Source of the DNA: Lytechinus pictus
Lineage: Eukaryota
Assembly: GCF_037042905.1 (NCBI RefSeq)
Contig: NC_087245.1
Coordinates: 19,594,001 to 19,658,000, forward strand
Direction: 5' to 3'
Length of the DNA stretch: 64,000 bases
Shown: piece by piece, positions 1 to 64,000 of the stretch
How the letters are laid out: the number at the start of each line of letters is the position of its first letter
How positions within the stretch are numbered: the stretch's first letter is position 1
Notes under the pieces: generated by a model
The model's input: the letters and a program-made list of their open reading frames with translations, nothing else
What the model was told of the DNA's origin: nothing
Databases searched by the model: none
Program-made: the position numbers and the translations under genes

Positions 1-1802
1 AATCACATTATCTTACTTTAAAAGCATTAGCCTAAGATTGTACAGTTCAATTTTTAAAATGCTTGTTTACTATCTACTCTAGATTTTGACATAAATTCAT
101 GCATACATTGCTTTTTGCTTCATTTTGGAAGAAAATGGAGTAGATATATTAACGTTGATTTTTTTCTAAGGTTAATGAATTAAGTGTCATTCTAATTTCA
201 TTATTGCCTATAACTCTGTTTATCTCTTTTTTCATTTGATTTATTGCACATGTTGCGTGTGTATCTATTTTGTAAATACAATGTATCATCATTATTTCAT
301 ACATGAATTCAGAGAAAATGTAAATAAAAAGAATCAAATGATCAAAGGAAAAATGTAGTACATATGGTTCAGTTTGGGGTGTAGGGACAGCGATTCATAT
401 TGCATAAAATTCAGGCAATACTGCAAACAAAATAAATACAAATGAAAAACTTTTTTATCCTTTATTGTGGTAAATAAAGTTTGGAGAAAATAGAGTGATG
501 ATTTAGCTGCAGTAATAAAGGCGTAGCCTGTGTGGAGGGGTAGACTGATTAATAGATATGTAGACTGAGACAACAACTCAAATTGAATAATTGGTTTAAA
601 AAACAGCTTCATATTTCATTGCGCAAAAACATTTTTATTTATGACATCACTAGAGCCTCCACACATCATCGCTGGGTGTGTGATGACGTTAACGGCTTGA
701 TAGACCCACTCCTGACGTTCATCACCACAGCAGAGCTCATACTTGGCATTTGCTTTGTCACAGAGAAAGTATGTCCGACAGCAGAGTTATGCAGACGTCC
801 GCAGAGATAACAGAGATTAATTATTGTGACACAAGATGAAGCGATATCGAAGGTTGTGAAAGGGCTTACCTCACAAACAGTAATTTCAAGAAAAGTAATG
901 CTATGCAATTTCCTGCAAGGCTTATTGTTCTACTCAGAATTCAATTGAGGCTCTCTGGTAGCAAATAAAGTTTTCCTTTTTGAGATGTGACAATGTTTTA
1001 TTTTGCTTGAAAGGCAATAGGTTGTGCTTTCAGAATCTGCAGGATTTTGGTGATAATGGATTTGATTTGATATTCCAAAATTAGAGAAATCATAAAATAA
1101 TAGCGTTACATGTATACTACTAATATCTCGAAAGAGCCAAAAAAGATAGATTATGTCCTTGAGTACTTCAACCCAATAAGGCCAGAATGCAAAATATTAT
1201 TCAATGAATTCCACATTCTAGAATTATTCATGCAGACATTAAGCTGATAACTTGGAGACGAACACTGGTGTCATTTTTTTTTACAGTACGATGCTATTTG
1301 GGAATATCTTTTCTTCAGTAATTATATATTTTAAACGATTCAGATAAAAGACAAGAGCTGAATAAAACTTTAAGAGATAAGATGATATAGATCTTAAATC
1401 AATAGAGATTGAATATACAGGGTTAACAATTCAATCAGTTAATTCACAAGGAAAACTGTACATTCCATGGAAAATCAATATAGAACTAAGGGTAAATTAA
1501 ATGTAAGTAAGTTGCAATATCTCAGGAATTTTGCTCCCATCCCCTTTTGCAGATTTCAACAGATAATTGCTGAATCATATACTGAGTATTATAGTAACAG
1601 CCTCAATAAACTTTTTTTTCAAATATGTCATACAATATTCAAAATGTGAGTAGTGACTTTTCATTGTCTCAACAATTTGGGCCACAAGATAAACATACCT
1701 ACATCAAACTCTGATAATTTTACCCAGTATGCCTGCAAGAGCCTTTTATCTTGAATGCCAAAAATACTTGAATGCTATATCACTATAATGAAATCACATA
1801 TT

Positions 1803-2339
1803 TTGATTACAAATAGGCCTATACTTTCAACAGGAGCATTCCATATCTACATTTGTTTTTAAAAAAATCTTGTGACCTTAAAAGTTATGGTTTCCTACAC
1901 AGTTTATGTGTACTAAACAGTGCTTCTTCATCACTTGTCTTCTCAATGAAAGGTGAAGAAACTTTCATCCCCCTTTTGTGAGCTGAGAGAGAGAGAAGGG
2001 GTGCATGGGAGGGGGTATGAAGAAACAAGGTGAGGGGCTGTTATTTCTAAAGAAGATAACAACCTACAAATAATTTCTACTTTGAAGGCTTACCCATTAC
2101 AAAGGTCAATAAATACCAGTATTTCCTCTACTCATCTACTTATCCTTATCTACTTAAATATCATCATCATCATCTATTCTACTTATCACCCTTATAATTG
2201 ATTACAAATAGGCCTATACTTTCACAGCATTCCATATTTACATTTGTTTTTAAAAAAATCTTGAGACCTTAAAAGTGATTGTTTCCTGCACAGTCTATGT
2301 GTACTAAACAGTGCTTCTTCATCATTTGTCTTCTTGATG
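1803..2339 (+). repeat. About 140-bp local direct duplication (1803-1948 and 2198-2339)
   Basis: tgattacaaataggcctatactttca...gtactaaacagtgcttcttcatca.ttgtcttc occurs twice. Confidence 0.9.
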
Positions 2340-2862
2340 TACATGGAACAATTTCTTCTTTCTTTTGTAATTTTGTGATTTTCTGTAATATTCTGTATGA
2401 TTGTTAATGTAAAATAAATGAAATGATATGAAATAAATGAAATGAAATGAAATGAAATAAAATAAATGAAATAAATGAAAATTCAGATATCATCTACATT
2501 ATCTACTTATCATCCCTTTCATCTAATTATCACACTCTATTGACCTTGTATATGAAATTTGTTGTTTGTTTATTCTATAAAATCTGTTCAAAATTTAAAA
2601 CTGTTTAACACTGGTATTGATTTACATGTACAAACATGATGTGCCAACATTTCCAGAAGTACATTTCTAAATACCAAGGGTTATAGGAAAGCAGCACAGC
2701 TGGTTCAAGGTTGGCATAATGTCACAAGGACGATCTGTAGATAGCTGGTGACTAAGACAGCAACCTCTCAGAGAATCTATGTGCTCACATTGATCACAAC
2801 GACCTTATCAAACTCACGTTCCAAAATGTTGTTTACATTTTCTAATTGCTTATCTGCTCAAA

Positions 2863-3115
2863 TCCAGTAGATCAGTCTTTGAACTTTGAAACAGAGGGTT
2901 GTGGGTTCAAATCCAAGCCATAGCATAATTTCATTGAGCAAGAAATTGATCCACAATGTGCTGCACTTAACCCAGGTGAGGCAAATGGGTACCAGCAATA
3001 ATTAAATCCTCAAAAAGCTGTGATCACTGGAATCAGTAGACTACCTTAGCTGGGATAATGTAGGAGCACCTTGAGCATCTAATGTGTGTTAATGCAAATT
3101 CCATATTATTATCAT
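2863..3115 (+). mobile_element. Diverged tRNA-derived SINE (same head and core as 34536)
   Basis: actttgaaacagagggttgtgggttcaaatcc...tgctgcacttaacccaggtgaggcaaatgggtacc...tattattatc. Confidence 0.82.
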
Positions 3116-4500
3116 TAATAAAAATTATGAACAACATCAAACTAACGCATAATCTATGTGCTGACATTCAATGTCAACACCCTTTAAATCAAGTTCATGT
3201 TTTTTTGTTTACATTTTTAATTGCTTATTTGCTTGATTACATACATTTATAATAATATAATAATAATAATCTTATTTACCGCAAATTTGCAAATTGCCTC
3301 TAAGCGGTTATACCACTTTGCCCTATAAGAAAATACCATGATTTTAAAAATAATATTTACTAAAATAAATGAAAAAAAAGCTTGAATGTCTTAAAAGAAT
3401 TATAATGTACCTGTACAGTATGTGTTCAGAGCTCACCATAACCTTTAGCACATTTGTGTTCCAAGTTTTTGTGTTAAATCCGCATGTACTGAAATGCTCA
3501 AATAATTTATGAACCTAGTATGAGTATACCTTCTGCTTCCTCCTTCAATTTTGATAAAAATAATAAAAAGGCTACCATACTAAATAAAAAACCTTCCATG
3601 TAACATCAAAATATAATTAGTAATACCTAAATTGATTTTTCCAAAATCTTTAAAATCAAATGTGCCTATCTACTATCCAGTTCTAATCATGTAATTAATG
3701 AAAGCTAATATTAGCATTTAAATTATGCATCTTTTTATATTTCCTTTTGCATTCTTCCATAGATTTAAACTATTGTTGACCTATTTTGAGGTCATTGTCT
3801 ACTTCCTGTGTGGGTTATTATATGTAATTGCTTGATTAATTCAATATAACAACAAACTTGATTGATTCACCAATTACCAACAGCCCTAAGAGCATTAAAT
3901 TCATGTTTGTTTTGTTAAATTAAAATAAATTACAAAACGAATCAGTATTCGCCATTTTCGGGAATTTGCAGCATAAACTGTACAATTTTCTATCTCACTT
4001 CCAGTAATTTACGAAATAAAAGTGGTGTGGGTTGGTGTGTGTACTTGGGTGTGTATGTTTCATAAATCCCCCTTACTCTTTCTTATCATTACAAACATAT
4101 TTTGTCTATATCAGAAATAATTATATTTCTTATTTTCTCTTTCACATTTTTTAAGGTTGCTTTTTTTCTCCCTTGTCACAAGAGCTCTCTGCTTTTTTAG
4201 AATCCCAAACCAATCAAGTTATCACTATTATAAATTGATTGTTAAAAACTGTTGGTTTAAATGAATAAAAGTTTTATTCTGATAAAAGATTATAATTTTA
4301 TAATAAAAACATTCAAGATGTGATCATTATTTATAATTAAAATGTCAATATACTTTGAACACTAGCAAAATTCTAGATATTCATCTGAAACAAGGAGAAC
4401 GAGTTGTTGAAAAGAAATGATTTAAAAATTACTGTTTTTACCAGAAATGATAATGGGCTTATCATGTACACCTATCTCTAGCACTGTAGGCCTACAGTAC

Positions 4501-4566
4501 CAGCTGTCTATACACACATGTATACTCTGGCCAGGCACCCATATAAGGAAAGGCTCATGCATTCCA
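4501..4566. promoter_or_regulatory. Candidate muscle enhancer: E-box + CArG + MCAT
   Basis: CAGCTG 4501-4506, CCATATAAGG 4539-4548, CATTCCA 4560-4566. Confidence 0.45.
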
Positions 4567-5665
4567 ATACCACAGTCGGCTTATGTATGGAACAGACGCA
4601 AGGCACTGGTAGTGTTACCCCCATCCGTATGGGTGTGTGCTGTATAGAATCTCCCCCCCCCCCTTTCCTAACACATTATTACATCCATGAATGTATGTAC
4701 AACGCATTTACAGCCACAAGAATTTGGACAACACATTAGACACCCCCATATGATTTTGTGTTTTCATTCAAGCAATAAAACCACATCCACCAAATTTTAC
4801 AACCTTGTTTTATTCAATTTTCTAATCAATGAATTTGTTCATTTCTATCATTAAGCTGATGAAATGTGATGTTTCCATGAAAACAAACATTTTATTTTGC
4901 CCCCCTCTCATTTCTCATGATATATATATATACTTAATTCAAGTACCTTCACTTTGATATATTTTTCATGAATAAAAGTCATTTTTATATTGGATTAATG
5001 ATTTTATAACTGATGAAAATTAATCAACTGTTTCCAAGATTTGAGGAGTCACATTAATAAATAGAAATAACCTAAAATGTGCCAAAAATTTTGTACCAGT
5101 CTTATTGCATAAAAGGTGAAATTATTCACAATCAAATAATGTAAAGATAATGGATAAGAAATCATCCTGTAGTATTTGAAAGCTGGCCTATGACCAATGA
5201 TCAGAATTTCATTCTTAAAAAAAACAAATGTGGTTTTGTAACTCTGATATTATTTTGTGGGCAACAGAAATATCCATGTAATGTACATTGAACAAATACT
5301 TTGAATTAAATCACGGAGGTGAGATGAACTCTCTGATTAAATTTAATCAATTCACCATATTGGAAGACAAAATATTCATTAGGATTGTCACATCGGTGAC
5401 CCCTCCCCCTCCAAATTATATTAATTCAACAGACTGGATATAGATTAGCTTTCAATGCTTATAACAACTCCATGACCCATCCAGTTCTCAATCTATGACC
5501 GGCCGGGGGTGTCCACTTAAAGTTAAGCATGACTGAATAATCAACCTTAAAAATTCCAAGATTGGTGTAGTATATAATACATCACTGCATTGGACAGATG
5601 ATACTAAAGAGACGTGTACTTCTACTAATTGACTACCACTAACGACATTACATGTTGAACATCAT

Positions 5666-5857
5666 CAGGGGTGTGACCGTGTGAGTGGTCACAAATAAAA
5701 AGATCTGAAAAAGCTGAAGATTGTTGAAAAAGTCTGAAATAGAAAGAGCTCCCATACTTTTTGTATAGAGGAAGGCCAAAAATAAGCTGAAATTAAGCTG
5801 AAAATCAAAACAAAAAAAATCTGAAATCAGATAAAAATCTGAACTCTCACACCCCTG
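5666..5857. mobile_element. Short TIR element with internal (aaaa.ctg)n repeats
   Basis: caggggtgtga / tcacacccctg 11-bp TIR, with catcat on both sides. Confidence 0.65.
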
Positions 5858-5922
5858 CATCATGTACAGTTGGCACAATCAAATATTTGTGAAACACCCC
5901 CAGTTATTATTCATCTACTTAA

Positions 5923-6725
5923 ATGGGAAGTTCATCCTGACAATAAGTTGGTTTTAATAAAATCAAATAAATTAGAAAATAAAATATTGGTGAAGGTTTG
6001 ATTAAAATCCATCTAAGAATAAGAGTCATGAAGTTTGAAGTTTTTCAATTTGTGATGTAATATGGAAGCGGCTTCCCAATATTATATTTAATATGAATTC
6101 CATAAATTCCAATTTTGTATCACTTTTTTTATAGGCACTGTAAAAAAAACTGTTAAACATTAAATAATAATAATAATAATAATAATATAGGGTATTTATA
6201 TTGCGCACATATCCACCTTGTTAGGTGCTCAAGGCGCTCCTATATTACCCGGCTAAGCTAGGCGTTCATAGCGCACACAGCTTTTTAAGGAATTACTTCC
6301 TACCTTAAAGCTCATTGTTATTCTCAAAACTTTTGTCTCAAATGTTAAAGTTGTTTTAAAAAGTTTTAAAAGTTTTTAAAGATGAAACAATTGTTAAAAA
6401 GTTTATAAACAACTTGTTCTTAGAGTGACAGACTTAAAAAATTAGCTATTCTTTTTACTGGAAAGGTATGAAATGATGTGTCTGATGATATATATATACT
6501 GCACAAAGAAAATCACTTTCAATTTTTTAAGAAAATTACATTTTAGGGAATTTATATCTCATGCCATAAGGAGGGAGCTGCTCATCTGTGACGTCACAAT
6601 ATCAAAGCTTTAAAAATGTCATATCTCAGTTATACTTTGATGGATTTTCCCCAACCTTCACCAGCATCTTTCTATATTTTTCTGCTTCTGCTAAAACAAA
6701 CTCATTGTCAGTGTGAACGTCCCCT
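5923..6725. mobile_element. Degenerate TTAA-flanked (Kolobok-like) element with a nested SINE fragment
   Basis: ttaa|atgggaagttcatcctgacaat ... attgtcagtgtgaacgtcccct|tgaa; internal similarity to 16060-16636. Confidence 0.65.
6163..6304 (-). mobile_element. SINE 3' fragment with (TAT)n tail
   Basis: Reverse complement aligns with the 3' part of 2863-3115 (aaaaagctgtg..ttagc.ggg..ggagc.ccttgagca.ctaa). Confidence 0.8.
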
Positions 6726-7010
6726 TGAAATACATGTCCATTGTTGTCAGCAGAAAAGAATATAGATCTGAATTAAACAGAAAGGTTAAAAATTTCAACC
6801 TTAAATCCTGTACATGATCATTTGTCGTTTCACTCATGATTTTAGGATAGTTTTCAGTATCTAAATTGTGTGGAATATGTAGGCCCAATTGTATAATTTG
6901 TTCATAAAGAACATTTGTCGTATGTGATATGTCAGTGTTTCATATAGTCACTATCTTGGGCAAAAGGGACTCTCATTGATTTTAAGTTTGTACAATCAAG
7001 ATATTAAGAT

Positions 7011-7173
7011 CAGGGCCCATTGCATAAAGTTACTATTATGGTAACTTTGCCATCCACTGGTAACTTTAATATAGAATCTTTGATTTTGATTGGCTGTTGA
7101 TCAGCGTTACCATGGTAGTTAACATTTGATGGCAAAGTTACCATAATAGTAACTTTTATGCACCGGGGCCCTG
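7011..7173. mobile_element. Palindromic MITE, copy 1
   Basis: About 45-bp TIRs cagggccc.ttgcataaagttactattatggtaactttgccatc; second copy at 53353. Confidence 0.85.
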
Positions 7174-8187
7174 GAATGTTATCAATGCCAAATGGCCTGT
7201 ACTTCATTATACATCTTATTTTGTCCCTTGTCTTGCTACTAAGAAAAAAAATGGATTGGTAAAGAATATAGGTGCCTCCCCACTTGGGCCCAATTTCTCA
7301 CTTGCATCAATGAATAGGTGAATAGTTTGGGTAAATGTTTAAATCTAAAGATGAGAAGTATTGTCAGGATTTAAAAAAAATCACCAAATTTGTAAAAAGT
7401 ATTTCACTCTTTAAAAAAAATAAAAATAAAAAATGTAATTTTCTTTTTTTTAAGAATTTGCATTTCCTTAAACTAGTTTCTCTTTCTGTTCCACTCAAAA
7501 GCCATTGTTTTAAAAGATACACCACTTCTGTTATGGTTCACATCTTCTAATCCACTGAATGTGCAAGTGAAATAAAAATAAATTGTCCATCAGAGAAGAG
7601 ATGGCACCGGTGTTGAGCTCAATAATCACATTCACTAGCACATTTCCAAATGAGCATAGTTTAAAGGGGAATCCATCCTAAGTGGAAAATTGCTTGAAAA
7701 GAAATTAGACAATCAGAGAAACAGATGTGCTTTGGACAGAACCACAAATTCCCAATAATTGATAACTGTATTCATGTCAATGGGAAAGTTTTCATTACCA
7801 CTTGTAATAAAATATACAATACAAGTTACATTTATATCGTGTATTCCATTAATATTTCAATTAATAACTGATTACACATGTATAAAAAAAATTCCAACAG
7901 CCATACCCTTCTTAATCCTTGTCTTATTTCTTTCAATCATCCACTATGAAAGAAAAAAAAAGTAATCCAGCTTGGGTAAAAACCTTGCATTTTGGTTATA
8001 AATGCTCAGGGAAGTGAGAAAACATGGTTGCCATAGCATTTTGTCTAACGTCAAGTCTTTCCTGTGACATGGTATAGTGAATTTATCTTTTATCAAAGAT
8101 CCAAGACTTGATCTGGACATCTTGCGAAATCTTGTGATGTTATTCTGATTCTTATTTCTATGCTCTACGCATTAATCTAATTCAGCT

Positions 8188-8240
8188 AGAAATTCATCCA
8201 AATAGTGCTGCACTCATTCCAGGAGAGGTAAATGGGGACC
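8188..8240 (+). mobile_element. SINE core fragment
   Basis: agaaattcatcca..gtgctgcactcattccaggagaggtaaatggggacc resembles the core at 34625-34678. Confidence 0.6.
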
Positions 8241-10580
8241 TTTCATTAATAGTACGTAACAGGATTTCTCGATTTTCTTGCTTCAATTTATCGGCCCGAA
8301 AAACATTGTAATCCTGAAGCGTGTGCGCAGTCATTTTGTTCTGTTTGTTTGGTCGCATTTACGCTACAAAGTGTTGACGCCCTCTCTGTTCATTGCTATT
8401 ATTTTCATAACTATACTTGGTTGACCAAGGTTAGGACATGATTTTATCAATTTGAAAATTGCATATATAGATCTAGATAGGGAAACGAGGCCTAAATCTA
8501 TATTCGTTGGTGATACTGAATTTCTGATATATTTCTTTATTTTAGAGGCACACCAGTGTGGAAAAAATTGTTGGGTGCGCATCGGTGGACTGCCCTGTTT
8601 GACTCAGGGTTAATCACTATTATCACCATTATTACTATTTTTCTATTATTTTATTACTAATATCATTATCAGCTATAGTATTAGTAGTAGCAGTAGTAGT
8701 AGTAGTAGTATCATCATTATTACCATCAACAATGTTATCATTATCACTATCACTACCAATTAGGCCCTCCATTACCATTTTCATTATTATTATCATTACC
8801 ATTATATCTTATACTTCATACTTGATTATCCAAAAAAAGGTCAAGTGACCCTTGAATGAGATATAAACACATGAAGACTCCATCTTGAAAGTCTTAAGGG
8901 AATTGTCTCACTAACAATTCCCTTGTCTTTTTCATCAGTCACACACAATACCAAAATGACTTTCCAAAACCAGTCTCATTGTACTTCACAGAGAGGGTCA
9001 GGGGGTAGTGAGAGCTTAATGAAAGCAGCATTCTTGGTCATTAGTGTACTATTTTGAGATAACTGGCCGCCTCTGAAGTAGGCACTTGGGAAATGTATAA
9101 GGTATTTACAATATATTTCCATGGGTATTTCTGTATTAAAAGCCTTATTAATACATTTTGAATATAAATTCAATGTAATACCAGGACACATGTATGTGAT
9201 TGCCCATGAATATTTCGCACAAATTTCATTGCATTGATTTTATGATGCACAAAAACATTGTAGCTTAATAAAAGCATATCTTTCACACAAGATCAAGTGA
9301 AATATTCTAAAAGCAATCAAAACAAATTCATTCCTAATATAATTGTAACTTTCTCCTGGACATATACCAGTATTATAAATAAACAATAGAAGTTGGGTCT
9401 GCTGGTAACACAAAATCTTATTTCCTTTCTTAAATATGTCCCGATTCATCATTAATCAATTTTGATGTATTACAAGGTTAAAACAGCAATTATTCAGATT
9501 GGATCAATTACCCCCCCTTATAGAAAATAGGTTAGACATGACTATTGAGTTATTGATTATATGTCTAGATTACCTTAAAAAAGTTCCAACAAAAGAATTT
9601 AATTGATAAATAATCAACAAGCCAAACATGTGTACATACTAGTAAGTAACGAATATTAAATTGTTAATTCTTTTTATCAAAATTTCAAGAACTGCTATAA
9701 GCACCAATGCTTTACATAATAATAACTAACGGTTATTAATGGTATACAAAATGGTGTAAGAATAATTCAATTAGTTTCAATTATCAAAATTGAAGGTTCT
9801 TCTGTTGTTCATTTTCCCAGGAATGTGGCTCACTAATGTGTAAATGTACTCCCAAATTCACTGTAGATGGAGATTTGTTAATGTAAATACATCTTTCACT
9901 AAATTACTGGAAAAATCCAGAACATAAGCATGCAGAATGATTCTTTTAAAAGATACATTACCACCAAACTTCCTCAGATACAACAATGACTTAGTTAACC
10001 ATGTATGTCCTTTATGTAATATCCACATAGACATGAAAGAAAGATGGATGCCTACCGCTTCTTATGTCTGACTTAACACCAGATCCATCCCGAGGTGCCG
10101 AAGGGGCACCAAAATGTCTCCTCGAGGTGATGGTATTCCTCGCTAAGGGAACTAAGTTACTTTCCAAACGTTTCACACTACAATTGTTGCTGTTTTTTTC
10201 TTAATCCTTCAGTTGCAAAAGGGGAAAAACTTAAACATTCGTATTCGCTCCAAGCGTTACTTAGATAATGGAGTCCAGCTCCCAACTTTGTCATCCCGTG
10301 TGGCACACAGCAACAAGCAGAGATGGTCTTCAATTAAAAGAAAGACCGACTTGCAAATTGACCGTGTAGTTCGAACAGCAAAATGGAAAAGCAGACCCTC
10401 CTATCGGGGGCCCCCTTAGGTTCCAATCAGTGGTACAATACCACGGAGCATGATAAATTACTGCAGTACTCAGTCATAGTTAGGTACACAAGAGGGAGGG
10501 AGAGAGTTAAAGAGAGAGAGAGACAGAGAGAGAGAGTAACAAAGAAAGATAGGGGTATGGTATGCAAAGGATTGTGGGTA

Positions 10581-10655
10581 ATTGGGACTGCCTCCCATAT
10601 ATGGCTAGCTTGGCTGTGATTGGTGGAAAGCTAGGGCTGGCAGCCATGACATCAT
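10581..10655 (-). promoter_or_regulatory. Candidate muscle-type promoter: CArG box flanked by CCAAT boxes
   Basis: CCATATATGG 10595-10604; minus-strand CCAAT at about 10585 and 10623; tgacatca 10647; CT-rich tract 10491-10537; donor GCG|GTAGGC at 10055. Confidence 0.45.
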
Positions 10656-13600
10656 ATCCCTGTCAGTGTAAGATGCTGGCTGAGTGATGGGAGGATAGTC
10701 TTGGTGTTCCAGACTCCTATTAGCTCAGACATTCAGATTTATAGCAATTTAAAAATGAACTGTCTGAAAGATGCCTAAACAATAGGCCCAAATCTTTTAT
10801 ATCCATGTCACCACAATTCCCTTTAAAATTAAAGCCTACTTAATAAAAATAACTAAATTAATGCAAAAAAAATCAACAACATGAATAATACATGTCATCA
10901 ATGGGGGATGGTTGTGAGAAAAAAATGTTCATCATGACTATGTCAAACAACTACGAGTTCTCCACACTGGAAAGTTGATTTATCAGAATTCATTTATAAC
11001 TGGATCATATGTATGTTGTTTATGCTATTAATGGTTGCCCCTCACATATCCATATGAATGATGGTCAGACAAATTGACTCATTAGGCCAGTCTCATGTAT
11101 GATGATCAAATGACTTACAGGGAATACATGAAAATCATATAAGAATTATATAATAATCATACAAGCATTACATGTAGCAGATAAGAAACATTATTACCAT
11201 GTATTATAAATTACTAAGAATCAAATAATCATATAAGATTCATATTTAGAATCATTTCAACTTAAACATAAATATTTGGAATTAAGAAGTATCTCTAAGT
11301 ACTAATCATATTCTGCTTTTATAAAGCACTTGATACATCAGACATTTTCAAGCGCTTTACAGTTATATTGCCATTTCAGGAAATGCTCAGCAGACAATTA
11401 TTCAAGACATTAAGAAAAGAGAATATTTCTCCTTCTTTCCTTCTTTTAGTATTGGGAGCCCTTCTTAGTTTTAGTTTCCTATTTTTGTATAATATAAATC
11501 TCTGGGAGGAAAAAAAATATTCGTTTTGTTACACTGGAAGTGGGGGGAAGACAACAAAAAAGGCCCTATTGATAGCTGTTACTGAAATGACAAATCTAAA
11601 CAAAGAACTGGAATGTGACTTAGCAAATGGCCTTTTAATTTATTTTTAAATGCATTTAGAGTGAATAATGAAATATGCAGATATCAACATTCTATTGCCT
11701 GAGCAACATCTTTAGAATGGTTTATAGAATGAGTTTAGTTGCAACTTAAATGAATGATATTGGGCCTGTTGCATAGAAGAAAAACACTTGAAAATTTTTG
11801 GCCAAATTATGTATTCAGTGTTAATGACATAATTTTGTTTGCCAGAGTTTTTTTTCCGAGGCAATGGTTATATGTCACAGGCCACTGAAGTACAATTGAG
11901 GGTAAACATTTTGGTACATTAAATTTCATTAATTCATTAGGTAACAAGACATTCTCAGGCTATTAATTAATCAAGGCCATGGTCGTGGATACGCTATTGT
12001 TTGACCTCAATGCCCCTTTTATCAATCTTGGGATATCTTTTTTTTCTTTTCCCCATTTGTGCTCTAATATAAAAATGTCCCATATAGAATTTTGACATTT
12101 ATGGCCTGCATATATACTATAGCAAGAACGCATTTTTCAAATCATTTTTTTTTTTTCGATATCTTTCTCAGCATCTAAAACTTATATAAAATCATATTTG
12201 TATGGTAGTATGCTAGTCAATGGCATAATTAGTTACAGCACACACACAATGCCACTCCCTCAACATTTCACTACAAATTATTCATACCTCATGCAACATG
12301 CATCTGCAATGCCTGTCTGGCCCCTTCGGACATTTTTATTGCACAATCGGAATATTTCCATGTCTTAGACCTTATCTTTGTCACGGACCTGAAGTCCCAA
12401 CTGACAACAAATTGCTTTCAGTAGACAGCTCTTGCCAAAATACCAAGCATTCCATCCCCACATCCCGACTCTTAACTTTCCTTTCCTATTTCTTAAAGGC
12501 AAGGTGCATTCATCAGTCATTTTTCTTGCCTAAAAGAAAAGTTTATCACTTATGTAAAAGTATATCTTTGATATTTACATGTTTGGGTTATCAGAGCTTG
12601 TGATAACAAAGATTTATCGCCTAAAAACAATAATGATCAGCAAAAAGGGCATGTATGATTGATATCCACCTCATAATTTTCAATCTATTTTGAATTCAAA
12701 TGGAAAAATTTTATACCACATTCATTTTATTAACTATTCAATTCTATATACAACCTATGGGATTACACCAGGTACATCTAATGACAGTTTTCCAAAGTAA
12801 AGTTCAGATGAAAGTTGAATGTATTATAAAGCATGTTATACCTCAAAAATAAAAAATAAAAAATCATTAAGAGGAGACCCCTTCTATACATCCTCAAGCT
12901 TACTAACAAATTGTGGCTTGCTATATTGAGCTGTGATATAACACACCAGTCAGCCTAGAATATTTCAATGTTTGTGATGTTCTATTTTAGTTGCTGAGGC
13001 AGTACAGACATCGTTGCTTTCATTCGCTCTTAAATAAGCAACAGGAAGAAGATGTATAACGATCCCTGTCATCTGTTGAAAGATAATATACCAATCACAG
13101 ATGTTTATCCAGAAAGGGGTAAAGCTTAAGGTAAATGTTAAAGATGATGTAAAGGTCTTGTGCATAGTGAATCCTTATGAATGCTCTCCTTTCATTTCAT
13201 TATCATTTTGATATTTTGTCTGGAATCGCATTAATCAGACTTTTACCTTTCTTTCCTCATTTTCAGCTATTTAAATGGGATCCCTTCTCCCTTTATTTAT
13301 TCCTCCTCGTCCTTTGATCTTTTTGTTTTATTTTATTTTTCATTGCGTTTCTTTTCCTTTTTTTTCTCTTCATTCACACTTTCCTTTCATTATGGTTATA
13401 TTTTTTCAAACATAACTTTTATTCACCATCTATCTTTCTCTCTCATTCTTCTTATTCTTTATTTTCAGAAGATAACAGTGGAAACTGCTGTATTTAACAT
13501 TTTCTTGGAATCAATTAATTCATTTTTATGCTGTTATTTTAACAAATTAGCCATCTATTTGTTTGCTTCTCTGGTACAAATTACAAATATTTCATTGTAC

Positions 13601-14944
13601 AAACATGCAGCTAATGTGCTAGTATTATCATTACAACTAAAATAAAATGCTTAAATCATATTCACTTTATTCTCATTTGTATGAATCTTACACAATGACC
13701 ATCATTTTTTTAGTCAAACTAATCTTATTCCGTAATGAAAGTCATGAATATTGTAAATTTATAAAGACAATAAATGTTAAAAAAATGAAACAAGAATGGT
13801 ATACATCATTTTTATCAAAGTGGTCAATATCCAACTACGACAAGCAAATGCGCAGTCAATTCTAACGACACAATACATTCTGGATACAACTGGAGTAGTT
13901 CCACTATAAACAAAGGTGACTATTATAAAGGGGAAGGCTCAAGTGTCTGGCAATGGAGCCACAATGGCACTATCATGTAACTGCACCCAAGATCATACAT
14001 AAATATGACACAACCAATCTGTCATCAGTAGATGAACATGTACCAGCGCATGTACCCCTAAACCTGCTGCATCTGTTGAGAACTTCTGGAAGAGTTTCGC
14101 AGTATCAGGAATCTGATATGTATACACGTTCATAAATTACAAGGGAATGACTATCTGCATGAGACTTGGGTAATCTTGTAAGACAAAGCAATGCAGTTGG
14201 GCTTAGATACGCCACCATACTGCCTGGAAAATGACATGACTAAGTTCATGGTAATCACTGCAACAACATAATGGAAATAATATTTTTCAACATGGAACAC
14301 AGGGTGTATATTTCTTTACCTGGAAGTGCAGTGTACTATACTTAAAGTTTGTGTTAAATTGAATCAAATGTGGATTGAATACCAAAATTATCCAGTTATG
14401 TTTTCCTTCCAATTCACATTATCTGTAAATCTGATCTGTAACCAAACTATACTAAGTCATAACATACTTTTAATAACTTACTCCATGTATTTTGTTACCA
14501 TCCTTTCATGGAACATTAATCAGGTCAAACGTTTCTAATGATGCTCTCCCAAATTTTTCTCTGCACATATCTTCCTAATAATCAATCAGTTTGTTTATTA
14601 TTCAAGCATTATCGACGAAATTGACCAATAAACTTTGTACCTCATTAAGGTTGACTTTACAGAATTATGAAGTTCACTATTTTACTTGACTCTTTGATAA
14701 TCAAATCTATTTAATAATAATAATGAAAACAATGATAATAATAACTGAAAACAATGACAGGTACATGAATTATTATAATACTAACAGTTATAATAAATAT
14801 GATTATCATGTATAGAATGATAATGAGTGTTATCTCTTTCAAGCATACCAAATCAAAAAGATGTATAAAACATCACTCACATAATTATACAAAATGAATA
14901 AACAGAAACACAAAAAAAATCATAAAATAATAAAAATAACTCAC

Positions 14945-14981
14945 CTCTCAGAGTAATCTTCCTCACTGTTAAAACCAAGAC
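14945..14981 (-). other. Candidate 37-nt exon
   Basis: tttttatattcacattacag acceptor and GAG|GTGAGT donor; open in phase 1 (GLGFNSEEDYSE). Confidence 0.45.
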
Positions 14982-16059
14982 CTGTAATGTGAATATAAAA
15001 AGACAATTATTGATAAAATTGTTTTCCTTCATAAATCCGAAGTCATATGCTGAACCATACACTTTATTTCTTACATCAGATCAACATGTCTTATACTAGT
15101 ACTACATTGAAATACATATCAGTTTTTCAAGGATAGATCACATTGGTTTAAAGTTAGAATTGATATAAGAAAGTGATTGTGAAGGAGGTCAAAGCTGTAC
15201 ATCTCTGATACTGAGAAAAGGAACATTTCAAATATAAGGCATGGTGGTATCAAGGATTTTTACATTAATTTTGTTGCAGGGTTGGAGGCACTGCAAATTA
15301 CTCCTCTTCTTGATCTACTGTGGACGGTGAATATCATCCATGTTCATCCTAATCAAACCTAAATGTATTTCGTACTGTTGTCTCATGATAACATTTCACA
15401 CTATTTAATGAGCATGTTCATCTGCAAATCAAAGATTAGGTAGATGTTTCGTTTTGTTTTGCTTTTAATAAAACCATAGGTAATCTAATGGACACTGCAT
15501 ACAGTTTATCTAGAGGACTAATTAAAAGTCTCTGCGAGAGAATTGAAAGAAAAGGTCACACATAGCTTTGCTATGGCTCTGCAGCATAGCTGGCCATGCA
15601 TGGATGCCAAAATCTTCGCGAGTGGAATAGGGTTGTAACTCCATGCTTCATGACAATCATTGCCATAAATTTTTATAATTAAAATGGCCCTTCTTGATTA
15701 ACAACAATAAACAAATTTGAGTATTTTTTCTTATCAATACATTTGCACTTTAATACTAACTATCAAATGAGAGACTGATATGCCTTCAATAAGTGAATTA
15801 ATTGGACAGGATAGACAAAAAAATACAAAAATACAAAACAAAAATAATCTGGATCCTCATATGGAATGCAGAAACACATGTACATTATGTTGTTAAATTT
15901 CTCTGAATTTTGAGAAGTTTTTTTTTTTAATATGTCACTATCCTCTCACATTTCATTAAATCATTCAAAGAAATGAAAGGGTCATGGAAATACTTGAAAA
16001 CCTATTTCTGATGGAATCATTAACCAGTGTTTTATGCCATCTACACCTTATCATATTAA

Positions 16060-16636
16060 AGGTCAAGTCCACTCCAGAAAATGTTGTTTTGAATAAATAG
16101 AGAAAAATCAAAATAGCAGAACACTGAAAATTTCATCAAAATCGGAAGTAAAATAAGAAAGTTATGACATTTTAAAGTTTCACTTATTTTTTAACAAAAC
16201 AGTGATGTGCACAACTCAGCGACATGTGAATAAGACAGAGGATCATGTCCCTCACTCACTATTTTTGTTTTTTATTGTTTGAATTATACATATTTGTCAA
16301 TAAGGACCAACTTGACTGAACCATATAGTATTAAACAATGCCAATTCCACATGTACAGGAAAAATTAATTGTTATTTCACTTGGCAATGAGGAAATTCGA
16401 ATATTTCAAATTTTACATATAATAAAATACAAAGAAAATAGTGAGTGGATGACATCATCAGTCTCCTCATTTGCATACCGACCAAGATGTGCATATAACT
16501 GTTTTGTGAAATTAAGCAAAACTTTATATCAGAACTTTCTTATTTTACAGCCGATTTTGATGAAATTATAAATGTTGTGCTTGTTGGATTTTTCTCTTTT
16601 TATTCAAATCAACTTTGGTAGGGGTGGACTTGTGCT
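16060..16636. mobile_element. Non-autonomous DNA transposon with TTAA TSD (Kolobok-like)
   Basis: ttaa|aggtcaagtccactcc ... ggggtggacttgtgct|ttaa. Confidence 0.8.
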
Positions 16637-17204
16637 TTAAATCTACTAATGCATTTCCTAAATTTTACAAAAGTATTCCAATTGGAGTCACTGCCTTTTT
16701 GCCGCAGCTGCTTCTCCAGCCCAAGATGAATACCATGCCCAGGGCTTGCTTGCACAGTATGCTGACATTTGAATGTCATAAAATGTATGTGACTGGTGCT
16801 CGCTTTTCTGGGGTATCATAGCCAAGGTTCACTTTACACCTTTTAGCTGAGATGGTATCACCAGACAAAACAACCATTAACACCTATGTGATGAAACAGA
16901 TCACCTGTCCCGAGGATAGACACGAGCCACCACCAGTTGAAAGGTGGGTAAATTTTACGCTGGGAACTTTTTAATGCCTGTACCACTCTCTGTCATGTAA
17001 CAAGATGAGAGTAAACTTAAAAGATACTTGGGGGGGGGGATTGGTTTTCAACACATGCAATAACACAAGTTTGAAATGAAGTAAACTTGATCATTGATGT
17101 GATCCTAATAGCTTCATAACGGCTTAGAAGTTTTCAACCTCTCCACAAAATGAGACAAGGGTTTGCTGATCAATTTTGAATAAGTTAAATCCATTTTAAA
17201 TTAA

Positions 17205-17580
17205 AGGTAAAAGACACTACCAGTAGTTGCAGCAAACAATTATTTCATGAGAAAGTCTTTTTAAATCAAGGTTAATTGTCAAAATATTATCATACATCTA
17301 GATCTAGTACATTAATGTAAATTTATCTTTGTAAAATCATGAAATCTTAGCTCAAAATCGATAATTCTGATGAACACTAACACAGAAAAGAATATGTTGG
17401 ACAGTGTATTATTATTGCTTCGAAAAAATACCATTTGATGGAATTCCATGCTTATGTTGCTCATTTCTCAGCAATTACGCATTTTCTCCCAGAGCTATTT
17501 GTTTACACATACAATCACTTTGTTGGTAATTTCATTGGATTCTCTTTTTTGAGATCGTTACCACAACATGGTATTTATCT
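17205..17580. mobile_element. Degenerate TTAA-flanked MITE
   Basis: ttaa|aggtaaa..taccagtagttg ... caacatggtatttatct|ttaa. Confidence 0.55.
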
Positions 17581-19697
17581 TTAACCCACTCTCAGTCTCT
17601 CACAAAAGTAGACTGCAGTTTACCTTTCCAAAAGTTTGGGTACAAAATCAACAAGAAAGTTGAAAGTCAGGAAAAGTCATATGGGAGCTATTGTTAATAA
17701 GTTTACTAGTATTCTATTTCTTTAAGGACCCATTCCAAGACAATGCTGAGTGTCTCCCTTTTTCACTTTACTACTCTTGTCTAAAAAAACACCTCAAGTG
17801 GATCCATTTGAAAATGTTTCTGATTTGAAATATTGGGTGATAACAATCTTAAAGGTATATGTTAAGGGGCAATAAAGTCTGCATACATTCCAAAGTTTTG
17901 ATGCTGGTAGCTTCTTTAGTTGTCCATCATATGAAAAACAATAGGTTGGTTTAAATTTAGATTTTAAGGTCTATAATATACAAATTCTCAAATCTAATTG
18001 TAAGTTTATCCAAAGAAAACAAATTTATATAGGAAAGTACCATGAAAGTTAATCTCCCATCCCCCTTTAAGAAAAAACATTTACAAAGGGAATGACTTTG
18101 CCCTGCATGTATTTCCGTCATGTGTTCGGGTATCAGGCGTAAAGCACATTATCGACTTAGCTCTCTGTGGGTTGACTAAGGTGATGCTGTCAGCTTCCAT
18201 TACTGCTAACAAATCTCAGTTTGATGTGATGTTACAATATGTCATAAACAACAAACCATAGCGTAGGAGGACGGCATGAAATTGAAAAGGCTGATAAAAG
18301 GAATATTTTTAATGAAAATTATAATTTGATGTGCTATATCTTGGACCAATACTGAAATTTTGCCCCCCCCCCCACTCTCTTTCCCCTCCCTCTTTCTTTG
18401 TCTCTGTCTCTCTTTGTCTACCCCTTCCCCATGCTCCCACTCTCACCAAAGGGCTATGGGTAGATGATCATTATCATAATTATTATAATCATGATCATAT
18501 TACTACAATCATTATTACTATTACTGTTATCATTACTATCATTTATATCATGATCACTATTCTTATCATTTGATGCTCTTTAAAATAGTAATCAATATTG
18601 CTCTCATGTGGTTCTTATCATTTGTATTACTTTATCTTTTTAACATTATCATTAGTAGCATTATTATTATTACTATCATTATCATTACTACTGTGTATTA
18701 CTGCTCATATCCATGTAAATAACTGATAATAAAAATATACACCTTGGTTTATCACTTCACTCGTTATCCCCCTTCTTATCTCTCTCTTTATTCAACTACT
18801 CCCCTATACTTTTCCCAACCAGCTCGCTGCACTGCAGTACATTACACAGCCAAGGTACTGGTATGCCAACAATTTGAGTCAATTACCGAAGCCCAAAGGC
18901 TGGGCCCCTCAGGACATGTGTAAAGGTAGGAGGCATGTAGGCATAGTGATTATGGACCTATACTGGGAACTGGTGTAATCCTGTATTTTGGGCTGAAGTA
19001 AAGTACTTGATGACCGTGTGATATAAAAGAAGGATTGTGTCATAACGAATGACTTACAGACCTTTGCAGTCACAATGGAATGAGATATATATCATCAATA
19101 CCGCAATATATGACACAGATCAGGCCTTAACATTCCAAAGATATGGTCATTATCATTGGCAGACATAGGGTTAATATCAATGACAAATTCTTGAATCGCA
19201 GTCAGTGTTGATTTCAAATCTTTGAAATTGTGAAAAAGTTAAAGGTAACTATCTTTACAGCATGGCAACTACAATTTAAAATCTTAAAATTCATTTCATG
19301 CAGATAATATCAGTATATACAAAAATGCTGTGAGAAATAGTTTTGAATGTTTTCACTATGTAGATAAACAATTTTTTTAACAAACTTATCAAATAATTTT
19401 TGAAATAGGGGTAATAATTCAACAAAGATTTGAAGGCAGCACAAGGAATGCTAGGCTAATTTTTCTGAATCCTAATTATATTTTAATGACATAAAATATC
19501 TACGAATACTGGCACTAGTTTCACATCTTCATAAGATGTTTCATACATCTAAGGGCCCTGTGACAAGAAAGATACGATCAAACATAAATATTGACTGCAT
19601 CACTTTGTGTAACAGGTCCAAGACTTAAAATGAAATAAGGTTGGACTTATGATACAGGCTACATTTCAAATAATTTCCATTATAGCTGATAAGTATG

Positions 19698-19939
19698 CAG
19701 TGGTGCTTAAAAGTTAATAAACCCCACCGGAAAATGCACTCCTTCATGCTGAGTGTTGGATGTAGACAACAACACTACAATGTCCAGCGAGCCCAGAGAA
19801 ACAAACTATATTGAATGTAATATTTTATCACCTGACTTTACAATTACATATCTAAAAAATTACTGAACCTGAAGTCCTGGACACTTTAAAAAAATTGTCA
19901 TTTCCTGGTTGGGTTTTAAAATACTTTTGAGCACCACTA
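19698..19939. mobile_element. Tc1/mariner-like MITE
   Basis: cagtggtgcttaaaagt ... acttttgagcaccacta|ta TIRs. Confidence 0.7.
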
Positions 19940-20746
19940 TACATGTATATATTAACTAAGTAATGTGTAAAGAAAAATCTCTCCACTGTCTTTTACTCTC
20001 ATGTTACGGTACTCCTCTGCACTAATCTCTCTCTCTCTCTCTATTTTACTCTTCATTTCTTCTTTTTTTAGCCCTCTCCCTCTCACTTTCTTTTCTCTCT
20101 TTCTAGCTTTCTCTTTTTTCACGTGTATATCTTTCTTTCTTTCTTTATTTCCTTCCTTCCTTCCTTTTTACCATTCCTTGTTAAATGTCTACTTGCCCAT
20201 TTTCTCACATTATGTTTCCAATCATCTTATCATCACTTAGATATCAACCCTAAAGTCACATTTCCCTTATCTATTTATCTTGAAATTAAACCCTTACTTC
20301 TTACTTCATTTTCTCATTTACCACTTTTAACAACATGAAGGCAATGTGTTAGTTACACACAAAACAAATTACCAGGGAAAAATAAGGTTGAGCTACTAGC
20401 ATGCACAAAATGTTTAGACTTAACTTCTTCCTAATGGAGGTTTACAATAAAAACCCAAGAAAAAAAATTGAAAGAATTGTGAGTAACCAATTCTCTTTCC
20501 TGCATGAGCATGCATAAGCCAAACATTCTATGTGAAAATGTTTCATTCCAATTTTCTTCTTCTGGCTTATCTCAGGAAATCTGGCTTGTTGCGAGATCCC
20601 TTCTGTAATAGCTATTTTATTCTCTCGAGGATGATCCACCAATCCTAGATTGCCCAAGAGGTAAATCATGCTATCACAATCCTCTCCAAACCTCAGTTAC
20701 ACCAACATACTTAGCCAACACCATAATCAACGGAAGTTGCAAGCTA

Positions 20747-21314
20747 CAATCAAACCTCTCATCCGGAAACATTGGGACCAGCACCAATCCGGATAAGAGA
20801 TTTATCCGGATCTGGGAGACCCAATATTAAATACATGCATCTGCCTCCCTAATGGTAGCTACACGTAATCTAATGTAGTAGGTGTCCACAGACAGTATTC
20901 ACTGCAGCGTCAGTGCAAATTATAGGCGTTTGTTATGGAAATGAAATCGATTAATTACCAAAACTCTTGGATATTTTACCTGCTGAAATGATTGAGGTAT
21001 ACATCGAGCATACCTCAAAATAAAAGAGAGAATGTGATAAAATGGTTGCGCTGCACCCTGATTTACTGGAAAATTATCCTGTCTAAGTTCTTTTGGTGAT
21101 TCCGGTAAGATATTTTCATAAAAAATAATGTGGTTGTAGGTAGACTATATTGGAAAAAAACATGTAATCAAAGTGAGTTTGCTTAGGAATTTTGAGTTTA
21201 GATTGAAATCTCATTTCCCCACGTACTAGATTGAAAAAAAAAAATTTGGCAAGTGTGCATCTGGATAATAGAGAGATCTGGATAAGGGGAGGCCGGATAA
21301 AAGAGGTCAGATTG
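20747..21314. mobile_element. pogo/Tigger-like MITE with TA TSD
   Basis: ta|caatcaaacctctc..atccgg ... ccggataaaagaggtcagattg|ta; repeated subterminal ccggataa motifs. Confidence 0.75.
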
Positions 21315-24300
21315 TACTATTATATATGCTATGGTTCAAAGCTCTTGTAAAACTTCAGTACTAAAATCATAGTAGTTAATCAACTGAGAGTAAATATTTC
21401 ACAAGTACAGTTGTTATTGAAATCATAAAAACAAGACTTAGAGCTTCATTTTAGGTAGAATAGCAAATGATTCAAATCATATGCCGCTTTGAAAAAATTG
21501 ATCTTTGTACTTCTTATGGGTCCATTATCAAGTGGACAATGTTCACAATTACATTAATTTCGATAGAACCATGATTAATGTCGATTTCATATGTCTCACT
21601 GAGACTGTCAGGTTTAGTTGAAAGGTGCCAAATTAGACAAATCATGTCTTCAAATCACCGGAATAAGCATGAAATTAGTTAGTTGCTACTGACAAAAGAT
21701 TGCAACCATTTATATTTTACCCTTGAGTGTGCTCATTCTGTTTGACACACACGAATCCGTAAACCATAAGCTGAATTGAAGTCATGTTGTAGACCCAGGG
21801 CTATAAGATGCCAACAATCTAAGAGATGTTAATGATGTTAATCAATCACATTTCTTTGAAAGATGGTGTCCATAACTGAAATGAGACATTTTTGTTGGAT
21901 TGGGGATTGGTTTGGTTTGGTCTGTGTGACTTGGGGGTTATCAAGGAATAGTAAGGATTCCTTCACACTGTGTGACTCATAAATTCTTGAAGAGGACATT
22001 GCTAACCTCTGCATTCCATCTCAATGCTGGCGGATAGCCATTTTGAACATAACTCCTAGTCAAGGCACCCAGGCATTAAAGGACACATTTGCAAGAGACA
22101 TTCGACTGCACAAAAAAAAAATTACCTATTAAAGTTACCTTTAAGAGGTATATAACACAAAAAGTATAGCAGGGAGATGGGATCTCACTGAGTATAGCGT
22201 AATATCATTATCAATCTATAGGGCCTAACGTCAAGTTCTATTCTGAATACCGTGCAAGTTTTGTTCGATATGAATGGCAAGAATAGATTCAATTTGAAAA
22301 AGCAATTATTGTACTGCCATTAATGAAAAATATAAGAAAATATTGATTTAATTGAATTGAATATAAAAAATAAAAGTTTACCTACACTATTGAAAAAAAT
22401 ATTTTTTTCTCTATTCACTTAAATGGTACATCTATCTTTAAAGGCCTCTGAAATCTACACTGTCTCCCAATGCCATTCTTATCATGTTCTGAGTGCAAGT
22501 GTACATCAATTGATCATTTTGACATAAACCCATTGAATAGGTTAAATCATCAACCAAATCCAAAGAGGCTAAGACTACTAACAATCAGTCACGTCCAATT
22601 TATATAATTGTTTGTATAATCTTTAAGGATATCTAGAGTAATCTAATGTTGGATTTGTTTAAACAGAACATAGTCGCATTAATGTTGTAACGTGTTTTTG
22701 ACTCCCAATTACTATCTTGACATATCTCTCAACACATTAATCTGAGGAAGGCAAATTGCTTCTAAATGGAGTTCTCATCCATCATGTCATGATAGCCAGT
22801 CCAATTATTTACATATATCTAATGCATCAAAATCAAGTCATGGTGTGTCATTCCTAATATAAATATTCAACTATTTCATTTTCTTTCTTACTATCCCAGA
22901 AAAAAAAATCACATTTGAGTTCAGATATTTATATTGCCTCAATTTCTTCCATAAAAAAATCACTCTTTTCCCTATTGGAGTTGTTTCTCAAAATCTTTTT
23001 GCATTCTACAATCAATGACCCTTTGAAACCATTTCAAACACTGACTGGCTTGGTGGCCTTATATGGTAGTTTGCATAACTTTCATTGTACTTACTGACTA
23101 TATGTGAGCAATTGTGAAATTTGAGATCACTTCTACTTTTTATATGATCATTTAACTACTATTTATTTTCATTTTCATTATCATTTTCAAAAAGGTCGAT
23201 TCTCAATCTTGCACACAATAAAACCATATAATTTTAATACAGGGGGGCTATAATGGGTTTTAATAATTATTATAATTATTCTAAGGTTATATTAAATATA
23301 ATGCATATCAATAATTGTTAATTAATTAAACTACATTCAAATTGTAATTTAACTAAAGTTAGAAATAGTCAGATCGATCCTTCATCTGATATACATCACA
23401 TCCTGCATGACGTAAATCTCATAGGGGGAAGGCTAAACTGGTACTACAACCACAAGCTGTCAGTCAGATAATGGGGAAAAGAGCTACACCGGTATTGTGA
23501 CCGCAAGCGATACGTCAGGGGTAAACTTGTTCTATTCTAGCACCATCTAACGGGTCTCAAGGCTGACACACCTCATTAGAAGGACCTCTAAAGAATTCTT
23601 CGTGGGTCAATCGATGACATGTTTAGATCCAGCGGATGACAGATATTGCAGAACTGAATGCTGCATTACACGGTGCTGAGACTGCACTGTGATGTTGATT
23701 TTAAGGTGGGGATGGGATGGGTTGGTATATTCCACAATATGTGTGTGGGATGGAGCATGTGAGAGAATTTAACTGTGGGTGTGTTTGTGCGGGTGGATGT
23801 GTGTGTGTGATGCAAATCAAGAAAGGAGTAGTGGAAAAATGTTAATGTTTGTTAAGTAGTTGGAGCATATGTAGGGTAAGATCATGTGTGTAGAGGAAGT
23901 GGATCAGTATATTTGTATTGGTTGATATCTAATCTGGAGTGTATGGGTCAAAAAAGATTTCTCTAAGCTCTTATGCTCATATTAACTATCAATACATTGA
24001 TAAATCACATACACAATGTGCACAGATAACAATGATTAAGAGCCTACACAAAAAACGTAAAGTAAAATAACAAGCAATTCCTTGTAGGTGCTGTAGGCTT
24101 AGGAACTTCTTTTGGTCATTCTTAACATAATAGTGTCAGTCAATTGGTTGGATATACAATTATCTACTAATACGCCACAAAATGGATAACTAGTTTTTCT
24201 TCATTAATTCATAGTATTTTTATAATCCTGGGAACTAAACATAACTTTTCAATATTGGTAGAAAAAAATTGAAACTTTGAATAAAAACTTCGTATATGTA

Positions 24301-24548
24301 GGAATAGAGAAGTTCTGAGAACACACGTTGAATAATACTGTACCAGATCTTTCGTATAACTATGGTGCGATTACATCTTTGCATCTGTGAAGTTGATTCA
24401 ACATTCTTTGGAAGTCATCATGCAAGATTGAATAGTGATTGGTAATTACAAATGATATGTTAAGACAACCTGCACTGTAATAAGACTGTGATTAATCACT
24501 TGGACATGGCTTGTTCAAGGGCAGGCATCACTGTTCAGATCTTACTAC

Positions 24549-24689
24549 CAGGAGAGCATCTCATGGTGTGGTTTGTCATTGATTTTTCACTGGCAACCTT
24601 GCTCTCAGCCAATCAAATGGAAGTATTTCAATATTTTATAACAGCTATCAGTTCAAACGAAGAGAAATCATTTTGTGCAAGGCACCCTG
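24549..24689. mobile_element. Diverged MITE related to 52278-52408
   Basis: Shared ttgctctcagccaatca.atg core and caggagag start. Confidence 0.6.
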
Positions 24690-27600
24690 GGAAACATGCT
24701 ACATTTTCAAAGTCAAGTGACATTGGTCCTCATCCTATATCCTTGTGGTTTCCATTGCTTCAAGAAATCAAGATACAATACCTGAGGCTATTAGCAAATT
24801 TAGAAAACAGTCTTGTATCATTAGAAACATATGTAGGTATATCTGGGTTAATGGTGTCCATTCAAAGGGATCATTTAGTTTTAAATATATATCAGAGTAA
24901 TGTTTTACATCATGCAGCGATTATCTTCTCGAAGATACTTAAACCGTAACAAATAGATTCCAGGCGGATGAGAATGGAAAGGATTATCATGAAAAGGTCA
25001 CCACTAAATCATTATCATCCCACACTTGCCCTAACTTCCAGGTGTGAATTTAGATGTCTAACGTTCAATAAATATATCAAGGGACCAAAATATATTTCCT
25101 ATGTTTAGCAGTTCTTTATGATTCCCCCTGCAATGATATGCTTAACAACAATTTAGACAAAATCAAACTTTTCTATAGTTTTAATGAATATTGCAATAAA
25201 CAACTAATGCCTTAAAACAACAACTGTAGTGACAAGTGGATATTGATGGATCAATTAAATGCTTGATTGCTTAATGGATTAATGAATCATGGACTGGATA
25301 CAATACTTTCCTATAGATGATCTGGCTTTGAAGTTCCCAAAGAGCGTAGGGATTAAGAAATGAAAGTAAGAACATTGATACCTGATATATTCGTAATTAG
25401 GGCTTGCCTTAATCACTCGAGTGAAGAATGAGGAGGTCAAAGACAACAGAGATATGGGAAATTGATTACCACCATTCAATTCGTAGCATGATAGAGTGAT
25501 ATCATCACCCTCAAAGACAACCAAAATACCTTAGCGAATAAAATGCGAGACATTATTGCTTCATAAATCTACCATCATTTACGCAACGGATGAGCAGTAG
25601 GAGTGATGGTCATGACTGGACATAATGACCCAACGTGTGCTGTATAAGATCATTCTTTTCCTCATCATCTTCATTGGCAATGACACAAAGAGAATGGCAT
25701 TTCGGACATCAGCCACCATACGAGTCTAGGGACCAGGCAATTCGTAGAAGGGTCCTAAAGTAGACTGCCCTTCCCTTGAGGCCATTTAATGCCTGAGATA
25801 ATTTTTCATATTGAGGGGCCAAGACCTGATGACCACTCGTATTGATGCTGACAGGTCTAAGTGACTATCAAACGACCTTGACTGATATGAGCTACAAGCT
25901 GATGCCCGAGGAGATTCCACATCAACAGAATTTCCCAAAATAGAGGGGGGGGGGGCAGCCTTGATTTCAGTATGACTATTTATAGAAATATTTCATAATG
26001 AATACAATATTTCATAACATTAAGAAAACATAATTCAGTCTCTACCATTAAAGCCATTACAGCATACATTGCAACTTTGTTCTTAATCTTCCTCTTCAAT
26101 TTGGAAATTGAGAAGGACCTAAGATCTCGTGTGACTTTCAGAAAGGTGGCAGTTCCAGCTTCTGGAGTGCCCATATTACATAAAATGTCACAGAAAAAGG
26201 ACTTAGGGTGTTTGGTGCAAATTGCAAAAGGCAAGTGAAGATATGCAGTTAAGCAATTCTACTACAAGAACAGCAACAATTACAATTTGTTGTATAAGAT
26301 CAGATAAAATTTGCTCTTTTACTCCAAGACGATACAACCCTTCAGGTAAAATAAATGTCATACAACTGAGTAGAAACCTCTTCCAAGTGATGGCATGCAA
26401 GCATAACCCTGTTGCAAAATGACAAATTGAATTATCAGTACTATAAGTTTACATTCATGAGAAATTTGATCATTTGTTTTAAAAAAACTAGTCTTTTAAA
26501 GATATCTTTATTACACATTTTCTCACGTAGAATTACCTACTATAATATCTCAGCTTTGCTCAAGCACATGTACCTAAACTACTGGGTAAAGGATGTGATG
26601 CTTGCATGCATTATTGGACTACATCTACAAATGCATTTAAACAATTGTATTAAGCTTTTCAATGATAGGTCTAAAATCTGATCCATATCAAAGTTACCTC
26701 AACCAGGGAATTATTTCAATTCTAAAATTTCATTAGCAGTTTTGGCATTAAGGAAAAATATTTCAATATTATTTAATTCATTCTTAAAAGAAAATCTGCT
26801 ACACTAATTATGTTTTGTGTAACAATAACTCTTAAATTGCAAAGCATTTTGCAATGGATATCAGGAAACTATTCCTAGACACACAGGTGAAATTGACTGT
26901 AACAACCAAATGAACAAGAGATTACTCATCTAGAGAATAGCAATAGAATCAGATTTCTATTATTCTTCTTCCTGAATTTGATGTCATCATTATGTATATG
27001 TAAATGCATTTTTGGGGGGACATACATATGAAGAAAAGGACGGATGTCTAACTGAGCGATACGCAATCTTTCTACAGGGAGAAGGATGAAGGATTTAAGG
27101 GTATTTTTCAGCGATGCTATGGGTAAGAAAATTTTTGGATTTTCATTTCATCTTTGGGATTCAAAAGCGATCAATTCAAATGTCTTTTCACTCAACTGTT
27201 TACTTTCTTCTACCTGCAATAACTACATGTGGCGTAATAGAAATTGTTGTGGACACAACTTTGATACACCTTTCACTAAGTGCTGGAACCTTATTTTTCC
27301 TTTTACACTAAAATGCACGTTGTGAAGCTTTCTTGTGTTTCAAAGCAAGTGCTGTTGATTAATTTTTGTGAGCAAACAATCTTCACACAACAAAAAATTA
27401 AATTACATCATGCATTAATGGCATGCACTTTTTAAGTTGCACTAATCAAACATTACCTACACAAAATGGCACAAAAACTCTGTTCTATCTTAAACAGAGT
27501 ACTGTTATGGTAACAAGACAAACAAGAACTTAATAATGATAACCAGCACTTTACTTTGTAAATTTTATAGGTCTCAATTTTTGTATAATTTTTCTTGCAC

Positions 27601-30600
27601 GATACATCAAATCCACATTTAGCATGCAGGTAGAGAGAAAACAACAAAATGACATAAATGAATTGAGAATCATTGAATACCAAAGAAAGGCCAAAAACAG
27701 AGTAATTCCTGTCACAAAACATATGATTTATTGTTCTATATAAACAAAAAGAAACAATCCAGATGATCAAATAGAAGCACAAAATAAATGAAAATGTTTA
27801 CATTTCTGAATTTGTGCAACAATTTATGAGGATCAGAAATATTACATAAAATACAGCAGATTACAGTATTTTACATTTTGGGGGTTACAAAATCTGTTTC
27901 AAAATAACAGATATCATGAAAACATGGTTTCTCTAATATTGATCCTTATAATTATACCAAAAAACATTTCATTATCTTCAAGTACTTAGGAGTGTTTGAA
28001 ACGTCTTTACCTTTACTATTCTGATAAGTGTAAAGTAAACACAGTGAAATTTAAAAAAAAAGGTTTCTAAAAAAAATGTGAAGAATCTATGAAATGTACA
28101 GTGGTTTTAAATGGGAAGCTATGTATTTTTGAAACATACACAAAGGGAAGTGCAAATGTGAAACCTAAATGTGCAACAACTTACAAAATGAAGAAAGGCT
28201 GTACATTTTTATTTCTAATTTTTTGTATTTTTCATTTATTTTTCATATTTTTATCTATTTTTTAAATTTCTTCTTTTCAAGCTAGCCCTCACAAATGTAC
28301 TATACAGATTTATATCTAATGGATTTGAAGTATGACTTTATCTAAATATATGATGGGATAGTGAACAGGGAAAGGGGAAGGGGATGCTTGCCTGAGGGCA
28401 GAATATCTTTTCAAGGGTTTGGGCAAGGAAGAACATTGCATTTATGATATATATCCATATATGTGGGATTGGGCAAGCTATTGGGGAAAATGAGTTTGTA
28501 TACATTTATATATAGTTTGCCAAACAGGAACATGCAATATATAGACATTAATAAAATGTCATCATTAAACAAATTAATATCAATATTGAACACCTTTGAA
28601 AAAAAAAGATAAATGATGCATGTACCATGAGTCAAATATAGAAAAGGGTGCATACAGGTCTACAAAAAATCCATTAATTATCAAAACAGATTTAATATTA
28701 GATTTCTAATCAGAACATTAGGGATCTAGATTCATCAGTTATGAACAGATTATTAGTTTATTGACTTTTTAAATTCTGTGTTTGTGATAATTCATAACTA
28801 AAATAAGCAACATTTAGTCCATCTGTCTAACTTCCTGAGTGAAAAATGACTTAAAATCTAGTTTACGAAAGCACAGTCCTTCCCTCATAAACTCACTGAT
28901 ATCATGAGAAAATTTGTAGCATGACCTATAAAGTATTATACATGTACATCTATTTCGCATACTAACGCAATATGGCATGCATGAAAAGTGAAAGAGGACA
29001 TTGGTTCTTGGGTGACTCCCCTACACCTCTACCCCCCCCCCCCCCTTCCCTCCAAATAATTCCCACAGGTAATTCCCGGTGTGATTCCCCCAAAGACTGT
29101 TTCCTTGAAGGTAACTCTCCCCCACCCTACCCGAAGAACACTTCCAAAACCATATGCATGTAGCTCATAATGTACATAGCCTAACAATTCACACATAGGA
29201 AACTACAGCTACTGAATTTGCAATCACAATAAGAAATATATATATATATATACTCCGTATATTTTCTTTTTTAAATAGTGATACAAATTTTGAAAGCTGT
29301 TTCATTCTTCTCTATTGCACAAAGCACTGAAAATGGCTGCACAATACGGATCATCTCTTTGAATATATATTTATATATGTACATTTTGGTAACTGATAAA
29401 TGTACTGAGTACTTGATACTTAAAAGTTTCTGATGAAAATATGTTACAAGTATTCAACTTTGAAGGGTATACTTAAATAATAATGTGTAATATAACCTTG
29501 AGCATCCTAGTCCAAAATACATGCTCCAACATGTATTGCAAAATACAGCTACCAAAAGAAGTTTGTAAGATAAGGCACTTATACCATCCTTATATCAATA
29601 CAATTTAATGGCAAGATATATAGATATCTATATTTTTCTTTAAGAATAATTAAAAATACTGACATATTCATTGTTTTAATAAGATCAAGAAACAACACTT
29701 GACTAGAAAAACTGTTTTCCACAAACAAAGCCTTATGAATTTACATACAATTATACAAATAGTTCTCATTTACAAAAGATGACGGACAAACAGGACATGT
29801 TGTGTATCCAAGCACAGATACCTCCACCGGACATGATCAGTAAGCACTTCTTATCTAACTTCTTTAATGCAAAAAAAAAATTTGATCTCATTTGCAATGC
29901 AGTCTTGTAGTGTGTATAAACTTGCGATCAATTGCAAGTCTATTTTCGTTCCCAAAATTAAGCATATACCATGCAATTAATTGTAAATTTGCGATTGACT
30001 GCTAATCTGCTCCATGAAACAAGGAGTGTAATCTGCTTTGCTATAGCCAGAAGTGGCAATCAATTGTAAAATTGCAACAGAATATTTGCGATTGATTGCA
30101 AATATTTTTTTGCAACACCCACTTAGAATACAAACTTGACCATTGTGCACCTACACACCTGAAAATTATGAAAATCTGTCCAATAATTCTCAAGTTATCA
30201 TCCTTAAGCCAATAATTGTAATAGACGATGCTATTAAGTGCATAATAACTGCTGTAGTTCTTTATGCAGATAGATAGACAGGTGCATTGATCGATGCCCC
30301 CTCTAAAATTTGTCTGAGATTAGTACTACAAAATGATTCCCCCTCCTATACTATTTAGAAATTCATAAAAACCACATACTTAATTATAAGAATAGCAATG
30401 ATTAGATACACCTCCACCAACTAAAATGCATGATAAAGCAAAACATAATTCTGTAAAGCTATTTTCAAGTTACACACGACTGAACACATGTCTGGAATAT
30501 TTTTTGTTTTTAACAAAGTGGGATTAAATTCCTCTCATGCTCATAAAATTTTCCAAATTATACACTGTGAATTCAAATGTCTGTTGAGTCATGTGCAACT

Positions 30601-30952
30601 TATGAACAACTTCATGAAAACTCCCCTGACATGCCTCATCTTCCTCTTTCTTTGTGTCTTGCATTGCGCCAATGTCTATTTTGAGATTTTCATTCAAAAT
30701 TTGTATTTTTTGTATGGGAATAAACCAAATGACGAATACTTCCAGAGCAAAGAACTACATGTATATCATGATGTTCACAGCCATTAACCCCCAACATAAA
30801 TAGAGAGCAGTAAGAAAACACAATATTCTAGTCACATGAAAACTTTTGTTTGCAAGGCACAATTCATGTCGACATACAGCACAGGAGGTAAATAACATTC
30901 ATTTCGAGGTCAGATCTGGTAAGACAATCATCCCCTTTACAACTTAAAGTGG

Positions 30953-31278
30953 CTACCGACTTTTCCACTTTGGTGACAACTCACCTTTGATACGCAACGT
31001 GGCGACGCAGATAGCTTCCCCGTAATCGTTCTTGGCGCGGCACTCGAAAACACCGGCATCTTCATCAAATACCTCCAAGATTTCCAGTTTATGGAACTGA
31101 CCATCTTCGGAGATTTGAAAGACGCCCTGTTCAACTTTGACCCCATCCTTGAACCAGGAGACGGAGGGCTTTGGGTCGCCCGTGATGCGGCACTCAAAGG
31201 TCAGAGATTCACCTTCGTAGCAACGGCGGTTGCCAAATGTCTGAGCAAAGTGAGGTGCAGCTGTTGGAGTTTTGGGCA
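30953..31278 (-). CDS. Ig14 exon: 294 nt to a donor at 30984, or read-through GELSPKWKSR-stop at 30953
   Basis: FECRITGDPKPSVSWFKDG...DAGVFECRAKNDYG; ttccag acceptor; AAAG|GTGAGT donor. Confidence 0.9.
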
Positions 31279-34200
31279 CTGGAAGTAAGTAATATAAGAT
31301 AAAAATCAATGACGATGATCTACTCCAGAGGGATTGTCAAACACAAAATTTTACCAATATATTGATACTTTCATTTTTGAAGAACGAATATTCTCTACTT
31401 TTTTTCTTGCAGTAGTATCAGAGTCTTCTTTCAAGATGATAATTTCATCAGATATTTCATATTGTCAATATTACTGGTATTACTATTATTATGATCATTA
31501 TTATTAACTAACCACTCTATTGCATATCATTGTGTTCTATTCACCAAGTAACATTAATGAATTAATGACATTTATTTGTTTCAAACTATAATGCCTATGT
31601 CATTGAAGCTGCAAATAGACAGGGTTATTAGGGGAAGATAATTACCATCGACAACAAGAGTTGCAGCAGATACATCTCTTCCATTGTCGTTTGTTGCTAC
31701 TACACTGTAGGTACCCGCATCCTGCGGCCCAACCTTCGGGATGGTTAGCATGTTGTGTTCCCCAGTTTGGCTGATCTGCAATTTGAAATGACAGAACAAT
31801 TGTGTTATATAAGAATTGGACTATCCACGATAATTGAAAGCCAAATGACAGATCTAATTTTTTTCAGATTTAACACTATTTCAAAAGAATGCATGGCTTT
31901 TGGACATTCCGTGCACTAAGCCCTTGACTACAGAATTACTAAATTCTAAAATAGGAATAGGATTTGTACAGATACCAACAATTTAGAATGTATGTGTAAC
32001 AGAGTAAATACAAAATTTAATTCATTGTTACCTAATTGTCTTCATTGACTACAGTAATTCAGTTAACTTTATTTGACCCTGGCAGTCCAGTGGGTGCTCA
32101 ATCTATACTCTGTTATGTTTATTATGTGTTGTACTTCACTGTATCAATTTCTATACTTTTCACTGCCGAAATAAATAATAATAATAATAATAATAATTGA
32201 TGACATGTATAATGTTTTGTAGAATTGAAATGAAATAAACTTGAACTTGAAATTGAATTTGAACCTAGCTAAAACACTTTTAAAGGGTCAAATAATGAAC
32301 AAAAATCATTACCGAATTATTATTATTATTATTTATAAAAAATACTTTCAATATTAAACAATACTTAATGATGAATTCTGGTAATAGAATGGAACTGGCA
32401 TACTTTTGTATTAAGACAAATGCAATTGTAATTCATCAACTAATTTCACTCTTAATTTTCAATCAAATGTCACCAATTTGCAGTGATATGTACCTCAATG
32501 TATGGATGAGTCTGAATCTCAATGCTGTTCTTGAACCATTGTACAGCCGGCTGTGGGGTGCCTTGGATTTTAACCCTGAACTGTACTCTGTCACCAGGCT
32601 GCACCTCTTGGTCATTCAGTCGAATGACAATAGTTGGTCGGTCATCAACGTCTTTCTCTCCTGTAATCATGACAAAAGAGATATGTTCAACTGATCAAAA
32701 GAAATTTCTATAATGAAATCTTATCAAAATCAAATAATTCACAAGAAAAATTCAGAATTGCAGAAGATTTTACAAATCTAAAACATTGAAACAAATTAAT
32801 AGAAAGTAATGTAATAAAATAATGTACATACACACATCTTAGTTTAATATATAATACCAAAATCTCATATACATGAATGAAAAACAACATTCTTTTTAAT
32901 ATAATATGAACTACCATGATTTGTTGAAATATCTTTATGAATTCACATTAAAAACAGAAAAGGCATCATGAATCTAGCACAAGAGAAATCATAATCTTAG
33001 TTTACAGGTTTTCTTGTGGAAATGTCACAATTCTAATTGTTGTTTTTTTTCAAGCTACATTCATTTTAGTTTCATCTGCAAACTATTAAAATAAATTACA
33101 GTATCATCACACATATAATTAAAAGCAACAAATTACATAATAAAAACATAAAAACCTTTCAATTTGAAATACAATTACATATACATTACGAAGAAAAAAT
33201 AATATAACTCAGAATAAGTTTTAAAAGAAAGACTTCAATATAGCCGAGGGGAAAACTACAGAGTGCCCAAATTTTCATTGAAAATCAAATAAATAAATAG
33301 AGCTATGATTACATATCAAGCAAAAAAATACAACCCATTCCCATAACACCAAATCAAAAACATAAAACAATGAAAAAATAAACAAACACATGAGGTCTTT
33401 AACTTCAGAACATTCCATTGCAAGATTGCTTTGTGTTTGATATATCTCATTTCCAAAATGAAATGTTTTTGATTTCTCAACTAAAGAGTATGTCAATCTT
33501 ATTGGAATAAATGATATTGTCTGGTCAAAATTAATTTATCTGTATTTACAGGTATGGGGCAAATCAAAAAATGAAGGGAATTGAGTGTTTTGGTTATGAT
33601 TTCAATTCAAGTGCTACTTATTTCTAAAAATTTTGTTTTCATAATTAAGTAAATTATTTTCACCTATCTTTTTAATAGGAAACTTATCAAAACCATTCAA
33701 CAAACAAAATAAATTTCATGCAAACTGATTTCAAAATCATTATATCGTGCATGTAAAGGGACGCATTCAGAAACATAAGCATGCATTAAATTAATTCAAA
33801 CTTCTTTTCCTACCTTTCCCCTTGCCTGGGAAAAACAAATGACGTCTGTTGCGTGCAGAACACATAAACCAGTACACAGCACAGAAAACATTAGCCATTC
33901 AGTATTAATTTCACACTTCTAGGAAATACCACATGTTACTGTTATGAGTTACTTCATGATTTGAATAGATATTTGCAATCTTTTGTGGTCTCTACTTTTT
34001 CATCAAATTTTATTGCTGATTATTTCAGACATCACACATAATATATAACAGCAAATAGGAATTTTTTCACTGTTTAATTCAACACTATCTTGGGCCAGTT
34101 CTTAATTAATTCATTATATTGAAGAATATTCCTTGGAGGAGCCTAAACCTCAGGAAGAATTCTTTCCATTCCACTTAAATCTAATTTGTAGTAAGTGGGG

Positions 34201-37200
34201 AGTACACATGTCTGGTTAGACACCGGCATTGACAAATGGTGAGGTGTGGGAGAAATGCACATAGCAAGCACGGGAGGGGGTGGTTCACTTATCATGCCCT
34301 CATGTCAATTTCTATTTATAGACTATGACATCATGATTTCTGGCAACAACATCACAGAAGATATATATCACTACGTTCAGCATTTCCAGTTTGTTTGATA
34401 GTTATATATGGTAGATCGGGAAGGGGAACAATAGGGGCACATGCCCCTTCTTTATGGAGGACATTTAATAACTGTTTGGCTGCCCTTTGGTTAATTCTGG
34501 ATATGCCCCTTTTTTCCAGCTTATATTCAGGATGTGGAGCATTGTGGCCCAGAGGATTAGTCTCCAGACTTTGAAACAGAGGGTCATGGGTTCGAATTCC
34601 AGCCATGGCATGAATTCCTTCGGCAAGAAATTTATCCACACTGTGCTGCACTCGACCCAGGTGAGGTGAATGGGTACCTGGTAGGCTTTAGCGCCTACAT
34701 GTATTAATATGGCGGCTCAGCAGATAGCGTAACTATATGATACCAAGTATCAAAGCGCAGTTGAGTATATGCACATAGTAACTGCGCTATATAAATGGAC
34801 ATATTATTATTATTATTATGTATAACAATTATAACAGCAACAATATTATTTGTTTTGTTTGCAATTCAGTCCTTTCTGAGTTCATACAGAGATAGATTTT
34901 ATAGAATTACATAACATTCAATATATTTCATTCCTGAAGAATGGCCAAAGTGAAAACTGGTTATATTCTCTTTGATGTATACAATTTTGAGTATGTTACT
35001 GCAAAAACATTTCTGAATTTCATAATATATTTCAAATTCGAAATTTAGAAAAGCAATAGCATTGTATTCACATATAGTTTATTACTAAAGAAGCACGTGT
35101 TATATAATCTTCAGTCACATGAAATACTGACACAAAAATGAATTTACATATTTGAAAAGCAGAGAATATCAACTGTTTGCTTCAAATATACCAAACAGTT
35201 TGCAAAAAGCAGACAAGATGTTAATTGACAAGCAGAAAGACAGTTTCACTGCAAATTTATCATTAAGTTGTTCTATGTTTCATCAGTTACATTAACAAAC
35301 ATTTGACTCCAATATCAGACTTCAATATTAAGGAAAATGATCCATTGTAAGTGTACTTGTACAAACCATTACAACATTGCGCAAAAAGATAATTGCATCA
35401 CACTTTGTATTAGTAACCTTTCTAGGAGAGTATAGAAGAGATAAATTGAGCAAATCTTGGTACCAAATGAATTTTATACTAGATACCTTTCCGTATGAAC
35501 AGGACGGCATGGGAAGTTCTTGCGTCTATATAAAGGGGTGGGACCAGGAAAGTTTCGTAACAATGTGAAAACAGACATGCTATTGCATGGGTGGGGTCAG
35601 GCGGAAAATGAAGACAGCAAGGCTGCTTCGATCCTCAACCAAACACAAACCCTGATAATCAAATCCACACATCAAAAATGATCTCCAAGGCGATTTCAAG
35701 ATGAAACAAACCAAAGAAACTCATGAACTGAACGGACATGAAAGGGCATATTCAAAATGTACTTCCAGAAATATCTATCAGTCATCAATTGGCAAAAAGT
35801 TGCATGGCCTACTGAATTATGCAATTCCATTTTTAGATTTTGTATTTTAAACCCATGGCTCCACTAGAAAATTGGTTAAGAATACTGTTAATAATTGACC
35901 AAACTCCCTATTGCTTTTAATTAGTCTCCAAAGTAAAACAAACTAATTTGTTTATAGTGGTATATATTTTGGCCAAACATAATGGACATTAATCGCTAGA
36001 GGGTATTCATTTGTCTCGCAATCTACTATGGTCAACAAGGAAATTCGTGATCACTCTCGCAAAAAGTGTTCACTGGCTTTCTAGGAAATTCGTGATCACT
36101 CTCGCAAAAAGTGTTCACTAGCTTACAAGTTCACGAGCTTTCGAGTGCCGCTGCAACTCTTTATCAAGTGACGAAAATTATCTGATGACGTACTCTATTT
36201 ATACTAATCTCCAGGACCGTACGCACGAACGCGAGAACAATAGGTGGGTATTGATCCGTTGCGTCGGTATGCGGCGCGGCCGGTAATCCGTATATGCAAA
36301 TACGCCGTGGGTCGGCGATATGCAAATTAGACAAAATTGGCGGGCTCGCTAGTTTCCCGTGGGCGGGGGCTGACTAGCTGAGCGGTCCCTCGTTCGGGGC
36401 CGGGAACGATCGGGTCGGCGTGCACTGCCAGGCAAGGGGGTATTGTGCTGTCTGATGGTTCGCATCCAGAAGTCGGGGATGTCGATCCCGCTGTCTCTGT
36501 TGAAGTTGTTAGGACAAAGACGTATACTAATAGCCTCCTTAATCCTGCGTGTATACCAATGTCTCTCTTTGGCAATGCAATGTACACCCTCCCAATCTGG
36601 GTGGTGTTGTTTCTCCCAAGCATGTTCTGCCACCGCGGATGTGTCGGTTCGCTGTAACCGAACATCGCGCTTGTGTTCAGAAATGCGTTCAACTATCGGT
36701 CGGGCTGTTTCTCCGATGTAAGACCCGTCACATCCCTGGCAAGGAATGTTGTATACTACGCCATCACGTCTGTGATCAGGGATAGGGTCTTTGGGGTGTA
36801 CAAGCTGTTTGTGTAAGGTGGTGTCCGAGCGGAAAACCGTTCGGATACCGTGACCTTCTAATCGGCGTTTAAGTTGTTGTGAGAGGCCATCTATGTATGG
36901 CAAGACTGTGCAAGTCTTGAAAACCTTCTGATCCCTTGGTGGTAGTTTTTTCTTGAAAGTGTTCTTGATAAAACGGCGTGGGTAGCCGTTGCTGTGCAAG
37001 GCGCCACGTATGTGTGCTCTTTCTTTCGGGAGTTCAGGTGGGTGAGTTATGATACGTGCTGCTCTGTCGAACAGGCATTTAACAAGACCTTTCTTGACCG
37101 ATTTGTCGTGATGAGAATCAAATGGTATGTATTGGTCTGTATGAGTGGGCTTGCGGTAGACAGAGGTGGAGAGTTTCCCGCCCTCGTGTCTTTGGACTAG

Positions 37201-40200
37201 CGTGTCAAGGTAGATTGCGAGACAAATGAATACCCTCTAGCGATTATTTCAATCCGCAATAATGAACCTATTTAGTATAATGGACATTGTTATGCGAATG
37301 TAACCTTTCAAACAATTTAATTGTTCGATACATTAGACTAAAAGTTCCTAATTAGATTTTAGAGAACTTTCATCCAAAGCCTTATTAATGAAAAATTATT
37401 ATGAGGCACTCTGAACACACTGCACACAGAATGATTTTATCATCCCCTTCAATTCAATCCAAAAATTTCAAACAATCTCACACTTGATGCTCAAGAAAGT
37501 GCTGATTTTTGTTCTTCTTTGTGTATGCTCATAGTAAACTTGTGATTGTTGTTGAGCTGGGGTGCAATATTGTGATACGAGACAAGCCTTTCCCCTTCCT
37601 ATTTTTTTATTCCGTCATGGTCTCATTTCTACTTTGCCTCTTCTAACTTCTTAGGTTTCTCTTTTCCTTTGCCATTGATCTTTTTTTCCCTCATTTTCAC
37701 TGTACAGCAGTAACTTCTTGACTTTATTTGACGGAACTGGAGTATAACATTTCATTCATATTTTATATTTCTTATTTTTCGAAGATTTAAGCTAGAAGTT
37801 TCATTTGTATAAAATTGATGATATTGTATGTGATGTGATTTAGCACAACCAAGTTTTTAAATGAAATTTCTTGTGCTTTTTTTTCAAAACAAGAGGCAAT
37901 AAATGCCAATTTAGCGTAATTTATTCTAGGACCTATGATACAGCAGAACTTACCGTCGACAAGAAGAGTAGAAGATGAAACAGATACTCCAAACTCGTTG
38001 GTCAGAGTGATACGGTAGTTTCCAGAATCACTGGGCCGAACCTGGAGGATCATTAGGATCTGTCTGTCGCCCTCTGTGAGGAAACGGACCCGAGACGTCT
38101 CTGTGATAGAGCGCTCGTCCTTTGTCCACTTCACCTGCAAGAAGGACAAGAGAAGAGATTTTTGGCCTTATGAAATTCAACTTAGAGGTTCAATGCACTC
38201 TGAAATTTCTGATTCATTGCATGTTTTATTGCTCAGTAGAAAAATTGTTGGTCCTATTTCAATATGAAGCGAAGCAGGTGGCAAAATGCAAGGACATTTG
38301 AGATGTCAAGTAGAAACATTCTAAATCAAAAACAGTTATTCTTCTTAACACTTTTAATAACAACTTTTAACGATGATTGGTGTAATGAGGAATCATCATG
38401 ACAATATGCCTTGTAAATGTCTTGAGTTGATACTGTCAAACTTACAGTGGGGGCAGGTGATCCGGACACTCTACATTCCAACCTGATGGTACTGCCCTCG
38501 GAAGCAACCAAACTCTCTAGAGGAGCAATGAAATCAGGGGATTGTTTCTCTGAAAAACAGAAAAAGAAATGAAAAAATAGAATTAATCGTAACATAACAT
38601 TTGATATAAATTACATACTGTTCTTTTATTGGGTTTTAGAGATTGAATATATTTTGTTTTCTCCATAAAAGCATGTATGAAATAGGATGTCTTATATTGA
38701 GACCACAGGTCAATTACTTTCAATCTTCTATAAAATTACACTTACTACAAGAGATAAAGGGCTGCTTTCCATCACAAAATTATTTTTGAATTCAAAATCA
38801 CCATCAATTTTCAAAGAAATGGCACTTATAAGATGAGATAAGGAGGCTGTTTCCCATCACAAAATTATTCTTTTCATTCATAACTCTGCTGTTCTCTAGA
38901 AAACCTTTGCCCAACCTCCAGTGGTAAATTTCTCTCATTTACAGGCAATAAAGTTAATAAAATCCATTTGATAAAATGGTTGGACATTCCTTTTAATAAG
39001 TACAATTCTGAGCAAACTATCAAGAGCAAGCAGGTGACTTACCATTGACCATGATGGTGCATTCTGTAGTGACCACGCTGACCTCGGTCTCTGCCCTACA
39101 CTGGTACAGTCCTGCATCGCCTGATGTTGGCTTCTTGATGACAAGGTAGTACACATCACCATCCCTCAAGAACTCTACCCGATCTGAAGACTGGATTGGT
39201 GTGTTGTTGAAGAACCACTGTACCTACAAATGAACAATTTGAAATAGATATTCCATGAAGATCAGTAGAGTCTTTACAAAGTACTCATCAAGATACAGAA
39301 ATATAGGGGAAACACGTAGAGGAAAGACATGGACAAATATGGGAAAGTTCCATGTCCTATCAGTAGTATGAATGTGACAAAGATTCAAAGAAGAGATTTC
39401 TTGGGAAAGAATGTCTAATGCTTTACTGGACAGCTTTTAAAAGTTTGCCAAAGACAGATGATTAAACAACTGAGCATACACAGATCTTCAATATTCCATC
39501 CTTTTGCTATCTGTTCTGTTTTTAAAAATCTATATTTTACATCATTCCTATGCACCTGAGGGGGAGTGCCTTGCTTGAATATAGGAAATTTACCTGAGCT
39601 GTGGGTTTCTCCTCAATCCTCACTCTGAGTTTGATCTCGGTGCTCTCAACAACCTGCTTGTCTGTTAGATGCTCAGTAAAGACGATCGGCTGGGATGGTC
39701 TAACAACAACTGGTCCTGGACCTGTAGGCATAGGAACCCTGGAGAAAGGACCAAGTACAATAAAAATAAGAGTACATCAATGATAGAATGATAGATTGCC
39801 TAATAGTCTACAAAGCCTTTATCGAGCAAAGTGAATATAGCAATACTCGTATCTACATTTCATGTATACAGATGAAATAACGAATAGAGTTTAAAAAAAA
39901 TTAATACTTGAATATCTACAACCAACTAATTCACTAACAAAATTAAGTAATGAACAGTATAACAGCAATTGAAAAGAGAAGAAATCTAGCTGGGAAACAA
40001 GTCTCAACATATTCTGGCCAAAGGGTTACAGTGATTTTAAAGCATACATGAATACAAATAATAACAACTTACGTTACTCCGGAGACATTGATGACAATGT
40101 TGACAGTCTCTGTGCCTCTGTCATTCTCTGCTACCACTGTGTATTTACCTCCTGCATCTGGTCTTGGGTTCTTGATTACCAAGGTGTGAACTGTCTCTTC

Positions 40201-43200
40201 CTTGATGATCTGTTACAAGAATTACAAAAGGCAATAATATATCAGACATCCCAAGTTTTACAATATCAGGCATATGACTCCCACCATAAGGGCTATTGCT
40301 CATCATTCCAGTCCCATCTTGAGCCTATAATACACCCTATCTCAAATACATTATACCCACTGTCTGGCAATCTCATGCCAATTCACAGATTCCTGTATGA
40401 AAGTCTCACTAATTGCTGGCATTTAAAGTACGTATCTCTGCAATATGTTACCACAATAGTAATATATCTAGTTTACAGACAAATGGGCCCACAATGTAAG
40501 TCCATCCTACCCCCTTCCTTTTTGCAAATCAAGAATGTCATGTCAAATTCATTTTCCAATATTTATGTTTATGTCTATGTTGCTTTCACAATTTCTGCTA
40601 CAGTCACCTTGCAGAAGGATCACTTTCTCACTCTCCAAAAGTTTGAAAATAACTAGTCAAACCAATTTTAAAGACAATGGGAGCATGAAGATTCAGACCT
40701 CTTCGACAGAGCTATTGCTAAATTGGAAACAAATCTGAAAGCAAACCAAGAGCTGATACCTTAATACACTAAGGAAACAATTTATTACCTCCACTTCTTC
40801 TGTCTCTACAATCTCTACATCATTCTGGAGCCATGTGACCTTGGGAGGTGGCTGTCCCCTGATCCTGAAGTGAAGTCTGATTGGTTGACCCACTGGGATA
40901 TCAAGATGGCTGTACTGAGTCTGGAGAGGGGTGATGTGTGGTGCTGGCACGAGGGCAGCATTCACTGTAACAAAAACAAAATTACACAACATATTTAGAG
41001 ATATTTGTACAGTTTAATAAAAAATTTTACCAATCTTGGTGTCAGAAACAATGTTTAAGCAGCAAGAAAATAGAAGGAAGCTAATGGCAATTCACACTAA
41101 AAATGTATTAAATAAAACCTTATTAAGTTGCAAAAGTGCCCTTGATAAATGCTATTTCAATACACAGTCAATTAGAATGAATGGAAGTAGGAAAAACTGA
41201 CACACCATAGCAAGTTTCTTTTTGCCAGGACTAAATGTATGCTATGTTGGACATCAAAGTAAATGCAATATTCACATATGTGAACAGTATGTAATTAAAA
41301 ACCACTCTGTTATTCTCTGGTATGGCTAATTATTTACTTGTGAAATTGTTCAGAAGAATGAAACTTGAGTCATGCATAGAGTATAATCTGGATGATCCAT
41401 GGCCTGAACATTTCTTTGAAACATTGTTACATTCATGACCAAATTTAACCCCTAAAATTCGGGACTTCAACTTTCATAAGGAAAGAAGCCTACCTTTAAC
41501 AGTGATCTGGCAAGTAGTGGTATCCTGTCCTGCAGGGTTGGTTGCCTTGCAGACATACCGACCTTCATCCTCCAGAAAGGCTTCCCTCACATCCAACCTA
41601 GCAACACTCTCTACAAAGCTCATCTCATACTGAGGCTTCCCAGCGATGGGCTTATCATCCTTGTACCACGTAATGCGAGGAGTAGGCTGGCCAGTGACGC
41701 GGATGGCGATCTCGATGGGCTCGCCTTCGGTCACCTCGATGTCTTTGAGGCGGCTCTGGAAGCGAGGAGGGGTGGCTGCACCCATGAGGGGCATGGCGTC
41801 GGGTTGGGTGAAGAAGCGAGACTGGAGGGGTGCAAACATGGGCTCTGCCTGTGATGGGACTACTTCCATCTGTGTTCTGCAGGTACAAAAAGATCACTGA
41901 AACATTAAATTGACTTTCATTGCATTGTTAACATGTTAATAAAATGTTACCTTTTAGATCAAATTTACATTTAGATATTGCTAACCTAACATACAGGGTT
42001 TGGGGGTGGTGAGACAGATTGTAATGCACTCTAGAACGTTCATTTATTAGTTCTTAATGGGATCAATTAGCTTGTTTCTCTTTCTGTACAAAGGAGAGTA
42101 CATACACCTTGATGATGATATACGGGACCCCTCACTTTCTACAGTTCAGATAAATTAAATTCAACTGCGACTCTATTTTAGATGAGAACCACACAGGTTC
42201 CCCCAACTCTACACTTACAAATTAATCAATCAATATGTGCAATGATTCCCACTAATGATCAATGCAATCAGTAAAAAAAATTAGCCCTACGATCAATCAA
42301 TAAGCTACGTGATACAGGGCACAGACATTATTCTTACACTTCTACTGCTACAAAAGATATATTTCTGAAGGAACTTACACTGGTGGGACAACATCTATCT
42401 CAATGGATGTCGACTCCTGACCCTTATCATTCTCTGCTACCACTGTATAGGTACCAGCATACTCTGGTTTGGCTTCCTTAATGACCAGTTTGTAATCTGT
42501 CTCTTCATTGATGATCTGAAATGCAAGAAGGAGTTGATAAAAACCTTACCCAACATATATGTTTACTCTACAAATTTGTAATTGCTAACCTGTTACCTAC
42601 ATGAAACATGAGCCTTCTCTAGGATGGTAGTCTACAAATTCATATGTTCACAGAATTAATGAAACTGGTAATCCTATTAATGGCTATAAAAGCTGTCTTG
42701 GTTCTTATATTTAACTTGATATTAGTATCATTTTGAATGTTTAATTCTATATACATTAGACTTATGACATTGGACTAGACACTGTTGTATCAATGTTGAA
42801 ACGAAAATGGTAGAAAGCTGCATGGAAATATGTGCTTTGACTGACGGTCACTGACCATCACAATGAATATCTTCATGATCATTATTGATATCATCATCAT
42901 CATCATCATCATCAACATCGTCACCATCATCATCATCACTATCATCATAACCATCATCATCATCATCCTTATCATCATTAACACCACCATCATCTTGATC
43001 ATCACCAAAATCGATACCTACCTCCATTTCTGGAGTTTCCTTTACAGGCACACCATCATGATACCAGCGAACGACCGGTGATGGGAAGGCCTCGATGTTA
43101 AACTTGAGCACAATGGGTTGGCCTACTGGTATATCAAGATGGCTTGACTCATGTGAGATGGGTTTGATGACTGGTGGAGCTTGAGGCAAAGCTGGAGAAA

Positions 43201-46200
43201 TGGTAGAAAATATGGTGTATAAAAATAAATCAAAGAAATATTAATGTATTAGTGCTGCTAGCCATGCAGGAATAGTTCTATCCATCATTCACATTCCTAT
43301 AGGGGTGCCATAGCCAATTCATGAAAATCTCCTGTCTATGCAGAGTAAGGAATTGTTTGAAACCCTGCCATAGTTCTTGGGCCTTTGAGCAAGGAATTTT
43401 ATCTTCATTGATCTTTCATGTCTTTTGGATGGTACATGTAGGTCTAAGACGGCAGTCGAAGATGTAAAAATGCATATCCGATTGACAAAGGTCTATAAAA
43501 TCACAGACACACCCTCACACTATTGCAACCACACAGGAAGGTGGATTCATTCATATCCCTTACACTCTCTGAAAGAAGTACAAAATTACACCTAAATTGC
43601 CTTCAAGAATAAAACATATCCCACAATAATTCAAAATGGATTCCTATTCTTATCTCTATGGTAACTAACTCACATTTGACTTCAACTCTCCCTGAGGTAA
43701 CGTCTCGGCCATGATTGTTGGTAGCTTGACAGGTGTAGAGACCTGCATCCTCCAGGAAGGCTTCCCTGACGTCAAGACAAGCAACGCTCTCCATGAAGCT
43801 AAGCTCATACTGGGGCTCATTCTCTGTCAGCTCCTTGTTATCTGTTTGGAAGAATAAAATATGAATCTTTAGACTGGTATCACTAAATACAGTGTACAGA
43901 AGTCAAATCTCTGCTTGAAAAGTAGATCATGCAAACATTTGTATTGTGAATTGCCCTTGTTACCACAATCACCATCACTGTGACCATCACTGTAAATGTT
44001 ACATCATGAAACCATCATCACTGTCATGATAATCATCATCTTCACCTTACATATAAATATCACCATAATCACCAGCATCATTATCACCATCAAAATCACC
44101 AGAACAATTATCATCATTGTGATGTAATTAAAACATCACAAATCTCAGTACCCCTGTTTTTATTAACATTATAATCATTGTCACTATCATCATCACCATC
44201 ATCAGAATAATCAACCAAAAATGTTCACCTTTGTTGTCACCGCCCTTTTCACCACAACAATAACCATCATCATCATCATCAACGCCATCATCCTCAACAT
44301 AAACATCATCATCATCCATTCTTTTCTTACCTTTATACCAGACGATATTAGGTACAGGCACGCCAGCAACCTTGCAGGTTAGCTCAAATGGTTGACCATC
44401 AGGGATCACTAAATCCTTGAGCCTGGTCTTGAACCTTGGAGCAGTACCAGGTGGGGTCTTGGCTGCAGGAGCAGGGGCACTCTGGACCTCCTCTTGGTGG
44501 ATGGGTATGCTACAATCAAAGGACATATTGATTCGATATTTAAAGGTAATGTTGATAAAGATACTTTAAGGAAATTTTTCAATAATCATGTCACCAACAT
44601 CAGTAATTTCATCTTCATCATCATTCCCTCCATTAATGTCACCATCATTATCATCATCATTGCCATCAACATCAATATTATAATCAATTTCATCACCATC
44701 ACCATCATCATCACCACCACTATCATCATCATAACATATCATCATGATCAAAATCATAATTTAAGATCATATCATCTTCATTATTATCACTATTATCATC
44801 ACAGTTACCATCACTGTCAGTATCATCATTAACAGAAAATATAAGACTTACACGACAGGTGGGCGTGGGACATTAATCTCAACACTGGAAGACTCCTGTC
44901 CTTTCTCATTTTCAGCTCTGATGGTGTATTTGCCGGTATCTTCAGGTTCTGCTTGACCGATCTGCATCGTGTACGTTGTATCCTCCTTCACGACCTTCAA
45001 AACAAAGCAAGGAAAGTTTGGTGTCACAATCCATCAGTGAACGTGATGGCAAATATCTTACAAGCAGGCTATATCTTCAGAGAGATTGACTTATCCAAAC
45101 AAACTTAATTCATATACATAAGTGACGCATTGAACGTTAATACAGGTGATGGTCAACAATGCAAATAATATCATGACACTAAATAGTCAGGATTATGTTT
45201 ATCATTAGCAGGGTTGAAGTTGGTCAAGACAACCACAAAAGAAAGTTATCAGTTACATAAAACAAAGCAAATAGTCCCCTAAATCAATATTACATCATTG
45301 TTAGACTTTAATTAGCATATCATGACATGGTAAATATATACTTTAATACTTTTTTTTAAATACACTACACATCAATAACAAACAGGTCCAGAATCTTGCA
45401 ACAGATAATTCTAAGCTTACTCTTACACCTCTGACTAAAAATCGATCAATCTTTGAGTGAGAATAATCATTAGATATACCTTGATTCTTCCATCTGGTCT
45501 GAGTGGACGGTCATTATGATGCCAGGTGACAGTAGGCTCTGGGTTACCGGACACCTTGAAGGCCAGTTTGATAGGTTGACCAACCGGTATCTCCAGGTAG
45601 CTGGACTCCAGCTTCAAGGGTTGGATCCAGGGTGGAGTAGGAGATGCATCCTCTGGAAAATAGCATATTTTGAAGGAGGGCAATAATAACAACATTTGAA
45701 AACATGGCAACAAAATATATTTAAAAGAGGGAAATTACATTTTGAAACACAGCAATAGTAAAATGTTTCAAACGAAGTAGACAGCACAAATATGTATTTC
45801 AAAGGGAGGAATAATATAGTTTGAAATAGAGCAATAGTAAAAATAAATGTTTTGAAAGAAGGGAATAGCACAAAATAAAAATATCAAACAAGGATATAGC
45901 CCATTTCAAAAGTGGGATATAGGACATTGAGAAAGTGGGGAACAGCAGACCTTGAAATAGAACAATAGTAGAATATTTGGAAAGAAGGAAAAAAAAATGT
46001 TTCAAAGAGGGATATTTCACAACAATTTGGAAGAATAAATACAGTTGTGAAAGAGAGATGTATAGGAATTTTTATTTTTATTTTGAATAAATTTGTTTTC
46101 AAGAGGCATATACATGTAGTAGGTTAATACCATGGGGTTTTACCCTCGATGTCACTGGCAAGTGGGAATTGGATACCTTTTTTTTAATTAATATCATCAA

Positions 46201-49200
46201 CAAATAAAATATCTATTCAATGGAACAAGCATGCAATACAACCAAGCTTATTGCCAGGTAAATACATTTTTGAGGAGTCAATATAAGAATAGTATATAAA
46301 TACTAAAAACTATTAAATTTGTACTTAAGTTAATTTGTCATACACATTAGTAATATCCACTGACTATATATATGTATACAAAAGAAAACTGGAAATACAA
46401 ATGAAAAATCAGTCTTGTATTCATTACAACATAAATCAAATGTATGGAAAGTGATAAATAGTTGTTTGATACATTACATGATTTTAAATGAACCATGAAA
46501 ATTACTTTTGATGAGTTATGCACATGCTACAAAAGTTCAAAAAGTTGTGAAAACAGATTCGATAAAATACAAATATGTCTTCATCATAGGAATAAGATTC
46601 TCTCATTATGGACATTTTCCATAATACAATAATAACATGTCCTAAAAATACTCATTTAAGATGGCATCCACGTACATATAAAGACAGAAAACCCCTGAAG
46701 ATCATAAAAACAAAGAAAGATAATTAGAGCAAATAAACAAACTCAACTCTTACTAGAGTCATCTTCCTTTCTATGTACATGAACTGATTCCAATTTAATT
46801 CTAGCCAAAAAATATTTGTTTATATATTTTTCTACAGAGAACAAACACCCAATTTCCATTTCACAAATCTCTTCTCATTTGTAACACTGTGCATTGCCCA
46901 TCACTTCCTCGTACAAATTTCTAAATCAGTTAATACATAATGAAAGTGATAAAGTGAGCAACATGTGAAGCAGAATCAAAGTGAAGAAGAAAAAGAAAAT
47001 GCGATTAGTGAACTGAACAAAATGGGAAAGAAAATAAACAGAAAAAAATAGAAAGGATGAATCAGTCAGTTTAGTATATTATGAGGAGAAAACATCATTT
47101 ATCACAAGGTAAAGAAAATGGAACAATTAAATATAACATCAAGAAACAAGAAAAGAGAGAAATATCAAGGTTAAGTATATAGACATATATCAGAAACTGG
47201 AATAGATTAATTTCAAGGTTTTTTTATTGTGACAGGTGAATATATTTATACTGAACTAAGACAATACAATTTATCTACATAAGCACATGGACTTTAGTGA
47301 AACATGTGTTTTAAATTTTGCTGAATGAATACAGCTACCATTTTTTATTGTCATTACTAATCAGAAATGCTTTGATAAAATAAACTGCCAGGCAATTCAT
47401 ACAGCATACATACATGTGATAATAACTTTCACATCATGCAAAAGCGGGAAAATGCATTTACAAAATTACTATTTGAAATAAATCCTTTTTAAGTTTCATG
47501 TTCATCATTTATGAGTATGAGTATTTAACTCTGTATTTCCATCTCTTACAGAAGTGATTTTTCAGAGGTTCAGCCTCCATTTTCAAAAAAAATTATGGTC
47601 AACTGCAAGAAAATTCTGAATAGGTTTTATCAACCTTTTCTGGATTGAATACAAAGAAGTTTCTGTCATATTATTTAAAAATCAACATACTACTTCCTCT
47701 TTAATGTACAAAAAAAAAATTCTGTGACAGAGATTTGTTTGGGTTTGGGTCCAAAATTTTCTGGAAAACTGTGGCTCCAATTACACTGCCAAATATTTAT
47801 ATATAATTTAACACACTTTCGGTTAAAAAAATTGAAAGCTAATCAATAATTTTTTTTTGCACAATTACATGCAGCAGCATCAAGTGTATAAGAGCAGCAA
47901 AATTATCACATTCAAGCTCTTGCAAAAGGTTGCATATAAATATCATAATAGGCAGAGTAGTGCAATAATATTGTGACATAAGCAGGATTTACCAGGCATT
48001 CGCTAATGAAGAATTATCAAGAGTATTTGCGAGAAAAGTACTTGTAGTTTGAAACACAAAATAGATCCCCCTATTTGATATTTTCTTTTGGATTTTTTTC
48101 CTCTTTGGTGTTTATTCCTATAGCTTTTGCTACACTTTTGCCAAATAAGAGTGATAAACATGGATTCAGTTTTTGTAAAATGAAACACTTTTGGTTTTTA
48201 AAGGCATAGATTTCCCACATTTAAACGAATACCCGGTACTAAGTGCATTTCACATGAATATATGTGGGTGAAAGTGTATATATAGTGTTGAGTCGATGTG
48301 GGCTACAAATGCCTGTGTTGGATGGGAATGACAAAAGTCATTTCAGAAGATAAATGAATAGGATGACAAGAAATGATATATTTTCTGTTGAATAGCCTAC
48401 TCAAGACGCTCACCAAGAACAGTTACTTTAGCCGAGGATTCGTCAGATCCGACGGCGTTCGTCACACGGCAAGTGTACATGCCAGAATCTTCGGGAAACG
48501 ACTCATTGACCTGCAACGTGGCCATGTTACTTTGGAATTTCATGACGTATTCATAGCCGTCCTCTAGAGGCTCGCCACCCTTGAACCAATGTGCGGTGAC
48601 TGGGGCAACACCATCAACCACACATGCTAGCTTAAATGGGGCGCCCTCTTTGACCGTCACATTTTGTAAATTGGAGAGGATGCAAGCGGCTTGGCATTTA
48701 GAACCATCATCAGTAGCATCTACTTCATCCTCGCCTGGGGTTAATGTTTGGAAAAGAAATTAAAATGAGCAGATAGGAAAGAAGAAATCATTCAGAGTAC
48801 ACCAGGATAAACTTGTTAAAGAAATAAAATAAAGCTTGATGCTTGCAAAGAGAGAGAAAGCATTTTAAAAGTATGCTTAATCAAGAATAAATACAATGTA
48901 TTGAGCTGAAAAGAAAAGAATAGAATGCAGATATAATTACAATAGTAAATATACAATATAAGTCTCTACTAGAAGCTAAATCATCAACGTGTCTGACAGC
49001 AAACATGATGGATCATGCAAAGTTTATCCTTACAAACCTTAAACTATGCATAACAGTTTGAAAACTAATGAAACATTCATATAACATGCTTTGGTCAGAC
49101 TTGCAAACAATGAATTCTTCTAGCATTCATGTTAATATGTCATTTCAATGCAAACAATATTGCAAAAAGACTTATTGCATGTTTTTTTTTCTAATTAGTC

Positions 49201-52200
49201 CATGACTTGCTATTCATAGAAGATTGACCAGAGATCCCATTGATTCATTTAAGAATAAAAAGAAAGTATAGTTTTTCAAAGACTTTTTTATCCACCTACT
49301 AAGAGTTTTCCATTTTAGTAATAAAATGATGCTTTCACTATTCTTTAATTAAATTTTGATCAATATTCCCAAAACAAAATTTGAAGTATTGATGATGTAA
49401 TATCAGGTGATATGCTGAAAGTTGAAATAGAAGTTCAACTATAAATGGGGAAAGGCTAATATTAAGCATGTATGAAAGCATTGATGGGAATATGGCCTAT
49501 GAAAATCAATTGATTAAATAGTAATTACAAACGAGAACTGAAAGGGGGATAGCAAAGCATCGGATATAATTATAAGTGACTGAATCAAAACCACCGTGTT
49601 ATAATCTCACCAGTTACAACAGTTAAGTTAGCACTTGATGCAGTGCGCCCCCAAGCATTAGTCGTCTGACAGGTATACACCCCTTCGTCTTCTGCGAAAG
49701 ACTCATTCACTTGCAGCACTGCAAGACCTTCCCGATCATCAAACGACATCAGAAATTCACCAGCTTCATCAAGTGCTTCGTCGTTTTTGAACCACTTGAC
49801 GGAGATGGGCAATTCACCGCTGATTTGGCACGTGATTCGGATAGGATCGCCCTCTTGTAATGTTACGTCTTCGGGATGGGATAAGATGGCTGGCGCTCTT
49901 AAATCACCTTCATCTAGGCCTAGCATTCAAAATTGGGGGGATTATTTTCCATTTTGGAAAGGTTAATGTTAGTAAATGTCACCAAAGAGATTAACTGCAG
50001 ACCAAGTTTTAATAGAATATCTGAGAATCTTATCGATGTTTAATTCAGTTTACAGAACGTATTAATTTGGAAAGAGTGACAGAAAAGATGTGCATTAAAA
50101 GGTTATTTCAAATATATTGTCCTCTATACATTTAAACAATTGTTTAACTGGTCTGTATATTTTGAAAATTAGTTTGACTAAACTTTAAAGTGTAGTAGGC
50201 TACATTGCAATAACAAACAACTGATAATGTTTATACAGAAAATTTATATGAATATTTAGAAGTTTAACATGTTTGTAAATATGTAAACAAATTATATCAT
50301 ATAAATAATAACATATCGCTTGCCATGATAAAAAGAATATTCTCCATACAAAGGCTATTATTCCTATTTCATTCAATTCCAAATGACATATATTGAACCC
50401 AATAGTAATTTATTAGGGCTCCTTTGCAACTTTCAAGGGTTATATGGCTAAGGTTTTTTTTTAAGGGGGGTCCCTCTCTTAGCACCCCCAAACATATACG
50501 AAATAATCATGTAAATATATCAAGTTAAGAGAATTTCACCCAATCTGCAGTTCACTGTTAATCACATTTCTACTACACATGGTGTACGACAAGTGAAACA
50601 AATCATGTATCAGGATTTAAGGATATGCAACTGAAAATGAATTTCAAACTTCCACACAAGTTCTTTAAATGCTAAATCAGAGTCAATCTACAATTTATGC
50701 GATATGTCACTACTATTCTACATACATGTACATGTATTAAGACTACTTTGCAAACATTCATTTTCAATCATGCTATCTAAATCCATCAAGAAATTACTTC
50801 ATTCATCTTCAGGAATGAATCAATACCAAGTATGTCATAAACATCATACTCGTCTATATCAATTAACCCCATATTTTTCAATATGATTGTGTAATCAAAA
50901 CTGAAATTCCAGTATACAATTTGGTATTTTCAAAGTTTGGTTTCATCATCACTTTATTATTCCACTGTAGAGTATATTAGTTTCATTGCCTCTGAAAGTC
51001 TACTCTGCCTTAAAGCAATTTAAGAATTGATGCCACCATGCAAAATAATTAAAGCAACCGCTGTGCCCAAAATATGCAAGCATGCAAGCAGTTTTTAAAC
51101 ATATAAATCGCTGTACAACCCATATATATGTCTGCTTTGATATAGAAGCTCTTAGATGCCATTCCCTTGCTTTTAATGCGTACAATAGATTACAAATACC
51201 CGCAACATTATCATCACCCCAAACAATGGATTAAAAATGAAGATATCTCATTCAATGTGACAATGCTCAACGTACGTATCAATCTGCAAACAAGGTGCAA
51301 ACTAATTGTCTCAAAATGTAATCAATGTACTTGTTTTTAAAAAATATGAAAATCCAATGATATGACCTTGAAGAAATATCAAAGAAAGGGCAATTACATT
51401 AGAAAGAACATAGAAATGGTAAAGATCAGTAATCTAGAATTGTGCATTTCAGACTTACCCATGACGGAGAGCATACTGGTGGTTTCAGCCTTCCCAGCCT
51501 CATTGGTTGCACGACAGGTGTACCTGGCAGCATCCTCGGGGAAGACCTCATCGATCTCAAGTCTACAGGTACCAGTCTCTGTGTTGCGCTTCAGATTGTA
51601 GTCTGGGTTGTCAGCATTGACTGGCTTGTTGTTCTTAAGCCATTCCACCTGTGGAGTGACAAAAAGAGTCAGTTTGTTTGGTGTTTAATCTAGTACTATT
51701 ATCTGCTGCTTGTTTGCGAGGTGCTATGTCTGGCCTATCGTTGGGATCAAGGCTACACATAGATATCTAGCTTTGATTATTTATAAAGTGATGCTATCAT
51801 TGACACCACTACCCCCCCCCCAAAAAAAAAAGATACTGATAGACACAGATTAACATAGATCCAAATCTTGTCATGTCAGTGAATATGAATATCCAATATA
51901 AAATTCTATGAATTTCTGATATAAAAGAACCCATATTGAACCCTCCACATTTGCATGGACAACCCTGGTCTCAACATGACTCCTGATATCATAAATAAGA
52001 AATCATTATGATGTGAATCATTTGTCCAGCACAACTTTTCTCATGATTTGAAGCATGTAATGCTCATTTATCAGCCTAAGTATGGCCAATATTCTCACCC
52101 GGTCTAAAGAATATAAAAGATGCTGCAGACCTCCATTCATATGTGGTTTGTAAGGGCCCGTAACACAAAGATTAGCAATGATCATAGAATATTTTTCTAC

Positions 52201-55200
52201 GATTAATTGCACTGACTAAAATTCATCGTGAAAATCAAGCCTACGATTAATCGCTAACCTTTGTGTTACGGGACCCAGGAGAGTATTTCATGAAGCATCT
52301 TGTCAGTCATTTTCATTTACCAAATTTGCTCTCAGCCAATCAGATGCAAGCAATCCAGTAGCTTATAACACATAGTCAGTGAAATTTTTGTTTCATGAAA
52401 TGCTCCCCTAAACAAGATCCTATGATGAATGTACATGTACCATCGACAGTCCATACTCACCACAGGCACAGGATCCCCTTTCAACACACATTCAAATGCA
52501 AACGGAGCTCCCTTCTTAGCTTGAGCATTCATCAATGGGGTGATGAACACGGGCGGTTCCTCAGCTTCTGTAAGTGGATGTTAAGAACAAGAAGCAGATG
52601 AAGATGATGGTCATGTTTCTTGCTGAAATCACTCCCAATTTATTGCAGATCAATACGTATCCAATATTGTTCACTTTGGGGAGAATAACTGTTAAGTCCC
52701 ATAATTTGTCCATTCAGGCATATTTTCCAATTTTATTGGCAAATGAAGAGCAGTCACAGTACATAAGAGAGAAAAAATGTTTTACGAATCCGAGCAGTGA
52801 CCTTGTGGTGTCAATTTTGATTGAAACCATTATTTTTGGGGTAAAAAATAATGGTGAAATTTATTTTTAAACAAAGTACACATCGATACTGAAAAAAGTC
52901 CTAATGCAGTTTACAAAGAAATTACCTGATACTACAAACACACAAAATCTAAATATCAAATTTGTTCACTCCATCGTGAGACAACACAGCAAGTTACTAG
53001 CTATTCATACTACCACGATGCTTAACTATTAAATATTAAATTCCTTATTCTACACTTACATCAAATTTAATTTGTAGAGTGAATGTGAACCTACCATTGA
53101 CTTTGACCTGGATGATACACTCTGCCCTACCAGCAGGGTTGGTAGCAGTACAGATGAAGATACCTTCATCTTCTAGATCAGCCTCTGGGATGATCAGGGT
53201 GTGTGTCTTACCATCTTCCTTCAGGATGTAAGGTTCTCCTTTCACTTTGATGCCATCCTTAGACCTAATGATAATATTAATAATGAGAATAATAAGTATT
53301 TCTGATGCAGACTTTCTGATATATTATCACTCAAGGTTTTGATATATAAAAACAGGGCCCCTTTGCATAAAAAGTTACCATCATGGTAACTTCGCCATGC
53401 AATGGTAACTTGCATGGAATTCTTGATTTTGATTGGATGTTGATCAGCGTTACCATGGTAGTTACCATTGGATGACAAAGTTACCATAATTGTAATTTTC
53501 ATGCAACGGAGCCCTGAACAGGAAACATATCACTGCACAAAATTTTCTAAGCAGGAAGATGGCAGAGAAACAATCATTTTAACTAGCAAAAACAAATTTA
53601 TTATTTCAACTATTAAAGGCAGGAGAAGGGGAGTCAACTTGCTATTGACCAAAATCCAATGGATCAATTCCAGTAGCTTGCTCAGAAGCTCATAACCTGA
53701 CATTGATAGCAAGTTCTAATGAAACAGGTACCTGAACTCTAATTGAGTAGAGCTTTATCACTCAATACACACACTTTCCCTTGTTATACATGTATAACAT
53801 CTTCCTTGTAGATCCAATAACTAAGAAGTTCTTGGGGATACAATCAGATGGAATTTCAGGACACAATATCTCTGTATCTCTCTCTCTCTCTTTTCCATTG
53901 TACATATCAATGTTACTTACCAAACCACATTGGGATCTGGATAGGCATCCACCACCACCTCAAGGCAGAGTGGTTTGCCTTCTTCTACATTCTTATCTCC
54001 TGGGATCTGAATGAACTTTGGCATGAGGGCATTGTGGGTCAACTGGATGTGTCCAGTGGATACCTTTGGTACTTGCTTGGGCAATACAAACTCCTCCTGT
54101 ACAGCTGTGGAAAAAAGGGAGGGGAAAACCTAATATAATAAACACGTCACATGCCAAATGCTAGCTCTATAATGATGTAACCTTTGCAAATATGTCATCA
54201 TCTTCTCCAAATGTGGAGATAAGATTATTAAATTTTCATCAAATGCAAAGACACAAACACTTGCGGGTATTTAATGTTTGTGTGACTATTTCAATTTGGG
54301 GTTACCATGTAATTTACAAGTACTGGTGACTTACCTTGGACATTCAGCTTAGCTTTGCATGCTGCTTCACCGATTACATTGAAAGCCTTGATGGTGTACA
54401 CTCCATCAGCTTCTGGCTGGGTGTTGTAAAAGCTCAGGGCACAGAGTCCTTCGTCACCGCACTCCACTCGAAGGTTATTGGACGTACGGACGGGAACACC
54501 GTCCTTGTACCATTCAACCTCGGGTGCAGGGTCTCCCTTCACGACACAGTCCAATTCTAAAAAGCAAACAATCACACAGTGATGACATGAAAATCTTTGT
54601 ATCATCTTATATGTGAACAATTCTGCATTTAACAGGTTCTCATATTGTCAAATATATTATCTTGGGGGAGAATGATTGAAAATAATATTAGGCACTCAAA
54701 TCCACTCTGCAAAATGCTTAAGGTACTACATGTATCTGTCATTACTATGGCTTTTGCCTGACTACCATCTTGGTTTAAAAGCATTTCAAAATAGTTTAAT
54801 AGCAAATTTAGCAGCCCCTCAAAGCCCAATACAGATGGTCCCAATGCTTTCCAAACAAAAATCAAGGGTCAGCAAATTGTAATTATATCTCCATCAGCAT
54901 TGTAGAGTCTCTGTGACTTTTGTCAATCAGGAGTTGAACTTACGTGTTGCCCTGCCTTGCTTGACAAGATTGTCCCTTATCTTCCTGGTGAAGTAAGGAG
55001 CATAACCAACAGGCTTAGGGGGTTCTGGTTCTGGCGCTGGGAAAGTTGGGAACGCTTCTACTGGCTCCTTTCTGGTTTGAGTGATCGGCGATTCTGGTTG
55101 GACGAGCTGAATAAAAGAATTTCAAGACCAAGATTATGTTTCAAAAGAAATAAAAAGAACTGTACAAATATACAGACAGGCACATATTAAAAGATACAAC

Positions 55201-58200
55201 ATCTTAACAATAAGATTATAATTGTAATTACACCTCCAATAATTAACCAAAATCATATGAGGATGGTATCAATATGTGAATAAAGTACAATAAATCTAAA
55301 CTGAATGAAAGGATGTCACATAGCCCAGTTACATATATGAAAACAGTTACCGCTACTAATCAACTACAGGTTAAATTGATTCACAAGAATGAAAAATTAT
55401 TGAGAAATTTACCTGAACAGTTTTGGTACTTGTCTCCGGGAGTCTATCCAGAGGTATTTCTGCATCGCTTGTCTGTTCGTCTGGAAGGATTATTTCTGCT
55501 ACCTGACGCACAGGACGTGGTGCCTTCCACTGCTTCATCTGAGCTGGCTTCTGGTATTGCGGGACCACACTCTCCTGCACCGCTTTAGGAGGTGGAGGGG
55601 GCTGCCAGGGCTTTGTCTCCACTGGCTTTTGGGACACCGGTAGCACGGACTCGTCGACCAATCCTGGTGGAGCTGGTACAGGTTTCTGGGATTTGACCAG
55701 CGGTACTGTTTGGACCGTACGTTGGACTTGAGGTACAACTGTCTCATCTGCTTTGGCTTGAACTGGAGTTTGTTTGGGCAGGTTGTTGGCAAGGGCAAAG
55801 AGTTCATCGTTGGTGACCTGGATGGCATCAAGGAGCTCACGATTGGTATTGATGGTTGAGGTGACGCGAGGTGGTACCTTGTGACCTAAGAAAGTGGTTT
55901 ACAAAACACTCATCAATTTCATATTACAACATAAGCATAGATGTGTCTAATCTACCTGGAAAATAATATGGACATTCCGGTTATACAGTATTGTTGAAAA
56001 GAAACAATATACTTTAACATAGAATATGAACAATACTAATTGTGTGTAATAAAAATATGTTTCTTTACAAGGAATAACAGAGATGCAAAGTTCAAAAACT
56101 TAAGCCATGGTTCAGATTCTAGGTGGGGAATGTCAACTCGACATGAGATTACCAGGAATTTTATGTAAATCAAGACACTGTGATGCTGTCAGGAGTCAGC
56201 ATTTTCAGGAAATGAGCAAGAGCCCCTAATATGAGAGCTTCATGCAAAATGCATGAGACTTGTCAAGTCTGCATTTGTCTGCATCACAAACAAGAATACT
56301 GCACCTGCCCTCCTCCTCTAAAATCTGAATATGCCCTTACATTAACCTGCATGCACTTACTGTATAGATCGATGGCCATTTCATTCAGTTTGAAGAGCCT
56401 GGCTTTCTGTCTTGCATCTCCTTTCTCAATGAAATCCTCAACCTCTCCTAGTACTTCTGCAGCCTGTTCCTGTGCAGTGAAGAGAGGTTTCTTCTGACCA
56501 ACAGCTACCAGGAGATCCTCAGCCTTCACTTGCCACTCAACAACCTTCAAAACAAGATTACAGAACATATATATATTTGGGGGTTTGATTCACTTAATGG
56601 CTTATAAGGCCATGTATGCTAGTGAGAAACAACTGTGAAACGTACTGTTTTTTTTTTTAATTTTTTTTTTTATATAAGTTAAAAATTCATCTTCAAAGCT
56701 TTGTATATCACCCAAAACATACATCGTATGTTATTTGACCACCTGTATTGAATTGTACAAGCTATCACATAAAAGCCATATGTTTCCATTAATATAAAGA
56801 CTGTATATTGAATATTTAATGGATGTGTAAAAATCACTTTCGTTCTTATAATAACCATGATGATACAAAGATCATTTACTCATCTTCTGCTATAAAGAAA
56901 ACAATAAAAATCATATATATGATTTTCATTATAATATATTCATTCAAGCAATTAATTCAAAGTCAATTGTTAGTGCAAATGACTTTCTTGTTTGGTGTTT
57001 TATGATTGATGTTGGATAAATGAATCACTACAACTTACAGTTTTGTAGAGATCATGGAACTTTGGAGCAGTCTTGAGCTTTTTACGCTGGTCTTGGAGAG
57101 ACACGTTGAGCTTACTCCAGAAGCGATTGATGTCATCAACATCTCTCTTGATGGCTGAAGCATTAGGAGGGTTCTTGGCAAGAGCAGTGGTTGCTACGGT
57201 TACAAAGTCCTTGTGTTCTACCTCAAGGGGCTGCCAAAGGGTAAATAACAGTTAATGTATGATTGAATAATACCTATTACTATTGCAATTCCAAGGTAAA
57301 AAATTATCTTGAATCATGCTTACCTTCAAAAAGCCTGTAAATCGTCAATGACACAATGTATATTCATATCAACAGAAATACCTTGTAGGTTGGTTGTCAG
57401 AAAAAAATTATTTCAAATGATACTAACATACCTACATGCATCAATTTTATGATATGCATGAAAATATTGTACAATTGGACTAGGCTTCTCACTTTTTTTT
57501 TACATTGTTTGAGCGTTCCATTATCAATAAAAATATTTCATGTAATATTACAAATATTGATTACAGTGTCAGAATTCTTAAAACAAACCTTTACATCTTG
57601 CTCGAATGTGGCAAACCTCTTTTGGATTTCAGGTAGATCCTCTGCCTTCTGTCCAAAATCAGTCTTGAGCTCTTCAACATGCTTGGTAGCTTTCTGGATG
57701 CGAACAGCCAACTGTAAAGAACAATAAGTAACAACTTCTGTGTTGATGCAATTCTTTGATATGTTTTAACCACTATCCATCACATAGTATTATATATGTA
57801 ACATAATGCTACTACACTCTTATTTCTAAATAGAAATTAATCAAAATTAAGAATGCTTCTGCTCCTTCTTCAGAGGGCTCTGGAGCCTATCGCGAAGATG
57901 CTAACATTGATATGTATGAACTCGTATTTCAATTTACGTATTCTTAAACATTGAAATTGCAGGATACTCAGAACAGATTTTAACTGATTCATTAACTTTT
58001 TGTTTATTAAAAACCCAAAGGAACAGCCTTAGAATGTTTATACCCTTTTTATCTAAGTCACATATGCTTTTGGCCCTGCTGAGTATGAGGATTAAAACTG
58101 TGAATCATGACTTGCAAATGATGACATTACAGGTAGGCCTTTAGTTGTAAACCTTTTGCATTAAACACAGGTTCACAAAATGCAGAGTACAAAGCAAACA

Positions 58201-61200
58201 CAATCTATTAGAAATAATCAGACAGATTTAAACAAATAAACATCCATTTATCAAAATGAAATCTTTTAATATGAAATCAAACTTTTTCAAAGTGGGCTAA
58301 GACTTACTGTCTTGAATCTTTTGTGGATGTTGAAGATGACCTCCACTTTGTGTCTGTAGTCATGAATCTGTCTATTCAGCTTAGACCAGTAGCGCTCAGC
58401 CTCAGCAAGGTCTTTCTCAATCACACCAGCAGAGGGCGGCCTCCTGTCAAGAGCAATGTGGGCGGAGCTCACATATTTCTCATACTCATCTTCCAAGACC
58501 TGCATTCAGATACGATCAAAGAGGAAATCATGTCATTTAAAAACCCTAACCTTTCAGCTTAGACCAGTACTACTATTGCCAAATTTCTTGATATCAATAA
58601 CTAATGTCTGATTAAAGACTTGGTTATAAATTAGTCTCCGTCTTTATTCAGTTTGCACAAACTGACAGTAACTACAAGAAGAGAGAAGAAAACTAAATAA
58701 ATCAACTTCATAAAATATCTAAATCAAAGAACACCTCTAAACTCTCAATTAATATAATTCCTCCAATCACAAATTGAACTACATGTCACTATCAAATACC
58801 CATTCTGGCTTAAAGCTTTGGGGGCCCTGGCTAATGATCAAATTGGCTAATTGCCATTTTCATCTTCTGTACTAATTTCATGTTGCTGATCTCCCAGTTG
58901 GTCTCATCAGAAAGACTAAATGAGCAAGTTCCAATTAGGTAAATTCTGTCAGGAAATTTAGAAAGCAGATCTAATTAAACAAAATGTTTTGATACTATAT
59001 CATCTGGAATGGAACCAAACAAGCAACAGACAGAGAAAAATGAGACCATGTGGCAATCCATCCGACAATAGTCTGAAATGACAATGAATATTATTCACCT
59101 TGATATGAGCTTCCCAGTCTTCATGTTTCTCAATGATAAGAGATGATGAGTGAGGTGTACTCTCAAGGTCCTTCAGATCATCCTCTGCTTGTTCCATGTT
59201 CATTATTAACTAAATAGAAAACAAAAACATACAACAATCCTGTTTAATGAAACTTATCAATGGAAAATATTTTCAGCCTAGGGGTTTATGCTACTGAACT
59301 TGTGTCATCTGGCTGGAAAGAAGGAAATGAAATCCTCCCATTAGTTATTTATAACTATTTTCATAAAACAGAGGCACTTTTTACATTGTTGGAAGTGTTA
59401 GAAGTAGACGAGCAATACAGAAATGAATTGTTAAATTGTTTAATGGCTAGGTTCATGTATGGAATCTCACAAACAGATATATTTTCCAAATAGTTGATCT
59501 AGTATGCAAATTAATGGTATATTGTAATGAAATATATAATAACTTTTATCATTAAGTACATTACTATTTATAGATTTAATTATTGTAATTATGCAAATTC
59601 TTAAAACTATATCTTTGTTGGGGTAACTAATAATTCATCAATCTCAGAACTCACAGTCTTGTACTGCATCCTGATGTTTGCAACCAGCTGCATCTTGTCC
59701 CGGTAGTCCTGGACAGACTTGTTGAATCCCACCCAGAAGTTCTTGACCTCATTCAGTTCTCTCTCAATCAGGGTGGAAGCAGGCGGTTTCTGGTCCAGTA
59801 CTATGTTGGCCCTGCTCACGTAGTTGGTGTACTCCTTCTCCAGACCCTTGATGTGGACCTGCCAGTCCTGGAACTTCTCTATGGTCAGTGTCTCCGAGAC
59901 CTGGGGCTGCTGTAGGTCCTGGAGCTGTCGATCGGCAAGTTTTAGATTGCTTACCAGCTAGATAACAAAACATGAAGAAAAATGAAAAGAATTTTACCAA
60001 AGAATGTCATAATCATACCACACATCATACTAATATGGGAGAAGCTTGGCAATTAAAGAGGTTGAAAAAACCCACTGTACTACATCCATCACATAAGACC
60101 GCTTACGATATACTACAACCATTTAGTCACAAGCATGACATAGTAACTGGCAAATGGAAAAGGGAAAGTTATTTCTTTGAGCAAACATATCTGATTCATC
60201 TGGGTAATTCAGCTTCAGACAAGTTGGCTGAAAGGCAAAGTGTCTGACTGTCACTATGGTAACTATCTGATAAAAAAACTGACAGGTCTTTTCATAAAAC
60301 ACTCCCCCCAAAAATCTATAACTCCAACAAATATCAAAACCAAAAACAAAACCTACAAACTTCCCAGCAGTGAATTAACAAAGTAGCATCAATAGTCACT
60401 CCCAAAGCCCAAGTTAAGATATAACAATAATCTCTAGCACGTTTTACATGAGATAAAGAAAAGTCATGACATAGACACGGTATCTGGGTAGACTTACAGT
60501 TGTGTACTGTTTGCGTAGATTGACAACTAACTCCATCTTCTTCCTGTAATCATCCACATTCTTCATGAAGCTACTCCAGTAGGTCTGGACATCCTGGATG
60601 TCTTTTTGAATACCAGGTTTGTCTGCTGGTTTGCCCTTCAGAGCAATGTGAGCAGTGCTCAAGTAATGCTGGTATTGATCCTCCAATACCTATTGGTAAG
60701 TAAAAGTATGACATATAAATCACATCATCAATGAGGTAGAGGTAAGGGAAAATAAGCAAAATAAGGCAACAAAAAGAAAACTAACATGAATGCATGTTGA
60801 AGTTGGTATCTAGCTTGTTGTTTTACACATTCTAGAATAAAAGAACACATCAAAGACATAAGTTTAAAAGATATTGATTAGATTTTTGCCCTCCCCTAAA
60901 AAAAATAAAGTATCTACAACTGTTAAACAGTATACAATCAAATCAACTCCACTACCCTTAGATTGACCTTTATGGCATCTGCAATTTTTAGGTCTCACAA
61001 CCACAGATTGTCATTACTCAGATATGCATAAATGGGCTTTGTTTGATACAGTTTGTTGAATTCAAGAGAATGAAAGTGCGATTGATGACAACTTTCCAAC
61101 TGGGATATCAAGAAAAGATCATAATTGCTGTATGTTTACCTTGATTTGGGCTTCCCAATCCGTGAACTTCTCAATAGTGAGAGAGACGGATTCTTTGCTC

Positions 61201-63921
61201 TTCCTCATACCATCCAGTTCATCCTCAGCACGTTGAAGATGTATGATGAACTGTTTGAAGCAAAGAAAAAAATATGATATGCACAGCAACTTTGAAGTTT
61301 TGAAAAACTTTTCTGTAAACAAACACAGAATATCTAATAGGCTCTTCAAGCATTACACATCAACATCATGGACTGAGTGGTGATGATGTAACAGTCAGGT
61401 ATTGTACATGCATCATACGGTCATAAAGATTCTAGAACTGGAAATGCATTCACTCAATTTGTTTTCCTTCATACTCAATCAAGTATTCTGTGGTCATAGA
61501 TTCAAGCATACACACATAAATTTATTTCCTGAATGATGTCATTGCATTCATGAGGATTTGACCAAATCTTGAAAAGAATTTTCGAATAACAGTCAACAAA
61601 AGCACTTAAAAGTGTGGACAGGTGCTTCCAGACAACATTAACATGGTCCATGACCACACACATTATAGTCAGTATTTACCTCTGATTTGAGAAGCTTGAG
61701 GCTGGTGTCTTCGCTGGCCTTGGTGAGACGTTGCCTGTAACGGCTCCATTCATTCAACCAGTGCTCCTTTCGCTCCTCCATGGCTTGGAGGGTCACCTCA
61801 ACATCTCTCCTGGCTGGAGAGACAGGATCCTAAAGATGATAAATCATCAGGAAAGTAAACGGTAAGGAGAACGTAAAGTAAAATAATGCTGAAGAAGAGA
61901 ATCAGACAAAAGAGCTTTAGCCCAGCCTACTCAGATCTGCACATGACCCTTTGGGAGCACTATATTTTTTACACTGCCGTCTGCTCTTTAACAATTGTAT
62001 AAAAGCTTCAAAATGCAAAAAAATGCCTCTCGCAATCATTTTTTTTCTTAATCATCTAGAATGGACCCTTTGTACATAAACAGGTTTTTTCTGTGACTAG
62101 AATTATTTTGAAAATGGTAAAAACTATCAGAGGTTTATACTAAAATAAAAACAACTTTGCAATCAAAATGTAGCGTCCCTTGCCAATTTCCAAAGGGAAT
62201 TAGAAAAAAATATTAGTTAGAATATGGATTTAATCAACTATAGTCTTATTAAAATTAAAATAACAAGCACATGATTCTGATAATGAGTACTGACCGACTG
62301 CCTAATCTTTGCAATGACTTCATCTCCCTTCTTGGCAGCTGTGGTGTAGAGTTCTGTGATGTAGCGTTTCTCTTCCTCATGCTGCTGTAGTTTGATCTGA
62401 GCTTCTGAAGTATGTGAGGGTGCTGGTTGAATTTGGTATGAGGCAATCGCTTCATCCATGGTCTTGTTGACCTGAAATACAACAAGAAACAATTCACAAA
62501 AATTTAATGAAAATAATGTAATGATTGAGCCATGGGAATTGAATCTTTATATCGTGTTATTTCTCATTTGCTTTTTTTTTCTTCAAATAAATATATTCAG
62601 GAGTTCTCTTTCATATATTGAAATTCTAAATCAATATGACAATGAAATCACTTCATTAAAGTGTAAATCTGTAAAACAGTCATTTGAAAGCTGTTGACAA
62701 CTTTTTATACCTCATCAAAATTCTTGAGGCAACATTACAACAATCAAAATCACCTCAAGTGGCTGTAGGTAAATTGTTAAATGCTATAGCCATTGGCAAT
62801 TTTATTTCCCTATTGACTTAGAAGTATGAGTCTATGCTCTACAAAGTCAAGACTGCCTGGTAGACACACTCTCCAACTCTGCAAGTTGATTTATTACAGT
62901 ACTGCAGGAGAATCTTCATCAAGATGCCATTACTAGGAGTTGTTGGCCCTGCATTGGGAAGTATTTGAAAAGAATGTTGCGATTTCATTACCTTATTGAC
63001 TTTTTTGTAGAAGTCAATGCTCAATGTCAGGACTATCTGGTATTCCCCAACCCTGTTCATGAAGCGATGATGAGCTGATGTTAGCCTCTCAACGACCTGT
63101 TCCTTCTCTCCTCCTGTATCTCCCTTAGCTCCAAGCATCTCAGCAGTCTTCAATCTCATCTGGATCTCGGTTGTTACTCTCTGTCAAATACAAAGATCAC
63201 AAACATTAAATTAAAATTTTATTATACATTCATATGTAGAGGCTTTTAATAATTCTGTATCATAATTATTATCATATTCAGGGTTGATATACATAAGACA
63301 GTTCTAATACAACTGCCAATCACATGTAGCTTTGTGCAGCATCAATTTTCATCTTGAAAACTTACTATGAATCATTGAAACTTCAGATTTTAGATTCATA
63401 AGTTTTCAACTTATTACACTGTGATATTGGCATCATAAAGATTTATGAATATGGGCCTAGGTATATACATAAATAAACATTATAGAAAGTTTCCATAACA
63501 TTTCATCAAAATATCTATGACTGCATAGTGCAATTTAATAAACAATCATTGGATATGCTTTAGCACCATACTGTATTTTACAGGGTAAAAGTACAGCTCT
63601 TCTGATAATATTTTTCACTCATTTGAAAACATGTGATGGTATTTTTGGAAATCCCTTTTCAGCTCTTAATTTAACTTTTATTGATAGCATTCAGGATTAT
63701 GCCCTCTGTGTATACCTAGAATCAACTTTCCATGTTTTATTATGACTACTGGGGGTACCTCTAAAACATAATGACTAAAATACTAGTGCTGCCGTGGCAC
63801 TCACCGTTACAGTCTCCTGGAATGAATCTATCTTCTTCTGTTTGACATCAGCCAAGGATTGAGCATCAGAAGTCAATCGTGGGAACACATTACCTTCCAT
63901 GTTGATTACAAACTCAATTGT
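30953..63921 (-). CDS. Multi-exon gene (5' part outside window) encoding a spectrin-like-repeat + Pro-rich linker + 14 I-set Ig protein of the zormin/CCDC141/titin family
   Basis: 37 exons with GT..AG boundaries and matching phases splice into one open frame of 7048 nt. Ig motifs (W-x-K-D/N, D-x-G-x-Y-x-C-x-A-x-N-x-x-G) recur, and about 101-aa helical repeats carry conserved W. The family assignment rests on domain architecture only. Confidence 0.9.
31646..31775 (-). CDS. Exon, 130 nt, Ig13 C-half
   Basis: DAGTYSVVATNDNG; ttgcag acceptor, gtaatt donor. Confidence 0.9.
32494..32660 (-). CDS. Exon, 167 nt, Ig13 N-half
   Basis: RPTIVIRLND...IQGTPQPAVQWFKN; ttacag acceptor, gtacat donor. Confidence 0.9.
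33814..33825 (-). CDS. Candidate 12-nt microexon (GKGK)
   Basis: catttgtttttcccag|gcaaggggaaag|gtagga; phase 1-1; TGCATG twice just downstream. Confidence 0.6.
34536..34819 (+). mobile_element. tRNA-derived SINE, near full length
   Basis: A box tggcccagagg 34545; B box ggttcgaattcc 34589; core tgctgcactcgacccaggtgaggtgaatgggtacc; (TAT)n tail. Confidence 0.88.
35487..35525 (-). CDS. Candidate 39-nt cassette microexon (DARTSHAVLFIRK)
   Basis: Pyrimidine-rich acceptor ctttcctggtcccacccctttatatag, AAAG|gtatct donor, phase 1-1, open in the host frame. Confidence 0.5.
36038..36124. repeat. 45-bp tandem duplication in the PLE 3' end, each unit a hairpin
   Basis: aggaaattcgtgatcactctcgcaaaaagtgttcact(g/a)gctt at 36038 and 36083; gtgatcact/agtgttcac arms. 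Confidence 0.9.
36131..36171 (-). ncRNA. Minimal type I hammerhead ribozyme motif (U3-A8 variant) in the PLE pLTR
   Basis: Minus strand reads UCAC UUGAUAA A GAGU ugcagcggc ACUC GAAA GC UC GUGA: stem I UCAC/GUGA, stem II GAGU/ACUC, palindromic AGCU in place of stem III. Confidence 0.8.
36196..36340 (-). promoter_or_regulatory. Putative pLTR promoter
   Basis: TATAAATA at 36203-36196, about 25-30 nt upstream of the hammerhead; octamer ATGCAAAT at 36294 and 36320; CCAAT at about 36340-36336. Confidence 0.5.
36349..37209 (-). CDS. Penelope-like ORF fragment: C-terminal RT/thumb, linker and GIY-YIG endonuclease (286 aa, no internal stop, truncated at the inversion junction)
   Basis: The frame continues upstream of the tracked ORF: LDTLVQR..STSVYRKPTHTDQYIPFDSHH..LHSNGYP..VLPYIDG..GVVYNIPCQGCDGSYIGETAR..RISEH..SAVAEH..IKEAISI..NFNRDSG. 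Confidence 0.93.
   Translation of the reverse strand, partial: LDTLVQRHEGGKLSTSVYRKPTHTDQYIPFDSHHDKSVKKGLVKCLFDRAARIITHPPELPKERAHIRGALHSNGYPRRFIKNTFKKKLPPRDQKVFKTCTVLPYIDGLSQQLKRRLEGHGIRTVFRSDTTLHKQLVHPKDPIPDHRRDGVVYNIPCQGCDGSYIGETARPIVERISEHKRDVRLQRTDTSAVAEHAWEKQHHPDWEGVHCIAKERHWYTRRIKEAISIRLCPNNFNRDSGIDIPDFWMRTIRQHNTPLPGSARRPDRSRPRTRDRSASQPPPTGN
37954..38134 (-). CDS. Exon, 181 nt, Ig12 C-half
   Basis: VKWTKDE...DSGNYRITLTNEFG; ttgcag acceptor, gtaagt donor. Confidence 0.9.
38446..38549 (-). CDS. Exon, 104 nt, Ig12 N-half
   Basis: SPDFIAPLE...LECRVSGSPAPT; tttcag acceptor, gtaagt donor. Confidence 0.9.
39043..39223 (-). CDS. Exon, 181 nt, Ig11 C-half
   Basis: VQWFFNN...DAGLYQCRAE; ttgtag acceptor, gtaagt donor. 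Confidence 0.9.
39594..39738 (-). CDS. Exon, 145 nt, Ig11 N-half
   Basis: PIVFTEHLTDKQVVESTEIKLRVRI; ctccag acceptor, gtaaat donor, phase 2-0. Confidence 0.87.
40073..40209 (-). CDS. Exon, 137 nt, Ig10 C-half
   Basis: DAGGKYTVVAENDRG; taacag acceptor, gtaagt donor. Confidence 0.88.
40789..40964 (-). CDS. Exon, 176 nt, Ig10 (type A) N-half
   Basis: HLDIPVGQPIRLHFRIRGQPPPKVTW; ttacag acceptor, gtaata donor. Confidence 0.9.
41494..41876 (-). CDS. Exon, 383 nt, linker and whole Ig9 (type B)
   Basis: PPRFQSRLKD...WYKDD...LDVREAFLEDEGRYVC; ctgcag acceptor, gtaggc donor. Confidence 0.92.
42379..42515 (-). CDS. Exon, 137 nt, Ig8 C-half
   Basis: AGTYTVVAENDKGQES; tttcag acceptor, gtaagt donor. Confidence 0.88.
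43022..43191 (-). CDS. Exon, 170 nt, Ig8 (type A) N-half
   Basis: HLDIPVGQPIVLKFNIEAFPSPVVRW; ctccag acceptor, gtaggt donor. Confidence 0.9.
43674..43841 (-). CDS. Exon, 168 nt, Ig7 C-half
   Basis: PQYELSFMESVACLDVREAFLEDAGLYTC; aaacag acceptor, gtgagt donor. Confidence 0.9.
44331..44509 (-). CDS. Exon, 179 nt, linker and Ig7 (type B) N-half
   Basis: APRFKTRLKD...LTCKVAGVPVPNIVWYK; ttgtag acceptor, gtaaga donor. Confidence 0.9.
44852..44994 (-). CDS. Exon, 143 nt, Ig6 C-half
   Basis: EDTGKYTIRAENEKGQES; ttgaag acceptor, gtaagt donor, phase 0-2. Confidence 0.88.
45480..45652 (-). CDS. Exon, 173 nt, Ig6 (type A) N-half
   Basis: YLEIPVGQPIKLAFKVSGNPEPTVTW; ttccag acceptor, gtatat donor. Confidence 0.9.
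45655..46050. repeat. Degenerate A-rich minisatellite-like tract abutting the Ig6 acceptor
   Basis: Recurrent caatagtaaaa..tttgaaa.gagggaata units. Confidence 0.55.
48414..48734 (-). CDS. Exon, 321 nt, whole Ig5 (phase 1-1)
   Basis: LACVVDGVAPVTAHWFKGG...DSGMYTCRVTNAVG; ccccag acceptor, gtgagc donor. Confidence 0.9.
49611..49919 (-). CDS. Exon, 309 nt, whole Ig4 (phase 1-1)
   Basis: ITCQISGELPISVKWFKND...DEGVYTCQTTNAWG; gtgaga donor. The acceptor could alternatively start the exon at 49913. Confidence 0.88.
51459..51648 (-). CDS. Exon, 190 nt, Ig3 C-half
   Basis: VEWLKNN...EDAARYTCRATNEAG; ccacag acceptor, gtaagt donor. Confidence 0.92.
52154..52408. mobile_element. Two abutting short MITEs (52154-52276 and 52278-52408)
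   Basis: gggcccgtaacacaaag / ctttgtgttacgggaccc and ggagagtatttcatgaa / ttcatgaaatgctcccc TIR pairs. Confidence 0.75.
52461..52567 (-). CDS. Exon, 107 nt, Ig3 N-half
   Basis: PPVFITPL...FECVLKGDPVPV; ttacag acceptor, gtgagt donor. Confidence 0.9.
53095..53264 (-). CDS. Exon, 170 nt, Ig2 C-half
   Basis: WSKDG...DEGIFICTATNPAG; cattag acceptor, gtaggt donor. Confidence 0.9.
53353..53516. mobile_element. Palindromic MITE, copy 2
   Basis: Same TIRs and core ttgattttgattgg.tgttgatcagcgttaccatggtagtt as 7011-7173. Confidence 0.85.
53921..54104 (-). CDS. Exon, 184 nt, linker and Ig2 N-half
   Basis: PKFIQIPGDKNVEEGKPLCLEVVVDAYPDPNVV; ccacag acceptor, gtaagt donor, phase 1-2. Confidence 0.88.
54335..54556 (-). 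CDS. Exon, 222 nt, Ig1 core
   Basis: LDCVVKGDPAPEVEWYKDG...DGVYTIKAFN; ttttag acceptor, gtaagt donor. Confidence 0.92.
54944..55106 (-). CDS. Exon, 163 nt, Pro-rich linker and start of Ig1 (APYFTRKIRD)
   Basis: attcag acceptor, gtaagt donor, phase 0-1. Confidence 0.87.
55413..55885 (-). CDS. Exon, 473 nt, end of helical region and Pro/Val/Lys/Gln/Glu-rich linker
   Basis: tcttag acceptor, gtaaat donor, phase 1-0; SHKVPPRV...KPWQPPPPPK...STKTVQ. Confidence 0.88.
56361..56544 (-). CDS. Exon, 184 nt (VVEWQVKAED...MAIDLY)
   Basis: ttgaag acceptor, gtaagt donor, phase 0-1. Confidence 0.85.
57039..57230 (-). CDS. Exon, 192 nt, helical repeat 4 part B (PLEVEHKDFV...DLYKT)
   Basis: tggcag acceptor, gtaagt donor; same length and FW motif as the other B exons. 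Confidence 0.88.
57589..57711 (-). CDS. Exon, 123 nt, helical repeat 4 part A (LAVRIQKATK...FEQDVK)
   Basis: ttacag acceptor, gtttgt donor, phase 0-0. Confidence 0.82.
58308..58499 (-). CDS. Exon, 192 nt, helical repeat 3 part B (VLEDEYEKYV...HKRFKT)
   Basis: atgcag acceptor, gtaagt donor. Confidence 0.9.
59099..59209 (-). CDS. Exon, 111 nt, helical repeat 3 part A (LIMNMEQAED...DWEAHIK)
   Basis: atttag acceptor, gtgaat donor. Confidence 0.88.
59655..59957 (-). CDS. Exon, 303 nt, helical repeat 2 with A and B fused (LVSNLKLADR...RMQYKT)
   Basis: atctag acceptor, gtgagt donor; 303 = 111 + 192. Confidence 0.9.
60498..60689 (-). CDS. Exon, 192 nt, helical repeat 1 part B (VLEDQYQHYL...RKQYTT)
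   Basis: caatag acceptor, gtaagt donor; paralogous to 58308-58499. Confidence 0.9.
61140..61250 (-). CDS. Exon, 111 nt, helical repeat 1 part A (FIIHLQRAED...DWEAQIK)
   Basis: aaacag acceptor, gtaaac donor; paralogous to 59099-59209. Confidence 0.88.
61680..61829 (-). CDS. Exon, 150 nt, spectrin-like region (DPVSPARRDV...KLLKSE)
   Basis: ctttag acceptor, gtaaat donor, open frame with the HWLNEW helix; absent from the ORF track. Confidence 0.85.
62295..62471 (-). CDS. Exon, 177 nt, spectrin-like region (VNKTMDEAIA...AKIRQS)
   Basis: tttcag acceptor, gtcagt donor, phase 0-0. Confidence 0.88.
62992..63180 (-). CDS. Exon, 189 nt, spectrin-like region (RVTTEIQMRL...FYKKVNK)
   Basis: tgacag acceptor, gtaatg donor, phase 0-0. 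Confidence 0.88.
63805..63921 (-). CDS. Exon, 117 nt, spectrin-like region (TIEFVINMEG...FQETVT)
   Basis: tttcag acceptor, gtgagt donor, phase 0-0. Confidence 0.85.
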
Positions 63922-64000
63922 CTGAAAAGTAATACACAGAGGTGGTATTTCATAAAACATTACATGTGACTAAAAATTGTACCTAAGTGTATACAACGCA

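Follow-up and report, generated by a model that had tools for sequence, protein, structure and literature searches.

Minimal hammerhead ribozymes in the pLTRs of Penelope-like elements (PLEs) are the closest described counterparts of the motif analyzed here. Cervera and De la Pena (2014, PMC4209133) described a U3-A8 core in the PLE hammerheads of Schistosoma mansoni (~1,300 hits), together with an unpaired nucleotide that separates 9 from 10.1, a palindrome at 15.2-16.2, a bulge in the middle of helix II of D. virilis Penelope, and pairs of hammerheads on opposite strands in Schistosoma. In the in vitro assays of that report, the monomers did not cleave and the dimers cleaved at a low level, and its authors leave functions other than cleavage open (PMC4209133). 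Natural U3-A8 hammerheads were also reported by Perreault et al. (2011, PMC3088659), where previous in vitro activity is cited. The hammerhead of PAc, a PLE from Anolis carolinensis, was reported to cleave only with the element protein, cleavage was dispensable for insertion in vitro, and the RNA-seq data as described there had no ends at the cut site; a region that binds the protein was mapped to the ORF's first 172 nt (Frangieh 2024, PMC11167929).

Hammerheads are also found in introns. The amniote RECK-type hammerheads are of type I and are conserved at orthologous sites, and it has been proposed in a review that intronic hammerheads were domesticated from retroelements (PMC6155905). According to a 2026 preprint on Xenopus retrozymes, 42-44% of the copies are located in introns, yet they are depleted there relative to size (10.64898/2026.07.22.740005). 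Our literature search, which covered titles and abstract openings, found no report of cleavage of a host pre-mRNA by an intronic PLE hammerhead.

The motif reported here is on the minus strand of a 64-kb window (the whole stretch of DNA that was analyzed). It has in common with the metazoan PLE hammerheads, including those of Cercyon from S. mansoni, the pLTR location, a helix I of 4-5 bp, an enlarged helix II, the extra nucleotide between 9 and 10.1, the G10.1-C11.1 pair, the palindrome at 15.2-16.2 and U3-A8; in both cases most copies are single ones from truncated elements and opposite-strand pairs occur (PMC4209133). However, its helix II is composed of 6 bp and a bulge compared with 7-8 bp in S. 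mansoni, the host and the family differ, and the copies of this young family are near-identical, whereas those of S. mansoni are heterogeneous (PMC4209133). The core covariation is the same as that of the natural U3-A8 hammerheads of Perreault et al. (PMC3088659). The element resembles the Poseidon element PAc in its single ORF for RT and a putative GIY-YIG endonuclease, its tandem pLTR-ORF-pLTR arrangement, a hammerhead close to where the ORF begins, copies that end preferentially at two sites 30-40 nt from each other, and an AT-rich target; PAc differs in having C3-G8 and an ORF that starts inside the hammerhead, whereas here stem I begins 197 nt before the ATG (PMC11167929).

We suggest, with a probability of about 0.8, that the motif is a genuine minimal hammerhead of a young Penelope-like family, that it is kept by selection on the element and not on the host, and that the window copy is a passenger in a host intron. 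For Penelope hammerheads, U3-A8, an additional nucleotide ahead of stem II and a stem III made of a palindrome have each been published before (PMC4209133). The original prediction had presented the variant core as unusual, a view that does not hold: it is the consensus of a family of more than 400 near-identical copies, is present in at least one further family of the genome, and was published in 2014 (PMC4209133) and 2011 (PMC3088659). With every flagged feature in print, the single locus matters little as it stands.

Anatomy of the motif and its element

The minus strand from 36171 to 36131 carries the same letters as had been predicted (features are collected in Table 1). Stem I has 4 bp, formed by 36171-36168 and 36134-36131. 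The core reads UUGAUAA, with U3, A8 and A9, and is followed by one extra A before G10.1; after stem II come the GAAA box and the AGCU palindrome at 15.1-16.1, and C17 is at 36135. The predicted cut, after the triplet CUC and between 36135 and 36134, had been correctly placed. Stem II had been drawn too short, as 4 bp with a 9-nt loop: in the MFE structure of 36159-36143, a bulged U separates 4 bp from two further G-C pairs, which are closed by a loop of 4 nt. Pair probabilities in the hammerhead fold are 0.99-1.0, except for the U-A pair beside the bulge, which is split 0.50/0.49. A15.1-U16.1 cannot close over two bases in a monomer; stem III can form between two copies only, in agreement with the palindromic stem III that had been proposed. 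With ViennaRNA, in which tertiary energy is outside the model, the active dimer has -17.1 kcal/mol, whereas two monomers reach -18.4 and an inactive dimer -25.1, and the AGCU duplex alone has -2.5 kcal/mol.

Table 1. Positions of the element, its hammerhead and the host intron in the window
Feature	Position	Strand	Remarks
Minimal type I hammerhead	36131..36171	-	Sequence, fold, family alignment
Penelope-like element, 5'-truncated	35990-37281	- (sense piece)	12-bp target duplication at flanks
Sense piece: 3' third of ORF and pLTR with hammerhead	35990..37210	-	Match to full-length unit
Truncated ORF: RT thumb, linker, putative GIY-YIG endonuclease	36349..37210	-	RT catalytic core absent from window copy
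Inverted 72-bp "tail": pLTR end and first ORF codons	37210..37281	+	At truncated 5' end
Target-site duplication, copy 1, 12 bp	35979..35990	.	Overlaps element end by microhomology
Target-site duplication, copy 2	37277..37288	.	
TATA-like box	36197..36203	-	32 nt upstream of stem I (counted by hand); putative promoter element
Two octamer-like ATTTGCAT motifs	36294..36327	-	Full-length unit has three; third lost with 21-bp deletion
45-bp tandem duplication in pLTR	36038..36127	.	Also in full-length unit; single unit in some RNA reads
Candidate 101-nt element intron, GT..AG	36026..36126	-	Starts 5 nt after stem I
Host intron, GT..AG, 5,293 nt	32661..37953	-	Between two Ig-coding exons

A generic minimal-hammerhead descriptor matched once in the 64-kb window, which agrees with the single copy that had been noted, and once in total across 200 simulated 64-kb sequences with the same dinucleotide make-up. 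Folding energy does not single out the motif (z = -0.45, with 63 of 200 shuffles folding equally well), and the fold z-scores of the three stretches that were compared (-0.45, 1.16 and 1.10) were uninformative. Rfam, run on the window, reported no hammerhead at the gathering score and none at E <= 10, where there was only a chance snoRNA match.

The window copy and a full-length unit are identical in 1216 of 1243 columns, the differences being 6 substitutions and a single gap of 21 bp, so the insertion is recent. Its sense piece ends about 15 nt before the element's ATG. The full-length ORF encodes 822 aa without stops and has a Pfam match to RVT_1 (E = 7.5e-8, 32.8 bits against a cut-off of 29.6). 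GIY-YIG was matched in the truncated ORF with E = 0.01 and 16.6 bits, under the curated cut-off of 22.6, and Pfam reported none for the full ORF; the GIY-YIG motif is visible by eye. A PDB search with the element ORF gave 0 matches. The element resembles the Penelope/Poseidon clade, of which it may be a member. Tandem units have a distance from hammerhead to hammerhead of 2,867 bp in loci L015 and L018 and of 2,866 bp in L032. We considered a non-LTR retrozyme and rejected it, since the single motif is joined to a coding PLE fragment and is not part of a noncoding tandem repeat with a hammerhead per unit.

The inverted tail yields a 37-bp inverted repeat with 35990-36026. In the loci examined, 37 of the 43 distinct copy ends fall into two clusters about 33 nt apart, with 20 at -20 to -14 and 17 at +16 to +20 from the ATG. 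These clusters fit the two reverse-transcription start sites that have been linked to the PLE tail (Frangieh 2024, PMC11167929). In the window copy, one end site was used for the sense end and the other for the inverted tail. Many copies (L001, L010, L016 and L017) are back-to-back inverted pairs with hammerheads on opposite strands.

The TATA-like box is 31-33 nt upstream of stem I in the window family and in both sister families described below, and this common spacing suggests that the element RNA may begin at the hammerhead. In sister families B and C (L051, L052), the ORF reaches or passes the TATA-like box. The candidate element intron (36126-36026) was absent among the 15 of 32 read joints listed, and the sister families have no such donor there; the candidate acceptor and the end of the inverted tail on its inner side are at the same place.

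Family copies and sister families

The pattern of the window family had 408 matches in the genome and its reversed control had 0, and a looser pattern had 463. The motif is a genuine hammerhead of the already described Penelope-like type and did not arise by chance, and the analysis supports its original assignment to the minimal type I hammerheads found in Penelope-like pLTRs. Among the 100 family matches listed, 85 are identical to the window motif, and C17 is changed to T at a CpG in 9 (counted by hand). Position 3 is changed in one family copy (C3 with A8) and position 8 in three, and C3-G8 is present in none. Since only these 4 changes stand against 408 matches, U3-A8 is the inherited state of the family and not a private change. 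A C3-G8 version of the pattern for the stem II of the window family (family A) gave 10 matches, none with that stem II and none with a tblastn match to the ORF, and no C3-G8 subfamily of family A was found. These ten C3-G8 cores (L019-L028), all on the forward strand, are in several cases preceded by their own inverted copy and have no tblastn match to the PLE ORF within 1.5 kb; they are probably stubs of another family.

Two sister families, B and C, have the same architecture and show 56-58% protein identity to the window family and to each other, and their hammerheads had 118 matches together (control 0). The 3:8 pair is U3-A8 in the window family and family B and C3-G8 in family C, and the U3-A8 change had thus been rightly called compensatory. 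The stem III palindrome is AGCU in the window family and ACGU in both sister families. The 2'-OH of nucleotide 8 acts in hammerhead catalysis and the 3:8 pair positions this nucleotide, so U-A can stand in for C-G.

We aligned four rows from three families, namely the window motif, families B and C, and one family-A variant. Changes on both sides were found for 6 of 13 pairs: the 3:8 pair, three pairs of stem II, one of stem I, and the inner pair of stem III (AGCU to ACGU). As a whole, 92% of the alignment cells pair, compared with 23-51% with slid partners, family C keeping two of the four stem I pairs and the family-A variant breaking two stem II pairs. UGA, A9, GAAA and UH are invariant across the three families, as are the extra nucleotide between 9 and 10.1 and the G10.1-C11.1 pair in all four rows. 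Judged from these aligned sequences, the covarying positions fall where a dimeric hammerhead would need them. The original prediction had advised a look for covariation among copies of the family itself; the 3:8 pair and pairs of stems I and II do covary between the three families, but the window family is too young for covariation or selection to be visible among its own copies.

The family, which has intact 822-aa ORFs and near-identical copies, is young and probably still active. One genome here contains three related families that have an unusual bulge in stem II in common, with variation in the 3:8 pair and the stem III palindrome; they offer natural material for contrasting U3-A8 and C3-G8, as well as homodimers and heterodimers. 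Genome-wide, a loose pattern for C3-G8 was matched about 1,510 times (45 in the control) and one for U3-A8 649 times (195 in the control), and intronic sense copies should therefore be common. Among the 100 U3-A8 loose matches listed, 4 (G000:C2:23090616, C2:45753312, C2:49985118 and C2:54901891) appear to be a third U3-A8 family with another stem II and the AGCU palindrome.

The host intron and the RNA reads

The Ig exons of the host are on the minus strand and encode about 14 I-set Ig domains (Pfam; counted by eye). Spectrin/SESTD1-like exons upstream are a weak lead from the protein atlas, in which the other clusters are generic Ig. The gene had been called a muscle gene; its many I-set Ig exons and the weak spectrin-like lead fit the architecture of titin/Sallimus-type muscle proteins, and it may be a muscle gene. 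The intron (37953-32661) is skipped by two reads of run X22 and by one contig of run X19, and the hammerhead starts 1,782 nt after its donor. As the Ig exons and the spliced intron are on the minus strand, the hammerhead lies in sense in the host pre-mRNA, and the claim that element and host share a strand is correct.

Raw RNA runs were chosen by species label and are fragmented cDNA libraries; the analysis covered about 6% of runs X21 and X22 and, for X24, 25%. Family RNA is present on both strands over the pLTR, 17-40-fold in X21 and X22. Over the element ORF (bins 36561-37042), reads in these stranded runs are mostly antisense (14-32-fold, compared with 1.3-3.0-fold in sense), for which inverted insertions or read-through from the host are possible sources. 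No pile-up of read starts or ends was found, a weak test as the libraries are fragmented, the PLE reads pool all copies, the read fraction is small and the majority of reads disagree with the reference at 36187. In the raw-read runs, coverage of the host exons did not exceed about 4-fold and unique intron sequence beside the insertion had none (0); the insertion may be absent from the animals that were sequenced. With copies pooled, host coverage thin and the insertion possibly absent, rare host cleavage would be compatible with the read data. Joints of "opposite strand" type between 35990-36083 and 37209-37247 are attributed not to processing but to the way in which the inverted tail and other copies affect mapping. 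Among the matches listed, the nearest of the same family on the minus strand are about 1.0 and 1.8 Mb away, and the nearest other match, at 85 kb, is on the opposite strand and has the ACGU palindrome.

Possible roles and origins of the motif

In an intact tandem, the pLTR promoter would start RNA near the 5' edge of stem I, as the TATA spacing suggests, and the next pLTR would supply a second hammerhead 2,867 nt downstream. On the model of published PLE work, pairing of the two AGCU palindromes would yield stem III, probably with the aid of the protein that the element encodes, and a cut after C17 would leave RNA of unit length. Nucleotide 8 would be held in the active site by U3-A8, a Watson-Crick pair that takes the place of C3-G8. 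Because cleavage was dispensable for insertion in Anolis and the RNA-seq reported there had no ends at the site (PMC11167929), the RNA-processing role is itself a proposal, and it counts against our explanation that ViennaRNA does not favor the active dimer and that the covariation comes from three families only. The window copy, with its truncated 5' end, inverted tail and 12-bp duplication, would be a by-product of retrotransposition, and its sense position in the intron is most likely due to chance. The host pre-mRNA would carry the motif and the intron would be spliced out normally; as a lone copy cannot form stem III, the host pre-mRNA is probably cut rarely or never.

It might also be considered that the fold is kept for a function other than cleavage, for instance to bind a protein or to serve as a leader at the 5' end of the element RNA, with catalysis being vestigial. 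Catalytic mutants of PAc were reported without loss of insertion in vitro and without RNA-seq ends at the site (PMC11167929), Cervera and De la Pena mention such functions as open (PMC4209133), and the RNA runs used here have no pile-up of read ends. However, the catalytic nucleotides are invariant, and the 3:8 pair, which forms in the catalytically active conformation of the hammerhead (PMC3884650), covaries across the three families. We therefore regard a role without catalysis as unlikely.

The original prediction had also proposed that the host pre-mRNA is cut with a partner in trans. The intronic copy would then be cleaved when a second RNA (a family transcript, or RNA from the window copy's own pLTR promoter) supplies AGCU, or when the element protein folds the motif, and host expression would be lowered or altered. 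This would be in line with a window motif that equals the family consensus and lies in sense, with family RNA on both strands over the pLTR, with the existence of intact family ORFs and the protein-assisted cleavage published for a related PLE (PMC11167929), and with the under-representation of retrozymes in Xenopus introns (10.64898/2026.07.22.740005). On the other side, the AGCU duplex is weak and the active dimer is not favored by ViennaRNA, the published activity is low even in cis (PMC4209133), the reads have no pile-up of ends (the weak test mentioned above), and the ORF-region reads are mostly antisense. The window copy also has only about 20 nt of the ORF start, in inverted orientation, compared with the protein-binding region in the first 172 nt in Anolis (PMC11167929). 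Nothing in the present data supports cleavage of the host pre-mRNA, and the monomer inactivity, low dimer activity and protein need in the published systems argue against an appreciable effect; we consider it improbable.

In a wider form, which we think very improbable, sense intronic PLE hammerheads would be latent cut sites that are completed on host pre-mRNAs by expressed element RNA or protein. If so, the stem III palindrome (AGCU or ACGU) would decide which families trigger which copies, and with about 2,000 such motifs the activation of a transposon could cut many host transcripts, including that of the window host. Whether PLE hammerheads ever harm host transcripts is a question for which a young family with intact ORFs permits a clean count of sense versus antisense intronic copies.

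The sense intronic position could also suggest a domesticated ribozyme with a regulatory role in its host gene, as for the RECK-type hammerheads of amniotes; domestication from retroelements has been proposed in the review cited above (PMC6155905). A ribozyme of that type would be expected to be old and single-copy and to have its own helix III, whereas the window motif lacks its own stem III and belongs to a recent multicopy insertion that has kept its target duplication and inverted tail and, over 1.2 kb, shows just 6 substitutions and one deletion relative to a full-length unit. We reject domestication as highly implausible. Although the fold z-score of -0.45 and the lack of an Rfam match would suit a motif that resembles a hammerhead by chance, or a canonical core that two private mutations have eroded, such an origin is refuted by the consensus of 408 copies, by a family with 56% amino acid identity that has an identical U3-A8 core, by the covariation with the sister families and by the single descriptor match in 200 simulated windows.

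Some further features of the host gene were noted. The same intron contains, at 34392-34873, a very abundant repeat, which is probably a fragment of a tRNA-derived SINE; in X21 and X22 its RNA depth on one strand is about 1,500-2,100, and the loose ends at this repeat carry a motif like the tRNA B box. Between the spectrin-like and Ig regions, a repetitive exon rich in P, V, Q and K (55371-55898) is reminiscent of a PEVK-like spacer. GAT-type microsatellites directly follow two Ig exons, at 42848-43020 and 44128-44330, and appear as poly-Asp in the ORF list; they are probably intronic.
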